DNA of 54,428 bases from an uncultured archaeon (GTDB lineage Archaea; Altiarchaeota; Altiarchaeia; IMC4; QMZM01). The DNA lies in contig CAZJVE010000005.1 in NCBI GenBank assembly GCA_964549685.1, positions 4,579 through 59,006 of the forward strand, read 5' to 3'. Of the stretch, positions 1-54,428 are shown in pieces (position 1 is the stretch's first letter; the number at the start of each line of letters is the position of its first letter). Under the pieces are notes generated by a model. That model searched no databases, was not told the DNA's origin, and saw only the letters and a list, made by a program, of their open reading frames with translations. A program made the position numbers and the translations under genes.

Positions 1-2
1 AG

Positions 3-167
3 GCAGCAAAGCTGCTCGGGAAGAAGGTCGAGTGGAAGACTCCGAGCGGGAAGATACTGGTCGGAAAGATAAGCAGGGTACATGGCAGAAAGGGAGAGGT
101 CGTTGCAAGGTTCAAGAAGGGCCTGCCGGGCCAGGCCCTAGGGACTGAGATTGAGATTAAGGAGTGA
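3..167 (+). CDS. rpl35ae: 50S ribosomal protein L35Ae, 3' part (5' end outside window)
   Basis: Hand translation [54 protein letters not shown]; HG..G.V.ARF...LPGQALG is the L35Ae C-terminal motif. Confidence 0.9.
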
Positions 168-172
168 ACCGG

Positions 173-265
173 TTGAATTCCCCGATGAATTTACTGGTGA
201 ATTCAAGGTGCACTCAACCCCGAAGGGGTTGACGTGCGCCAAAGTGTGAACTGATTTTGCAGTTC
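173..265. other. Three back-to-back stem-loops between rpl35ae and tRNA-Phe
   Basis: TTGAATTC(173-180)/GAATTCAA(199-206); GGTGCAC-TCAACCCC-GAA-GGGGTTGA-C-GTGCGCC (207-240); GAACTG(248-253)/CAGTTC(260-265). Confidence 0.55.
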
Positions 266-266
266 C

Positions 267-340
267 GCCGCTGTAGCTCAGACTGGGAGAGCACCTGGCT
301 GAAGACCAGGGTGTCGCGAGTTCAAATCTCGCCGGCGGCA
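267..340 (+). tRNA. tRNA-Phe(GAA), intronless, CCA not encoded
   Basis: Acceptor GCCGCTG/CGGCGGC + discriminator A; D arm GCTC..GAGC; anticodon arm CCTGG-CT-GAA-GA-CCAGG; T loop GTTCAAATC. Confidence 0.97.
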
Positions 341-341
341 T

Positions 342-881
342 ATGGGCGGGAAGATAGATGCTCTTAAGAAAAGGGTGGAGAACATTACAAAGCTGGAAGG
401 CGATGACCTCCTTCCCGGCGAAAAGCTTCTCTACGATAGCTTCGCCTCATGGTATAGCGAGGCATCTACACTTATTCTGTCGGGGGTTGCCCTCATCATA
501 GCTTTTCTGGTCGTGATATACGTCCTGATAGCGAAAATCAGCTCATTCGTTCTCCTTGTTCCCGGGATTATGCTCTTTGCCTCCTTCCTGTTGATATGGA
601 TATCTGCCCATAGCCATTACTCCGTGAGGTATTTCATTACCTCGGAAAGAGTGCTGAAGAGGTATGGACTTATGAGCAAGCATCTCGACGGAGTTCCGTA
701 TGACAAGATACAGAACATAGAGATGCACAAGAAGCTCGGGGAGAAGCTGGTGGATATAGGCGATATCTCTATAGATGTTGCAGGAGGTCCGGGTTTGGAA
801 TTGGTCATGAGCAATCTCCCGGACCCAGAGAAGCCGCACAGGCTGATAAACGATATGATGATGTCTAAGAATAGGTTATAA
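342..881 (+). CDS. Membrane protein with bacterial-type PH domain (YdbS-like)
   Basis: Two TM helices followed by Y.IT.ERV....G......VPYDKIQNI......GDI.I..AG pattern. Confidence 0.7.
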   Translation: MGGKIDALKKRVENITKLEGDDLLPGEKLLYDSFASWYSEASTLILSGVALIIAFLVVIYVLIAKISSFVLLVPGIMLFASFLLIWISAHSHYSVRYFITSERVLKRYGLMSKHLDGVPYDKIQNIEMHKKLGEKLVDIGDISIDVAGGPGLELVMSNLPDPEKPHRLINDMMMSKNRL

Positions 882-1757
882 CCTTCTGGCCTTCCTGTAG
901 GGAAAACCCCTTATGAGCTCATGCATCTTTTTTTCATTGACTACTACCTCGTCGCCGATTGATATTCTCAGTTCCTTCTCGACCTTTCCCATGTCAATGA
1001 CGGGGCATTTGTGCTTTGCTGAGATTTCCACTATTCTCTTGACCTCCTTTCTCGGGACGGCTATGAGGTAGGTGCCCATGTAGCGGGTGATTCTGGGGTA
1101 GGGGATGCTCCCGAGTGTAAAGCCCTTCTTGGACTTTATCAGCATCTCGGTAAGGTTGCCGAACCAGCCGCCTCTTGAGGCATCCTTGGATGCGTGGATT
1201 TCGATATTGTTCTCGATTAAATCCAAAAAGGTTTCGAATTTAACCTTTGCTCTATAAACTCTTTCGCCTATTTCCCCTTCTACAACATCCCCAAGCATGA
1301 GGATTCTGTCGCCATGCTTTGCACCGCAGTCCGGTATTGGCTTACCCACCATCTTGCCGAATACCACGAATGAGACGCAGGGCTTGAGGTCGTTCTCGAG
1401 CTGCGTATTGCCCCCCACGATTGGAACTCCCAGGCCGTTGCTCTGCTTCTTGATGTCGTTGGCTATGGACTCCGAGTCCTTTATTGAATCTACTTGCATT
1501 GAGTTTAATGCAAAAAGGGGCTTCGCGCCCATGACGACTATGTCCGAGCATGTATGGATTAAGCCGGTCTTCCTTCCTATCTTCAGGGGATAGGGGCCCT
1601 CCATATTAACGGCCCACTCTCCGATGACTGCCGCGTCGTCCCCCTGCCTGATTCCGTAGAGGAGGTTATCTACCTTATCGTCCATGTGCCAGAATACCTT
1701 CCTAACTTGATTGGTTTCAAGCATGTGACCGATGGCCCTTTTTATTTCGGACTTCAT
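876..1757 (-). CDS. AIR synthase-related (PurM/ThiL/HypE-fold) protein
   Basis: GDDAAV, SDIVVMGAKP, IVGGNT and KDASRGG motifs. Confidence 0.75.
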   Translation of the reverse strand: MKSEIKRAIGHMLETNQVRKVFWHMDDKVDNLLYGIRQGDDAAVIGEWAVNMEGPYPLKIGRKTGLIHTCSDIVVMGAKPLFALNSMQVDSIKDSESIANDIKKQSNGLGVPIVGGNTQLENDLKPCVSFVVFGKMVGKPIPDCGAKHGDRILMLGDVVEGEIGERVYRAKVKFETFLDLIENNIEIHASKDASRGGWFGNLTEMLIKSKKGFTLGSIPYPRITRYMGTYLIAVPRKEVKRIVEISAKHKCPVIDMGKVEKELRISIGDEVVVNEKKMHELIRGFPYRKARRL

Positions 1758-1812
1758 TGTTGCTAAATATATAAAGCCTAAAGTTAAAATTAAAGAGGAC
1801 GAGGTGATTTCA

Positions 1813-2331
1813 ATGAGTAAGCTGTGGAGATGTGAGATATGTGGAGACCCCTACATAGGGGATGAGGCGCCCGCGAACTGCCCGTTCTGCGGGGCGAAGA
1901 GGGATTATATGAAGGAGGCCAAAGAGGCCAATGTGAATTTTGATGTCGAGTTGAACGAGAAGGACAAGGCCAATGCAGAGAAAGCTCTGCAGGTCGAGAT
2001 AAGCAATGCCGCGTTTTATTTCTGCGCTGCCGGAAAGACGGATGATGATGAAGGAAAGCTTCTGTTCAAGGCGCTGGGCAAGGTCGAGGCAGAGCACGCA
2101 AGCGTCTGGAGGAAGATACTGAAGCTCGATTCAATCTCGAAGGGGGATGATACCTGCCACATCAGCAACAAAGAGAACCTGGAGGACTCCCATGCAAGGG
2201 AAACAAGAGCAATAGAATTCTACAAGCAGGCTGCTGCCGAATCGGAGAACGAACGAGTTAGAGAGATATTCAAGGCGTTCGTTGAGGTGGAAACCGACCA
2301 CCTGCAGCTTTCAGAAGAGAGATTGAAATGA
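1813..2331 (+). CDS. Rubredoxin-domain ferritin-like protein (reverse rubrerythrin type)
   Basis: N-terminal CEICG...CPFCG, then E..EAEH / E..ETDH di-iron motifs; start placed at ATG 1813 after GAGGTG RBS. Confidence 0.85.
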   Translation: MSKLWRCEICGDPYIGDEAPANCPFCGAKRDYMKEAKEANVNFDVELNEKDKANAEKALQVEISNAAFYFCAAGKTDDDEGKLLFKALGKVEAEHASVWRKILKLDSISKGDDTCHISNKENLEDSHARETRAIEFYKQAAAESENERVREIFKAFVEVETDHLQLSEERLK

Positions 2332-2471
2332 GCAAGCGGTTCTGGAGGTGCAATGTCTGCAATGACATTCACTACGGGATAGCGGGGCCTAAGGTCTGCC
2401 CCACCTGCCAGGTAGAGAATGCCTACGTTGAGATAGACGAGAAAGAGGCGGAGTTCGTGATGGGATTATGA
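2328..2471 (+). CDS. Small rubredoxin-like protein (47 aa; not in ORF track)
   Basis: MSKRFWRCNVCNDIHYGIAGPKVCPTCQVENAYVEIDEKEAEFVMGL*; ATGA overlaps with both neighbours. Confidence 0.85.
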   Translation: MSKRFWRCNVCNDIHYGIAGPKVCPTCQVENAYVEIDEKEAEFVMGL

Positions 2472-2734
2472 ACAAAGAAGAATTGATAAAGGTCTGGGAG
2501 AATTTTGCAAAGGATAATGACTTTATGCTGAATTCTGACAGCAGTCATGTTGATGGAGTCGCTGATGGAGTTCTCGATAACGAGAAGAACCAGGGGTTGA
2601 AGCTCTGTCCCTGCAGGATTGGCGATGGTACGAGGGAAAGAAATCTCGAGCTTCTTTGTCCCTGTAACTTCAAGACTCATGAAACCTGGAGCAAGGAAGG
2701 CAGATGCTGGTGCGGTCTGTTTGTAAAAAGATAA
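2468..2734 (+). CDS. Ferredoxin-thioredoxin reductase catalytic-subunit-like protein
   Basis: CPC...CPC...CWC triad and C-terminal GLF. Confidence 0.85.
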   Translation: MNKEELIKVWENFAKDNDFMLNSDSSHVDGVADGVLDNEKNQGLKLCPCRIGDGTRERNLELLCPCNFKTHETWSKEGRCWCGLFVKR

Positions 2735-2737
2735 TTA

Positions 2738-2799
2738 TGGCAATCAGTTCGCCCATCAATCATCATGTATCAGCGGTTGTTCGTTTCATCACATTGCCA
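2738..2799 (-). ncRNA. C/D box methylation-guide sRNA
   Basis: Minus strand: TGGCAA-T-GTGATGA(C)-AACGAACAACCG-CTGA(D')-TAC-ATGATGA(C')-TTGATGGGCGAA-CTGA(D)-TTGCCA; all four boxes consensus, two 12-nt guides, 6-bp terminal stem. Confidence 0.92.
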
Positions 2800-2833
2800 C
2801 TATCTATTTTGGATTAGATTCTAATATTTCATC

Positions 2834-4378
2834 ATGGTACACTGGACCGACCTCGTTACGGAGAAACTGCTGCAGAGAGGTAAGGAGCATGTCATAGAGA
2901 CAGGTACCTCAATATCGGGAATCCCCCATGTCGGAAATGCCTCGGATGTGATTAGGGGCGACGCTGTGAGAAAGGTCCTTGAGGAGGAGAAGGCGAAGGT
3001 GGGATTCATCTGGGTTGCTGACGATTGCGACCCCTTCAGGAAGGTGCCCAAGGGGATGGAGTCGCTGAAGGAGTACCTGGGTCATCCCGTCAAGGACATC
3101 CCGGACCCGGACGGTTGTCATGGTGGCTTTGTGGAACACCACGTTACACAGTTCCTGGGGGATTTGAAGGAGTTCGGAGTGGAGCCGAAGGTATATTCTG
3201 CGACTGAGCTCTATAGGAAAGGGGAATTTTATGAGGGCATTAAGACTGCAATGAGTAATTCCGAAAAAATCATTGAAATCTTAAATAAATTTAGAAAGGA
3301 ACCCCTTCCCAAGGATACAATTCTCTGGAGCCCGGTCTGCGAGAAGTGCGGGAATATCTCCACCACCAAAGCCGTCGGGATTGACGACGATTCTGTCAGG
3401 TATAAGTGCGAGGACACGGAGATTTCCGGCGGAAAGGTGAAGGGCTGCGGTTTTGAGGGCGATAGCAGCCTCAAGAAAGGGCACGGGAAGCTACCCTGGA
3501 GGGTTGAGTGGGCTGTGAGGTGGGCGCACTTCAAGGTGACCTGCGAGCCATTGGGGAAGGAGCACGCCTCGGCAGGGGGGTCGTTCTGGAGCGCCAAGGA
3601 GGTCTGCAAGGAGGTCTTTGGGTGGGAGCCACCGATTCCGGTCATCTATGAATTCTTCACCCTGAACGGGGAGAAGATTTCCTCGTCGAAGGGTAACGTC
3701 ATAACGCTGGGCGACTGGCTCAAAATCTGCGAGCCCGAGGCCCTGAAGTTCTTCATGTACAAGAGGCTGCAGAAGCAAAGGGACATAAACCTTGCCAGGA
3801 TTCCGGCCACGGTGGATGAGTATGACAATGCCGAGAGGATTTATTTCGGGCAGGATAAGGGCGAGGATATTGAAACAAGGATGTACTGGCTTTCCCAGGT
3901 CTCCAAGCCGAGGTTTCTTGGGGTTCCGTTTACGCTCTGTGCTGTTCTTGCCCAGGTCGTTCCTGACCTGGATATGAAGGAAATATCGAAGAGGCTGGAG
4001 AATTCCGGCTATGAGAAATTCGATATGAAGAGATTGGAATTAAGACTAAACCTGGCAAGGGAATGGAACAAAAGCCATGGACCGGAGTATCTGAATTTCA
4101 AGCTAATAGACGGGAAGGAGGCAGCAAAGGCAAAGCTGGATAATAAACAGAAAGAAGGACTCAAAATTATCGCCGGGGAATTGGATAAAAAATTTACACC
4201 CAAAGAACTACATAAAAGAATCTACGAGATTGCGAGGGAGATTGAACTGGAGCCGGAGAAGCTCTTTGAGGCCATCTATCTCGTCTTGATAGGTAAGGTG
4301 AAGGGTCCCAAGGCCGCTATGTTCCTTCTCAGTCTTGAGAAGGATTTTGTAAAGGGAAGACTGGCTTTTAACGAATAA
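2834..4378 (+). CDS. lysS: Lysyl-tRNA synthetase, class I
   Basis: HW.D N-terminus, SG.PHVGN, GKL.WRVEW..RW, KISSSKGN. Confidence 0.95.
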   Translation: MVHWTDLVTEKLLQRGKEHVIETGTSISGIPHVGNASDVIRGDAVRKVLEEEKAKVGFIWVADDCDPFRKVPKGMESLKEYLGHPVKDIPDPDGCHGGFVEHHVTQFLGDLKEFGVEPKVYSATELYRKGEFYEGIKTAMSNSEKIIEILNKFRKEPLPKDTILWSPVCEKCGNISTTKAVGIDDDSVRYKCEDTEISGGKVKGCGFEGDSSLKKGHGKLPWRVEWAVRWAHFKVTCEPLGKEHASAGGSFWSAKEVCKEVFGWEPPIPVIYEFFTLNGEKISSSKGNVITLGDWLKICEPEALKFFMYKRLQKQRDINLARIPATVDEYDNAERIYFGQDKGEDIETRMYWLSQVSKPRFLGVPFTLCAVLAQVVPDLDMKEISKRLENSGYEKFDMKRLELRLNLAREWNKSHGPEYLNFKLIDGKEAAKAKLDNKQKEGLKIIAGELDKKFTPKELHKRIYEIAREIELEPEKLFEAIYLVLIGKVKGPKAAMFLLSLEKDFVKGRLAFNE

Positions 4379-4395
4379 TCCTATATAATTAAAAA

Positions 4396-5124
4396 ATGTT
4401 CAAAGCGCTTATTTCAGACACCAAGGCGTGGAAGAGTTCTATAGAGGCCATTGCGTCTTTGATAGACGAGGGTACGCTGCAGATAGCAAAGACCGGTCTG
4501 AAGCTCAGGGCCATGGACCCGTCGCAGATAGCTCTCGTGGATTTTAAGATGCCGGAGTCCTCATTTGAGAAGTACGAGGTTGAGAAGGAAACCAGCATAG
4601 ACATAGACTTTGCCGAGCTCTCGAAGATTACCAAAAGAGCAAGGGCCGAGGACAAGATAGAGCTTTCCCTTGACAAGAAGTTCACCATGAACTTTGTTGG
4701 AGAAACGAAGAGGCGGTTCAATCTGGGGATAATAGAATCAACGACCCAGGCGCCGAAGGAGCCGTCAATTGAATTTACTGCTGAGATCAAGATTGGAGCC
4801 AGTGTACTGAAGGAGGCCCTCAAGGATTCTGAGCTAGTTAGTAATCATATATCAATTTCTGCTGATGAGGGTTTCACTATCAAGGCTGAGGGAGATACCG
4901 GTTCTGTTGACATAGAAATTCCGAAGGAGAGTATAATGGGCATAGATGTCAAGGAGAAGGCAAGGGCAGTCTTTTCTCTCGACCAGCTGGACAGTCTCCT
5001 GAGGGCAGCAGACCAGGGGAGTATCATTATGCTCAAACTGAGGAGCGACGCCCCCTTAAAGCTTGAATATGCGATTGGTGAGGGCAGAGTTGTCTATTAT
5101 CTAGCTCCGAGAATAGAATCATAG
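4396..5124 (+). CDS. pcn: DNA sliding clamp PCNA
   Basis: LRAMDPSQIALVD and C-terminal YYLAPRIE. Confidence 0.97.
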   Translation: MFKALISDTKAWKSSIEAIASLIDEGTLQIAKTGLKLRAMDPSQIALVDFKMPESSFEKYEVEKETSIDIDFAELSKITKRARAEDKIELSLDKKFTMNFVGETKRRFNLGIIESTTQAPKEPSIEFTAEIKIGASVLKEALKDSELVSNHISISADEGFTIKAEGDTGSVDIEIPKESIMGIDVKEKARAVFSLDQLDSLLRAADQGSIIMLKLRSDAPLKLEYAIGEGRVVYYLAPRIES

Positions 5125-5231
5125 AATAGATAGTGAAATTTTCTGATTACTGTTTCTGTGCTGATTGTAATCCACATAAGCCTTTGCTATGTGGGACAGC
5201 GGCTAAGGGGGATATTCCCTTTCTATGGGGG

Positions 5232-6419
5232 TTAGAGTTCGGTTCCCAGGGCCTCGGCAACGACAAAGACGTCCTTGTCGCCCCTGCCTGAAAGGTTTAT
5301 GACTACTATGCTGTCCTTGTCCATCCCCTTTGCTGTTTCTACTGCATCGTATATGGCGTGGGAGGATTCGAGAGCAGGGATTATGCCTTCGGTTTCACAA
5401 AGAAGCTTCACCGCCTCCAGCGCCTGCTCATCAGTTACTGAAGTGGGTTGAATCCTTCCCTCCTTTGCAAGATGGCTCAGCTCTGGGCCTACACCAGGGT
5501 AGTCAAGGCCGGCTGAGATTGAATATGAAACCTTAATCTGCCCGAATTCGTCCTGAAGCAGTCTTGAATTCATCCCATGTAAGACTCCGTCTGTCCCTGC
5601 AGAGAGGGTTGCGCCGTGCTCCCCAGTCTTGATTCCCTTTCCTGCTGCCTCGACGCCGATTAATTCTACATTCTTTTCCTCAATGAAGTCGTAGAATATT
5701 CCCATGGAATTGCTTCCCCCTCCGACGCATGCGAAGATTTTATCTGGAAGTCTGCCTTCCTTCTCCTGGATTTGTTCCTTCGTCTCCTTTCCTATGACGC
5801 GCTGGAATTCCCTGACTATCAAGGGATAAGGATGTGGACCGACTATGGAGCCAATGAGATAATGAGTATCTTTTACGTTTGCCAACCAATCCCTCATGGC
5901 CTCGTTGATTGCATCCTTGAGTGTACAGGAGCCGGATTCAACGGGAATTACTTTGGCTCCCAGCAGATTCATCCTGAAGACATTCAGCTTCTGCCTTTCA
6001 ATGTCCTCGGTTCCCATGTACACCTCGCATTCAAGGCCCATTGCTGATGCCGCTATTGCTGTTGCGACTCCGTGCTGGCCGGCCCCTGTCTCTGCTATGA
6101 GTCTGGTTTTGCCCATCCTCTTTGCCAGCAGGGCCTGTCCGAGGGTGTTGTTCAGCTTGTGGGCCCCGCCATGAACTAGGTCCTCCCTCTTCAGATAGAT
6201 TTTTGCTCCGCCCGTCTTCTTGGTGAGGTTGTTTGCAAGGTATAAAGGAGTAGGTCTGCCGGCAAATTCTGTTAGATAATAATTTAGTTCCTGCAGGAAT
6301 TTTTCATCATTCCTGAATTTCTCGAATCCTTTCTCCAGCTCTTCGAGTGCGGGCATCAGTACCTCTGGGGCGAATCTGCCCCCGTATTCTCCGAACCTTC
6401 CTAGCTTATTTGGTAGCAT
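5232..6419 (-). CDS. trpB: Tryptophan synthase beta chain (TrpB1 type)
   Basis: [15 protein letters not shown] (PLP lysine), [29 protein letters not shown]. Confidence 0.97.
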
Positions 6420-7032
6420 TTTGAATGAAATTCTTTATCTTTTCCGGGTCCTTTATTCCCGGTGAGGATTCTACTCCGCTGGCTACGTCGACTGCATAGG
6501 GCTTTACCTCTTTTATTGCTTCCGCAACATTATCTGGGTTTAGTCCCCCGGCGAGGATTACGGGCTTGTCGATGGACTCCACTATCTTCCTGCTGACGCT
6601 CCAGTCGTGGGTCGTGCCTGTTCCGCCCATCGTGCCTTTGACCTTGGTGTCTAGGAGGATTGCATTGACTATATCGGAATATGACCTTGCCAGGTCAATG
6701 CTCTCTTCACCTGTAACAGGAATTTGTTTTATGATATTAAGATTTGAACTTTCTTTTATTTCTCTTACGAATTCGGGGCTTTCCTCCCCGTGGAGCTGGA
6801 TGTGGTCTGCTCCGGTCTCCTCTATCTTTTCGACCTCGGCAAGATTAGCCGGGGCAGCAACGACTACCCTTGAAACAAAGGGCGGGACTGAACGGAATAT
6901 TTCTCTTGCCTTCTCCAAGTCCGTGAATCTCTTTGACTCTTTGACATTGACTATGCCAATTGCATCCGCTCCAAACTCTGATGCAAGTAATGCGTCTTCT
7001 TTCCGGGTTATTCCGCAAATCTTGACTCTCAT
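6406..7032 (-). CDS. trpF: Phosphoribosylanthranilate isomerase
   Basis: [31 protein letters not shown]. Confidence 0.96.
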
Positions 7033-7763
7033 TTTCCTGTGAATTCCCTGAGCCTTTCCTCTATGTTTTCCGACTTCATTATTCCCGTTCCTATGAGGGC
7101 CGCGTGGGCTCCCGCAGCAAGGACTTTGTCAAGGTCATCTCTTGTGAGGATTCCGCTCTCGCTGACTATGGTTCGGTCCTTGGGAATCTTTGGAGCCAGG
7201 CGCTCTGTAGTGCCTAAGTCAGTCTCCATAGTCTCAAGGTCCCTGTTGTTTATGCCGATTAATTTTGAATTTGAATTAATAGCAAATTCTAAATCTTCCT
7301 CATCATGAATCTCAACCAATGTCTCTAGGTTGAGTGAATGAGCAATGTCGACAAACTCTTTCGTCCTCTCCTTCAATAATTTTGCAATCAGCAGGATTGC
7401 ATCGGCTCCGTTGCCGTGGCTTTCATAAATCTGAAATTCGTCAACAATAAATTCCTTTCTCATTACAGGAATATTAACAGAATTCTTTACCTGCCTTAAA
7501 TCACATATCCTTCCATCAAAATTCTTGTCCGTCAGGACGGAGATTGCGCAGGCCCCGGCCTTCTCGAGCAGCTTTGCTGCCTCCTTTGGCTCAATTTCGC
7601 TTACTTTGCCTGCTGAAGGGCTCGCCTTCTTTGTTTCGGCGATGATGGGGATTCTCCCAGTCCCTTTGGCTTTCTCTATTGCCAATATCAATGACCTTCG
7701 CTCCTTCAGCCCTTCGATTTCCTTTGCCTTCTCAGCACCAATCTTATCAAATTCAAATGTCAT
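7029..7763 (-). CDS. trpC: Indole-3-glycerol phosphate synthase
   Basis: IAETKKASPS, ISVLTD, GINNRDL, VSESGI. Confidence 0.95.
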   Translation of the reverse strand: MTFEFDKIGAEKAKEIEGLKERRSLILAIEKAKGTGRIPIIAETKKASPSAGKVSEIEPKEAAKLLEKAGACAISVLTDKNFDGRICDLRQVKNSVNIPVMRKEFIVDEFQIYESHGNGADAILLIAKLLKERTKEFVDIAHSLNLETLVEIHDEEDLEFAINSNSKLIGINNRDLETMETDLGTTERLAPKIPKDRTIVSESGILTRDDLDKVLAAGAHAALIGTGIMKSENIEERLREFTGK

Positions 7764-8770
7764 TTTGTGAAATTAACTAATTCCTCCAGTTTCTTCTGGG
7801 CCTTGCCGCTCTCGAGGGAGTCTCTTGCTACTTCCATTCCCTCGGTCAGGTTGTCGGCCTTCCCTCCTACGAGGATTCCTGCCGCGGCGTTGAGGAGGGT
7901 TATGTCTTTTCTTGGGCCAGTGTCCTCTCCCGCAAGGATTTTTTTCAGAATCTCTGCGTTGTCCTTGGCAGAGCCGCCGGCAATGTCCTCTTCCCTCGCT
8001 ATCGAAAGGCCGAATTCCCCGGGATTTATGAGGTAAGTATTTACTTCGCCATCCTTCAGCTCCGAGACCTTCGTCTTTCCGAGGGTTGATAACTCGTCAA
8101 GGCCCGGGTCGCCGTGGGCCACGATGGCTGATTCAAGTCCAAGGAGCTTGAAGACATTGGCGAGAGTCTCCGTCAACTCAGGGTCGAAGACCCCCATGAG
8201 CTGGGCCCTGGCATTTGCGGGATTCGTCAATGGGCCGAGGATGTTGAAGACCGTCCTGAATCCGAGCTGCTTCCTTACAGGCATTACGTGCTTCATCGCC
8301 GAGTGGTGCATCGGGGCGAACATGAAACCGATTCCCACCTTCTCAATGGATTCTTTGATTTTATCAAAATCAGAATTCAAATTTACACCTAATTCCTCAA
8401 GGACGTCGGCAGAGCCAGACTTCGATGTCAGCGCTCTATTGCCGTGCTTTGCTATGGGGATTCCCGCTCCTGCGACGACGAACATGGAGGTCGTCGAGAT
8501 GTTGAAGGTATTCAGCATATCCCCCCCTGTGCCGCATACATCAACCAGGGTTCCATCAACCTTCGGCTCAATCCTAGAGGCGAATTCCCTCATTATCTTC
8601 GCGAGGGATGCTATCTCCTCAGAGGATTCACCCTTCATTCTCAATGCAGTCAGAAAGGCTGAGATTTCTGTCTCATTTGAATCCCCACCCATAATCGTCT
8701 TCATTGCAGATTCGGCTTCCTCTGCAGTCAGATTCTCTCCTCCAACAATTTTCGATACTATCTCCTTCAT
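7760..8770 (-). CDS. trpD: Anthranilate phosphoribosyltransferase
   Basis: D.CGTGGD, FNIST, AKHGNR, SGSAD.LE.LG. Confidence 0.96.
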   Translation of the reverse strand: MKEIVSKIVGGENLTAEEAESAMKTIMGGDSNETEISAFLTALRMKGESSEEIASLAKIMREFASRIEPKVDGTLVDVCGTGGDMLNTFNISTTSMFVVAGAGIPIAKHGNRALTSKSGSADVLEELGVNLNSDFDKIKESIEKVGIGFMFAPMHHSAMKHVMPVRKQLGFRTVFNILGPLTNPANARAQLMGVFDPELTETLANVFKLLGLESAIVAHGDPGLDELSTLGKTKVSELKDGEVNTYLINPGEFGLSIAREEDIAGGSAKDNAEILKKILAGEDTGPRKDITLLNAAAGILVGGKADNLTEGMEVARDSLESGKAQKKLEELVNFTK

Positions 8771-9351
8771 TGTTTCACCTCCAGGAAATTCTTCATTATC
8801 TTCATTCCGTCATCTGTAAGAATGGATTCTGGATGGAACTGCAGGCCATAGATTGGGAATTCCTTGTGCTTGAGCGCCATTACCTCCCCGTCGTCCTGGC
8901 TTTTTGCTGTGACCTCCAGGCAGTCTGGGAGGGATTCCTCATCCACTACAAGGGAATGGTATCTTGTTGCAATAATAGGATTTGGAATTCCCTTGAGGAT
9001 TCCTTTTCCATTATGGTCTATCTTGCTCACCTTCCCGTGCATCAGGACGTTGGCCCCCCTTATCTTTCCGCCGAAGACGTGGGCTATGCACTGGTGGCCG
9101 AGACATACTCCGAGCAGGGGAATTTTGGGGCCGAATTCTTTTATAATATCATTTGAAATCCCTGCATCCTCTGGTGTCTTTGGGCCTGGTGAGATTATGA
9201 TATGGGAAATTCCCTCCCTCTCTATAACGCACCTGACATCCTCCATCCTTGAATTGTTCTGCAGCACCACTGGATTCCCTCCCAGTATGCCAACGTACTG
9301 CACCAGGTTATAGACGAAGGAGTCTATGTTGTCTATGACTAGGGTTTTCAT
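8767..9351 (-). CDS. trpG: Anthranilate synthase component II
   Basis: IDN.DSF.YNL, SPGP, GVCLGHQ, RYHSL, QFHPES. Confidence 0.95.
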   Translation of the reverse strand: MKTLVIDNIDSFVYNLVQYVGILGGNPVVLQNNSRMEDVRCVIEREGISHIIISPGPKTPEDAGISNDIIKEFGPKIPLLGVCLGHQCIAHVFGGKIRGANVLMHGKVSKIDHNGKGILKGIPNPIIATRYHSLVVDEESLPDCLEVTAKSQDDGEVMALKHKEFPIYGLQFHPESILTDDGMKIMKNFLEVKQ

Positions 9352-10745
9352 CCTTCAACCTCCAGGGCCTTGAGCAGCGCCATGCCCTTGTTCACGGTCT
9401 CCTCGTACTCTCTTTCTGGGACGGAATCAGCAACTATTCCCGCCCCGGCCTGGACATAGGCCCTGTTGCCCTCGAACTCTATAGTGCGAATAGTTATCGC
9501 TGAATCAAGATTGCGATTGAAGGAAAAATAGCCAACAGAACCGGCATAGATTCCCCGCCTTGTGGGCTCCAGCTCCTCTATGATTTCCATGGCCCTGACT
9601 TTCGGGGCTCCAGATACTGTGCCGGCAGGGAAGATGCTCTCAAACGCGTGGAATTCATCCATCTCTGGTTTTAATTCCCCTACAACCTCAGATACTATGT
9701 GCTGTACATGAGAATATTTCTCAATCTCCATGAATTTACTGACCTCAACGGTTCCGAACTCCGCAACCCTGCCAATATCATTCCTTCCCAAATCTACAAG
9801 CATGAGATGCTCTGCTCTCTCCTTTTCATCAGCCAATAAATCCTTCGCCAGTCTTTCATCCTCCGCAGCGTCCTTCCCCCTGGGCCTCGTTCCAGCTATA
9901 GGATATGTCTCGACCCTCCTGTCCTCCACCCTGACGAGCATCTCGGGAGAGGAGCCGGCTATCTTCCTATCGCCAAAGTCGAGGAAGTACATGTATGGAG
10001 AAGGATTTATCTTCTTCAGACGCTGGAAGACCTTGAATTGGTCCCCGTCAAAATCTGTTCCAAATCTCTGCGACAGAACCACTTGGAATATGTCTCCCGC
10101 CTTGATGTACTCCTTCGCGTCCCTGACAGAGGACTCGAATTCCTTCCGGGACATGTTGGACTCGAAGCTGATTGGCTTGCCGTTCTCCTTTGCAGGTGGA
10201 TTCTCGAAGTTAATGATTTTCTTTGAAATAGAATTCAATTCGTCCTTCACTGCATCCCCATCAAATTCTGAGAATTCGTGCGACAGCAGATAGGTCTTGC
10301 CCTCCTTGTGGTCGAATATTATGTTGTTCTTGGCGAGGATGAACTCACATACGGGCTGCTTCAGGTCGTTGGTTGAGTTCTCCTCCAGCTCGATGATGCT
10401 CCTCACGAGGTCGTAGGAGAAGTAGCCAACAAAGCCGCCGAAGAATCTTGCGGTTGGCTTGGAATTCAGTTCGAATTTTAACATAATATTTCTCAGAATT
10501 TCCAGGGGATTCTCTCCATCGGGCTGAGTCTCCCTGAGCGCCGGGTCGCTGGACTTGAAGCTGACCTTCCCGTTGCTCACCGTAAGCTTGGCTATCGGAT
10601 TGAACCCGATGAATGAGTAACGGGCAACCTTCTCTCCACCATCAGAGGATTCAAGGAGGTAGCTGTCCCTGTCGCAGACCGCGAGATATGCCTTCTCAGG
10701 GTCTCTCTCCGGAAGTTCTATACCTATTGGATTGACCGATATCAT
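9348..10745 (-). CDS. trpE: Anthranilate synthase component I
   Basis: LLES, GDIFQVVLS, SSPE, PIAGT, EHLMLVDL.RND, PAGTVSGAPK. Confidence 0.96.
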   Translation of the reverse strand: MISVNPIGIELPERDPEKAYLAVCDRDSYLLESSDGGEKVARYSFIGFNPIAKLTVSNGKVSFKSSDPALRETQPDGENPLEILRNIMLKFELNSKPTARFFGGFVGYFSYDLVRSIIELEENSTNDLKQPVCEFILAKNNIIFDHKEGKTYLLSHEFSEFDGDAVKDELNSISKKIINFENPPAKENGKPISFESNMSRKEFESSVRDAKEYIKAGDIFQVVLSQRFGTDFDGDQFKVFQRLKKINPSPYMYFLDFGDRKIAGSSPEMLVRVEDRRVETYPIAGTRPRGKDAAEDERLAKDLLADEKERAEHLMLVDLGRNDIGRVAEFGTVEVSKFMEIEKYSHVQHIVSEVVGELKPEMDEFHAFESIFPAGTVSGAPKVRAMEIIEELEPTRRGIYAGSVGYFSFNRNLDSAITIRTIEFEGNRAYVQAGAGIVADSVPEREYEETVNKGMALLKALEVEG

Positions 10746-10759
10746 GGTTATGTATAACC
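10746..10759. promoter_or_regulatory. Palindromic operator candidate between the TATA box and the trpE start
   Basis: GGTTA-TGTA-TAACC abuts the trpE ATG; TTTAAATA on the minus strand at about 10767-10774; core resembles the TGTACA TRP box. Confidence 0.5.
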
Positions 10760-10788
10760 GATTTAGTATTTAAATATACTTAGATGTA

Positions 10789-10796
10789 TGTTTTCA
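10789..10796 (+). repeat. Left 8-bp target-site duplication TGTTTTCA
   Basis: Identical to 16880-16887; abuts the left TIR. Confidence 0.9.
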
Positions 10797-10846
10797 GGCA
10801 CTGTTGCGTTATCGTGGGAAAAAAGAGGGTGTTGCGGGGCGGGGGA
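10797..10846 (+). repeat. Left terminal inverted repeat (imperfect, about 50 bp)
   Basis: 34/50 ungapped identity by hand count to the reverse complement of 16830-16879; GTTGC occurs at offsets 7 and 35 in both ends. Confidence 0.85.
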
Positions 10847-10857
10847 TAAGCCCCTTT

Positions 10858-11253
10858 TTAAAATTTCGACATTATCTTGTCCCTGCACTTAATCGGGTTT
10901 TTGAAAACCTCGTGCTCCCACAGCCGTATAACTGTCCAGCCACCCTTTTTAAGCTCTCCCGTATGCTTTTTATCCCTCTTGACATTCCTTTGTATCTTTG
11001 GGCCCCAATACTCTTTGTTAGACTTCGGCATCCTGCAATGTTTCGGGCATCCGTGCCAAAAGCACCCGTCTATGAATATTGCCATTTTTCTCTTTTTATT
11101 AGCAAAATCAGGATTTCCCTTAATGTTTTTTGGATGATAGTTAAAAATTCTGCCATCAAGAATGCGTTTCATAATTAATTCTGGTTTGGTTCTCTCACTT
11201 CTTACTTTAGACATTATATCGCTTCTTTTTTCTTTAGAAAAGACATCCGCCAT
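10858..11253 (-). CDS. vsr: Very short patch repair endonuclease
   Basis: MADVFSKEKRSDIMSKV, TKPE, G.PD, FIDGCFWHGC, W..KI.RN..RD, GW.V.R.WE. Confidence 0.95.
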   Translation of the reverse strand: MADVFSKEKRSDIMSKVRSERTKPELIMKRILDGRIFNYHPKNIKGNPDFANKKRKMAIFIDGCFWHGCPKHCRMPKSNKEYWGPKIQRNVKRDKKHTGELKKGGWTVIRLWEHEVFKNPIKCRDKIMSKF

Positions 11254-11299
11254 CGTATCTTTAATATATATTTTATATGTGTCTTTTGAATTATATTAC

Positions 11300-12472
11300 A
11301 TGAGGTGGAGATGGGACCAAGGACGGCTTGAATATTTTAGATTTGACAATATTCGCAGAATTGCGTGTTCTTTACATGAACTAGATGGCGCGACTCTTAA
11401 AGGGGGCGACTCATTGCGTTCCCCAATGGAAGACCAAACAGGTTTGGCTTTTCTCCCCTCTAGCTATTCCGTTTGGAGGAATTATGGGAGAACGTTTCAA
11501 TGCGCCCTTCTTGCAACTAAAATTGGCAATATTCTAAGAACGACAGATATTTGTAAAAGATTAGCAGACGATGGAGATAATGCACTAGGTTCCGATGAAT
11601 ATTTTACTATTATTATGCGTCAGTTCTATCTCCCTTTTCCTGCATTCACTGATTATCAAACTTCAGGCTCTCAAGTATTTCCATTCTGTGCCGTTATGCG
11701 ATTCCTTCTCTCTAAGGCAGTGGCAAACCAAGAACCACGGGTAAGTTTAGATGAGATTTTTTCATTTGTAGTTGGAAACGAGTGCAAAGGTAATGAACCC
11801 ATCAGCTTTTATTCAGGACTCCATCCGACAGGTCACACCGCCACTGGGGATGAGAGAAGGCAAGTGAGGGAAATGCTAATAGCTATTAGTCAATTCAGTT
11901 ATTTGGACTGGGTTAATAACAATTTAGAATTAGATGTTGCTACTGAAGAGAAACAAACGATAACGCTATTAGAAAGCCAATTCATGCCGTCAATACACGA
12001 AAGATTGCCACATCGAGGGGAAGAAATTCTTCACTTGGGAACCCTCACAGAACATCCAGACATTACGCTCCCTCAAAGGGAAACGGCTGCAGATATTGTT
12101 TTCACTGAAGGTAAGCGAGTTCGGATGACCCATTTAAGAATTGAACGCAATCGAAAGATTAGAAAAGAATTTTTTGAAAGAATGGAGCCGCCTTTTAGGT
12201 GTGATGTGTGTGGGATATTGGTGAACGAGCGTTATCCGTGGGTTGATAATCTTCTTCAAGTCCATCACATTTTGCCCCTCTCTTCGCCAATCTATATAGG
12301 GGGCGATGGAACATCCTTTTCAGATATTGTTGCACTTTGTCCTAATTGCCACGGTGCCATACATAGGTATTATCGAAGTTGGTTATCATCACATAATCAA
12401 GTGGACTTTTTAGGTAATGAAGAAGCCCACCAAGTTTATGAAGGCGCTAAGCGAGAATATGCTCCTGATTAG
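11300..12472 (+). CDS. HNH endonuclease, putative restriction enzyme
   Basis: C-terminal F.EG.....H...ERN, CDVCG, VHHILPL, LCPNCH..IH (McrA-like HNH); start placed at ATG 11300 to avoid overlap with vsr. Confidence 0.8.
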   Translation: MRWRWDQGRLEYFRFDNIRRIACSLHELDGATLKGGDSLRSPMEDQTGLAFLPSSYSVWRNYGRTFQCALLATKIGNILRTTDICKRLADDGDNALGSDEYFTIIMRQFYLPFPAFTDYQTSGSQVFPFCAVMRFLLSKAVANQEPRVSLDEIFSFVVGNECKGNEPISFYSGLHPTGHTATGDERRQVREMLIAISQFSYLDWVNNNLELDVATEEKQTITLLESQFMPSIHERLPHRGEEILHLGTLTEHPDITLPQRETAADIVFTEGKRVRMTHLRIERNRKIRKEFFERMEPPFRCDVCGILVNERYPWVDNLLQVHHILPLSSPIYIGGDGTSFSDIVALCPNCHGAIHRYYRSWLSSHNQVDFLGNEEAHQVYEGAKREYAPD

Positions 12473-13656
12473 CTCACTTCAAAGATTTGTTGCGCTATTG
12501 ATGTGGCTAGGTGATATGCAAGAACAGGTGGGACAGCATTGCCTACTTGAGTGAACTGCCGTGCAATAGGGCCGTAAAATACAAAAGAGTCAGGGAAAGT
12601 TTGTAGCCTTGCACATTCCCTCACTGACAGAGTTCTAGGTATTGTTGGATGAAGATGGGAGCGTCCACCGCCCTGACACCCGCCGGCTATGACTGTCAAA
12701 GATGGGCGGTTAGCTTCAAGCCTGTTCACTCGCCCATGTTTATCTCGTTCACCACACTTCAACATAATGTATCGTTTAATTGATTTCGCAGTATGTTTTC
12801 TCGTAATGTGGTTTTTAATATCTTTTTTTGGTAAATTAAGGGCATTAGAACAAGGTATTTTTTTATCGTTAGCATCTGGAAATTTAAATAAACCTTTCCG
12901 AGAGCCAACGATAAATAATCTTTTCCGATATTGTGGAACGCCATAATCAACAGCATCAATAATATGTGGCTTAGTAACTGAGTAATCAGCTTTCGAAAGA
13001 GTAGATAATACCTTATTGAGCTGTTCTCCACCATCAATGGAAGCCAGCCCAGTTACATTTTCAATTAAAAAGGCTTGGGGTTTAAACCTTTTGATGTACC
13101 AAACATAGTCAGATAAGAGATTGCCGTTAGTTTCATGGGCAAATCCCACTCTTTTAAAATTACTATCCCCCTTCTGAAATCTCTGATTTGATGCGACACT
13201 AAATGGTTGGCATGGTGGCCCCCCTATGAACATTCCTTCAAATGGAGTAGTAATATGCTTATTCAATTTATTGAAAATTTTTTTTCTGTCAGATATGTCT
13301 CCATCTTCGTTTGGTGGGCCTATGACATTCCATTTAGGACGATTGATACGTAAAGTATTGCAAAATAGCTCATTATTATCGATGCATGCCAAGTGTTCAA
13401 ATCCTGCTGATTCAAAACCAAGGTCTAATCCGCCACAACCAGAAAAGAAACTTATGATTGGTGTGTTTGGAGGTAAAACAGAAAGATTATCAACGCTTTT
13501 ATACTTCTCTCCTGTGCCGTTTATTTGGCACTTGTGCTCATATACAAGGTCGTTGTAAGAATGCCCCGCATTGGTCAATGTCTCATGAAGTGGTTTATTA
13601 TTTTGAATGCATTGATTAATTATTTCGGTTTGTTCATCCCAGTCAAGAATTGGCAT
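12469..13656 (-). CDS. DNA (cytosine-5) methyltransferase
   Basis: FFSGCGG, GGPPCQ.FS, ENV, Q.R.R, R.LS.RE.ARLQ.FP, Q.GNAVP. Confidence 0.95.
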   Translation of the reverse strand: MPILDWDEQTEIINQCIQNNKPLHETLTNAGHSYNDLVYEHKCQINGTGEKYKSVDNLSVLPPNTPIISFFSGCGGLDLGFESAGFEHLACIDNNELFCNTLRINRPKWNVIGPPNEDGDISDRKKIFNKLNKHITTPFEGMFIGGPPCQPFSVASNQRFQKGDSNFKRVGFAHETNGNLLSDYVWYIKRFKPQAFLIENVTGLASIDGGEQLNKVLSTLSKADYSVTKPHIIDAVDYGVPQYRKRLFIVGSRKGLFKFPDANDKKIPCSNALNLPKKDIKNHITRKHTAKSIKRYIMLKCGERDKHGRVNRLEANRPSLTVIAGGCQGGGRSHLHPTIPRTLSVRECARLQTFPDSFVFYGPIARQFTQVGNAVPPVLAYHLATSIAQQIFEVS

Positions 13657-13721
13657 TTTGTATTTTCAATATAATTTTATGGCGTTCTTATTATTTAGTG
13701 AGAGAGCATCGGAAAAGTAAA

Positions 13722-13880
13722 CTATCTTGTTTTGCTGTTTTTATTCTGTCTAGGCTTATCCCAGTAAGGACTCTTACACTTCGGGCATACTCTTGGAGCA
13801 TCGTCATTTCTCGGCACCCATTCGTGTTCGCATCGCTCACAGCGATAGCCCATCGCCGTAATCTTAACCTTTTTAACCAT
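13722..13880 (-). CDS. Small Zn-ribbon protein (52 aa; not in ORF track)
   Basis: MVKKVKITAMGYRCERCEHEWVPRNDDAPRVCPKCKSPYWDKPRQNKNSKTR*; two CxxC pairs; TATA-like box upstream. Confidence 0.8.
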   Translation of the reverse strand: MVKKVKITAMGYRCERCEHEWVPRNDDAPRVCPKCKSPYWDKPRQNKNSKTR

Positions 13881-13888
13881 TTATTTGT

Positions 13889-14013
13889 TAGTAATATAGT
13901 ATTTAGTATATAAATACATAGTATATGCTCTAATAGATATGTTCTTCTGCTGACGTAAATTAAACGAAATATACACCGAGTTTGTATTTATATACCTTAA
14001 TACTAATATACTA
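13889..14013. promoter_or_regulatory. Mirror-image divergent promoters of the Zn-ribbon gene and transposase
   Basis: Perfect 12-bp inverted repeat GTATATAAATAC(13906-13917)/GTATTTATATAC(13984-13995) containing TTTATATA; each copy is followed by AATACTA...ACTA. Confidence 0.6.
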
Positions 14014-14042
14014 CATAGGTATATAGTAAGGAGGTAAATAAA

Positions 14043-15218
14043 ATGGAGTTAACAGACAGGCAGGTAAGGGGTATGGCAATCATCGCCAAGGGCGACATGC
14101 CGAAGCAGATAGACGGTAGAACCTTCAGGGTTCCCTCGCAGAACGGAGGCGGGAGCTACAAGGTCTGGACCGAGACGGACATCTACTACGCCGACGGAAA
14201 GAGGCAGGAGGTAGAGGTCTGGAAGTGCGAGTGCCCCGATTTTCAATATCATGGCTCTAAGGAATGGGAGGACTGCAAACACATCTCAGCGATAAAGTTC
14301 TGGCAGGACTTGAAGAAGAACCACGCCCCTGAGATGGTTGCCGAGATAGTGAATCCTGAGCCGATGGAGAACGTCCTTGAATGCGCCTACTGCGGAAGCA
14401 GGGATTTAAGGAAAGATGGACACAGAAAGACACGCTTCGGGAAGAAGCAGAGAATGGAGTGCAAATCATGTGATAGAAAATTCACGATAGATGCGGAGTT
14501 TGGCAAACTAAGCACAAATCCAGAGGTCATAAGCGTAGTTCTTGACCTATATTTCAAGGGCATCAGTTTGCGAAAGATTCAAGACCACTTAAAGCAGTTC
14601 TACAAGATGGAAGTTGACCACTCGACAGTATATCGCTGGATAAGGAGATACACCGAGCAGATACATAAATTCACGCAGGGGCTTACGCCAGAGACAGGTA
14701 AGGTATGGCACTCAGATGAGATGAAGATTAAGGTCGGCGATAAATGGAAGTGGCAGTGGAACCTAATGGATAGGGATTCACGATTCCTTCTGGCAACACA
14801 GGTTACAGATGCCAGGTATGTCGGCGATGCCGAGACATTGCTTATTGAGGGTAAGGAGAAGGCCAAGAAGAAGCCAGAGTTCCTTATGACCGATGGCCTG
14901 CACTCATACATCAAGGCGTCCAAGAAGCATCTGAGGGGTAATGGGTTCACTCACATAAGATGCCCCACACTAAGAAGCAAGTCGAATAACAACGTGGTGG
15001 AGAGATACAACAACACGATGAGGGAGCGGGACAAAACCCTGCGGGGATACAAGAAGAACGAGACAGCCGATGCATTGATTCAGGGGTTCGCCGACTACTA
15101 CAATTTCGTAAGGGAGCATCAAAAGTTAGGCACTACGCCTGCGGAGAAGGCGGGGATAAACCTTAATCTTGGAGAGAATAGGTGGCTTGACTTGCTACGA
15201 ATGAGTGTAAGTGATTAA
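14043..15218 (+). CDS. IS6-family DDE transposase with N-terminal SWIM finger and Zn ribbon
   Basis: CECPDF...CKHI (SWIM); CAYC...CKSC; SLRKI..H...HST.YRW (HTH); WHSDE, MTDG, NNVVERYN (DDE); GGAGGT RBS. Confidence 0.88.
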   Translation: MELTDRQVRGMAIIAKGDMPKQIDGRTFRVPSQNGGGSYKVWTETDIYYADGKRQEVEVWKCECPDFQYHGSKEWEDCKHISAIKFWQDLKKNHAPEMVAEIVNPEPMENVLECAYCGSRDLRKDGHRKTRFGKKQRMECKSCDRKFTIDAEFGKLSTNPEVISVVLDLYFKGISLRKIQDHLKQFYKMEVDHSTVYRWIRRYTEQIHKFTQGLTPETGKVWHSDEMKIKVGDKWKWQWNLMDRDSRFLLATQVTDARYVGDAETLLIEGKEKAKKKPEFLMTDGLHSYIKASKKHLRGNGFTHIRCPTLRSKSNNNVVERYNNTMRERDKTLRGYKKNETADALIQGFADYYNFVREHQKLGTTPAEKAGINLNLGENRWLDLLRMSVSD

Positions 15219-15748
15219 CGCCGTTCTTTAATACGCTCCATTGCATCTAATAGTGCCTTGAAAAGGTCAAAACACCTATACGCTCTTAAAAAACCAAAAC
15301 TTAGTGCAGTTATTGATATATAGAGGTAAATCAGTTTAACATTCGTGTTTTCAATCAAGGAAATTTTAAAGAAATATAATGCCCCTAGGAGTATGATAAC
15401 CCCAAATATCCCAAATATAGAATCCGTAAATCTTTTGTAAAGTTCTATATGTTTTTTATGAGCCATCAATATTTTGAATGCCTCATTTTTCTTTAGTGTT
15501 GATTCAAAAGCATGTAATATCGCCAGTATCGTTAGGAGAGCACCAAGAATCGTGGTTAATATCACTATAAATAGATTTAAATCTGAAGCCTCCAGACAAT
15601 AATATGTAAGGTTCTTCATTAATTCAAAATCAGTTACTTTCAAAAGCCCCAATGAAAAGTAGATTAAGCAGATGGATATAAGTAAGGCCAAGGATATACT
15701 ACAAGACAATAACACATCTCCCCTTAAAGATTTGGTTGGATTAATCAT
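15215..15748 (-). CDS. Hypothetical membrane protein (about 4 TM), transposon cargo
   Basis: Four hydrophobic stretches; start coupled to the upstream gene's stop (exact start uncertain, 15748 or 15769). Confidence 0.7.
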   Translation of the reverse strand: MINPTKSLRGDVLLSCSISLALLISICLIYFSLGLLKVTDFELMKNLTYYCLEASDLNLFIVILTTILGALLTILAILHAFESTLKKNEAFKILMAHKKHIELYKRFTDSIFGIFGVIILLGALYFFKISLIENTNVKLIYLYISITALSFGFLRAYRCFDLFKALLDAMERIKERR

Positions 15749-16772
15749 CCTCTCCATTGACTTTATCAATCAAATATCTACACGCCTTTTTTGGGGATAC
15801 CTCAAAATCATCTATCTCATTTTTATCTAATTGAATAGATTCGCTCTCAAAGCTTCTTAATAAGTTTTCTTCATCAGAAACCGATGCGTTTTCATCAATC
15901 CAATAGTCAAATTTAAAGGAACTCATAATGCTGGCAAAATCTATCTGTAGTAGTTCCTCCACATTGTCTACGGCAAACTCTTTAAGCAATAAGTCCTTCA
16001 CTTTCATAAAACTGCCACGTTTAGATTTACCTAAACTGAATTCTATATTGACAGAATAATCTTCAGTAACTCCTAATTTACCTAAAAATTCTTCGACTGG
16101 GGAATCGGAGCTGAGGTCTGCGTTCTTTTTGAATGTCATAACTATTCTCTTTAACTTCTTTCCAAAAACTTTTTTTAATTGTTCCTTCTTCTTCTCCTTG
16201 ACTTTATGTTTATGGATAAAGGTTATATCATCTTGGTTTATTATCTGTCTCATATAATCAATGAACACGCCGATGCCTGGATATTGGAATCCTTGCTCCA
16301 TCAATACAAGTATCTTCCCATCCATTATAGTGAAGGCAAAACTGACAATATCTCTTTTTATCTCTCCCGTTTCACCATTATCTCCTGTTTTTGAGGATAG
16401 ATTAACTATTTCGTCTGTTCTCCCATCCAGATGACAGTATTCAGTATCTTGTTGTGTTCGGACAATATAACTATAGAAAAAATCACGAGTTGGTTCGTCT
16501 TCTTCATCATTATCCTCATCCTCACTTTCATATTTCCCTATTTTTAGTTTATATGCTCTACCGCTTTGTTTACGCTTTACTCTTATGTCCGAATCAAAAT
16601 CATATTCTCCATCACTGCCTTTAAGTATATCCTCTAAATTTTTTTGTATGGACTCGGAATCAGTAGCAATTACCTCATAATAAAAGAAGTTATATCCTGC
16701 CATATAAAAAAGATTGTCTTCATCACTTAAAAGTGTTATTTTTATGCGTAATTCGTCCATCTCTTCATCCAT
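15741..16772 (-). CDS. Hypothetical acidic soluble protein, transposon cargo
   Basis: 343-aa ORF with GGAGGTGA RBS; no motif recognised. Confidence 0.75.
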   Translation of the reverse strand: MDEEMDELRIKITLLSDEDNLFYMAGYNFFYYEVIATDSESIQKNLEDILKGSDGEYDFDSDIRVKRKQSGRAYKLKIGKYESEDEDNDEEDEPTRDFFYSYIVRTQQDTEYCHLDGRTDEIVNLSSKTGDNGETGEIKRDIVSFAFTIMDGKILVLMEQGFQYPGIGVFIDYMRQIINQDDITFIHKHKVKEKKKEQLKKVFGKKLKRIVMTFKKNADLSSDSPVEEFLGKLGVTEDYSVNIEFSLGKSKRGSFMKVKDLLLKEFAVDNVEELLQIDFASIMSSFKFDYWIDENASVSDEENLLRSFESESIQLDKNEIDDFEVSPKKACRYLIDKVNGEDD

Positions 16773-16829
16773 TTACATCACCTCCGTCTTCCAATAATTT
16801 GAAAAAAGAAGGTGATTGAGGCAACCCCT

Positions 16830-16879
16830 TCCCCCGCTCTGCAACTTGATTTCCGTTCCCCCGATTTTGCAACGGTGTC
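16830..16879 (-). repeat. Right terminal inverted repeat
   Basis: Reverse complement GACACCGTTGCAAAATCGGGGGAA...GTTGCAGAGCGGGGGA. Confidence 0.85.
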
Positions 16880-16887
16880 TGTTTTCA
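16880..16887 (+). repeat. Right 8-bp target-site duplication TGTTTTCA
   Basis: Identical to 10789-10796. Confidence 0.9.
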
Positions 16888-16940
16888 TACATTAATTGAG
16901 GTTATATAAAATTTAATATCACTCCCTCCATATATTCTAC

Positions 16941-17513
16941 ATGACCTCCGGCATGAAAAAGATTATTAGGGAGAGCCTCCCAATTCTCATCCTGACTGCA
17001 GTAGGGGGCGTTATTGCTGGACTTCTTCTTCATGACATGGAGGCCGACATCACAAAGATTCCAGGGGTTCTGGTTCTCCTTCCAGCCATTCTCGGGCTTC
17101 GGGGAAACATCTCCGGGGTGCTGGGTTCAAGGCTTGCCTCCGCTCTTCATCTCGGTCTGATTGATGCTGAGTTAAAATGGAACAAGCCCCTTGCTGACAA
17201 CATCTATGCTTCTATGATTCTCAACGTTGTTATGTCATTTCTTCTTGGAATAATCGCCTACTATGCATACATCCTTGCTGGATTTTCCGATACCGCCTCC
17301 ATTATCCAGTTAACGTTAATCTCATTAATAGCCGGGACACTTGCGGGCGTGGTTCTTACCGCATTGACGGTTCTCCTTTCCATAGTGACATTCGCTCGCG
17401 GTTTTGACCCGGACAATATCCTTATGCCCTCGGTATCAACGGTAGGGGACATAATAACTGTGATGTGCCTTCTGATAGCAATCAGAATAGTCACCCTTTT
17501 ACCATTTATTTAG
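16941..17513 (+). CDS. MgtE-family divalent cation transporter membrane domain
   Basis: P.....GN...LGSRL.SALHLG and G.DPDN...P.....GD motifs. Confidence 0.85.
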   Translation: MTSGMKKIIRESLPILILTAVGGVIAGLLLHDMEADITKIPGVLVLLPAILGLRGNISGVLGSRLASALHLGLIDAELKWNKPLADNIYASMILNVVMSFLLGIIAYYAYILAGFSDTASIIQLTLISLIAGTLAGVVLTALTVLLSIVTFARGFDPDNILMPSVSTVGDIITVMCLLIAIRIVTLLPFI

Positions 17514-17545
17514 GTTCCAAACAAATATTAATTCAATAATCCGAA

Positions 17546-18154
17546 ATGGAAGAAGAGGAAGTTGACGATATAGTAGAGCATGCTATCTCCGAGAAGAGGA
17601 CCGTCAAAGAGGTTCTAGTGGAGATGAAGGATACGTCCGAGTTGATGATTGATCTTGCTTATTCTGCGCTGTTTACCAATTCCAAGGTTATTGCCGAGGA
17701 GGTTGAGAAGCTTGAGGCTAAGATGGATGACTTGCGGTATGAGATAGAGTCGCTTCTTATGCTATCCGCAAGGACCCCGGAGGACGCTGCGGATTTGTCG
17801 GGAATTCTTCACGTTGCCCACTCAGCCGAGAAGATATCCAATGCTGCTGATGACATAGTTGATGTTGTTCTTAGAGGCGTGGGAGACCATCCAATCTACA
17901 AGAGTTTCCTGGATGAGGTCGAGGAGCAGATTGAAAAATGCAAGGTTGAGAGTGGTTCTGAATTTGATGGAAAAACTATTGGCGAGTTAGATGTTTCAAA
18001 GGAGGTTGGCTGCTACATAAGGGCCATCCGAAGAGGAAACAAATGGATATGCAACCCGGGAAAGAATACGAAAATCCACAAGGGTGATATTCTCATTGCA
18101 AATGGCAGTGAATCCTCTCTGGAAAGAATTGCAGAGATGTGCAAGGCCAAATAG
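17546..18154 (+). CDS. PhoU + TrkA-C (RCK) domain protein
   Basis: EMKD.SELM.DLAYSAL, E.IS.AA.DI, C-terminal AIRRG..W...P...I..GD. Confidence 0.8.
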   Translation: MEEEEVDDIVEHAISEKRTVKEVLVEMKDTSELMIDLAYSALFTNSKVIAEEVEKLEAKMDDLRYEIESLLMLSARTPEDAADLSGILHVAHSAEKISNAADDIVDVVLRGVGDHPIYKSFLDEVEEQIEKCKVESGSEFDGKTIGELDVSKEVGCYIRAIRRGNKWICNPGKNTKIHKGDILIANGSESSLERIAEMCKAK

Positions 18155-18655
18155 CTAGCTCAGCACAATAACCTTCTTTACCTCCTTGAGATTCAGAATC
18201 TCATCTATAAGTTCCCAGGGCAATGGCTTCTCAGTAACGACTGACATCTCGGCATTCCTGAACATTGGGTCGTCAGTCGTGATTTGACGGATGGATATTC
18301 CTGCATCGGAGATTATTTTTGATACTGCAGTTATGATTCCACTGGATGCAGCATCCTCAGGAATCACCTCGATTGCTCCGAAGCCTAGCTCTGGAGCAAC
18401 GTCCCTGAGTAATAGAGTGGAATTTAGATTTAGAAAAATTCTTTTGAATTTATCATTATTAAGAATCGTATTAATCGTCTCCCCGATTAGTCTTCTGTCA
18501 ACGCCGAGAATTCTGGCGATGGAGGTGTGGGAGATTTCGATGTCTCCGATAAAAATCTCTCCTTCCTTGGATAACCTTATGGCATTCTTCAGCATGAATT
18601 GTGCAACAGTTGCCTGTCCTTTCTTCCTTGAGAACGTCCTGTCAAAATCCAGCAT
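18155..18655 (-). CDS. TrpY-like regulator (HTH + ACT domain)
   Basis: EIS...IAR..GVDRR, LRD.A.ELGFG..E, GI.....I.D.GISIRQ...DP; resembles the Methanothermobacter TrpY family. Confidence 0.8.
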   Translation of the reverse strand: MLDFDRTFSRKKGQATVAQFMLKNAIRLSKEGEIFIGDIEISHTSIARILGVDRRLIGETINTILNNDKFKRIFLNLNSTLLLRDVAPELGFGAIEVIPEDAASSGIITAVSKIISDAGISIRQITTDDPMFRNAEMSVVTEKPLPWELIDEILNLKEVKKVIVLS

Positions 18656-18707
18656 CGCTATTTATTCCCTCCGTTATAATTTATCATTACAGGGTTAATG
18701 AGTCAAG

Positions 18708-19922
18708 ATGAAAGATATTCTTACGCTGGATGATATTGATGTGGATGGAAAGACTGTTCTTGTAAGGGTTGACATAAACACGCCCATCGACCCAAAGACT
18801 GGGAAGCTCCTGGACGACAGAAGGGTAAGGTCCCATAAGGATACAATAACAGAACTCGTGAAAAAGAAGGCAAAGGTCGTGTTGATAGCACATCAGAGCC
18901 GGCCGGGGGAGCCGGATTTCACAACGCTTGAGAACCATGCCGGGTGGATTTCGGAGATAACCGGCCATGAGGTGAAGTACATAGACTCGATGTTCAGTTC
19001 CTGCGCCCGGGGGGAGATAGAAAGGATGAAGCCCGGCGAGATAATACTTCTGGAGAACGTTCGCTTCTACTCCGAAGAGGTTATTAATCGGCCTGCCGAT
19101 GCACAGGTTAAAACCCACGTAGTAAAGAAGCTGTCGAAGGTTGCGGACGTATACATAAACGATGCCTTTGCAACGGCCCATAGAAGCCAGCCATCGATTG
19201 TCGGCTTTCCCTTCGTTATGAAATCAGCAGCAGGGAGGCTCATGGAAAAGGAATTGAAGTCAATTGGCGCGATAATGGAGAGTCCAAAGAAGCCGGTCAC
19301 CTTCGTTTTAGGAGGGACGAAGGCCGATGATTCGATAAGGGCCACAAAGCGGGCTCTTGAGAACGGGACGGAATACATCCTGACTGGCGGGGTTGTAGCA
19401 AGCATCTTCCTCGCTGCAAAGGGCTACAGGCTTGGAGAACCAACCATAGAATTCATCAGGGGCAAGAGGATGGTGGAGCAGATTGACATAGCGAAGGGGA
19501 TTCTCTCCGATTATGAGGATAATGTCATAACCCCGGTTGACCTGGCGCTGGACAACCACGGCGAGAGGCTGGAGATTCCGGTAAGTGAATTGCCCAGGAA
19601 TCTGAAGATAAGCGATATCGGAAAGGGCACTGTGGATAAGTATGCAGACATAATAAAGAAATCCGGCACCATCTTTGCCAAGGGGGCACTGGGTATCTTC
19701 GAGGAAAAGGGCTTTGCCTACGGAACCGAGGAGATCATAAAGGCAATTGCGAATTCCAAGGGCTTCTCCGTCATTGGTGGTGGGCATCTGGTTGCTGCAG
19801 CAAAGGAGCTTGATGTTGAAGGCAAAATCAACCACATAAGCTCAGGTGGAGGAGCATGCATCAGTTTACTGGCGGGGTATAAGCTTCCTGCCGTTGAGGC
19901 CCTGAAGCACAGGACCGTGTGA
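18708..19922 (+). CDS. pgk: Phosphoglycerate kinase
   Basis: VRVD.N.P, HQSRPG, LLENVRF, NDAF..AHR, GG.K, GGGH, S.GGGA. Confidence 0.97.
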   Translation: MKDILTLDDIDVDGKTVLVRVDINTPIDPKTGKLLDDRRVRSHKDTITELVKKKAKVVLIAHQSRPGEPDFTTLENHAGWISEITGHEVKYIDSMFSSCARGEIERMKPGEIILLENVRFYSEEVINRPADAQVKTHVVKKLSKVADVYINDAFATAHRSQPSIVGFPFVMKSAAGRLMEKELKSIGAIMESPKKPVTFVLGGTKADDSIRATKRALENGTEYILTGGVVASIFLAAKGYRLGEPTIEFIRGKRMVEQIDIAKGILSDYEDNVITPVDLALDNHGERLEIPVSELPRNLKISDIGKGTVDKYADIIKKSGTIFAKGALGIFEEKGFAYGTEEIIKAIANSKGFSVIGGGHLVAAAKELDVEGKINHISSGGGACISLLAGYKLPAVEALKHRTV

Positions 19923-19985
19923 TTTTGCGTCAGGTAAAATAATCCTCTAAGTGTTTTATAATACTAATCCCAATTTCTATACAGG

Positions 19986-21167
19986 ATGTACAAAATCGGC
20001 GAAGCACTGGTTGGAAAGGGAAACGAGGTTGCCCATATCGACATCATGATTGGTGACAGAGAGGGCACCGTCGGACAGGCCTTTGCAAACAGTCTTTCAC
20101 AATTATCTGCAGGGCATACCCCTCTTCTTTCGGTAATAAGGCCGAACCTTCCATGCAAACCATATACTGTCGTGGTTCCAAAGGTTACGGTCGATGACAT
20201 GGAGGACGTCACAAAGATTTTTGGGCCTGCGCAGGCAGGAGTAGCAAAGGCGGTTGCTGATTCCGTCGAGGAGGGAATCATACCAAAGGACAAGGTGGAT
20301 GAATGGTTAATAATCTGCTCTGTCTTTATTCATCCGGAGGCGGAAGATTTCAGGAAGATATACCAGTATAATTACGGTGCAACGAAATTGGCTTTGAAAA
20401 GGGCGTTGGGAGATTACCCGAACCTGGACAAGATTATGTTCGACAAGGACAGGGCAACTCACCCAATAATGGGCTTCAAGGTCCCCAGGCTGCCGAAATG
20501 GAACGCGCCGTATCTCCAAATAGCGCTTGACAACCCTGACCTTGAATACATAAAGAGGGTCATAAAGGAGCTTCCGCACAGCGACAAGATTATCCTTGAG
20601 GCAGGCACTCCCTTGATAAAGAAGTACGGCGTCAAGGCAATAGCCGAGCTCAGGAATGTAGCAAAGAGCTATTTCATGATAGCTGATCTTAAAACGCTGG
20701 ATGTCGGGCAGGTTGAGGTTGACATGGCGTTTGATGAGGGGGCCGATGCCGTGGTAGCCTCCGGGCTGGCAACCAATGAGGTATTGGACAAGTTCATCTA
20801 CGAGGCGAAGAGGCTTGGTATTTACGCAGTCATCGACACGATGAATGTCGATAACCCCCTGACCAAATTAAAAGCCCTGAAGGATTTGCCCGATGTCGTT
20901 ATACTTCACAGAGCAATCGACTCAGAGAAGACCCAGGAGCACAAGTGGAGCCAGATAGGCAAGATAAAGAAGGAATTCCCCAATCTCTATGTTGCAGTTG
21001 CGGGAGGAATAGACTCAAGCACCGCTCCTTTGGCTCTCAAGGAGGGTGCGGACATACTTATAGTAGGCAGATACATCACACAGTCCAAGGACGTGGAGAG
21101 GTCGACAAGGGAGTTCATAAGACTCGTTGGAGGAGATATAGACCTGAAGAGGGTTCACGTGGAATGA
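19986..21167 (+). CDS. fae-hps: Bifunctional formaldehyde-activating enzyme / 3-hexulose-6-phosphate synthase
   Basis: IGEAL.G.GNE.AHID, FGPAQ, VFIHP (Fae); LQIALD, EAGTPL, ADLKTLD.G, AGG, IVGR.IT (Hps). Confidence 0.93.
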
Positions 21168-21190
21168 GTCTAAAGATATGTGCAATGATT

Positions 21191-21634
21191 CTAAGGCTCT
21201 AGGAGTCCAAAGCCGGTGTCCTGGTCAATAACGCGTTTTGCATCTGTATCTAGGAGTTCTAACAAAACGATTTCCATTATATGCCAGACCTTAACCCCCT
21301 GCCTTACACAGCCTGCTTTGGTGAATTCTTCCCTCCCACCCGCGAGATGCATATGCAGTTTGGGATTGCCATGCTCATCCGGAAAAATCGTGCCGGTGCC
21401 GGTTATCTCATGGACCCCGTCCAGAATGAGTTCCATCGGCCTGATGGGTTTGCTTCTTCCTTCTTCCGGACCCACAATCAACTTGCTGCCGGTGTCTGCT
21501 CCTCCCACTGCAATTAACATGGCTGCTTTGATTGATTTCTCATTTGCAAATTCTTCTATTTTTTCATGCAGAATATCGCCGTCCTCAAGTCGTATTACAA
21601 AAATTCTGCCATGTTTTGCTTCCGAATACTTCAT
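21191..21634 (-). CDS. PPC (DUF296) domain protein
   Basis: RL..GD.L...I, EI.G.GT, P.LH.H. Confidence 0.85.
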   Translation of the reverse strand: MKYSEAKHGRIFVIRLEDGDILHEKIEEFANEKSIKAAMLIAVGGADTGSKLIVGPEEGRSKPIRPMELILDGVHEITGTGTIFPDEHGNPKLHMHLAGGREEFTKAGCVRQGVKVWHIMEIVLLELLDTDAKRVIDQDTGFGLLEP

Positions 21635-21644
21635 TTTTTGTATG

Positions 21645-23354
21645 CTACTTCATCCAGAGAATCAGCGTGGCCTCTGTCATACGTGTCGTAGTACCGGTCG
21701 TAATGTTTGAGGTTTTAAAGGTCATCGAAGTCTCGTTGAAAGGCATCCCATCTATCAGATCCATTATGCCGTCATTGTCGGTATCTGATTTATTTACAAT
21801 GCGGTATATCGCATCATTGAGTGCATCGTCCCCTCCGGGCGCCAAGTGAGCCACAGAAGTGTAATTGCATTCGTTGCTTCCGGGGTAGCCCTCCGGGATT
21901 CTGACCGTGACGTTCTCATTAGTAAGTGTTTTGTTTATGTGCTCGATAAGCCACTCACAGCCCACCATACGTTTAAATGCCTCCCCATAGCTTACGTTTG
22001 CAATGGAATATCTCTTGCCGGTTTCAGTGTTATTATAGAGCAACCACGCCCTTGCAATATGGTCGCTGCTTGTGTTTATCTCCAATGCCTCTTCAGTAGA
22101 GCTTAAATTGGCTATCTTCTTGGAGATATTCAGGTATATCTCTTCCAGGTCGCCAGCATCAGCAGCATAGTAGTATTCTCCATTTCCAGCAGCGGCTATC
22201 TCCATGAGGTCGGCTTCGTTCACACCTGCGCCGAACCCCACCGCATAAACTGCAATGTTATATACTTCATATGCCTCCCTTGCCGCCTCAATTGCCGCAT
22301 ACTTGCCTGTAGGTGAATAGTCACCACATTCGAAATCATCGGGCATGTAGGCCTCCATCGAATAGGCATCGGCCGCCTCAGAATCCATAGGGGCCATTGT
22401 TGCCTTACCATCGGTCATTATAAGAACGGCCCACGAATGACCCGAGTCGCCCTCCTGCACAAGTGTCTTAACTGCAGCATGAATCCCGCAGCCGATACAC
22501 GTGCCACCGTTGGCAGTATATGCATCTATGGTGTTATTTAATGAAAGTCCATCAGCTGTCGGATTAGCATCTATTTGGGCATCCGAATAACCATTCCCTA
22601 TCATGTTACCATAGTAATCGGGCCTGACAAACGACCTGTTATCGGTGGCGTTAAAGGGGTTGTAGGGGTCGCAGTTCCAGTTATTACATGCTGTAACCCA
22701 TCTACTACATAGCGATTGCCCACCGGAGGCTAAACAGCACGTGTTCCATCGGTCCGTTGCCTCGGCACTTCCCTCCAAAACAGAGTCGCCATAGCTAACC
22801 AGCCCTACCCGGTTGCCGCTTTCATTCAGCACGATAGAGACGAACTCCTTGGACGCTGCCTTGGCGTCAGCCAGCTTACCCCCATTGTTCATGCTGCCTG
22901 AGAGATCCGTGGCAAGAATTGCATCGACATTCACGACTATCACCTCTGTATAGACGCTTACCTCCTGCCCGTATCCCGTAATGAATCTGGTTGATTTTGT
23001 TTTCTCCGATGCTTGTGCCTCACCAACCCGCAGGTTCTCACAGATTGTATCGTTGTCAAACCTAAGCCTGTACCCCATATTATCCGGGATAAGCTGCTCC
23101 AGATAAAAGGTTGCGGTGTCGTTGGCAAGCTGCGTGTTGTTCTCTGCCCAGTAGATTACTATCTCCTCAAGAGCCCCCCTCTTGTTCAGAACCTCGATGG
23201 AATCCTCGGTCGTGGAATGCAACTCAAGGAAACCAACCTCCTTAACGTTTATGGACCTCGTGTGCTCCATGGTTATCAGGCCCACGAATACCAGAAGTAT
23301 AAAGATGAGAGCAAGAATCGCATCCCACGTCATCACATAGCCCTTGCGCTTCAT
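21645..23354 (-). CDS. VWA-domain surface protein with class III (prepilin-like) signal peptide
   Basis: MKRKG/YVMTWDA + hydrophobic helix; MIDAS DLSGSM...GGT...MTDG; AVGFG. Confidence 0.8.
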   Translation of the reverse strand: MKRKGYVMTWDAILALIFILLVFVGLITMEHTRSINVKEVGFLELHSTTEDSIEVLNKRGALEEIVIYWAENNTQLANDTATFYLEQLIPDNMGYRLRFDNDTICENLRVGEAQASEKTKSTRFITGYGQEVSVYTEVIVVNVDAILATDLSGSMNNGGKLADAKAASKEFVSIVLNESGNRVGLVSYGDSVLEGSAEATDRWNTCCLASGGQSLCSRWVTACNNWNCDPYNPFNATDNRSFVRPDYYGNMIGNGYSDAQIDANPTADGLSLNNTIDAYTANGGTCIGCGIHAAVKTLVQEGDSGHSWAVLIMTDGKATMAPMDSEAADAYSMEAYMPDDFECGDYSPTGKYAAIEAAREAYEVYNIAVYAVGFGAGVNEADLMEIAAAGNGEYYYAADAGDLEEIYLNISKKIANLSSTEEALEINTSSDHIARAWLLYNNTETGKRYSIANVSYGEAFKRMVGCEWLIEHINKTLTNENVTVRIPEGYPGSNECNYTSVAHLAPGGDDALNDAIYRIVNKSDTDNDGIMDLIDGMPFNETSMTFKTSNITTGTTTRMTEATLILWMK

Positions 23355-23356
23355 TT

Positions 23357-23956
23357 TTAGTAGCGGCCCCCATAGACCATCTCATATTCGCCTTCGACCC
23401 TGCCTGTCTCCTCATGGGTTGTCATGCCCCGCATAAGGATTCTCTTGGCAATATCGTCTATGCCCTCCATATGAAATACCTCGCCGATTATATATCTCGT
23501 TTCTACCTTTATCCAAAATTTTTCGCCTTCCACTATTTCACGGTCCCTTGGAGCACAGCCAACTGCATTTATGTCGAACCTCTCCCATGTGGGAAGTATA
23601 AAGGGTAATGTGTGGGTCTCGTTCCGGTAGATTATCTCATCTCCGGGATGGATATAGCATCTTCCTGATTCGTCATTCTCTACCGTTATATTAAGGATTG
23701 TAATCCTGGCCATCCACAGGTTGATAAACCTCGTGGTGAGATTTCCATCGCTCGTGAGAGAAATTCCTGAGGGGACGGGTAAGAGGTATCCAAACCCATT
23801 CACCTCATACCCTGTGCCGATATAGCTGTCCAGTTCAGTAATAACAAGAAGGAGATAGATGAGAGCCATTATCACAAGGGGCACGATGACAACTAGATGC
23901 TCGGCCTTTATTTTTCTGTCTGTGGGCATTCGTTTTCTTCTTGGCCTGGATTCCAT
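23357..23956 (-). CDS. Hypothetical membrane-anchored protein
   Basis: Single N-terminal TM helix; start uncertain (23956 or 23929). Confidence 0.6.
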   Translation of the reverse strand: MESRPRRKRMPTDRKIKAEHLVVIVPLVIMALIYLLLVITELDSYIGTGYEVNGFGYLLPVPSGISLTSDGNLTTRFINLWMARITILNITVENDESGRCYIHPGDEIIYRNETHTLPFILPTWERFDINAVGCAPRDREIVEGEKFWIKVETRYIIGEVFHMEGIDDIAKRILMRGMTTHEETGRVEGEYEMVYGGRY

Positions 23957-23960
23957 TCTG

Positions 23961-24479
23961 TTATTGGTCAATACTTGCAACGCCTCCTGCCTCGAATAGG
24001 GCGTTGAGTGTTGCAACCATTGTAGAATTCAGATACTCCTCCAAATCGGTTTCCTTCCTTATGTGGATTGTGTAGATTGCATCTGTCAGACCGGCATCGT
24101 CCAGAATCTCCTCAATCCTTGCCCTGACCTTCATGAGGATTTCCTCATCCAGTTCGAATTCGCAGAGAAACGCAAGTGGTCTTAGACCCTCATCAAGAGC
24201 AGACGGTATGAGTGAGACCATAATTATCTCCTTATTGTCGACGCCCTTGCCAGGGTTGGAGAGGGTTACGCCTGCCTTTTTCCATTCAAGGATGTTCAGG
24301 TTGTCGACTCCGATTTTCTTGAGGGTGTCCTTTATCTCGTCCAGGTTCTCGCTTCTGAGATGGAGTGTAACCTCCCTCCCTACGAGTGACATCTGCAGAA
24401 TCCCGCTCCTTGATAGTGAACTGAAGAGTGTGTCAGGGTTTCCGTTGTAGGAGCCGGACATGGCAACGATATGTTTCAT
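23961..24479 (-). CDS. Hypothetical protein
   Basis: 172-aa ORF heading the minus-strand run; no motif recognised. Confidence 0.65.
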   Translation of the reverse strand: MKHIVAMSGSYNGNPDTLFSSLSRSGILQMSLVGREVTLHLRSENLDEIKDTLKKIGVDNLNILEWKKAGVTLSNPGKGVDNKEIIMVSLIPSALDEGLRPLAFLCEFELDEEILMKVRARIEEILDDAGLTDAIYTIHIRKETDLEEYLNSTMVATLNALFEAGGVASIDQ

Positions 24480-24523
24480 CCTAATCCATTAATATATGCA
24501 TTGCGGATATTTATATTAGCCCA

Positions 24524-25099
24524 ATGGAAATCGATAACCTGAAACTGAAGCGGGAGGTCTATAAGCCAGCGGAGGATTCCTTCCTTCTTGCCGAGAACCT
24601 TCTGGTCGAGGAGGGGGATGCCGTCCTTGATGTGGGAACAGGGACGGGAATTCTCGCACTGACTGCAGCAGAAAAGGCCAGTCGTGTGGTTGGCACGGAC
24701 ATAAATCCAATGGCAATAGAGCTGGCGAGGGAGAATGCGAGGGTGAACGGGATTGGGAATGTAGACTTCATCCAGTGTGATTTGTTTCCCCCAAGTAATG
24801 AAAAATTCGACCTCATAATTTTCAATCCACCCTATCTCCCAGTAAAGGAGCAGGGACTTCTGGAGAAGGCGTGGAGCGGCGGTGAGGGAGGCATCGATTT
24901 GATAGAGAAATTCCTCGATTCTGTTTCCAACCATCTCAAGGATGGCGGGATTTTCGAGCTGCTGGTTTCTTCGCTGGGCGATATGGAAAGAATCGACGAG
25001 CTTCTAAAGAAGAATAATATCGAATCCGAAGTCATCGCAAAAAAGAAGCTCTTCTTCGAGGAGCTTTCTGTAGTCAAAGGGAAAATATTTAACCATTAG
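24524..25099 (+). CDS. HemK2/Mtq2-type protein methyltransferase
   Basis: VY.PAEDS.LL, LDVGTGTG, FNPPYLP, GG..G. Confidence 0.9.
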   Translation: MEIDNLKLKREVYKPAEDSFLLAENLLVEEGDAVLDVGTGTGILALTAAEKASRVVGTDINPMAIELARENARVNGIGNVDFIQCDLFPPSNEKFDLIIFNPPYLPVKEQGLLEKAWSGGEGGIDLIEKFLDSVSNHLKDGGIFELLVSSLGDMERIDELLKKNNIESEVIAKKKLFFEELSVVKGKIFNH

Positions 25100-25114
25100 C
25101 GGGAATATTAGATT

Positions 25115-25651
25115 ATGACCGAGGATGTAAGGGGGGTGATAGAGGCTGCCCTCTTTGTTTCGGGAAGGATTCTCACGCTGGATGAGATTTCAAGAATCTG
25201 CGAATCGGGCAATGCAGGGCTTATAAAGCAGGCCCTTGCCAAACTGAAGGAGGAGTACAGCTCAAGGAATTCCGGCATCGAGATTTATGAGTACGACAGC
25301 GGCTACGGGATGAGAATCAGAGCTGACGTGGAGCCATCTGTCATGCACCTTGCAGCAGAAACGGAGATTCCACCGGCAATGCTGAAGACCCTCGCTCTCA
25401 TTGCATATGAGCAGCCCGTCATGCAGTCAAAGCTCGTCAAGGAGAGAGGCACTAGAGTCTACAAGTACGTTAAACACTTAAGGGAGCAGGAGCTTATCGA
25501 GGCAAAAAGAAAGGGCAGAACAAGGGTTCTCACTGTAACCCCGAAGTTCAAGGAGTATTTCCAGGTCCAGGATGTGAAGGAGTTGGTCAATGAGGACGTG
25601 AAGGAACTTGTAAATGCTGAGGAAGAAACGGCTGATTCTGAAGAGATTTGA
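25115..25651 (+). CDS. scpB: SMC-Scp complex subunit ScpB
   Basis: IEAALF, L.TLALIAY.QPV....L...RG, T..F..YF. Confidence 0.9.
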   Translation: MTEDVRGVIEAALFVSGRILTLDEISRICESGNAGLIKQALAKLKEEYSSRNSGIEIYEYDSGYGMRIRADVEPSVMHLAAETEIPPAMLKTLALIAYEQPVMQSKLVKERGTRVYKYVKHLREQELIEAKRKGRTRVLTVTPKFKEYFQVQDVKELVNEDVKELVNAEEETADSEEI

Positions 25652-25688
25652 ATTTATTAACGCGTATTCCAATTCTTAGTAAATTAAA

Positions 25689-26954
25689 ATGGAATTTCAA
25701 CAAAGAATCCTTTCACTCATCGAGGAGCAGGAGTCTTGGAGAGGGAGCTGCCTCAACATGATTGCATCAGAGAATGTGGTCTCTCCATCAGTAACGAGAG
25801 CCGTTGCCTCGGACTTTGGCCATAGATACGCCGAGGGAATGCTTGCCGGCAAGGACAATGAAGGAATGCATCTGTTCGACCGCTTCTACCAGGGGAATAA
25901 ATTCTTTGATAAAGTGGAGGCAATAGCAATCAAACTCTCGGAGGAGCTCTTCAATGCCGAGCATGCTAATGTCGTTCCAATCTCGGGGGTTGTTGCAAAC
26001 CTCTCGGCCTATTATGCTCTGGCTAGCTATGGCGATAAGATTTCCGCCCTCACCATTCCTGCCGGGGCCCACATATCACACGGTAAGGTTTCAGCGGCAG
26101 GGGTCATGGGGATGGGGACCATCCCATATGCATTTGACAATGAAGAGATGAACATAGATGTCGATGGCTCAAAGAAGATTCTTCTCGAGGAAAAGCCCAG
26201 CATCATGGTCCTCGGCGCAAGCGTTTTTCTGTTCCCTCATCCAGTTAGAGAAATGAGGGAGATTGCCGATGAGATTGACGCAAAGATTGTCTATGACGCT
26301 GCTCACGTTCTCGGCCTGATAGCAGGGAAGAGGTTCCAGAGTCCGTTTGAGGAGGGGGTTGATGTCATTACCGCATCGACTCACAAAACCATGCCTGGAC
26401 CACAGGGGGGAGTCATCATGTGCAAGGAGGAACTTGGCAAGAAAATTGACAATGCTGCGTTTCCGGGCCTTGTCAGCAACCATCATCTTCATCATGTCGC
26501 AGGGTATGCAATAGCCCTTGCAGAGATGCAAAAGTTTGGGGAGGATTACGCAGGGCAGATAGTAAAGAACTCAAAGACCCTGGGCCAGGCAATGCACGAA
26601 AACGGCTTCAAGGTCCTGTGCGAGAACAGGGGCTTTACGGAATCACACCAGCTTCTCCTGGACGTTTCGGAGTTTGGAGGTGGAAAGGAATTCGCCGACA
26701 GGATGGAGAGATCGAACATAATCCTGAACAAGAACATGCTCCCCTGGGATTCGATGAAGGACTCGAGAAATCCCTCCGGGATAAGGATTGGCGTGCAGGA
26801 GCTGACAAGGGTTGGCATGAAGGAGTCCGAGATGAAGGAGATTGGAAATCTTGTAAAGAGGGTTATAGTAGATAAGGAGGAGCCGGAGAAGGTCAAGTCC
26901 GATGTGGTGGAGCTGAGGAAGGGTTTCACCAAGATTCATTACTGTTTTGACTGA
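25689..26954 (+). CDS. glyA: Serine hydroxymethyltransferase
   Basis: MIASEN, YAEG, YDAAHVLGL, STHKT..GPQGG, SG.R.G. Confidence 0.96.
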   Translation: MEFQQRILSLIEEQESWRGSCLNMIASENVVSPSVTRAVASDFGHRYAEGMLAGKDNEGMHLFDRFYQGNKFFDKVEAIAIKLSEELFNAEHANVVPISGVVANLSAYYALASYGDKISALTIPAGAHISHGKVSAAGVMGMGTIPYAFDNEEMNIDVDGSKKILLEEKPSIMVLGASVFLFPHPVREMREIADEIDAKIVYDAAHVLGLIAGKRFQSPFEEGVDVITASTHKTMPGPQGGVIMCKEELGKKIDNAAFPGLVSNHHLHHVAGYAIALAEMQKFGEDYAGQIVKNSKTLGQAMHENGFKVLCENRGFTESHQLLLDVSEFGGGKEFADRMERSNIILNKNMLPWDSMKDSRNPSGIRIGVQELTRVGMKESEMKEIGNLVKRVIVDKEEPEKVKSDVVELRKGFTKIHYCFD

Positions 26955-26992
26955 ACCTCTATTTTTTTATTCTAAAAGGGGTAAATAGGATA

Positions 26993-27451
26993 ATGATGAG
27001 TAATTTGGATTATGCCGTTTTTGGAATCGTTGCCGTAATTCTGCTTAGCGGATGTGTCGGAGTCAGGAACGAAGAATCAGCTCCGGGGACTACCCTCAGC
27101 ACTATCCCCACCACAACCGCGGAGCCATGCAGGCTCAGTCAGGAGGAATGCGACACGCATTGTGAGGAGATGTGCGGCTCTGATGGAGTTGACTACTGTC
27201 TCTTCGACGAGGAGGGGTGCAACTGCAAATATGGGTGTGGTATAGAGACTACAAGCACCTCGACTACGACCATAGGTCGTGTAACCTGCGACATCTACTG
27301 CAGGGATATAGCGGGTTATGAGTCCGGAATCTGCAGGATAAACCCAGGGGAGTGTAGGACTAGAGGTGTGAAGGAAACCTATAAGGTAAAGGGTAACAAA
27401 TACTGCCCCAAGAACAGGCCTGAGGATAGCTGCTGCTGCAGACTAGAGTGA
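26993..27451 (+). CDS. Cys-rich lipoprotein
   Basis: Lipobox LLSGC, Thr-rich linkers, two 8-Cys domains. Confidence 0.7.
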   Translation: MMSNLDYAVFGIVAVILLSGCVGVRNEESAPGTTLSTIPTTTAEPCRLSQEECDTHCEEMCGSDGVDYCLFDEEGCNCKYGCGIETTSTSTTTIGRVTCDIYCRDIAGYESGICRINPGECRTRGVKETYKVKGNKYCPKNRPEDSCCCRLE

Positions 27452-27492
27452 TTCTGACTTTTTAAATCATAGTCTATATTCTTATAGTATTC

Positions 27493-27565
27493 TCCCAGTA
27501 TTACTGGGATAAGAAAATTGCCAAAAGGCAATTTTGTTGCAGAGGATAAAGTTATACTTTATCCT
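27493..27565 (+). promoter_or_regulatory. Three adjacent perfect palindromes in the leader of the que operon
   Basis: TCCCAGTA-T-TACTGGGA; AAAATTGCC-AAAA-GGCAATTTT; AGGATAAAGT-TAT-ACTTTATCCT; TTTAAA at about 27461. Confidence 0.55.
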
Positions 27566-27576
27566 ACTGTAGGAAA

Positions 27577-27756
27577 ATGCCAAAAATCAGCGTTGAGATT
27601 CCCAAACACATCCTGGATGATTTACGGGAGCATGTGGGGGATGACAGGAAATTCGTCAACATGTCCGATGCCATAAGGACGGCCTGCAGGAAGATGCTGG
27701 ACATGATGGATGGAGTGGATGAGATGCACGGAAGAAGGAAGAGGTCCAGAAAATGA
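27577..27756 (+). CDS. Ribbon-helix-helix (CopG-like) regulator (59 aa; not in ORF track)
   Basis: MPKISVEIPKHILDDLREHVGDDRKFVNMSDAIRTACRKMLD...; ATGA overlap with queD. Confidence 0.8.
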   Translation: MPKISVEIPKHILDDLREHVGDDRKFVNMSDAIRTACRKMLDMMDGVDEMHGRRKRSRK

Positions 27757-28091
27757 GAATCGGCAGGGAATTCAACTTCGATGCCTCGCATTTTTTGCCC
27801 GACTACAAGGGAAAGTGCGAGAGGGTGCACGGCCATACCTACAGACTCGAGATTGTGGTCGAGGGCGAACCAAAGGAGAGCGGGATGGTAATGGACTTCA
27901 ACGAGTTGAAGGATGCGGTAAATGATGCTGTGATGGAGAAGCTCGACCACAGCAATCTCAACGAAATCTTTGAGAATCCTACCGCCGAGAATATTGCCAA
28001 ATGGATTTTCAAGGAGCTTGAAAAGAAAATTCCCGTCTCATCCGTTAAACTTTACGAGGGGCTTGGAAAGTGGGTTCTGATAGAGAAATGA
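27753..28091 (+). CDS. queD: 6-carboxy-5,6,7,8-tetrahydropterin synthase
   Basis: FDASH.L, C...HGHTY, GMV.DF, LDH..LN, NPTAEN. Confidence 0.93.
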   Translation: MRIGREFNFDASHFLPDYKGKCERVHGHTYRLEIVVEGEPKESGMVMDFNELKDAVNDAVMEKLDHSNLNEIFENPTAENIAKWIFKELEKKIPVSSVKLYEGLGKWVLIEK

Positions 28092-28780
28092 AGGCCGTCT
28101 GTTTGCTGAGTGGAGGGATAGATTCTGCCGTTGCTGCCGCGATAGCGAAGTCGGAGGGCTATGAGGTTTATGCGCTGACCTTCAGCTACGGGCAAAGGCA
28201 CGACAGAGAGGTTGAGTGCGCCAGAAAGATTGCGGGGTGTTTGGATTCCAGACATAAGATTTTTAATATAAACCTACATCAGTTCGGGGGCTCGGCCCTT
28301 ACCGACGAGATTGAAATTCCTTCCGGGAAGACCATTGATGAAATCAGGAATTCGGATGAGATTCCACAGACGTATGTCCCTGCGAGGAATACAATTTTTC
28401 TGAGTATTGCCCTCGCATATGCGGAGGTTGTCGGTGCTGATGCGATATTCATAGGCGCCCACGAGGTCGATTACTCAGGGTATCCAGACTGCAGACCAGA
28501 GTACTTTGAGAAGTTCCGAGAGCTTGCGGGGCTGGCCACGAAGCGGGGGGCCGAGGGCAAGGGTATTGGAATAGAAACGCCACTGATAGGGCTGAATAAG
28601 GCAGATATTATCAGGAAGGGCTCCGGGCTGGAAGTTCCCTTTCAGCACACGTGGAGCTGCTACAAGGAAGGGGAAAGGGCATGTGGTGTTTGCGATTCTT
28701 GCGTAATAAGACTCAACGGTTTCAAGGAGGCGGGGCTTGAGGACCCCATCGAGTATGAAAATGAGATTCAAAGTCAATGA
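28088..28780 (+). CDS. queC: 7-cyano-7-deazaguanine synthase
   Basis: LLSGGIDS, YGQRH, TYVPARN, YPDCR, WSCY...CG.C.SC. Confidence 0.96.
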   Translation: MKAVCLLSGGIDSAVAAAIAKSEGYEVYALTFSYGQRHDREVECARKIAGCLDSRHKIFNINLHQFGGSALTDEIEIPSGKTIDEIRNSDEIPQTYVPARNTIFLSIALAYAEVVGADAIFIGAHEVDYSGYPDCRPEYFEKFRELAGLATKRGAEGKGIGIETPLIGLNKADIIRKGSGLEVPFQHTWSCYKEGERACGVCDSCVIRLNGFKEAGLEDPIEYENEIQSQ

Positions 28781-29375
28781 GATATTCCAGTCGGTTCAGG
28801 GCGAAGGCCTGATGGTTGGGATTCCCATGAATTTTATCAGATTCTGCCAGTGCAATCTGAGCTGTGAGTACTGTGACACTGATTTTAATGAGGGAGAGGA
28901 TATGGGGATTCTTGAAATAATTGAAAAATTAGATGATAAATTCAAATGGGTCTCCCTGACCGGGGGAGAGCCCATGCTCGAGGAGAACCTGATGGATTTG
29001 ATTGATGAGCTTAGGGCCGGGGGATTCAAGATTCTCCTTGAGACCAACGGCACAATCTTCGACAAGGAAGTCTTCGACGCCTGTGAATTCGTCTCGGCCG
29101 ACATCAAGGGCCCGTCGAGCGGGGACCTGGACTACAGCAGGGAGGCATTCGATTATTGCCTGAGGAATCCAGCCAGGAGCCAGCTTAAATTTGTGATTAA
29201 GGATATGGCGGATTTTGAATTTTTTCAAAAGGTTTACAGGGAGGAATACCCGGGCTGGATTCTCCAGCCGGAATTTTCCGAGATGAGGAATCTGGACTAC
29301 GACCTTATTATGAATGGAATCAATGATAATGTGAGAATCATCCCGCAGGTTCACAGGCTTATGGGGGTGAGATAG
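28761..29375 (+). CDS. queE: 7-carboxy-7-deazaguanine synthase (radical SAM)
   Basis: EIF.S.QGEG, CNL.C.YCDT, TGGEP, ETNG, PQ.H. Confidence 0.93.
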   Translation: MRFKVNEIFQSVQGEGLMVGIPMNFIRFCQCNLSCEYCDTDFNEGEDMGILEIIEKLDDKFKWVSLTGGEPMLEENLMDLIDELRAGGFKILLETNGTIFDKEVFDACEFVSADIKGPSSGDLDYSREAFDYCLRNPARSQLKFVIKDMADFEFFQKVYREEYPGWILQPEFSEMRNLDYDLIMNGINDNVRIIPQVHRLMGVR

Positions 29376-29376
29376 A

Positions 29377-30162
29377 ATGCAGGACTCGAAACCGGAGGTT
29401 ATGGAGGCCCTTAGCAGGGTCGGCATAACGGGGCTAAGGACGCTGGTAAAGATTAACTGGAACGGGAATGAATACAAGTTCATCCCTGAGATAGAGCTGA
29501 CCATGGACCTGCCGAAGGAAAAGAGGGGGGTTCACATGAGCAGGCTCGTTGAATCGATTACTGAGAGTATAGAAGAGGAGGCCGAGGTCAAGCACGACTC
29601 CCTGGAAGAGCTGGAAAAGCACATCCTCGAGAGAGTGAAGGAAAAGCACCCGTACAAGAGGGCGGAGATTCTCATGAAAACGGCGCTCGTCATCGACAGG
29701 GAGACCCCTGCAACCAAGAAAAGGACCATGGAGACGCATGACGTATTTGTATCAGTGATATCAGATAATGGGGATTTTACCAAGAAGCTTGTGGTCAGGG
29801 TTCTTGGAAATAGTGTCTGTCCCCATGCCCTGAAGAAGAGCGACGGAATATCGCATGTGCAGAGAGCGGAGTGCTTCCTTGATATTCTTACCGAATATGA
29901 GAACCCGGTGGTCCTGGAGGACATGATAGATTGTGTTGAGCGTGCGTTTCCATCTGAGGTCTATACATTGCTAAAGGTGGAAGACGAGAAGCACGTCGTT
30001 GAGAAGATGTTCCAGCGGCCAAGATTTGTGGAGGACATAACGAGGGATGTGCTGAACAACGCAAAGAAGAGCTTCAAGGGCTGTGAGATTAGTGTCAAGA
30101 CGGTATCCGAGGAGTCGATTCACAGGCACGACGTCATAGCAGAAGGATTCTGCAGGAGTTGA
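29377..30162 (+). CDS. GTP cyclohydrolase, FolE2/MptA family
   Basis: RG.HMSR, CP, H.QR, LK..DE, P.FVED..R, ESIH.HD. Confidence 0.9.
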   Translation: MQDSKPEVMEALSRVGITGLRTLVKINWNGNEYKFIPEIELTMDLPKEKRGVHMSRLVESITESIEEEAEVKHDSLEELEKHILERVKEKHPYKRAEILMKTALVIDRETPATKKRTMETHDVFVSVISDNGDFTKKLVVRVLGNSVCPHALKKSDGISHVQRAECFLDILTEYENPVVLEDMIDCVERAFPSEVYTLLKVEDEKHVVEKMFQRPRFVEDITRDVLNNAKKSFKGCEISVKTVSEESIHRHDVIAEGFCRS

Positions 30163-30218
30163 TTTTGCCTATTAATTAATATAAAATCCAATATTGTATT
30201 CCCCAGAGAGGGTAAAAA

Positions 30219-30977
30219 ATGATTGGAAAAAACATAAGGCTTGAGCGCCTCATAGACCGGAAGTCGAGGAAGACGGTAATAGTTCCCATGGACCACGGAG
30301 TTTCGGTAGGGCCCATCCCGGGCCTTGAGAATATGGCTGAGGCCATTGACAAGATAGCAAACGCTGGAGCCAACGCGGTTCTGATGCACAAGGGCATGGT
30401 GAGAGCCGGGCACAGGGGTTACGGAAAGGATATCGGTCTTATTGTGCACCTCTCAGGAGGCACGTCTCTGTCGCCGTTTCCTAACAACAGGGTTCAGGTG
30501 ACTTCGGTAGAGGAGGCCATAAGGCTTGGCGCTGACGGGGTTTCCGTTCACGTTAATGTAGGCTCGGAGAACGAGAGCGAGATGCTGCAGAACCTCGGGA
30601 TTGTTGCGGAGGAGTGTAACGACTACGGGATGCCGCTGCTTGCGATGATGTACGCAAGGGGTAAAAAGGTTGAGAAAGAGCATGACGTCAAGTACATCAA
30701 GCACGTGGCGAGGATTGGTGCAGAGCTGGGAGCTGACATAATCAAGACCGTCTACACAGGGGATAAGAAGAGCTTCAAAGAGGTGATAGATGGTTGCCCC
30801 GTTCCGATAGTGATAGCCGGGGGTCCGAAGATTGACAGCGAAGCTGATTTGCTTAGAATGGTCGAGGATGCCATGGAGTGCGGAGCCATGGGCGTTTCAA
30901 TAGGGAGAAATATCTTTCAGGCTGATGACATTACTGCAATAATGAAGAAGATTTCTAAGATTGTGCATAAAGCATAA
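30219..30977 (+). CDS. 2-amino-3,7-dideoxy-D-threo-hept-6-ulosonate synthase / class I aldolase family
   Basis: GK..RL.R, PMDHG...GP, AM.Y.RG, ELGAD..KT.Y.G, AGGPK, GRN.FQ. Confidence 0.85.
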
Positions 30978-30978
30978 G

Positions 30979-31893
30979 ATGGTTCACGACAGGGGAGGGA
31001 AGTCTGATATAGGTAAGTCGCGTGACAGGGGCTCAAGAGAGCCCAGACACCATGCCGCCTCGAAGGAGGGGAACATAATGCTGATTGCCGAGAAGAATGT
31101 TGTCACTACGCGCCCCACGAACTCCATAAAGAACGTCGCAAAGCTGATGGAAGGAAATGACTTCAGGAGGATTCCCGTAACCAACGCAGGAACAGGCAGA
31201 CTTGAGGGGATGGTTGTAGCGATGGATATACTGGACTTCCTTGGCGGGGGAGAGAAGTATAACATAATAAAGAAGGAGTATAATGGAAATTTTCTGGCTG
31301 CCATAAACTCCCCCATCCAGAAGATTATGAAGGGGGAGTATCCGTTTCTGGACAAAAAGAGCTCCATGGACGACGTTGTGGAGATAATGGTCAATAAGAG
31401 GGCCAGCGCAATTCCGATAATCGACAGGGATGCAGGGGATAAGGTAACGGCCATAGTCACGGAGAGAGACGTGCTCCCCATAGCCGATAAATTCGGAATT
31501 TCCGTGGGGGATGTGATGAGGAAGGAATGCATTACCTCAAGCCTTGGAATGATGATTTCCGACGTGTCAAAGATAATGGTCAGGAACAGGCTCAGGAGGC
31601 TGCCAGTAATTCAGGAAGATAAGCTCATTGGAATAGTAACGGTATTCGATGTCCTCAGGTTCCTTGGCTACGGGGAATTCCACGGCATCGATGCAGAGGA
31701 GGTGCTCAGCGAAAGAGTCGAAAAAATAATGGAGAAGAACGTCATTACTGTGAATCCAAAGCAGGATTTAGCGGTGGTTTCAAAGCTAGTTAGGGATACG
31801 AACCTGGGTGGATTTCCTGTCGTTGAGGATGACATGCTTTTGGGAATTGTCACAACGACTGATGTGATCCGGGAAATATACAGCAAGTCATGA
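30979..31893 (+). CDS. CBS-domain protein (two CBS pairs)
   Basis: RRIPV, GMV...DI, RRLPV, GIVT..D motifs; start uncertain. Confidence 0.85.
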   Translation: MVHDRGGKSDIGKSRDRGSREPRHHAASKEGNIMLIAEKNVVTTRPTNSIKNVAKLMEGNDFRRIPVTNAGTGRLEGMVVAMDILDFLGGGEKYNIIKKEYNGNFLAAINSPIQKIMKGEYPFLDKKSSMDDVVEIMVNKRASAIPIIDRDAGDKVTAIVTERDVLPIADKFGISVGDVMRKECITSSLGMMISDVSKIMVRNRLRRLPVIQEDKLIGIVTVFDVLRFLGYGEFHGIDAEEVLSERVEKIMEKNVITVNPKQDLAVVSKLVRDTNLGGFPVVEDDMLLGIVTTTDVIREIYSKS

Positions 31894-31955
31894 ATCGGGG
31901 CATTTTTAAAGGCCTATATATAAGTTATAAGTTACTGTTTCTACCAGGTATAAAA

Positions 31956-32171
31956 TTGGAACACGAATTTGTCCCAAAACACGAGGCAATGGCTCCCGAG
32001 GATGCCGAAAATATTTTAAGGACTTACAAAGTAAGTCGTGACGAATTACCAAAAATCAAGATTGATGACCCTGCTATCAAGAGTCTCGAAGCCAGTGTCG
32101 GAGATATTATAAAGATAACGAGGAATAGTCCAACGGCAGGGAAGTCGTTTTACTATAGGGTTGTGATTTAG
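31956..32171 (+). CDS. rpoH: RNA polymerase subunit Rpo5 (H)
   Basis: H.FVPKHE, LPKI...DP, GDI.KI.R.S.TAG...YYR.V; probable TTG start. Confidence 0.93.
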   Translation: MEHEFVPKHEAMAPEDAENILRTYKVSRDELPKIKIDDPAIKSLEASVGDIIKITRNSPTAGKSFYYRVVI

Positions 32172-32183
32172 GAGGAGTATAGA

Positions 32184-35100
32184 TTGATTCGTATATCGGA
32201 TTTCATAGACAACAAGGGCTTGGTTGAATTCCAGATAGGTTCCTTTAATGGGCTTTTTGAAAAGGGGCTCCAGGAAGTGATTGACGAAAGGGAGCCCATG
32301 ACCATTGATATAGAGAATTACACCCTAGAGCTGGGGAAGATTAAGGTAGGCACTCCAGTAGTCAATGAATCCGGTCAGGGCCCGGAGAGGAGGTTTCCCT
32401 TCGAGTGCAGGCTCAGGAATCTGACTTATTCTGCTCCAATTCTGCTTGAATTCATAGAGAACGGCGTTCCTGTGGAGGTGGAGGTGGGGCATTTGCCAAT
32501 AATGCTGAAGTCCAGTAAATGCCTCCTGAACGGCATGAACAGCGAAGAAGTGATACAGAATGGCGAAGACACTGAAGATTTGGGCGGTTATTTCATAATC
32601 AATGGAACCGAGCGTTCTCTCATAATCGTGGAGGACCTGGCCCCCAACAGGATTATAACCACTCATGAAACAATCTCTGGAAAGGACATAATAATAGCAA
32701 AGGTTTTCTCGGTAAGGCAGGGCTTCAGGTCAAGAGTGACTGTTGAGAGATGGGACAGGAAAAAGAACGGTACTCTATTTGTAACATTCCCAGGAATCCC
32801 AAAGAGGATTTCCCTTACCGTTCTGATGAAGGCTCTTGGCCTGAGTAATGACGAGATTCTGGATATCTTCGAGGACGGGGATTCAAAGCTTGAGGTTCTC
32901 ATGAACCTGGAGCTTAATGACATGAATCAGGATGAGGCCTTCGAGTATTTGGGTAAGAGGGCCGGAGCCGGACACGCAAAGCAGTATCAGTCAACAAGGG
33001 CGAACCAAGTGATAAATAACTTCCTCCTGCCCCACATAGGGAACACGGAAAAGGGGAGGAAATCAAAGGCCATTTACCTTGGCCTGATGGCAAAGAAGGT
33101 ATTGGAATTAGCGTATGAGAAGAGAGAGCCGGATGACAAGGACCACTACTCCAACAAAAGGCTCAGGCTTGCCGGAGACCTGATGCAGGAATTGTTCAGA
33201 GTCAGCTTCAACAAGATTGCAAGGGATATAAAATACCAGCTGGAGAAGCAGAATGCAAGACACAGGCAGGTTAACATAAAGACAGCGGTAAGGAGTAACA
33301 ACCTGACTGAGAGTATCTGCTATGCTCTGGCAACAGGAAACTGGACTGGTGGGAGAAGGGGTGTAAGCCAGGTTCTCGACAGAACCAATTATATGAGCTC
33401 CATAGCCCACAGAAGAAGGGTATCCTCCCTGCTAAGCAGGTCACATCCTCACTTCGAGGCAAGGGACTTGCATGCAACCCAGTTCGGTAGATTATGTCCA
33501 AATGAAACCCCTGAGGGACAGAACTGCGGCCTCGTTAAGAATATGGCCAATGGTGCGAGAATCTCAACCGCGGAAGATGAGTCCGTCATAGAGAGATACA
33601 TGTATGATTTCGGAGTGAAGGAGGATGGTTCAAAGCCCAGTGACGCATACATAACCCTCAACGGAAGGTTGATTGGCAGGCATAACAAACCAGCGCTTCT
33701 TGTCCAGAGACTGAGAGGTCTCAGGAGGGAGAACAAGATACAGGAAACCATATCCATAAGCCATCGTGAAGAGAACAATGAGATTCATATCTATACCGAC
33801 AAAGGGAGGGTTCTCAGACCCCTGATAATAGTTGAGAACAAAAAACCCAGGATTACGGACAAGAATATATCAGACCTGAAAGAAGGAAAAATCGGATGGG
33901 GTGACCTATTACATTCTGGAAGTATAGAATACATCGATGCAGAGGAGGAGGAGAACACCTATATTGCTGCAAGAAGGGATGCGATAGGGAAGGAACACAC
34001 CCACCTGGAGGTTTCTCCGTCACTGATTCTGGGCATTAGCTCCAGCTTCGCGCCCTATCCGGAGCACAATTCCTCGCCGAGGGTTACAATGGCCGCGTCA
34101 ATGGCAAAGCAGAGTCTGGGCGTCTACGCTTCCAACTATCATGCAAGGCTTGATTCAAGAGCCAATGTGATGCATTATCCCCAGACGCCCCTGGTAAGGA
34201 CTGATGTTACCGACAGTCTCAAATTCGATAAAAGGCCCGCAGGAATGAATCTCGTTGTTGCGGTAATGAGCTATGAGGGCTATAACATGGAGGATGCAAT
34301 TATTCTAAACAGGAGCGCAATCGACAGGGGGCTTGGGAGGTCCACGTTCTATAGGACATACAGTACTGAGGAGAGGGGATATCCCTCCGGACAACACGAC
34401 ATCTTTGAGATTCCCGGCGAAAACGTTGAGGGCAAGCAGTCGGAGGAAACCTATGAGAAGCTGGATGTGGACAGTGTAATCTTCCCGGAGACCGAGGTTG
34501 AAACAGACGACGTACTTATCGGGAAGACCTCGCCTCCGAGATTCCTTGAGGAGATTGGCCCCTATGGAATAGTGGAAGAGAAGAGAAGGGAGAATTCCAC
34601 CACCGTGAGGCATATGGAGTCAGGGACTGTTGATATGGTCGTGCTTACAGAGACTCTGGAGAAGAATAAACTCGCAAAGGTGAGGATAAGGAGTCAGAGG
34701 ATTCCGGAGCTGGGAGATAAATTCGCTTCAAGGCACGGGCAGAAGGGGGTCGTTGGCCTGATTGTGCCTCATGAGGATATGCCATTCACCAAGGACGGTG
34801 TTGTTCCCGACTTGATAATAAACCCACACGCGATTCCATCAAGAATGACCGTGGGCCACGTGCTTGAAATGATTGGTGGGAAAACGGGCTCATTGGAGGG
34901 GAGGTCTATAAACGCGACTGCCTTTGAGAACGAACCCGAGGAAAGTCTCAGGGGGGGCCTCAAGAAGCATGGCTTTAAGGACAACGGAAAGGAGGTCATG
35001 TATAACGGAAGCACGGGGAAGGCCTTCAAGGCAGAGATATTCGTTGGAGTAATCTACTACCAAAAGCTACATCACATGGTGATAAACAAGATTCATGCAA

Positions 35101-35447
35101 GGAGCAGAGGCCCCGTCCAGATGCTTACACGGCAGCCAACAGAAGGAAGGGCAAGGGAAGGAGGTCTGCGATTTGGAGAGATGGAGAGGGATTGCCTGAT
35201 TGCCCACGGAGCATCAATGATGCTCAAGGACAGGCTTCTTGACGAATCGGACAAGATTGTAGTACCCATATGCGCTAAATGCGGTTTGATTGCGGTACAG
35301 GACCATGAAAGGAGGCAGGTCTACTGCCCCCTATGCGGTGAGGTTCCGACCCACAGGGTTGAGATGGCCTATGCATTCAAGTTGTTGATTAACGAACTTA
35401 TTGGAATGTGCATTCATCCAAAATTAGTCCTTGGTGACAAAGCCTGA
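32184..35447 (+). CDS. rpoB: RNA polymerase subunit Rpo2 (B), unsplit
   Basis: GGYFIINGTE, ETPEG.NCGLVKN, GDKFASRHGQKG, GGLRFGEMERD in one ORF. Confidence 0.97.
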   Translation: MIRISDFIDNKGLVEFQIGSFNGLFEKGLQEVIDEREPMTIDIENYTLELGKIKVGTPVVNESGQGPERRFPFECRLRNLTYSAPILLEFIENGVPVEVEVGHLPIMLKSSKCLLNGMNSEEVIQNGEDTEDLGGYFIINGTERSLIIVEDLAPNRIITTHETISGKDIIIAKVFSVRQGFRSRVTVERWDRKKNGTLFVTFPGIPKRISLTVLMKALGLSNDEILDIFEDGDSKLEVLMNLELNDMNQDEAFEYLGKRAGAGHAKQYQSTRANQVINNFLLPHIGNTEKGRKSKAIYLGLMAKKVLELAYEKREPDDKDHYSNKRLRLAGDLMQELFRVSFNKIARDIKYQLEKQNARHRQVNIKTAVRSNNLTESICYALATGNWTGGRRGVSQVLDRTNYMSSIAHRRRVSSLLSRSHPHFEARDLHATQFGRLCPNETPEGQNCGLVKNMANGARISTAEDESVIERYMYDFGVKEDGSKPSDAYITLNGRLIGRHNKPALLVQRLRGLRRENKIQETISISHREENNEIHIYTDKGRVLRPLIIVENKKPRITDKNISDLKEGKIGWGDLLHSGSIEYIDAEEEENTYIAARRDAIGKEHTHLEVSPSLILGISSSFAPYPEHNSSPRVTMAASMAKQSLGVYASNYHARLDSRANVMHYPQTPLVRTDVTDSLKFDKRPAGMNLVVAVMSYEGYNMEDAIILNRSAIDRGLGRSTFYRTYSTEERGYPSGQHDIFEIPGENVEGKQSEETYEKLDVDSVIFPETEVETDDVLIGKTSPPRFLEEIGPYGIVEEKRRENSTTVRHMESGTVDMVVLTETLEKNKLAKVRIRSQRIPELGDKFASRHGQKGVVGLIVPHEDMPFTKDGVVPDLIINPHAIPSRMTVGHVLEMIGGKTGSLEGRSINATAFENEPEESLRGGLKKHGFKDNGKEVMYNGSTGKAFKAEIFVGVIYYQKLHHMVINKIHARSRGPVQMLTRQPTEGRAREGGLRFGEMERDCLIAHGASMMLKDRLLDESDKIVVPICAKCGLIAVQDHERRQVYCPLCGEVPTHRVEMAYAFKLLINELIGMCIHPKLVLGDKA

Positions 35448-35449
35448 AA

Positions 35450-39329
<3,880 letters not shown>

Positions 39330-39334
39330 GTTAA

Positions 39335-39766
39335 GTGAGTCGGATAAGGCTGGGTTCTGAAGAGATAAAATACATGACAATATTCGAGAATCTCACAGGA
39401 GCCAGCATAAAAGATTGTGTTCATAGCGAGAATATAATGGGGTTCCTCGTGAACCAGGGCGATATGGGCCTGGCAATCGGGAAGAGCGGCTCGAATATAG
39501 AGAAGGTCAAAAAGGCTACGGGGAGGGAAATATTAGTGATGGAATTCTCCGATGACGCGACCGAATTCGTAAGGAACCTCTTCCAGCCGATAAAGGTCAG
39601 GCAGGTTAGAATCCATAATGCCGACAACGAGACGGTTGCAATCGTTGAGGTAAACAGAAACGAGAGGAATAAGGTAATAGGCCATGGCGGCCACAAGATA
39701 AAGATTGCAAAAAGCCTGGCAAACAGGCATCACAACATCAACGACATAAAGATAAAGACGCTCTAA
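39335..39766 (+). CDS. nusA: Archaeal NusA (KH domains)
   Basis: FE..TGA...DC, G.AIGK.G.N, IG.GG; canonical position. Confidence 0.92.
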
Positions 39767-39767
39767 A

Positions 39768-40196
39768 ATGGGAAGTGGAGAATTCGCAGGTAAAAAGCTC
39801 TCTGAGCTAAGAAATAAGTTCCGGTGGAAGAAAGAGAAGTATTCAAGGAGAGTCAGGAGGCTTAAGGAGAAGCACGACCCACTGGAAGGCGCGCCACAGG
39901 CCAAAGGAATAGTACTTGAAAAGGTGGGTATAGAGGCAAAACAGCCCAACTCCGCCATAAGGAAGTGTGTCAGGGTCCAATTACTCAAAAATGGTAGGCA
40001 AGTGACTGCCTTCTGCCCCAGGAATAAGGCCGTAACGTTCATAGACGAGCACGATGAGGTAATGATAGAGGGTATTGGAGGCAGGAAGGGTAGGTCAATG
40101 GGCGACATCTCAGGAGTCAGATACAAGGTCATAAAGGTTAATGACATATCCCTGAACGAGCTTGTGAGAGGAAGGAAGGAGAAACCCAGAAGATAG
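39768..40196 (+). CDS. rps12: 30S ribosomal protein S12
   Basis: [15 protein letters not shown]. Confidence 0.97.
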
Positions 40197-40279
40197 AGCG
40201 CAGAACAGGTATTTATTAATATTCTTTTACAATATCTATCTCCACTACTTTCTTTGTAAGTAGTTATTTTGGCTTAAAA

Positions 40280-40669
40280 ATGATGCATGATTTGATAAAC
40301 GACGCAATAGTGAACATAAAGAATCACGAGAGAATCGGGAGGAGCGAGTGCCTGATAAGGCCCTCCTCGAAGCTGCTGATAGAAATACTCAAGGTATTCC
40401 AGAAGGAGGGCTACATAGGGGAATTCGAGCTCTCCGAGGACAATAGAGGAGGCGGCGTAAGGGTAAAGCTCAACAGAAAGATAAATGACTGCGGCGTCAT
40501 AAAGCCCCGTTATAACGTAAAGAAGGATGAATTCCCCGGGTGGGAAAAGCGTTTTCTGCCGTCCAGGGGCTTTGGAATTCTCGTCGTGAGCACTCCCAAT
40601 GGCGTTATGAACCACAAGGATGCAATGGAGAAAGGGGTTGGCGGCAGGCTCTTGGTATATGTGTACTAA
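40280..40669 (+). CDS. rps8: 30S ribosomal protein S8
   Basis: P.SKL, GYIGEF, IN.CGVIKPR, ST..GVM.H, GG.L..YVY. Confidence 0.96.
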   Translation: MMHDLINDAIVNIKNHERIGRSECLIRPSSKLLIEILKVFQKEGYIGEFELSEDNRGGGVRVKLNRKINDCGVIKPRYNVKKDEFPGWEKRFLPSRGFGILVVSTPNGVMNHKDAMEKGVGGRLLVYVY

Positions 40670-40670
40670 A

Positions 40671-41240
40671 ATGGTGAAGAAAAAGAAGGATTCAGAGGAG
40701 GGCGTAGAGATTGACGTGGACATTCCAGAGGGTGCGAGTGTTGAGATTGGAGAGAATTCAATTACTGCGAAGGGAGAAAAAGGTGAGCTTTCAAAGACCT
40801 TAAAGACAGGGAAGATTAAGGTTTCAAAAAAGGACAGTAAAATAGTTCTGTTTTCTGAGTCAAATAGAAGGAAGGACCTTTCGCTTCTTGGAACCCTGAG
40901 AGGAGATATAAAGAACGTAGTTCATGGTGTTTCTGATGGAATCGAATACAAGCTCAGAATAGTCTATTCACACTTTCCCATGAGTGTGAAGGTTCAGGGC
41001 AATAAGGTGATGATAGAGAACTTCCTTGGAGAAAAGCACCCGAGGAAGGCCGATATTCTTGAAGGGGTTAATGTCGATATAAAGGGCCAGAACGTGACCG
41101 TTTCTGGTATAGACAAGGAAAACGTGGCCCAGACTGCTGCCAACATGGAGCAGGCAACGAAGATAAAGAACCTCGACCCAAGAGTGTTCCAGGACGGCTG
41201 CTACATCGTTGAGAAGGACGGAAAGCACTTGAAGAGATAA
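40671..41240 (+). CDS. rpl6: 50S ribosomal protein L6
   Basis: YSHFP, NFLGEK.PR, Q.AAN.EQ, D.RVFQDG.Y. Confidence 0.96.
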   Translation: MVKKKKDSEEGVEIDVDIPEGASVEIGENSITAKGEKGELSKTLKTGKIKVSKKDSKIVLFSESNRRKDLSLLGTLRGDIKNVVHGVSDGIEYKLRIVYSHFPMSVKVQGNKVMIENFLGEKHPRKADILEGVNVDIKGQNVTVSGIDKENVAQTAANMEQATKIKNLDPRVFQDGCYIVEKDGKHLKR

Positions 41241-41241
41241 G

Positions 41242-41994
41242 ATGACTGAAAAAAAGGAATCAAAGGCTGCTAAGAAGGCGAAGAAGCCCGCAAAGCCCAA
41301 ACATCACGCTGCTCCAAAGGCTGAGAAGCATGCCAAGAAGGAGGCATCAAAGCCTGAGGGGAAGAAACCCGGCACAGGGAAGGTAGCAAAAACTGAGAAG
41401 AAGGCTGTGAAGAAGCACAAGGCGGCTCCAAAAGAGAAGAAACCAATGACTGAGGAGATAGCAAAGCCAGAGAAGGCCGCTCCAACGGCTGATGAGGTAG
41501 CAAAACCAGAGGAGGAGAAGCCCAAGGCCATAAAGAAGAAAAAGGCCAAGGAGAAGAAGGAAAAGCCAATAGAGAAGATTAAATTCACAGGCAAGAAGGA
41601 GCTCTCAAAGGAAGAGAAGCCCCTGATGAAAAAGAGATTCAGTGAAAGGAAGGAGAAGCCAAAATTCAGGAGACAGGAGGCTCATAAGCTCAAGAGGCTT
41701 GACGAGAAATGGAGAAGGCCCAGGGGCATTGACTCGAAGAGGCAGGATGGACAGAAAAGTAAGGGTGCTGTCCCTGCAATAGGTTACGGGAAGACCGCGT
41801 CGGTGAGAGGAATCCACCCCTCCGGCTATTATCCCGTCCTTGTCAGAAATCCAGACGAGTTGAAGGTCATAAAGTCCGATAAGGAGGCCGCAATAATCTC
41901 ATCCTCTGTTGGAAGGAAGAAGAGGAATCTGATTATAAAGCTGGCAAATGAACTCAAGATAGCAATCCTTAATCCAAGGAAGGGTGAATTATAA
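41242..41994 (+). CDS. rpl32e: 50S ribosomal protein L32e with long Lys/Ala/Glu/Pro-rich N-terminal extension
   Basis: KP.F.RQ, WRRPRG.DSK, GY......RG.HPSG in the C-terminal half. Confidence 0.92.
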   Translation: MTEKKESKAAKKAKKPAKPKHHAAPKAEKHAKKEASKPEGKKPGTGKVAKTEKKAVKKHKAAPKEKKPMTEEIAKPEKAAPTADEVAKPEEEKPKAIKKKKAKEKKEKPIEKIKFTGKKELSKEEKPLMKKRFSERKEKPKFRRQEAHKLKRLDEKWRRPRGIDSKRQDGQKSKGAVPAIGYGKTASVRGIHPSGYYPVLVRNPDELKVIKSDKEAAIISSSVGRKKRNLIIKLANELKIAILNPRKGEL

Positions 41995-42437
41995 TGAGTG
42001 TAAAGAGTCAGAAACGGATGGCTTCAGAATTGCTCAAGACTGGAACGAAGAGAATAAAGATAGAGCCCAAGAATGTCGACGAGGTTTCAAAGTCAATAAC
42101 AAGAGATGACGTCAGGGACCAGATTAAGAGAGGTAACATCTCAGTAAAGGCCGAAAAGGGAGTCAGTAAGGGTAGGGCCAGAAGAAAGGCTGAGCAGAAG
42201 AAGAAGGGTAGGAGAAAGGGACACGCCCACAGAAGCGGAAGTGGTAAGGCCAGAGAGCCGAAGAAGAGGGCGTGGATAAGGAAGATAAGGGCCATAAGGG
42301 ATGAGATAAAAAAACTCAAGGAAGATGGGAAAATCGATAAAGGAACATACAGAAAGCTTTATATGCAGGCAAAGGGCAACCTGTTCCATTCAAGAAGGCA
42401 CGTCAGAGAGCATCTGGATAAGGTGAAGGTTAGCTAA
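41994..42437 (+). CDS. rpl19e: 50S ribosomal protein L19e
   Basis: QKR.A, ITR.D, G.S.GR, K..WI..IR, YR.LY..AKG. Confidence 0.95.
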   Translation: MSVKSQKRMASELLKTGTKRIKIEPKNVDEVSKSITRDDVRDQIKRGNISVKAEKGVSKGRARRKAEQKKKGRRKGHAHRSGSGKAREPKKRAWIRKIRAIRDEIKKLKEDGKIDKGTYRKLYMQAKGNLFHSRRHVREHLDKVKVS

Positions 42438-42438
42438 G

Positions 42439-42966
42439 ATGGCAAAAGGTCCGAACTACGTGGTTGGCTACAGAAGAAAACGCAAGGGTAAGACGAACTA
42501 TAAGAAGAGACTGGGCCTCCTGAAGTCTGGAAGGAGTAGAATCGTAATCAGAAAATCAAACAAACATGCAACCGCTCAGATTGTAGATTACAAGGATGGC
42601 GGTGATGTGGTCATAGCGTCCTCACACTCATCAGAGCTGAAGAAATTTGGTTGGAACCATGGCGGTGGGAACATACCTGCCTCTTACCTAACGGGATTGC
42701 TTTGCGGACTGAGAGCCAATACAAAAGGGGTGAAGAAAGCAATTCTGGACATTGGTCTGACCCCTTCAGTTAAGGGCAACAGAGTATATTCTGCGCTAGG
42801 GGGTATTAAGGAGGGAGGCATTGAGATTCCAATAGATGAGGAGATAGCCCCCACCAAGGAAAGAGTGGAGGGAAAACATATATCAGACTACAAAAAGGAC
42901 GATAAGATAACAAAGGAGTTCACGCAAGTGAAGGAAAAAATAATGAAGTCTTTGTCAAAGAGCTAA
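42439..42966 (+). CDS. rpl18: 50S ribosomal protein L18
   Basis: MA.GP.Y.V..RR.R.GKT.Y.KR, N.PA.YLTG, ILD.GL. Confidence 0.95.
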   Translation: MAKGPNYVVGYRRKRKGKTNYKKRLGLLKSGRSRIVIRKSNKHATAQIVDYKDGGDVVIASSHSSELKKFGWNHGGGNIPASYLTGLLCGLRANTKGVKKAILDIGLTPSVKGNRVYSALGGIKEGGIEIPIDEEIAPTKERVEGKHISDYKKDDKITKEFTQVKEKIMKSLSKS

Positions 42967-42967
42967 A

Positions 42968-43918
42968 ATGAATGCTAATAGAAGAAGGAGGCCTAAGAGG
43001 GATGGTAATGAATTCAGAAGGGAGATTGACTTCTCCAGCTGGATGCCAAGAACATCCGTCGGAGAAAAGGTAAAGAGTGGCGAGATAAAGACTATGAATG
43101 AATTCATGAAGCTTTCTACTCCAATAAAGGAGGTGGAGATAGTCGATAAGCTACTCCCAATGATGGGCGAGGAGGTTATAGACGTCGGCAGGGTTCAGAG
43201 AGTAACCGACTCAGGAAGGAGAATGCGCTTCAGAGTCGTTGTTGGGGTAGGTAATAGAAATGGCTATGTCGGAGTGGGAGTAGCAAAGGGTAAGGAGGCA
43301 GGTCCTACAATAAGGAAGGCCATAGAGAGGGCAAAACTCAACATCGTCGAGATAAAGAGGGGCTGCGGCTCCTGGGAGTGCGGCTGCGGTGGTCCTCATA
43401 CCGTCCCATTCAGGGTTACGGGGAAGATGGGCAGCGTTTCGGTAACTCTCTCCCCGGCACCACGGGGAACAGACCTTGTGAGTGGAGAGATAGCGAGGAA
43501 GATTCTTGCGCTTGCGGGAATTTCAGACGTTTGGGTTCATACGGACGGGCATACGAGGACCGCCATAAACTTCTCAAGTGCGGTTCTTGATGCTCTCGCC
43601 AATACAAAGAGGATGAAGGTCAAGGACTCGGACGTAGATAATCTTAACATAATCCTGGGTGAGGAAGCAAAGAAGGAAGAGTCGGGGAAAGAGGGGATAG
43701 AAGTAGAGTCAAAAAAGCCTGACAAGGAAGAGGTAAAAGAAGAATCAAAGCCTGATGAGAAAGTAAAGGCTCCTAAGAAAGAAGAAAAGCCCGACAAAGA
43801 GGAAGCAAAAGCAGAGAAAAAGGAGGAGCCCAAGAAGGAGGAAGTAGATAAAAAAGAGGAATCCAAAGAGCCCAAAAAGGAGGAAGTAAAGGAAAGTGAC
43901 GAAGACAAAGAAGACTGA
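42968..43918 (+). CDS. rps5: 30S ribosomal protein S5 with Glu/Lys-rich C-terminal tail
   Basis: W.PRT..G, VQR.TDSGRR, RGCGSWECGCG..H. Confidence 0.95.
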   Translation: MNANRRRRPKRDGNEFRREIDFSSWMPRTSVGEKVKSGEIKTMNEFMKLSTPIKEVEIVDKLLPMMGEEVIDVGRVQRVTDSGRRMRFRVVVGVGNRNGYVGVGVAKGKEAGPTIRKAIERAKLNIVEIKRGCGSWECGCGGPHTVPFRVTGKMGSVSVTLSPAPRGTDLVSGEIARKILALAGISDVWVHTDGHTRTAINFSSAVLDALANTKRMKVKDSDVDNLNIILGEEAKKEESGKEGIEVESKKPDKEEVKEESKPDEKVKAPKKEEKPDKEEAKAEKKEEPKKEEVDKKEESKEPKKEEVKESDEDKED

Positions 43919-44534
43919 GGGGGAGCATAAGGGGAAGGCTAAAGCAGTCCCAAAGCCAAAGGAGAAGCATAAGGCGGCTCCAAAAGAGAAGAAGCCAAGG
44001 ACTGATGAGATAGCAAAGCCCAGCACGAAGGGGGTAGCAAAGCCGAAGAAGGCTGATGCAAAGAAGAGGATTGCAGTAGTGAGAGTAAGAGGGAAGGCCA
44101 AGGTAAGGGAAAACATAGAGGACACCATGAAGCTCCTGAATCTGACAAGGGTTAATCATTGCACTGTAATCGACAACAAGGCACAGTACATGGGCATGAT
44201 TAAGAAGGTCAACAACCACGTCACCTGGGGCGAAATAGATGAGAAAATGGTGGAGAAGCTGCTGAGCAAGAGAGGAAGGCTTCAGGGTAATGATAAGATT
44301 ACCAATGACTACGTCAAGAAGAATACAGAATCCAAATCACTCAAGGAATTCTCCAGTAGATTCATGAAATTCGAATCCGAGTTGAAGGATATTCCAAAAC
44401 TGAAGCCCGTATTCAGGCTGAGGCCCCCGAGCAAGGGCTATGAGAGGAAGGGTATAAAGAAGCCCGTCTCTGTTGGGGGGGCCCTTGGCTACAGGGGCGA
44501 GAAGATTAATGAATTACTCGAGAAGATGGTATAA
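43896..44534 (+). CDS. rpl30: 50S ribosomal protein L30 with Lys-rich N-terminal extension
   Basis: AVVRVRG, GM..KV...VTWGE, PVFRL.PP..G, G.LGYRG..IN.L. Confidence 0.93.
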   Translation: MTKTKKTEGEHKGKAKAVPKPKEKHKAAPKEKKPRTDEIAKPSTKGVAKPKKADAKKRIAVVRVRGKAKVRENIEDTMKLLNLTRVNHCTVIDNKAQYMGMIKKVNNHVTWGEIDEKMVEKLLSKRGRLQGNDKITNDYVKKNTESKSLKEFSSRFMKFESELKDIPKLKPVFRLRPPSKGYERKGIKKPVSVGGALGYRGEKINELLEKMV

Positions 44535-44998
44535 TGGCTCATAAGGACAGAAGAACTTACAAGAACCGGGGCACGAGAACCTGCGGCTATGGAAGTGCGC
44601 AGAAACACAGAGGAGCCGGGAGTAGAGGCGGCAGGGGAATGGCCGGAAGTAAGAAGCACAAGTGGTCCTTCGTAAGCAAGTACATGCCAGGATATTTCGG
44701 AAGAAGAGGATTCAAGAGACCTTTTGCCGGTAAAGAGGAAGATTCAATAAACGTTGGTTACCTGAACGATAATATCGAAAGCCTTGTAAAGAAGGGTATG
44801 GCGAACCTCAAGGACAAGAAGTACTCCATAGACCTGAACGAGCTGGGTTACGGGAAGCTGCTTGGCTCCGGTAAGGTTACGATGCCGCTCTTCATAAAGG
44901 TCGATAAATGCTCAATGAAGGCCTCCGTGAAGGTTAAGGACGCCGGCGGCAAGGTGGAAACCTCAGAAGTGAAGGAAGAGGTTCAGGAAACCGAGTAG
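44534..44998 (+). CDS. rpl15: 50S ribosomal protein L15
   Basis: RG.RT.G.G...HRGAG.RGGRG.AG..KH, KLLG.G. Confidence 0.95.
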   Translation: MAHKDRRTYKNRGTRTCGYGSAQKHRGAGSRGGRGMAGSKKHKWSFVSKYMPGYFGRRGFKRPFAGKEEDSINVGYLNDNIESLVKKGMANLKDKKYSIDLNELGYGKLLGSGKVTMPLFIKVDKCSMKASVKVKDAGGKVETSEVKEEVQETE

Positions 44999-45048
44999 CT
45001 AATTTTAACCATCGATACTAATTTAATATATCACTTTGTTTAGGAGGA

Positions 45049-46455
45049 TTGATATTGAATCTAGAGTTTGTTCGTCCGTTAATTAGGTATATACCGGAAG
45101 TAAAGCTGCCAAAGAAGCACGTTCCCTTCAAGGAGAAGCTGGCCTGGACCTCGGTAATCCTGTTTCTCTTCTTTGTGATGGGGGTTATATATCCAGTTGG
45201 CGTTTCTCCGGACGATTTTCAAGGAGGTTATCTGCAGATGCAGATTATATTTGCTAGCCAGATGGGTTCCATCATCTCCACAGGTATTGGACCGATAGTT
45301 ACTGCCTCCATAATTCTCCAGCTTCTTGTCGGGGCCAAGATGATAGACCTCGATTTGACGAATAACGACCATAAGGCCCTATTTCAGGCGACGCAGAAGA
45401 TTCTTACGGTGATAATTGCGGTATTTGAAGCAGCAGCAGTAGTTATCGGGTTCAGGCTGGGCTCGAGCTTTCTTGGTGAAAGCTGGGCAGCCACTCACCC
45501 CATTGTAATGTCTGCCATGTTCCAGATTGCCCTGGGTTCAATTCTCTTGATGTATCTGGACGAGGTGGTTTCGAAGTGGGGAATCGGCTCCGGAATCGGG
45601 CTGTTCATAGCTGGCGGAGTCTCGAAAACAATCATTGCCGGCTCGTTCAACATGATTCAGGACTCCAGCGGTTATTACCTGGGGCTTGTTCCAAGGTTCA
45701 TGCAGCTGCTGATGGAGGGCATAATCGCACTGGAGGTGATATTCCCTGTCATAGCAACGATAATAGTATTCCTCATGGTTGTTTACGGGGAGTCCATGAG
45801 GCTTGAAATCCCCCTGTCATATGGAGGAATACGTGGGGTTGGGGGGAGGTATCCTTTAAAATTTTTCTATGTATCGAATATCCCTGTAATTCTTGCATCA
45901 GCGCTGCTGATGAACGTGCAGATGTGGGCCCGCTTTGTCGGGGTGGATGTTAATAACCCAGAGAATCTGGGCCTCATCCAGAGCATCTTCTATAATGTTT
46001 CATTCTATGCGACGCTGGGCAATCTCCATGGGATTATAAGCCCGACGACGTGGTACCGCCTCATTGATGTCGGGGTCTTGGGCCATCTCATCATCTACTC
46101 CATCTTATTTATTGCGCTCTGTATCCTGTTCGGCAAGTTCTGGGTCGAGACCACAGGGCTTGGAGCGGAGCAGGTTGCTGACCAGATACAGCAGGGCGGC
46201 ATGCATATTCCGGGCTTCAGGAGGGATAAGAGGGTGGTGCAGAGGGTCCTCAACCGGTATATCCCGCAGATAACGATAATCAGCTCCATAGCGATAGGCA
46301 TGCTTGCAGTAGGGGCGGACCTTCTTGGAGCACTGGGCTCCGGGACAGGAATTCTTCTTACCGTTGGAATCCTCTACAGGCTCTATGAGGAGATTCAGAA
46401 GGAGCAGATGGCTGACATGCACCCGGCATTCAGAAGGTTTATGGGGAAGAAGTAG
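45049..46455 (+). CDS. secY: Preprotein translocase SecY
   Basis: GIGPIVTASII.QLL, SKWGIGSG..LFI, Y.SNIP.IL, IPGFR, G.GTGILL. Confidence 0.97.
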   Translation: MILNLEFVRPLIRYIPEVKLPKKHVPFKEKLAWTSVILFLFFVMGVIYPVGVSPDDFQGGYLQMQIIFASQMGSIISTGIGPIVTASIILQLLVGAKMIDLDLTNNDHKALFQATQKILTVIIAVFEAAAVVIGFRLGSSFLGESWAATHPIVMSAMFQIALGSILLMYLDEVVSKWGIGSGIGLFIAGGVSKTIIAGSFNMIQDSSGYYLGLVPRFMQLLMEGIIALEVIFPVIATIIVFLMVVYGESMRLEIPLSYGGIRGVGGRYPLKFFYVSNIPVILASALLMNVQMWARFVGVDVNNPENLGLIQSIFYNVSFYATLGNLHGIISPTTWYRLIDVGVLGHLIIYSILFIALCILFGKFWVETTGLGAEQVADQIQQGGMHIPGFRRDKRVVQRVLNRYIPQITIISSIAIGMLAVGADLLGALGSGTGILLTVGILYRLYEEIQKEQMADMHPAFRRFMGKK

Positions 46456-46500
46456 GTTCTAGATTATTGATGGAAGATTATTAGTTTTGTTCAAACCTTT

Positions 46501-47841
46501 TTAGATAAATTCCCCCATAAAGCTGAGGAATTCCTCGCCGTCTATCTCAAGAATCTTCTCATCTGCAACGAGTCCAATCTTCTTGAGCTCTCTCAGCTTC
46601 TTTCCGAAGCCCCTTCTCTCCTTCAGAATCTTCGGCATCAGCTTCTCTGCTCTGGTGAATTCCCTCCTCACATCGGCAACCCAGCGGCCCTTTTCTATCC
46701 TCGGCTTGAATTCCCTGTACTTTGCCATAAATTTGTCCTGCTCCCTCTTGCCCTTGTCCAGGGGGGGCCCGAGCCTGTGCTCAATTGGAGGTAAATCCCA
46801 GACCTCGAACTCCAGCAGGATTGCCGAGAGCTTCCTCTCGTCGGTCCAGGTGTCGGAATTCAGGACCTTGAATTCATAGCTCTCTATCTGCTTCACGAGG
46901 GAATTCCTCGTCTTTCTGAGCTGCGAGTAGAGGATGTTCGGATTAATCTTTCCGTGGGTGAATTTTATCGCAATGAGTTTTGTGCCTCTCTTCTTTATCC
47001 TGCTCTTCAGTTCCTTCTTCGTTGGTGGCTTTCTCTCGGGCGGGAAGAAGTAGTCTATGCCCGGCTCATCAATAAATTTCCTTGCAGCATGGATGAGCCT
47101 TGCCATGCTCTGCTCCGAGACGGCTGCTGCAACGTTCCTGTTCTCGTCTATTGGGTCTATGACTATGAGGCTCGCCTTGGGGAAGAAGTGCTTCAGGGCC
47201 CTCTTGTTCTCCCATAGGTCTGCGGGGTCCATCACAAGGTGGAATTTCCACTCCGATGCTGCCTTCAGGGTCTTCTCGAATGAGCCGTAATGGATGCATA
47301 GAAGCTCGGTAAGATAGCCGGAGAAGCCCTGGACCTTTGCCTCGGCCCCATATACTCCTGTCCCTTTCATAAACTGCTTCAGGAGCATTACGTTCTTCCT
47401 CAGCTCGTTGTTCCTCCTCAGCTTCTTCCGGATATAGCGCGTATGGTGCGGTGTCCTGTCGACTGCCGAGAGTGGTTTCCTGGTCTTGTAACAGGGGACT
47501 ATCTCAACCCCGTAGCCCTTGTAGTTGCCTACGACGTATGGATGTTCAGCATAATCTATCTCGTACTTTGCCCTTAGGCTCTTGAACACGGCCTTTCCTA
47601 TCTCAAGGCCCTTCTCCTCCAGCTCCTTTCTTGGCGTTTCCTTAGGGAACATGATGAAGATGTCTATGTCCTTATCTCCCTTTAGGTCTGTCTTCTTTGC
47701 TATCGAGCCGACCAGGACTGGCGTTACGTCGAACCTCTCCAGTTTCTTGAATACTCTGTCGACTATCTCTTTCTCGTTCCTGTGCTCCTCCCTCGGAGGG
47801 CTTATTTCCCGGAGTACCTTCTTGAGGGTTTTGTCCATCAT
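46501..47841 (-). CDS. cca: CCA-adding enzyme (class I)
   Basis: GS.AK.T.L....DIDIF, YAEHPY, SAVDRTP.H, GFSGYL.ELL; start after GGGGAGGT RBS. Confidence 0.95.
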   Translation of the reverse strand: MMDKTLKKVLREISPPREEHRNEKEIVDRVFKKLERFDVTPVLVGSIAKKTDLKGDKDIDIFIMFPKETPRKELEEKGLEIGKAVFKSLRAKYEIDYAEHPYVVGNYKGYGVEIVPCYKTRKPLSAVDRTPHHTRYIRKKLRRNNELRKNVMLLKQFMKGTGVYGAEAKVQGFSGYLTELLCIHYGSFEKTLKAASEWKFHLVMDPADLWENKRALKHFFPKASLIVIDPIDENRNVAAAVSEQSMARLIHAARKFIDEPGIDYFFPPERKPPTKKELKSRIKKRGTKLIAIKFTHGKINPNILYSQLRKTRNSLVKQIESYEFKVLNSDTWTDERKLSAILLEFEVWDLPPIEHRLGPPLDKGKREQDKFMAKYREFKPRIEKGRWVADVRREFTRAEKLMPKILKERRGFGKKLRELKKIGLVADEKILEIDGEEFLSFMGEFI

Positions 47842-48848
47842 ACCTCCCCGTCTATCTCGGCCCCGCACTTGGGGCACTTGGAGTCCTTTATCCCGTTCCC
47901 ATTAATTCTGAATAGGTATCTATTTATTAGTAGTTCATTGCAGGAATAACAGTAGGTGTTCTCTCCCAGGTCTCCAGGCAGGTTTCCTGCATAGACATAG
48001 CGCAAGCCGGCTTTGAGTCCTGTCTCCCGGGCCATGTGGATTGTCTCCACTGGAGTTGCTGGAATGTCGGTCATCCTGTAGTCCGGATGGTATTTGCTCA
48101 GGTGCCATGGGGTCTCAGGGCCCAGCTCGTTGCTGATGAATTCGGCCATTGCCTTTAATTCCTCTTGGGAATCGTTGAGTGTCGGGATTATTAATGTTGT
48201 AATCTCGACCCATATTCCTAGTTCCTTCATCAATTTCAGTGACTTCTTTACGGGCTCTAGCTTTGCACCACATGCCTCATTATAAAATTCCTCCGTAAAG
48301 GCCTTCAGGTCTACGTTTGCAGCGTCCAGATACGGCTGAATCTCCCTCAGCGCCTCTTCCGTCATGAAGCCGTTCGTAACGAAAACGTTCTTCAGCCCAC
48401 CCTCCCTGGCAAGTCTTGCTGTATCATATGCGTATTCGAAGAATACCGTCGGTTCTGTATAGGTGTATGCAATGCTCTTGCAGCCGCTGGCCTTCGCCTC
48501 TTTGACTATCTCCATGGGGGAGATGTCCTCGCCGACTATCTTTGCACCCTCCTTGGAGCTCTGGCTTATGCTCCAGTTCTGGCAGAATTTGCAGCGGAAG
48601 TTGCAGCCCTGGGTTGCAATGGAATAGCTCAGCGTCCCTGGAAGGAAGTTGAAGAATGGCTTCTTCTCTATGGGATCGATGTGGGCCGCTATTGCCTTTC
48701 TATATACCAGGGATTGCAGGATGCCCTGTTGATTCTCCCTCACGCCGCACAGGCCCCTCTTTCCATCGGCTATGGAACAGCGGTGATTGCAGAGGTTGCA
48801 TTTTACCTTCCTGCCATCCACTTTCTCATAGAGCATAGCCTCTTTCAT
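47838..48848 (-). CDS. AmmeMemoRadiSam-system radical SAM enzyme
   Basis: C..C...C.......G.C.VR, DPIEKKP, CNF.C.FCQNW, AYTY.EP. Confidence 0.9.
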   Translation of the reverse strand: MKEAMLYEKVDGRKVKCNLCNHRCSIADGKRGLCGVRENQQGILQSLVYRKAIAAHIDPIEKKPFFNFLPGTLSYSIATQGCNFRCKFCQNWSISQSSKEGAKIVGEDISPMEIVKEAKASGCKSIAYTYTEPTVFFEYAYDTARLAREGGLKNVFVTNGFMTEEALREIQPYLDAANVDLKAFTEEFYNEACGAKLEPVKKSLKLMKELGIWVEITTLIIPTLNDSQEELKAMAEFISNELGPETPWHLSKYHPDYRMTDIPATPVETIHMARETGLKAGLRYVYAGNLPGDLGENTYCYSCNELLINRYLFRINGNGIKDSKCPKCGAEIDGEV

Positions 48849-48886
48849 ACCATTAATTATTTAATCTTCGAATCTATTTAATCTTC

Positions 48887-49393
48887 ATGTCCTACATCAG
48901 AATCCCAAAAGAGAGGGTTGCGGTGCTAATAGGCAAGGGAGGCAGCACAAAGAGGGAGATAGAAAAGAGATCCGGCTGCGAGCTTGTAGTAGATGACGGC
49001 TCGGTAGAGATTGTTGGGGAGGGCATAGGCGCGTGGGTTGCCAAGGACATAGTGCGGGCGATTGCAAGGGGATTCAACCCGGAGCTTGCCATGCAATTGC
49101 TTAATGACGAATTTGCTTTTGAGCTGATAAAGCTGGATGACTTCGCCCACGGCGAGAAGGAGATGGCGAGGAAGAAGGGTAGGGTAATAGGGCGGGAGGG
49201 AAAGTCCCAGAGGGTGATAGGAGACCTGACAGAAACCCATATTTGTGTCTATGGCAAGACCATAGGCATCATTGGACCCTATGATGGGGTGCACCTGGCG
49301 AAGGAGGCCGTGTTCAGGCTTCTGAATGGAGCAAGACACGCCTCAGTATATCGTTTTCTGGAAAGTGCAAGGGGTGGGGGATTGAGGCCCTGA
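48887..49393 (+). CDS. KH-domain rRNA processing protein (Dim2/Pno1-like)
   Basis: IP..R..VLIGK.G, AI.RGF.PE, KGRVIG..GK, G..H..VY..L. Confidence 0.9.
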   Translation: MSYIRIPKERVAVLIGKGGSTKREIEKRSGCELVVDDGSVEIVGEGIGAWVAKDIVRAIARGFNPELAMQLLNDEFAFELIKLDDFAHGEKEMARKKGRVIGREGKSQRVIGDLTETHICVYGKTIGIIGPYDGVHLAKEAVFRLLNGARHASVYRFLESARGGGLRP

Positions 49394-49448
49394 AGCATAA
49401 ACTTCGGCTCCCGTTGTCAGTTTTAAGTCTTAAATCCCAGTATTATAC

Positions 49449-51185
49449 ATGGAGGATAAGGTAAAGGAAAGGCGCGCAGACGACCTGTTTAAGGAGTTTA
49501 AGGAGACGTCCATAACCGAATTCTTCAGGAAGAACAAGGCCCATCTTGGATACTCCGGGAGTATAAGATCCCTTACTACAGTAATCCACGAAGTCGTGAC
49601 AAATTCTCTCGATGCCTGCGAGGAAGCTGGGATTCCGCCCGAGATTTCCATAGCCATCAAGAAGCTCGGGAACAATCACTATCTCGTTAGGAGTGAGGAC
49701 AACGGCCCGGGAATTCCAATCAAGCACATCTCTGGGGTATTTGGAAAGATGCTTGCGGGAACCAAATTCCACAGGAATATTCAGCTCAGGGGCCAGCAGG
49801 GTATCGGGGTTGCCGGCGTCACTTTGTTCTCGCAGACAACGACTGGAAAGCCCATAAAGATAAAGACCTCCACAGGGAAGGGGAAGGTCAATGAGATAGA
49901 GCTGATGATAGACATCACCAGGAACAAGGCCGACATCCTGAGCAACAACGAATACAGCCAGTATTGGAGAGGGACTGAGCTTGAGTGCGAATTAAAGGGG
50001 GTGAACTTCACTCTCAGGGAGCAGGGCCCATTCGAGTACCTCAGAAGGACCGCAATAGTGAACCCCCATACAAAGATTACCTTTACCGACCCGGAGGGTA
50101 GGAAGACCGTCTTTGACAGGTCGACCGATAAGGTCCCCAAGCCCCCGGTGGAAATAAAACCACACCCAAAAGGCACTGAGGTTGATGACCTCGTGAATAT
50201 GTCGAAAATTACGGATGGGAGAAAGGTCAGCTCATTTCTTAGCTCTACATTTTCGAGGATGAGCAACGCCAAGGTAAAGGAGATTCAGAATTTTATAAAC
50301 GAGGGTGAAGAACCCTTTGATTTAAACAAGAGCCCGAAGAAGCTGACGTGGGCGGAGTGCGAGCAGATTGCAAACGCGATAAAGGAGATAAAGTTCCTTG
50401 CTCCCCCCACCGAGGGCCTGCAACCAATCGGTGAGGGTCAGATAAGGAATGCCATCCTCAACATACTTGGCCCGGAATTCGAGGCAATATTGACAAGAAA
50501 TCCTACGTCTCATTCGGGGGGCGTCCCCTTCCAGGTCGAGGTTGCGATTGCCTATGGAGGGCAGGCCGGCAGGAACATAGGCGAGGGCAGGAAGGTCGAG
50601 GTCATGAGATTCGCAAACAGGACCCCGCTGCTTTTTGATTCCGGCGCATGTGCCCTTACAAAGGCAGTCAACTCAGTGGAGTGGAAGAGGTATGGTATAA
50701 AGGATTTTGACAATTCCGCAATAACAATCCTCGTGAATCTTGTCTCCACGTACATCCCGTACACCTCGGCAGGTAAGCAGAGCGTTGCTGATGATGAGGC
50801 CATAATGAAGGAAATCAGGATGGCCCTGATGGAGGTAGGGAGGAAGTATCAGATATTCCACTCGAGGCAGAGGAGGGCCTTGGAGAAGGAAGCCAGAAAA
50901 CAGATTCTGATGCGTTATAGCGTAGAGCTTGCAGCAGGACTTGCGAATCTTACAGGAAAGGACGAGGAGAAGATTCTTAAGAAGCTGAATGAGCTTGTGC
51001 TTGAGAAACTGAAGCTGGAGGCGGAGATACAGACCCTTGAGGAGGATGAGGAGGAAGAGGTCGAAAACGGCTTTGAAGGCAAGGATGGTGAGAATGATTC
51101 TGGAGGGGAAGAGACCGAAAACGATTCTGGGGATGAGGAATCCACGGAGAAACCGGTGGAGGAGGTAGAAGAAGATGGAGCGTGA
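49449..51185 (+). CDS. top6B: DNA topoisomerase VI subunit B with acidic C-terminal tail
   Basis: EFF.KN...LG, E...NSLDA, DNGPG, RGQQGIG, RFANR.PL. Confidence 0.96.
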   Translation: MEDKVKERRADDLFKEFKETSITEFFRKNKAHLGYSGSIRSLTTVIHEVVTNSLDACEEAGIPPEISIAIKKLGNNHYLVRSEDNGPGIPIKHISGVFGKMLAGTKFHRNIQLRGQQGIGVAGVTLFSQTTTGKPIKIKTSTGKGKVNEIELMIDITRNKADILSNNEYSQYWRGTELECELKGVNFTLREQGPFEYLRRTAIVNPHTKITFTDPEGRKTVFDRSTDKVPKPPVEIKPHPKGTEVDDLVNMSKITDGRKVSSFLSSTFSRMSNAKVKEIQNFINEGEEPFDLNKSPKKLTWAECEQIANAIKEIKFLAPPTEGLQPIGEGQIRNAILNILGPEFEAILTRNPTSHSGGVPFQVEVAIAYGGQAGRNIGEGRKVEVMRFANRTPLLFDSGACALTKAVNSVEWKRYGIKDFDNSAITILVNLVSTYIPYTSAGKQSVADDEAIMKEIRMALMEVGRKYQIFHSRQRRALEKEARKQILMRYSVELAAGLANLTGKDEEKILKKLNELVLEKLKLEAEIQTLEEDEEEEVENGFEGKDGENDSGGEETENDSGDEESTEKPVEEVEEDGA

Positions 51186-52254
51186 ACAGGTCATAAAAAA
51201 GATAAACGGGCTCGGGAAGAAGATTATGAAGAACATAAATGATATGGAGAGCCCAAACGTGAGCATACCGCAGAGAAACATTAACAACATTACATTCAAC
51301 AAGTCCAAGAATCTGCTTGAGCTGGGTGATAAAAAGTCAACCAGGAGTTTTATGAATGTGGCTCACTCAAAGAGATTCATGCAGACGGTCCTGATCGCAG
51401 GAAAATGCAGGGAATTGGTTGAGAGGGACAAGACAGCGAGCATAAGGGAGCTGTACTACCAGCTGAAGCATACCATCGCTGATTCAAAGGAGAATACCTT
51501 CGAGGACCAGTCGGAGAGCGACCCGCTGATAGTGGACCTTGAGACGATGCTCGGAACATTGAGGGAGGAGCTGCATCTCAAGGCTGATGATAAGGGAACT
51601 CTGATAGGGAATATCGTGATAGAGGATTCAGGGGATTTCATAGACTGCTCCAAGCTGGGAAGGAGTGGCCTGTCTGTTCCATCGATAGTAGAGCACTATA
51701 AGTTCCAAGATGTCAAGGCTGATTATGTCCTTGTGATAGAAACCGGAGCTATGTTCGACCGTCTTGTTGAGGAAAAGTATCCGCAGAAGAACAACTGTAT
51801 CATGGTTTCAACAAAGGGACAGGCCGCGAGGGGCTGCAGGAGATTGGTGCATAGGTTAAACCACGACCTTGGTTTGCCTGCAATCATGTTCTCGGATGGA
51901 GACCCTTGGGGCTACTACATATACTCAGTAATGAAGGCCGGTTCCATGGCTCTGGCCCATGAATCAAGGAGGCTGGGAACCCCGCAGATGAAGTTCGTTG
52001 GCATGACGATGGATGACATCGATACATACGACCTAAAGAAGGTTACCGAGAACCTGAAGGAGATTGACAAGAAGAGAATCTCCGAGTTATTGCGGTATCC
52101 CTGGTTCCAGAAGAAGGAGTGGGTGAAGCAGCTCAACCTCATGTCTGAGAAGGGCGTGAGGATAGAGCAGCAGGCCTTAGCCTCAAAGTCTCTGGAGTTC
52201 GTGGCCGAGGAGTATTTGCCACAAAAAATAGAGAAGGGCCATCTCTTGCCATAG
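51175..52254 (+). CDS. top6A: DNA topoisomerase VI subunit A
   Basis: RELYY, F..Q.ESD, D.DPWG..I, EQQAL. Confidence 0.96.
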   Translation: MEREQVIKKINGLGKKIMKNINDMESPNVSIPQRNINNITFNKSKNLLELGDKKSTRSFMNVAHSKRFMQTVLIAGKCRELVERDKTASIRELYYQLKHTIADSKENTFEDQSESDPLIVDLETMLGTLREELHLKADDKGTLIGNIVIEDSGDFIDCSKLGRSGLSVPSIVEHYKFQDVKADYVLVIETGAMFDRLVEEKYPQKNNCIMVSTKGQAARGCRRLVHRLNHDLGLPAIMFSDGDPWGYYIYSVMKAGSMALAHESRRLGTPQMKFVGMTMDDIDTYDLKKVTENLKEIDKKRISELLRYPWFQKKEWVKQLNLMSEKGVRIEQQALASKSLEFVAEEYLPQKIEKGHLLP

Positions 52255-52258
52255 CACG

Positions 52259-52957
52259 ATGAATTTCATCAGAGAGCTGTTTGAGGGAGATTCTGAGCAT
52301 GAGTGGATTCATAATAAATTTATAAAATATAGTAAGGGTGAGTTCTCTGGCCCTTATATTTCCGTCAAGAAAGCCGGGGCTTTCCTGAAGATTAATTCTA
52401 GTGCAGATTACGTAAATATTCTTGGGATGTTGCTGGCGGGGACATTCTCCGGCAGTCTGAAAGTGGATGGCAGCATCATATCAAGGGAGAAGATTGACAC
52501 CTATCTCGAGACCATCGGCCTGGACGTAGTAAAGGCCGGGAAGAAGAAGGGGGTTTTCAAATACACAGTAAAGGGTGAGGTGGATTCCAAGGCCCTTGCA
52601 GAGCTGTATTCAAGGCTGCTTGACGGCGTTCTGCTCCTTAATCTTTCCGGGGATAAGGTTAACCTCAAGGTCAAGAAGAAGCTGCCCAAGCCCGGCTCCA
52701 AGCAGAACGAGAAGTTCTGCACAGGCAAGATGGAGCAGAATGAAAGGATTGTGGATGAGATTTGCTTTGATGTTGATGCCGGGAATTTCAAGGAAATTGA
52801 AATTTCTCATACATACACGATAAATGAACTGATAATCCCCGAGGACTGCAAGGACTTCTCTCTCGCCAGGGCTCTTGCAAAGAGGAAGGGCTCCGTCAGG
52901 AGGAGCGTAACGGTCGATGGGTCTGTGCACGAGACTGAAAAGAGATTGCTTGTCTGA
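52259..52957 (+). CDS. Hypothetical archaeal protein
   Basis: 232-aa ORF starting 4 nt after top6A; function unknown. Confidence 0.7.
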   Translation: MNFIRELFEGDSEHEWIHNKFIKYSKGEFSGPYISVKKAGAFLKINSSADYVNILGMLLAGTFSGSLKVDGSIISREKIDTYLETIGLDVVKAGKKKGVFKYTVKGEVDSKALAELYSRLLDGVLLLNLSGDKVNLKVKKKLPKPGSKQNEKFCTGKMEQNERIVDEICFDVDAGNFKEIEISHTYTINELIIPEDCKDFSLARALAKRKGSVRRSVTVDGSVHETEKRLLV

Positions 52958-52989
52958 TTTTATAGGTTGGAAAATCAATAGATTATGAG

Positions 52990-53508
52990 ATGAAATTCTA
53001 TGCCGCATTGATAGTTATTACTGTCCTGTTCATTGGCTGTATGGGCGAAGAGCCGCGGGTTGAGTCCCCTAGCGGAGTAACATATACCTGCCCGGACGGG
53101 TGGTCGATAACGGATGAGGTGGATTACGGGGCGGTTGGCCATTACAGCGCCTGCGAGAAAGACGGTGAGAATTCAAGCGGCGTCTTTGTCCTGTCGTGGT
53201 TCGGGGTCGAACAGGAGATTAGCGACTCGCTGGGTGATATGCGGGATACCCTGGAGGAGGGATACGGTGAGGAGGGGATGAATATAGAGGTCTCCGAGCC
53301 GGAGGATGCTTTCTTTATGGGATATGAAGCTCTGGTCTCTGACTATAGCCTATCCATTGAGGGGATTGATTTCAATGGCAGGATTATAGCATTCAACTGC
53401 AATGAGAAAAGCGTTGTCATTCTATCGCAGGAGGCAGCGAAGAACCACGACGAATACCTGGCTGATTTCGAGAGTATGGGGAATTCTGTAGAGTGCGGTG
53501 CTTCTTAG
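52990..53508 (+). CDS. Acidic lipoprotein, possibly PsbP/DcrB-like fold
   Basis: Lipobox FIGC; Y..P.GW motif and C-terminal F..M..S. Confidence 0.6.
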   Translation: MKFYAALIVITVLFIGCMGEEPRVESPSGVTYTCPDGWSITDEVDYGAVGHYSACEKDGENSSGVFVLSWFGVEQEISDSLGDMRDTLEEGYGEEGMNIEVSEPEDAFFMGYEALVSDYSLSIEGIDFNGRIIAFNCNEKSVVILSQEAAKNHDEYLADFESMGNSVECGAS

Positions 53509-53564
53509 AGACGGAGAATTCTGCGGAGTATAGATAGAGAATTCTGATTGGTCGAATCCGGCTA

Positions 53565-53596
53565 AGAATGAGTGTAGCCCCACAGTAACCTCCGGG
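53565..53596 (+). repeat. 32-bp direct repeat, copy 1
   Basis: AGAATGAGTGTAGCCCCACAGTAACCTCCGGG, identical to 54366-54397. Confidence 0.9.
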
Positions 53597-53618
53597 CAAC
53601 CTGCAGACAGGTTGATCA

Positions 53619-53673
53619 TCACAACGGGTATGTGGGGTTTCGCTATCGCTCAACCCCACTGAACGCATTATCT
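53619..53673 (-). other. Degenerate attC-like hairpin overlapping the stop of the 53668-54318 gene
   Basis: Minus strand AGATAAT-GCGTTCA-GTGGGGTT-GAGCGATAGCGA-AACCCCAC-ATACCC-GTTGTGA. Confidence 0.35.
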
Positions 53674-54318
53674 TTTTTTCTTTTTACCGTGTGTAAGGTA
53701 ATATGCAACAACTATCGTTATGATTCCACCAATTATCCACCAAATATAACCCCCCCAACCACCAGAGGGTGGTTCTATAGTTAAACTCCCCTCTTCATCA
53801 GGCAGTTCTATATCTTTCTTAGTCACTTTAAACTCCAATGGGTTTGCTGGGCTATCGGGTGTAGTACAATATTTTTCCTTTAACGTCTCTTCTTCAAAAC
53901 AGGTTATCGCACCCCCTATTGAACGTCCACCCTTAAAAGTAATCTGCCATGTACCAATCCTATCACCTTCGGGAAGGTTAACATACCCTTCCAGCGGAAT
54001 ATAAGTAGGTGTCTTACTAGTTGGTGGTAGTACGGGCAGATTCACAACCACTCCCCCAGTATAACAGTCAAAAGATTCTGCATTATGCTTACATTCCACA
54101 TCTACACTTAGTTTTTCAAAGAAAATCCATTTATCAGAAGGGTTAGTTGCTGTAACTTTAAGCATTAGTGCTTTTGATGAGTCTATATCTGAGGAGATAG
54201 TTACTTCTTCATTATTCCCATCCACGAGTTCAATACTAAAATCTATTTTTTCTTGTCCAGATACAAAGGATCCAAAAATCAAAATTGTTAAAAATATGAC
54301 AAATGTTGTTCTTTTCAT
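53668..54318 (-). CDS. Secreted protein with C-terminal membrane anchor
   Basis: Signal peptide MKRTTFVIFL..., C-terminal TM + KKKR; start placed at 54318 after AGGTGG; AT-richer than neighbours. Confidence 0.75.
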   Translation of the reverse strand: MKRTTFVIFLTILIFGSFVSGQEKIDFSIELVDGNNEEVTISSDIDSSKALMLKVTATNPSDKWIFFEKLSVDVECKHNAESFDCYTGGVVVNLPVLPPTSKTPTYIPLEGYVNLPEGDRIGTWQITFKGGRSIGGAITCFEEETLKEKYCTTPDSPANPLEFKVTKKDIELPDEEGSLTIEPPSGGWGGYIWWIIGGIITIVVAYYLTHGKKKKR

Positions 54319-54361
54319 ACCTACCACCTGCCTAACATTTGGACTTAAGAAATAAAAAGGG

Positions 54362-54427
54362 TTATAGAATGAGTGTAGCCCCACAGTAACCTCCGGGTTC
54401 ATTGGATAGGATTTCTCCTTCCTCATC
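54362..54427 (-). CDS. Possible 3' end of a gene entering from outside the window
   Basis: Open frame DEEGEILSNEPGGYCGATLIL*; too short to identify. Confidence 0.35.
   Translation of the reverse strand, partial: DEEGEILSNEPGGYCGATLIL
54366..54397 (+). repeat. 32-bp direct repeat, copy 2
   Basis: Identical to 53565-53596. Confidence 0.9.
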
Positions 54428-54428
54428 C

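What the first reader, a model, noticed from the sequence alone, without database searches (positions are those of the whole stretch)
10789..16887. 6.1-kb archaeal IS6/IS26-type transposon with one internal transposase carrying defence-like cargo
Seen: the ends GGCACTGTTGCGTT (10797) and reverse-complement GACACCGTTGCAAA (16879) align ungapped over 50 bp (34/50). They are flanked by a perfect 8-bp duplication, TGTTTTCA. Only one transposase lies inside, about 3.2 kb from the left end and 1.7 kb from the right, with six other genes around it. Known: the IS26 TIR is GGCACTGTTGCAAA and IS6-family elements make 8-bp TSDs, but they are typically compact (about 0.8 kb) and move cargo via paired IS copies and cointegrates. 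Inference: this is a unit transposon built on an IS6-like enzyme that inserted as one piece and delivers anti-MGE genes. I do not know this architecture as a described family.
Basis: partly seen in the sequence, partly recalled or inferred. Interest (0 to 1): 0.92.

Follow-up and report, generated by a model that had tools for sequence, protein, structure and literature searches.

The report
Archaeal IS6-type transposon carrying restriction-modification cargo
This is a 6.1-kb mobile element in a marine archaeon, driven by a single IS26-like transposase, that carries a restriction-modification system between its ends, and it belongs to a widespread group of such cargo carriers that I could not find described in print.

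Summary
An identical 8-bp repeat (TGTTTTCA) flanks a 6,083-bp segment. Its ends are IS6-type inverted repeats (34/50 identical), and these are the only such ends in the 1.17-Mb genome.

Inside lie one intact IS6-family transposase (391 aa, with SWIM and zinc-ribbon N-terminus) and six other genes. Three form a restriction-modification set: Vsr, an HNH nuclease and a Dcm methylase. The others are a small zinc-ribbon protein and two unknowns.

The architecture is the rule for this transposase clade. In 35 of 80 homologous loci an unbiased scan found IS6-tipped inverted repeats with exact 8-bp duplications, enclosing 2.4-7.2 kb. Three controls gave 0 of 80. None of 78 testable loci was a compact IS. 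Cargo varies and is rich in restriction-modification genes: 14 of 36 elements carry a DNA methylase.

Two complications:
- The left end also sits at the same spot upstream of trpE in sister genomes, so the insertion is old or the site is re-used.
- 12 of 74 element ends abut another end exactly 8 bp away, which hints at end-targeted insertion.

My searches found one IS6 member with one passenger gene and nothing like this. Verdict: a new variant of a known kind.

The parts
10789..10796 (.). Left copy of the 8-bp target-site duplication, TGTTTTCA
   Evidence: identical to 16880-16887. It lies about 44 nt upstream of the trpE start codon (10745).
10797..10849 (+). Left terminal inverted repeat, about 53 bp and bipartite: an IS6 tip (GGCACTGTTGC), a G-rich box, a second GTTGC, then CGGGGGA
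   Evidence: 50/53 identical to a solo copy at the same site in sister genome G001, where similarity stops exactly at 10849. The same layout is seen in G006, G034 and L104.
10858..11253 (-). Vsr very-short-patch repair endonuclease (131 aa), cargo
   Evidence: Pfam PF03852 at 1.8e-22. TIGR00632 at 126.5 bits against a cut-off of 97.85. PADLOC Vsr.
11162..12472 (+). HNH-domain protein (436 aa as listed; the true start is probably further downstream because the ORF overlaps vsr). Candidate restriction endonuclease, cargo.
   Evidence: Pfam HNH PF01844 at 7.2e-8, residues 347-401. Weak PADLOC type IV REase hit at 1.8e-5. Atlas neighbours are HNH endonuclease clusters, score 0.97 (a lead only). 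It is tail-to-tail with the methylase gene and overlaps it by 4 bp.
12469..13656 (-). C5 cytosine DNA methyltransferase (395 aa), cargo
   Evidence: Pfam PF00145 at 2.1e-59. TIGR00675 at 183 bits against a cut-off of 100.65. PADLOC type II MTase at 7e-79.
13722..13880 (-). Small CxxC...CxxC zinc-ribbon protein (52 aa), divergent from the transposase gene
   Evidence: Sub-threshold zinc-ribbon hits. Clear homologues sit in the same position and orientation next to the transposase in 5 of 37 elements, counting this one. So it is recurrent but not universal.
14043..15218 (+). IS6-family DDE transposase (391 aa) with an N-terminal SWIM-type CxC...CxH motif and a CxxC...CxxC zinc ribbon
   Evidence: NF033587 at 138 bits against a cut-off of 125. 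PF13610. The candidate catalytic residues D225, D284 and E320, and both zinc motifs, are invariant in 31 aligned homologues. Residues 161-382 are 35% identical to an ISCpe7-family IS6 transposase, and the zinc ribbon also aligns. It is the only full copy in the genome.
15215..15769 (-). 184-aa protein of unknown function with hydrophobic stretches, cargo
   Evidence: No Pfam, NCBIfam or PADLOC hit.
15741..16772 (-). 343-aa protein of unknown function, cargo
   Evidence: No Pfam or PADLOC hit. Atlas neighbours include DUF6731/DUF4747 clusters, but the recognition score of 1805 is below the 2300 mark, so this is a weak lead only.
16827..16879 (-). Right terminal inverted repeat, about 53 bp, with the same bipartite layout. 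Its tip reads GACACCGTTGC on the minus strand.
   Evidence: 34/53 ungapped identity to the left end, and 37/53 to the trpE-proximal end of the G034 element.
16880..16887 (.). Right copy of the 8-bp target-site duplication, TGTTTTCA

Best explanation
Window 10797-16879 is a 6,083-bp unit transposon, in ISfinder terms a large 'transporter IS'. It is built on an IS6-family DDE transposase that carries an extra SWIM and zinc-ribbon N-terminus.

Inferred mechanism:
- The transposase binds the two sites (GTTGC followed by a G-rich box) in each roughly 53-bp end.
- It cuts at the G tips and joins both ends to a target cut with an 8-bp stagger. Everything between the ends therefore moves as one piece and an 8-bp duplication is left behind.
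- Whether this passes through a cointegrate, as with IS26, or is a simple insertion is not known.

The payload here is a type II-like restriction-modification set (C5 methylase, HNH nuclease candidate, Vsr repair nuclease), plus a zinc-ribbon protein and two unknown genes.

The element belongs to a large, mainly archaeal clade. In it the ends and the transposase are conserved, while the genes on both sides of the transposase are exchanged freely.

Shown: the ends, the duplication, family membership of the enzyme, the clade-wide architecture and the identity of the cargo. Inferred: the chemistry, present-day activity and defence function.
For: This element:
- The ends and the duplication are real and unique in the genome.
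- The transposase passes the curated IS6 model. Its conserved acidic and zinc-binding residues are intact.
- G+C is 0.33-0.43 across the cargo against 0.46-0.52 in the flanks, and the change falls at the two ends.
- Contigs from other samples bridge both junctions with the element in place: X5 record 1 on the left and X7 record 24 on the right.

The clade:
- Of 430 confirmed homologous places in one-genome-per-species contigs, the best 80 were fetched.
- A scan using only 'same 8-mer on both sides plus at least 18/30 inverted identity' found IS6-tipped pairs in 35 of 80. The reversed, direct and shuffled controls each gave 0 of 80. The yield was 22 of 34 where at least 4 kb flanked both sides.
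- The 36 related elements are 2,442-7,215 bp long (median 4,180). The transposase lies 792-5,284 bp from one end and 60-3,678 bp from the other.
- Only the transposase is shared by all 37 elements, counting this one.
- A relaxed search adds about 11 more long elements with imperfect duplications.
- No compact IS was found in 78 loci tested.

Cargo:
- Among 95 ORFs of at least 120 aa there are 7 N6/N4 methylases and 7 fused type IIG/I-like enzymes. There are also MvaI/BcnI, MjaI and Mrr nucleases, plus PIN, Panacea and M78 domains.
- Related pairs share 50-80-bp ends and the transposase but have unrelated cargo, for example L027 and L031 from one genome, and L028 and L097. L090 and L098 share a 3.65-kb left module at different sites.
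Against: - No empty site was found. Four runs gave no contig joining across the element, and no relative has a precise excision-like junction.
- The left end is not private to this genome. G001 has 50/53 of it at the same position with only about 80 bp behind it. G002, G006, G015 and G034 also have an end, or a decayed one, 8 nt past the same promoter-like motif upstream of trpE. So the event predates at least the G000/G001 split, or the site is re-used, and the cargo may have changed since.
- There is a single copy in the genome, and no two near-identical copies at different sites were seen anywhere. Movement of a whole unit is therefore inferred from the duplications, not observed.
- The right tip starts GA, not GG.
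- The two ends are only 68% alike over 50 bp.
- ISfinder and TnCentral could not be consulted.
Confidence: 0.85

Rival explanations
1. A fixed, ancient integration hot spot rather than a one-piece delivery. An end of this transposon type has sat upstream of trpE since before the genus, perhaps the family, diverged. The present 6.1 kb was then assembled in place by repeated end-targeted insertions, deletions and recombination with related elements. The transposase may no longer move it.
For: - An end, or a decayed end, lies at the same position relative to a conserved TATA-like motif plus ATGTA(C) in G001, G002, G006, G015 and G034. Possibly it also does in G003, G004, G009 and G016.
- In the 49 genomes of the order, well-kept bipartite ends occur only at this locus: 5 of the 9 pattern hits, while the other 4 lack the G-rich boxes.
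- In G034 a 2-kb degenerate element with a truncated transposase occupies the site in the opposite orientation.
- G002 has a different gene, an AAA_14-like ATPase by its sequence, behind the decayed end. That family is cargo in L030.
- Cargo swapping with breakpoints at the inner edge of the ends is general.
- There is a single copy in the genome.
Against: - The 8-bp repeat is perfect (8/8). The corresponding 8-mers of other genera differ from it at most positions. An insertion as old as the family should have let the two copies drift apart.
- The transposase is intact with all conserved residues.
- The low G+C of the cargo has not drifted towards the host's.
- This rival still needs the same transposon machinery, so it changes the history, not the nature, of the element.
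Confidence: 0.2
2. A remnant of an IS26-style pseudo-compound transposon. Two directly repeated IS copies once flanked the cargo, one copy was lost, and an orphan end remains.
For: This is the classical way in which IS6-family elements move cargo (Varani et al. 2021, PMC7986276, passages read). Only one transposase remains.
Against: - The two ends are inverted and outermost, and they are flanked by a direct 8-bp duplication. A pseudo-compound structure would have each IS with its own pair of ends.
- No further end-like sequence lies inside the element. The only internal 1-mismatch hit, at 12348, is inside the HNH gene.
- No homologue has ends tight around the transposase.
- 35 independent loci repeat the single-transposase layout.
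Confidence: 0.03
3. Chance resemblance. An ordinary restriction-modification island with an unrelated transposase gene, whose flanks happen to look like inverted repeats with a direct repeat.
For: The two ends share only 9 of the first 14 bases. AT-rich intergenic DNA often yields short repeats (the many weak pairs).
Against: - An exact 8/8 repeat placed precisely outside two IS6-type tips has a chance of about 1 in 65,000 for fixed positions.
- The tips are unique in the genome.
- Controls gave 0 of 80 in the family scan.
- The same bipartite ends occur with transposases that are 58% identical, in G034 and L104.
Confidence: 0.01

Closest known systems
IS26 and the classical IS6 family (IS26, IS257, IS6100), as reviewed by Varani et al. 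2021, PMC7986276
   Same: - A DDE transposase that passes the curated IS6 model.
- The first 11 bases of the left end equal those of IS26.
- A GG/GA tip and a CTGTT-type motif.
- An 8-bp target duplication.
   Different: - IS26 is 820 bp, with the transposase 63 and 52 bp from 14-bp ends. This element is 6,083 bp with six passenger genes and roughly 53-bp bipartite ends.
- The catalytic core is only about 25% identical to Tnp26.
- The transposase has about 160 extra N-terminal residues.
- IS26 moves cargo as pseudo-compound transposons or translocatable units with two IS copies. Here a single transposase sits between one pair of ends.
IS6 clades h and i of the same review (zinc-finger-extended transposases), for example the ISCpe7 family of Clostridium
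   Same: - The core is 35% identical to an ISCpe7-family transposase.
- The CxxC...CxxC zinc ribbon aligns to its N-terminus.
- Clade i is described as having the zinc finger plus a further N-terminal extension (passage). That is the layout seen here.
   Different: - The review gives 1,230-1,460 and 1,710-1,760 bp for clades h and i. It words these as the length of the transposase genes, but they fit the whole IS better given transposases of 340-350 and 450 aa (passage).
- The ISCpe7 copy I inspected has at most 1.28 kb between its neighbouring genes, so it has no room for cargo.
- Here the extra domain is SWIM-like, the hosts are mainly archaea, and cargo is the rule.
ISDsp3 of Dehalococcoides, the only transporter IS (tIS) listed for the IS6 family in that review
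   Same: An IS6-family element that carries a passenger gene between its ends (passage).
   Different: It is reported as a single copy with one hypothetical passenger gene. Here there are 1-8 passenger genes per element across at least 36 elements in many phyla. I could not fetch ISDsp3, so its relation to this clade was not tested.
Unit transposons with defence cargo in bacteria (Tn3 family; Tn7-like elements, Benler et al. 2021, PMC8649781, seen in a search listing only)
   Same: One pair of inverted ends, an internal transposase, variable cargo rich in defence systems, and target duplications.
   Different: - The transposase family is unrelated.
- There is no resolvase or target-selector gene.
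- The elements are much smaller.
- The hosts are archaea. A 2019 survey stated that passenger-carrying DNA transposons had not been detected there (Krupovic et al., PMC6563490, passage).

Membership tests
IS6 family (insertion sequences) | DDE transposase of the IS6 type | tested here: met
   NF033587 at 138 bits against a curated cut-off of 125. PF13610 at 57 bits against 27. 35% and about 25% identity to annotated ISCpe7 and IS26 transposases.
IS6 family (insertion sequences) | Terminal inverted repeats with a G-dinucleotide tip and a cTGTt motif (Varani 2021, passage) | tested here: met
   The left end reads GGCACTGTTGC and the right end GACACCGTTGC, so the right tip is GA. The consensus of 72 ends of related elements is GGTTCTGtTga.
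IS6 family (insertion sequences) | 8-bp target-site duplication | tested here: met
   TGTTTTCA on both sides. Exact 8-bp duplications at 35 of 80 homologous loci.
IS6 family (insertion sequences) | Compact element (about 0.7-1.8 kb) with the transposase as the only gene and short (15-20 bp) inverted repeats | tested here: not met
   6,083 bp and 7 ORFs. End similarity and conservation run to about 53 bp. Relatives measure 2.4-7.2 kb.
IS6 family (insertion sequences) | Transposition through cointegrates (replicative or targeted conservative) | not testable with these tools
   This needs a genetic assay. No resolvase is encoded.
IS26-type pseudo-compound transposon | Cargo flanked by two directly repeated IS copies | tested here: not met
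   One transposase gene in the element and in the genome. No internal ends.
Transporter IS / unit transposon | One pair of inverted ends enclosing the transposase plus passenger genes, bounded by a target duplication | tested here: met
   for this element. for the clade.
Type II restriction-modification system with Vsr | DNA methyltransferase, a cognate endonuclease and, for m5C systems, a Vsr repair nuclease | tested here: inconclusive
   The methylase and Vsr pass curated cut-offs. The nuclease is inferred only from an HNH domain and from gene adjacency. Neither specificity nor activity was tested.

The most novel reading that the evidence does not exclude
This clade of IS6-type transposons may home to its own ends. 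A new copy would insert into the 8 bp that abut the tip of a resident, even orphan, end. A single old end would then act as a self-renewing landing pad that keeps receiving new cargo.

That would explain two things:
- 12 of 74 element ends, plus L104, have another end tip-to-tip at exactly 8 bp, and none at any other spacing from 0 to 40 bp.
- One spot upstream of trpE holds such an end, in both orientations and at different stages of decay, across an archaeal order.

The orphan end there may also have become part of the trp promoter region.
Probability: 0.35. Interest if true: 0.8.

Novelty: new variant of a known kind. Interest (0 to 1): 0.68.

Why it matters
IS6/IS26 elements are the textbook case of insertion sequences that can move other genes only in pairs and through cointegrates. 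Here a large branch of the same family carries its cargo between a single pair of long ends. If the inferred one-piece movement is right, the enzyme family supports a second way of moving genes.

It also gives archaea a class of small transposons that carry passenger genes, many of them restriction-modification and toxin-antitoxin-like. A 2019 survey listed that class as undetected in archaea.

Practical consequences:
- The ends and the 8-bp duplications allow exact delimitation of hundreds of cargo sets in uncultured archaea. That is a route to finding archaeal defence genes, including the two unknown genes here.
- The exact 8-bp spacing next to resident ends is a testable hint of target choice directed by the element's own ends.

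Tried and rejected
- **Empty site in relatives.** Searching 41 related genomes with the 8.8-kb region gave no clean empty site. G001 and G002 have contig breaks and rearranged DNA there. In G004 trpE is followed directly by the ACT-like gene and pgk.
- **Empty site in reads.** Four runs kept as contigs at low depth showed no joint across the element. This says nothing about absence.
- **Closer relatives.** The first metagenome scan, with the single protein, found nothing. The second, with a five-sequence alignment, gave 6 loci, of which only L104 (58% identical) was useful.
- **Viral contigs.** 22 loci were found, mostly distant or truncated, and were not followed up.
- **Second copy in the genome.** The only finds were a 30-residue relic on contig C16 with no end nearby and one weak 24%-identity hit on contig C21, which I did not examine.
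- **A universal accessory gene.** None exists; the zinc-ribbon protein is next to the transposase in only 5 of 37 elements.
- **Partner ends for the 'third' ends.** None was found, so they look like orphans.
- **Decayed old end in the right flank.** I considered whether the right flank of the element (16888 onward) is a decayed old end. The matches are near random, so I dropped the idea.
- **Inversion in G034.** I considered an inversion by recombination between the ends to explain the opposite orientation there. It rests on two or three base positions and was not pursued.
- **Second tip-hexamer count.** The count of a second tip hexamer in 68 of 74 ends has no control, and I do not use it.
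- **Atlas hits.** Those for the 343-aa protein fall below the recognition mark.
- **Sources I could not see.** ISfinder, TnCentral, subscription journals and supplementary files (for example the per-clade end logos of Varani et al.) may bear on the novelty claim.

Full report
**What is in the sequence**

The window reads TGTTTTCA at 10789-10796, followed by GGCACTGTTGCGTT. At the other side it reads ...TTTGCAACGGTGTC followed by TGTTTTCA at 16880-16887. The two ends, compared as inverted repeats without gaps, agree at 9/14, 20/30 and 34/50 positions.

The tip pattern occurs exactly at these two places only in the window. With one mismatch allowed there are 5 matches against 1.43 expected, and 0 of 100 shuffles reach 5. 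An 18-nt version with up to two mismatches occurs only at these two places in the whole assembly of 1.17 Mb in 27 contigs. The reversed control gives none.

**Genes**

Seven ORFs fill the 6,083 bp:
- a Vsr nuclease;
- an HNH-domain protein;
- a C5 cytosine methylase, tail-to-tail with the HNH gene;
- a 52-aa zinc-ribbon protein;
- the transposase;
- two proteins (184 aa and 343 aa) without family hits.

The transposase (391 aa) passes NCBI's curated IS6 model at 138 bits against 125. In an alignment of 31 homologues the likely catalytic D225, D284 and E320 are invariant. So are a SWIM-like CxC...CxH motif and a CxxC...CxxC ribbon.

Its core is 35% identical to an ISCpe7-family IS6 transposase of 340 aa, and the zinc ribbon aligns to that protein's N-terminus. 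It is about 25% identical to IS26 transposases.

The host is an archaeon: archaeal RNA polymerase A' and B, topoisomerase VI B, archaeal-type LysRS and Fae-Hps are all present. G+C drops from 0.46-0.52 in the flanks to 0.33-0.43 in the cargo, and the steps fall at the two ends.

**Is the layout a one-off?**

The protein has 248 relatives at E <= 0.001 in the large protein set. Most are about 380 aa with the same domains, and the nearest is 74% identical.

A scan of one genome per species confirmed 430 places, and the best 80 were fetched with up to 10 kb on each side. By record title, 75 are archaeal and 5 bacterial.

I scanned each locus for any position upstream and any position downstream of the transposase that share the same 8-mer outside and at least 18/30 inverted identity inside. 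No end motif was assumed. The results:
- In 35 of 80 loci the best pair had IS6-type tips on both arms.
- Three controls (right arm reversed, right arm direct, flanks shuffled) gave 0 of 80 each.
- Where at least 4 kb was available on both sides the yield was 22 of 34 (listing).
- With a slightly wider tip rule, 36 loci plus the window were kept for the later analyses.
- These 36 elements measure 2,442-7,215 bp, median 4,180. The transposase starts 792-5,284 bp from one tip and ends 60-3,678 bp from the other.
- Among the 45 misses, 22 gave IS6-tipped pairs without an exact duplication. About 11 of these look convincing, at 20-24/30 identity and 3.4-6 kb. Most of the rest simply lack flanking sequence.
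- A direct search for ends within 500 bp of the transposase in 78 loci gave only background pairs of 16-20 of 24. By my reading of the list, none had IS6 tips or matching flanks.

The cargo-carrying layout is the rule.

**Cargo in the clade**

Only the transposase is common to all 37 elements. Of 95 cargo ORFs of at least 120 aa:
- 7 are N6/N4 methylases. One sampled member carries an HTH domain.
- 7 are fused enzymes of about 900 aa with an N6 methylase domain; the one sampled member also has specificity and nuclease-N-terminal domains. These two groups lie in 14 different elements of 36.
- Single hits include MvaI/BcnI, MjaI and Mrr nucleases, PIN, Panacea, an M78 peptidase, DUF3800, AAA_14 with DUF4143, and ParB_N.
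- Three are proteasome-like proteins.

Related elements keep 50-80 bp of each end and the transposase at 77-85% nucleotide identity while the genes in between are unrelated. Examples are L027 and L031 from one genome, L028 and L097, and L079 and L086. L090 and L098 share a 3.65-kb left module at different sites and differ on the right.

The functional end is therefore long, and cargo is exchanged on both sides of the transposase.

**The ends**

The close relatives of this element share one plan: tip, GTTGC, a G-rich box, a second GTTGC about 28 nt later, then CGGGGGA. This holds for both ends of G000, for G001 and G006, for both ends of the G034 element, and for the two ends seen in L104. I read this as two transposase-binding sites per end. 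That is inference.

**History at this locus**

No relative offers a clean empty site.
- In sister genome G001 (flanks 88% identical) the 8-mer (one change) and 50/53 of the left end are present. Similarity to the window then stops exactly at the inner edge of the end. About 80 unrelated bases follow, and similarity resumes 22 bp to the right of the right-hand duplication.
- G002 (78% identical) has a decayed end followed by an ATPase gene.
- Lining up the region upstream of trpE in ten more genomes shows an end, or a decayed one, 8 nt after the same TATA-like motif plus ATGTA(C). This holds in G001, G002, G006, G015 and G034, and possibly in G003, G004, G009 and G016.
- In G034, from another family of the order, a 2-kb degenerate element with both ends and a truncated transposase (58% identical) sits there in the opposite orientation.
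- In the 49 genomes of the order, well-kept bipartite ends occur only at this locus.

The 8-mers at that position differ between genera, yet the two copies in G000 are identical. A single insertion as old as the family therefore fits poorly. An insertion in the G000/G001 ancestor followed by deletion in G001 is the simplest reading for those two genomes. Why the same spot is used in distant relatives remains open.

**A recurring oddity that may explain it**

In 12 of 74 element ends (11 of 37 elements, on both sides in L058) a further IS6-type end starts exactly 8 bp outside the element, tip to tip. So the duplicated 8-mer lies between two tips. At a threshold of at least 12/16, 10 ends qualify at distance 8 and none at any other distance from 0 to 40.

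L104, the 58% relative, shows the same thing. Its outside end is 41/53 identical to the left end of the window. For the five outside ends I tested (L058, L080, L092, L097 and L104) no partner end was found. This suggests insertion aimed at the edge of a resident end. The window itself shows no such third end.

**Reads**

Thirteen public runs hold the stretch or a part of it, four of them possibly the source. In four runs laid as contigs, one contig bridges the left junction (X5 record 1) and one bridges the right (X7 record 24). No contig joins across the element.

**Comparison with what is known**

An annotated IS26 copy is 820 bp, with GGCACTGTTGCAAA at both ends and the transposase gene 63 and 52 bp from them.

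From the IS6 review by Varani et al. 2021 (PMC7986276) I read passages only. It describes:
- 15-20-bp ends with a G dinucleotide tip;
- transposases mostly of 220-250 aa;
- a Clostridial clade with an N-terminal zinc finger (340-350 aa);
- a three-member clade with a further extension (450 aa);
- a single family member with a passenger gene, ISDsp3.

A 2019 survey of thaumarchaeal mobile elements (PMC6563490, passage) states that passenger-carrying DNA transposons had not been detected in archaea.

Seven full-text searches and a look into a 2026 paper on archaeal immunity (PMC12988326, passages) turned up no description of IS6-type unit transposons with cargo. ISfinder, TnCentral, supplements and subscription journals were out of reach.

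**Verdict**

The element is a genuine transposon of the IS6 family by enzyme, ends and duplication. It fails the family's 'compact, single-gene, short ends' description. It represents a large, mainly archaeal branch that carries variable cargo, often restriction-modification genes.

I rate it a new variant of a known kind, with confidence 0.85 in the main reading and interest 0.68. The bolder idea, homing to resident ends that creates lasting landing pads such as the trpE site, is open at about 0.35.

Noticed in passing
G000 genome-wide; window 15122-15137 (-); G000:C1:161494-161585 and C1:165721-165799: An 11-nt core, GTAGTGCCTAA (usually inside TGTAGTGCCTAACT), occurs 38 times in the 1.17-Mb genome. 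It lies on both strands, in genes and between them, and sometimes in tandem at 25-35-nt spacing. The 16-nt form with up to 1 mismatch occurs 14, 34 and 23 times in G000, G001 and G003, against 0-1 for the reversed control. A 2-mismatch variant of the 16-nt form (with 10 of the 11 core bases) lies in the 3' part of the transposase gene. Others lie next to the trpE-site relics of G001, G003 and G004. Its meaning is unknown.
   Followed up: partly
L021 (G034:C9) about 2624-4594: A degenerate element of about 2 kb from the same subfamily sits directly upstream of trpE in a genome of another family. It has both bipartite ends, a truncated transposase (residues 223-389, 58% identical) and no clean duplication (5/8). 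Its orientation is opposite to that of the window's element.
   Followed up: partly
L016 (G001:C110) 2147-2462 and L017 (G001:C59) about 3560-3736: In G001 the gene that follows the element in G000 is preceded by what looks like an IS200/IS605-type insertion. This reading rests only on my view of the sequence, which shows hairpin-rich ends. The insertion splits the locus over two contigs.
   Followed up: no
window 13957-13994: A stretch of about 36 nt in the promoter region between the zinc-ribbon gene and the transposase gene recurs at 81-92% identity at 10 places in G001 and one in G002. In G000 it occurs only here.
   Followed up: partly
L002 (G000:C16:13439-13528, minus strand): A 30-residue relic of the C-terminus of the same transposase type (70% identical), with no end-like sequence nearby. 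It is a trace of a second, lost copy.
   Followed up: partly
L026:2231-3109, L049:205-1116 and one more cargo ORF of alignment A2: Proteasome-subunit-like proteins (PF00227, best E-value 1.9e-12) are the main cargo of the two smallest elements (2.4 and 2.9 kb). That is unexpected for a transposon payload.
   Followed up: no
window 10770-10800 compared with L009, L011, L013, L015, L021, L023: The trpE upstream region keeps a TATA-like box and ATGTA(C) at a fixed distance from the transposon end across genera. The target in G000 is a palindrome: ATGTA, the 8-mer, then TACAT. Whether the end now serves the trp promoter was not tested.
   Followed up: no
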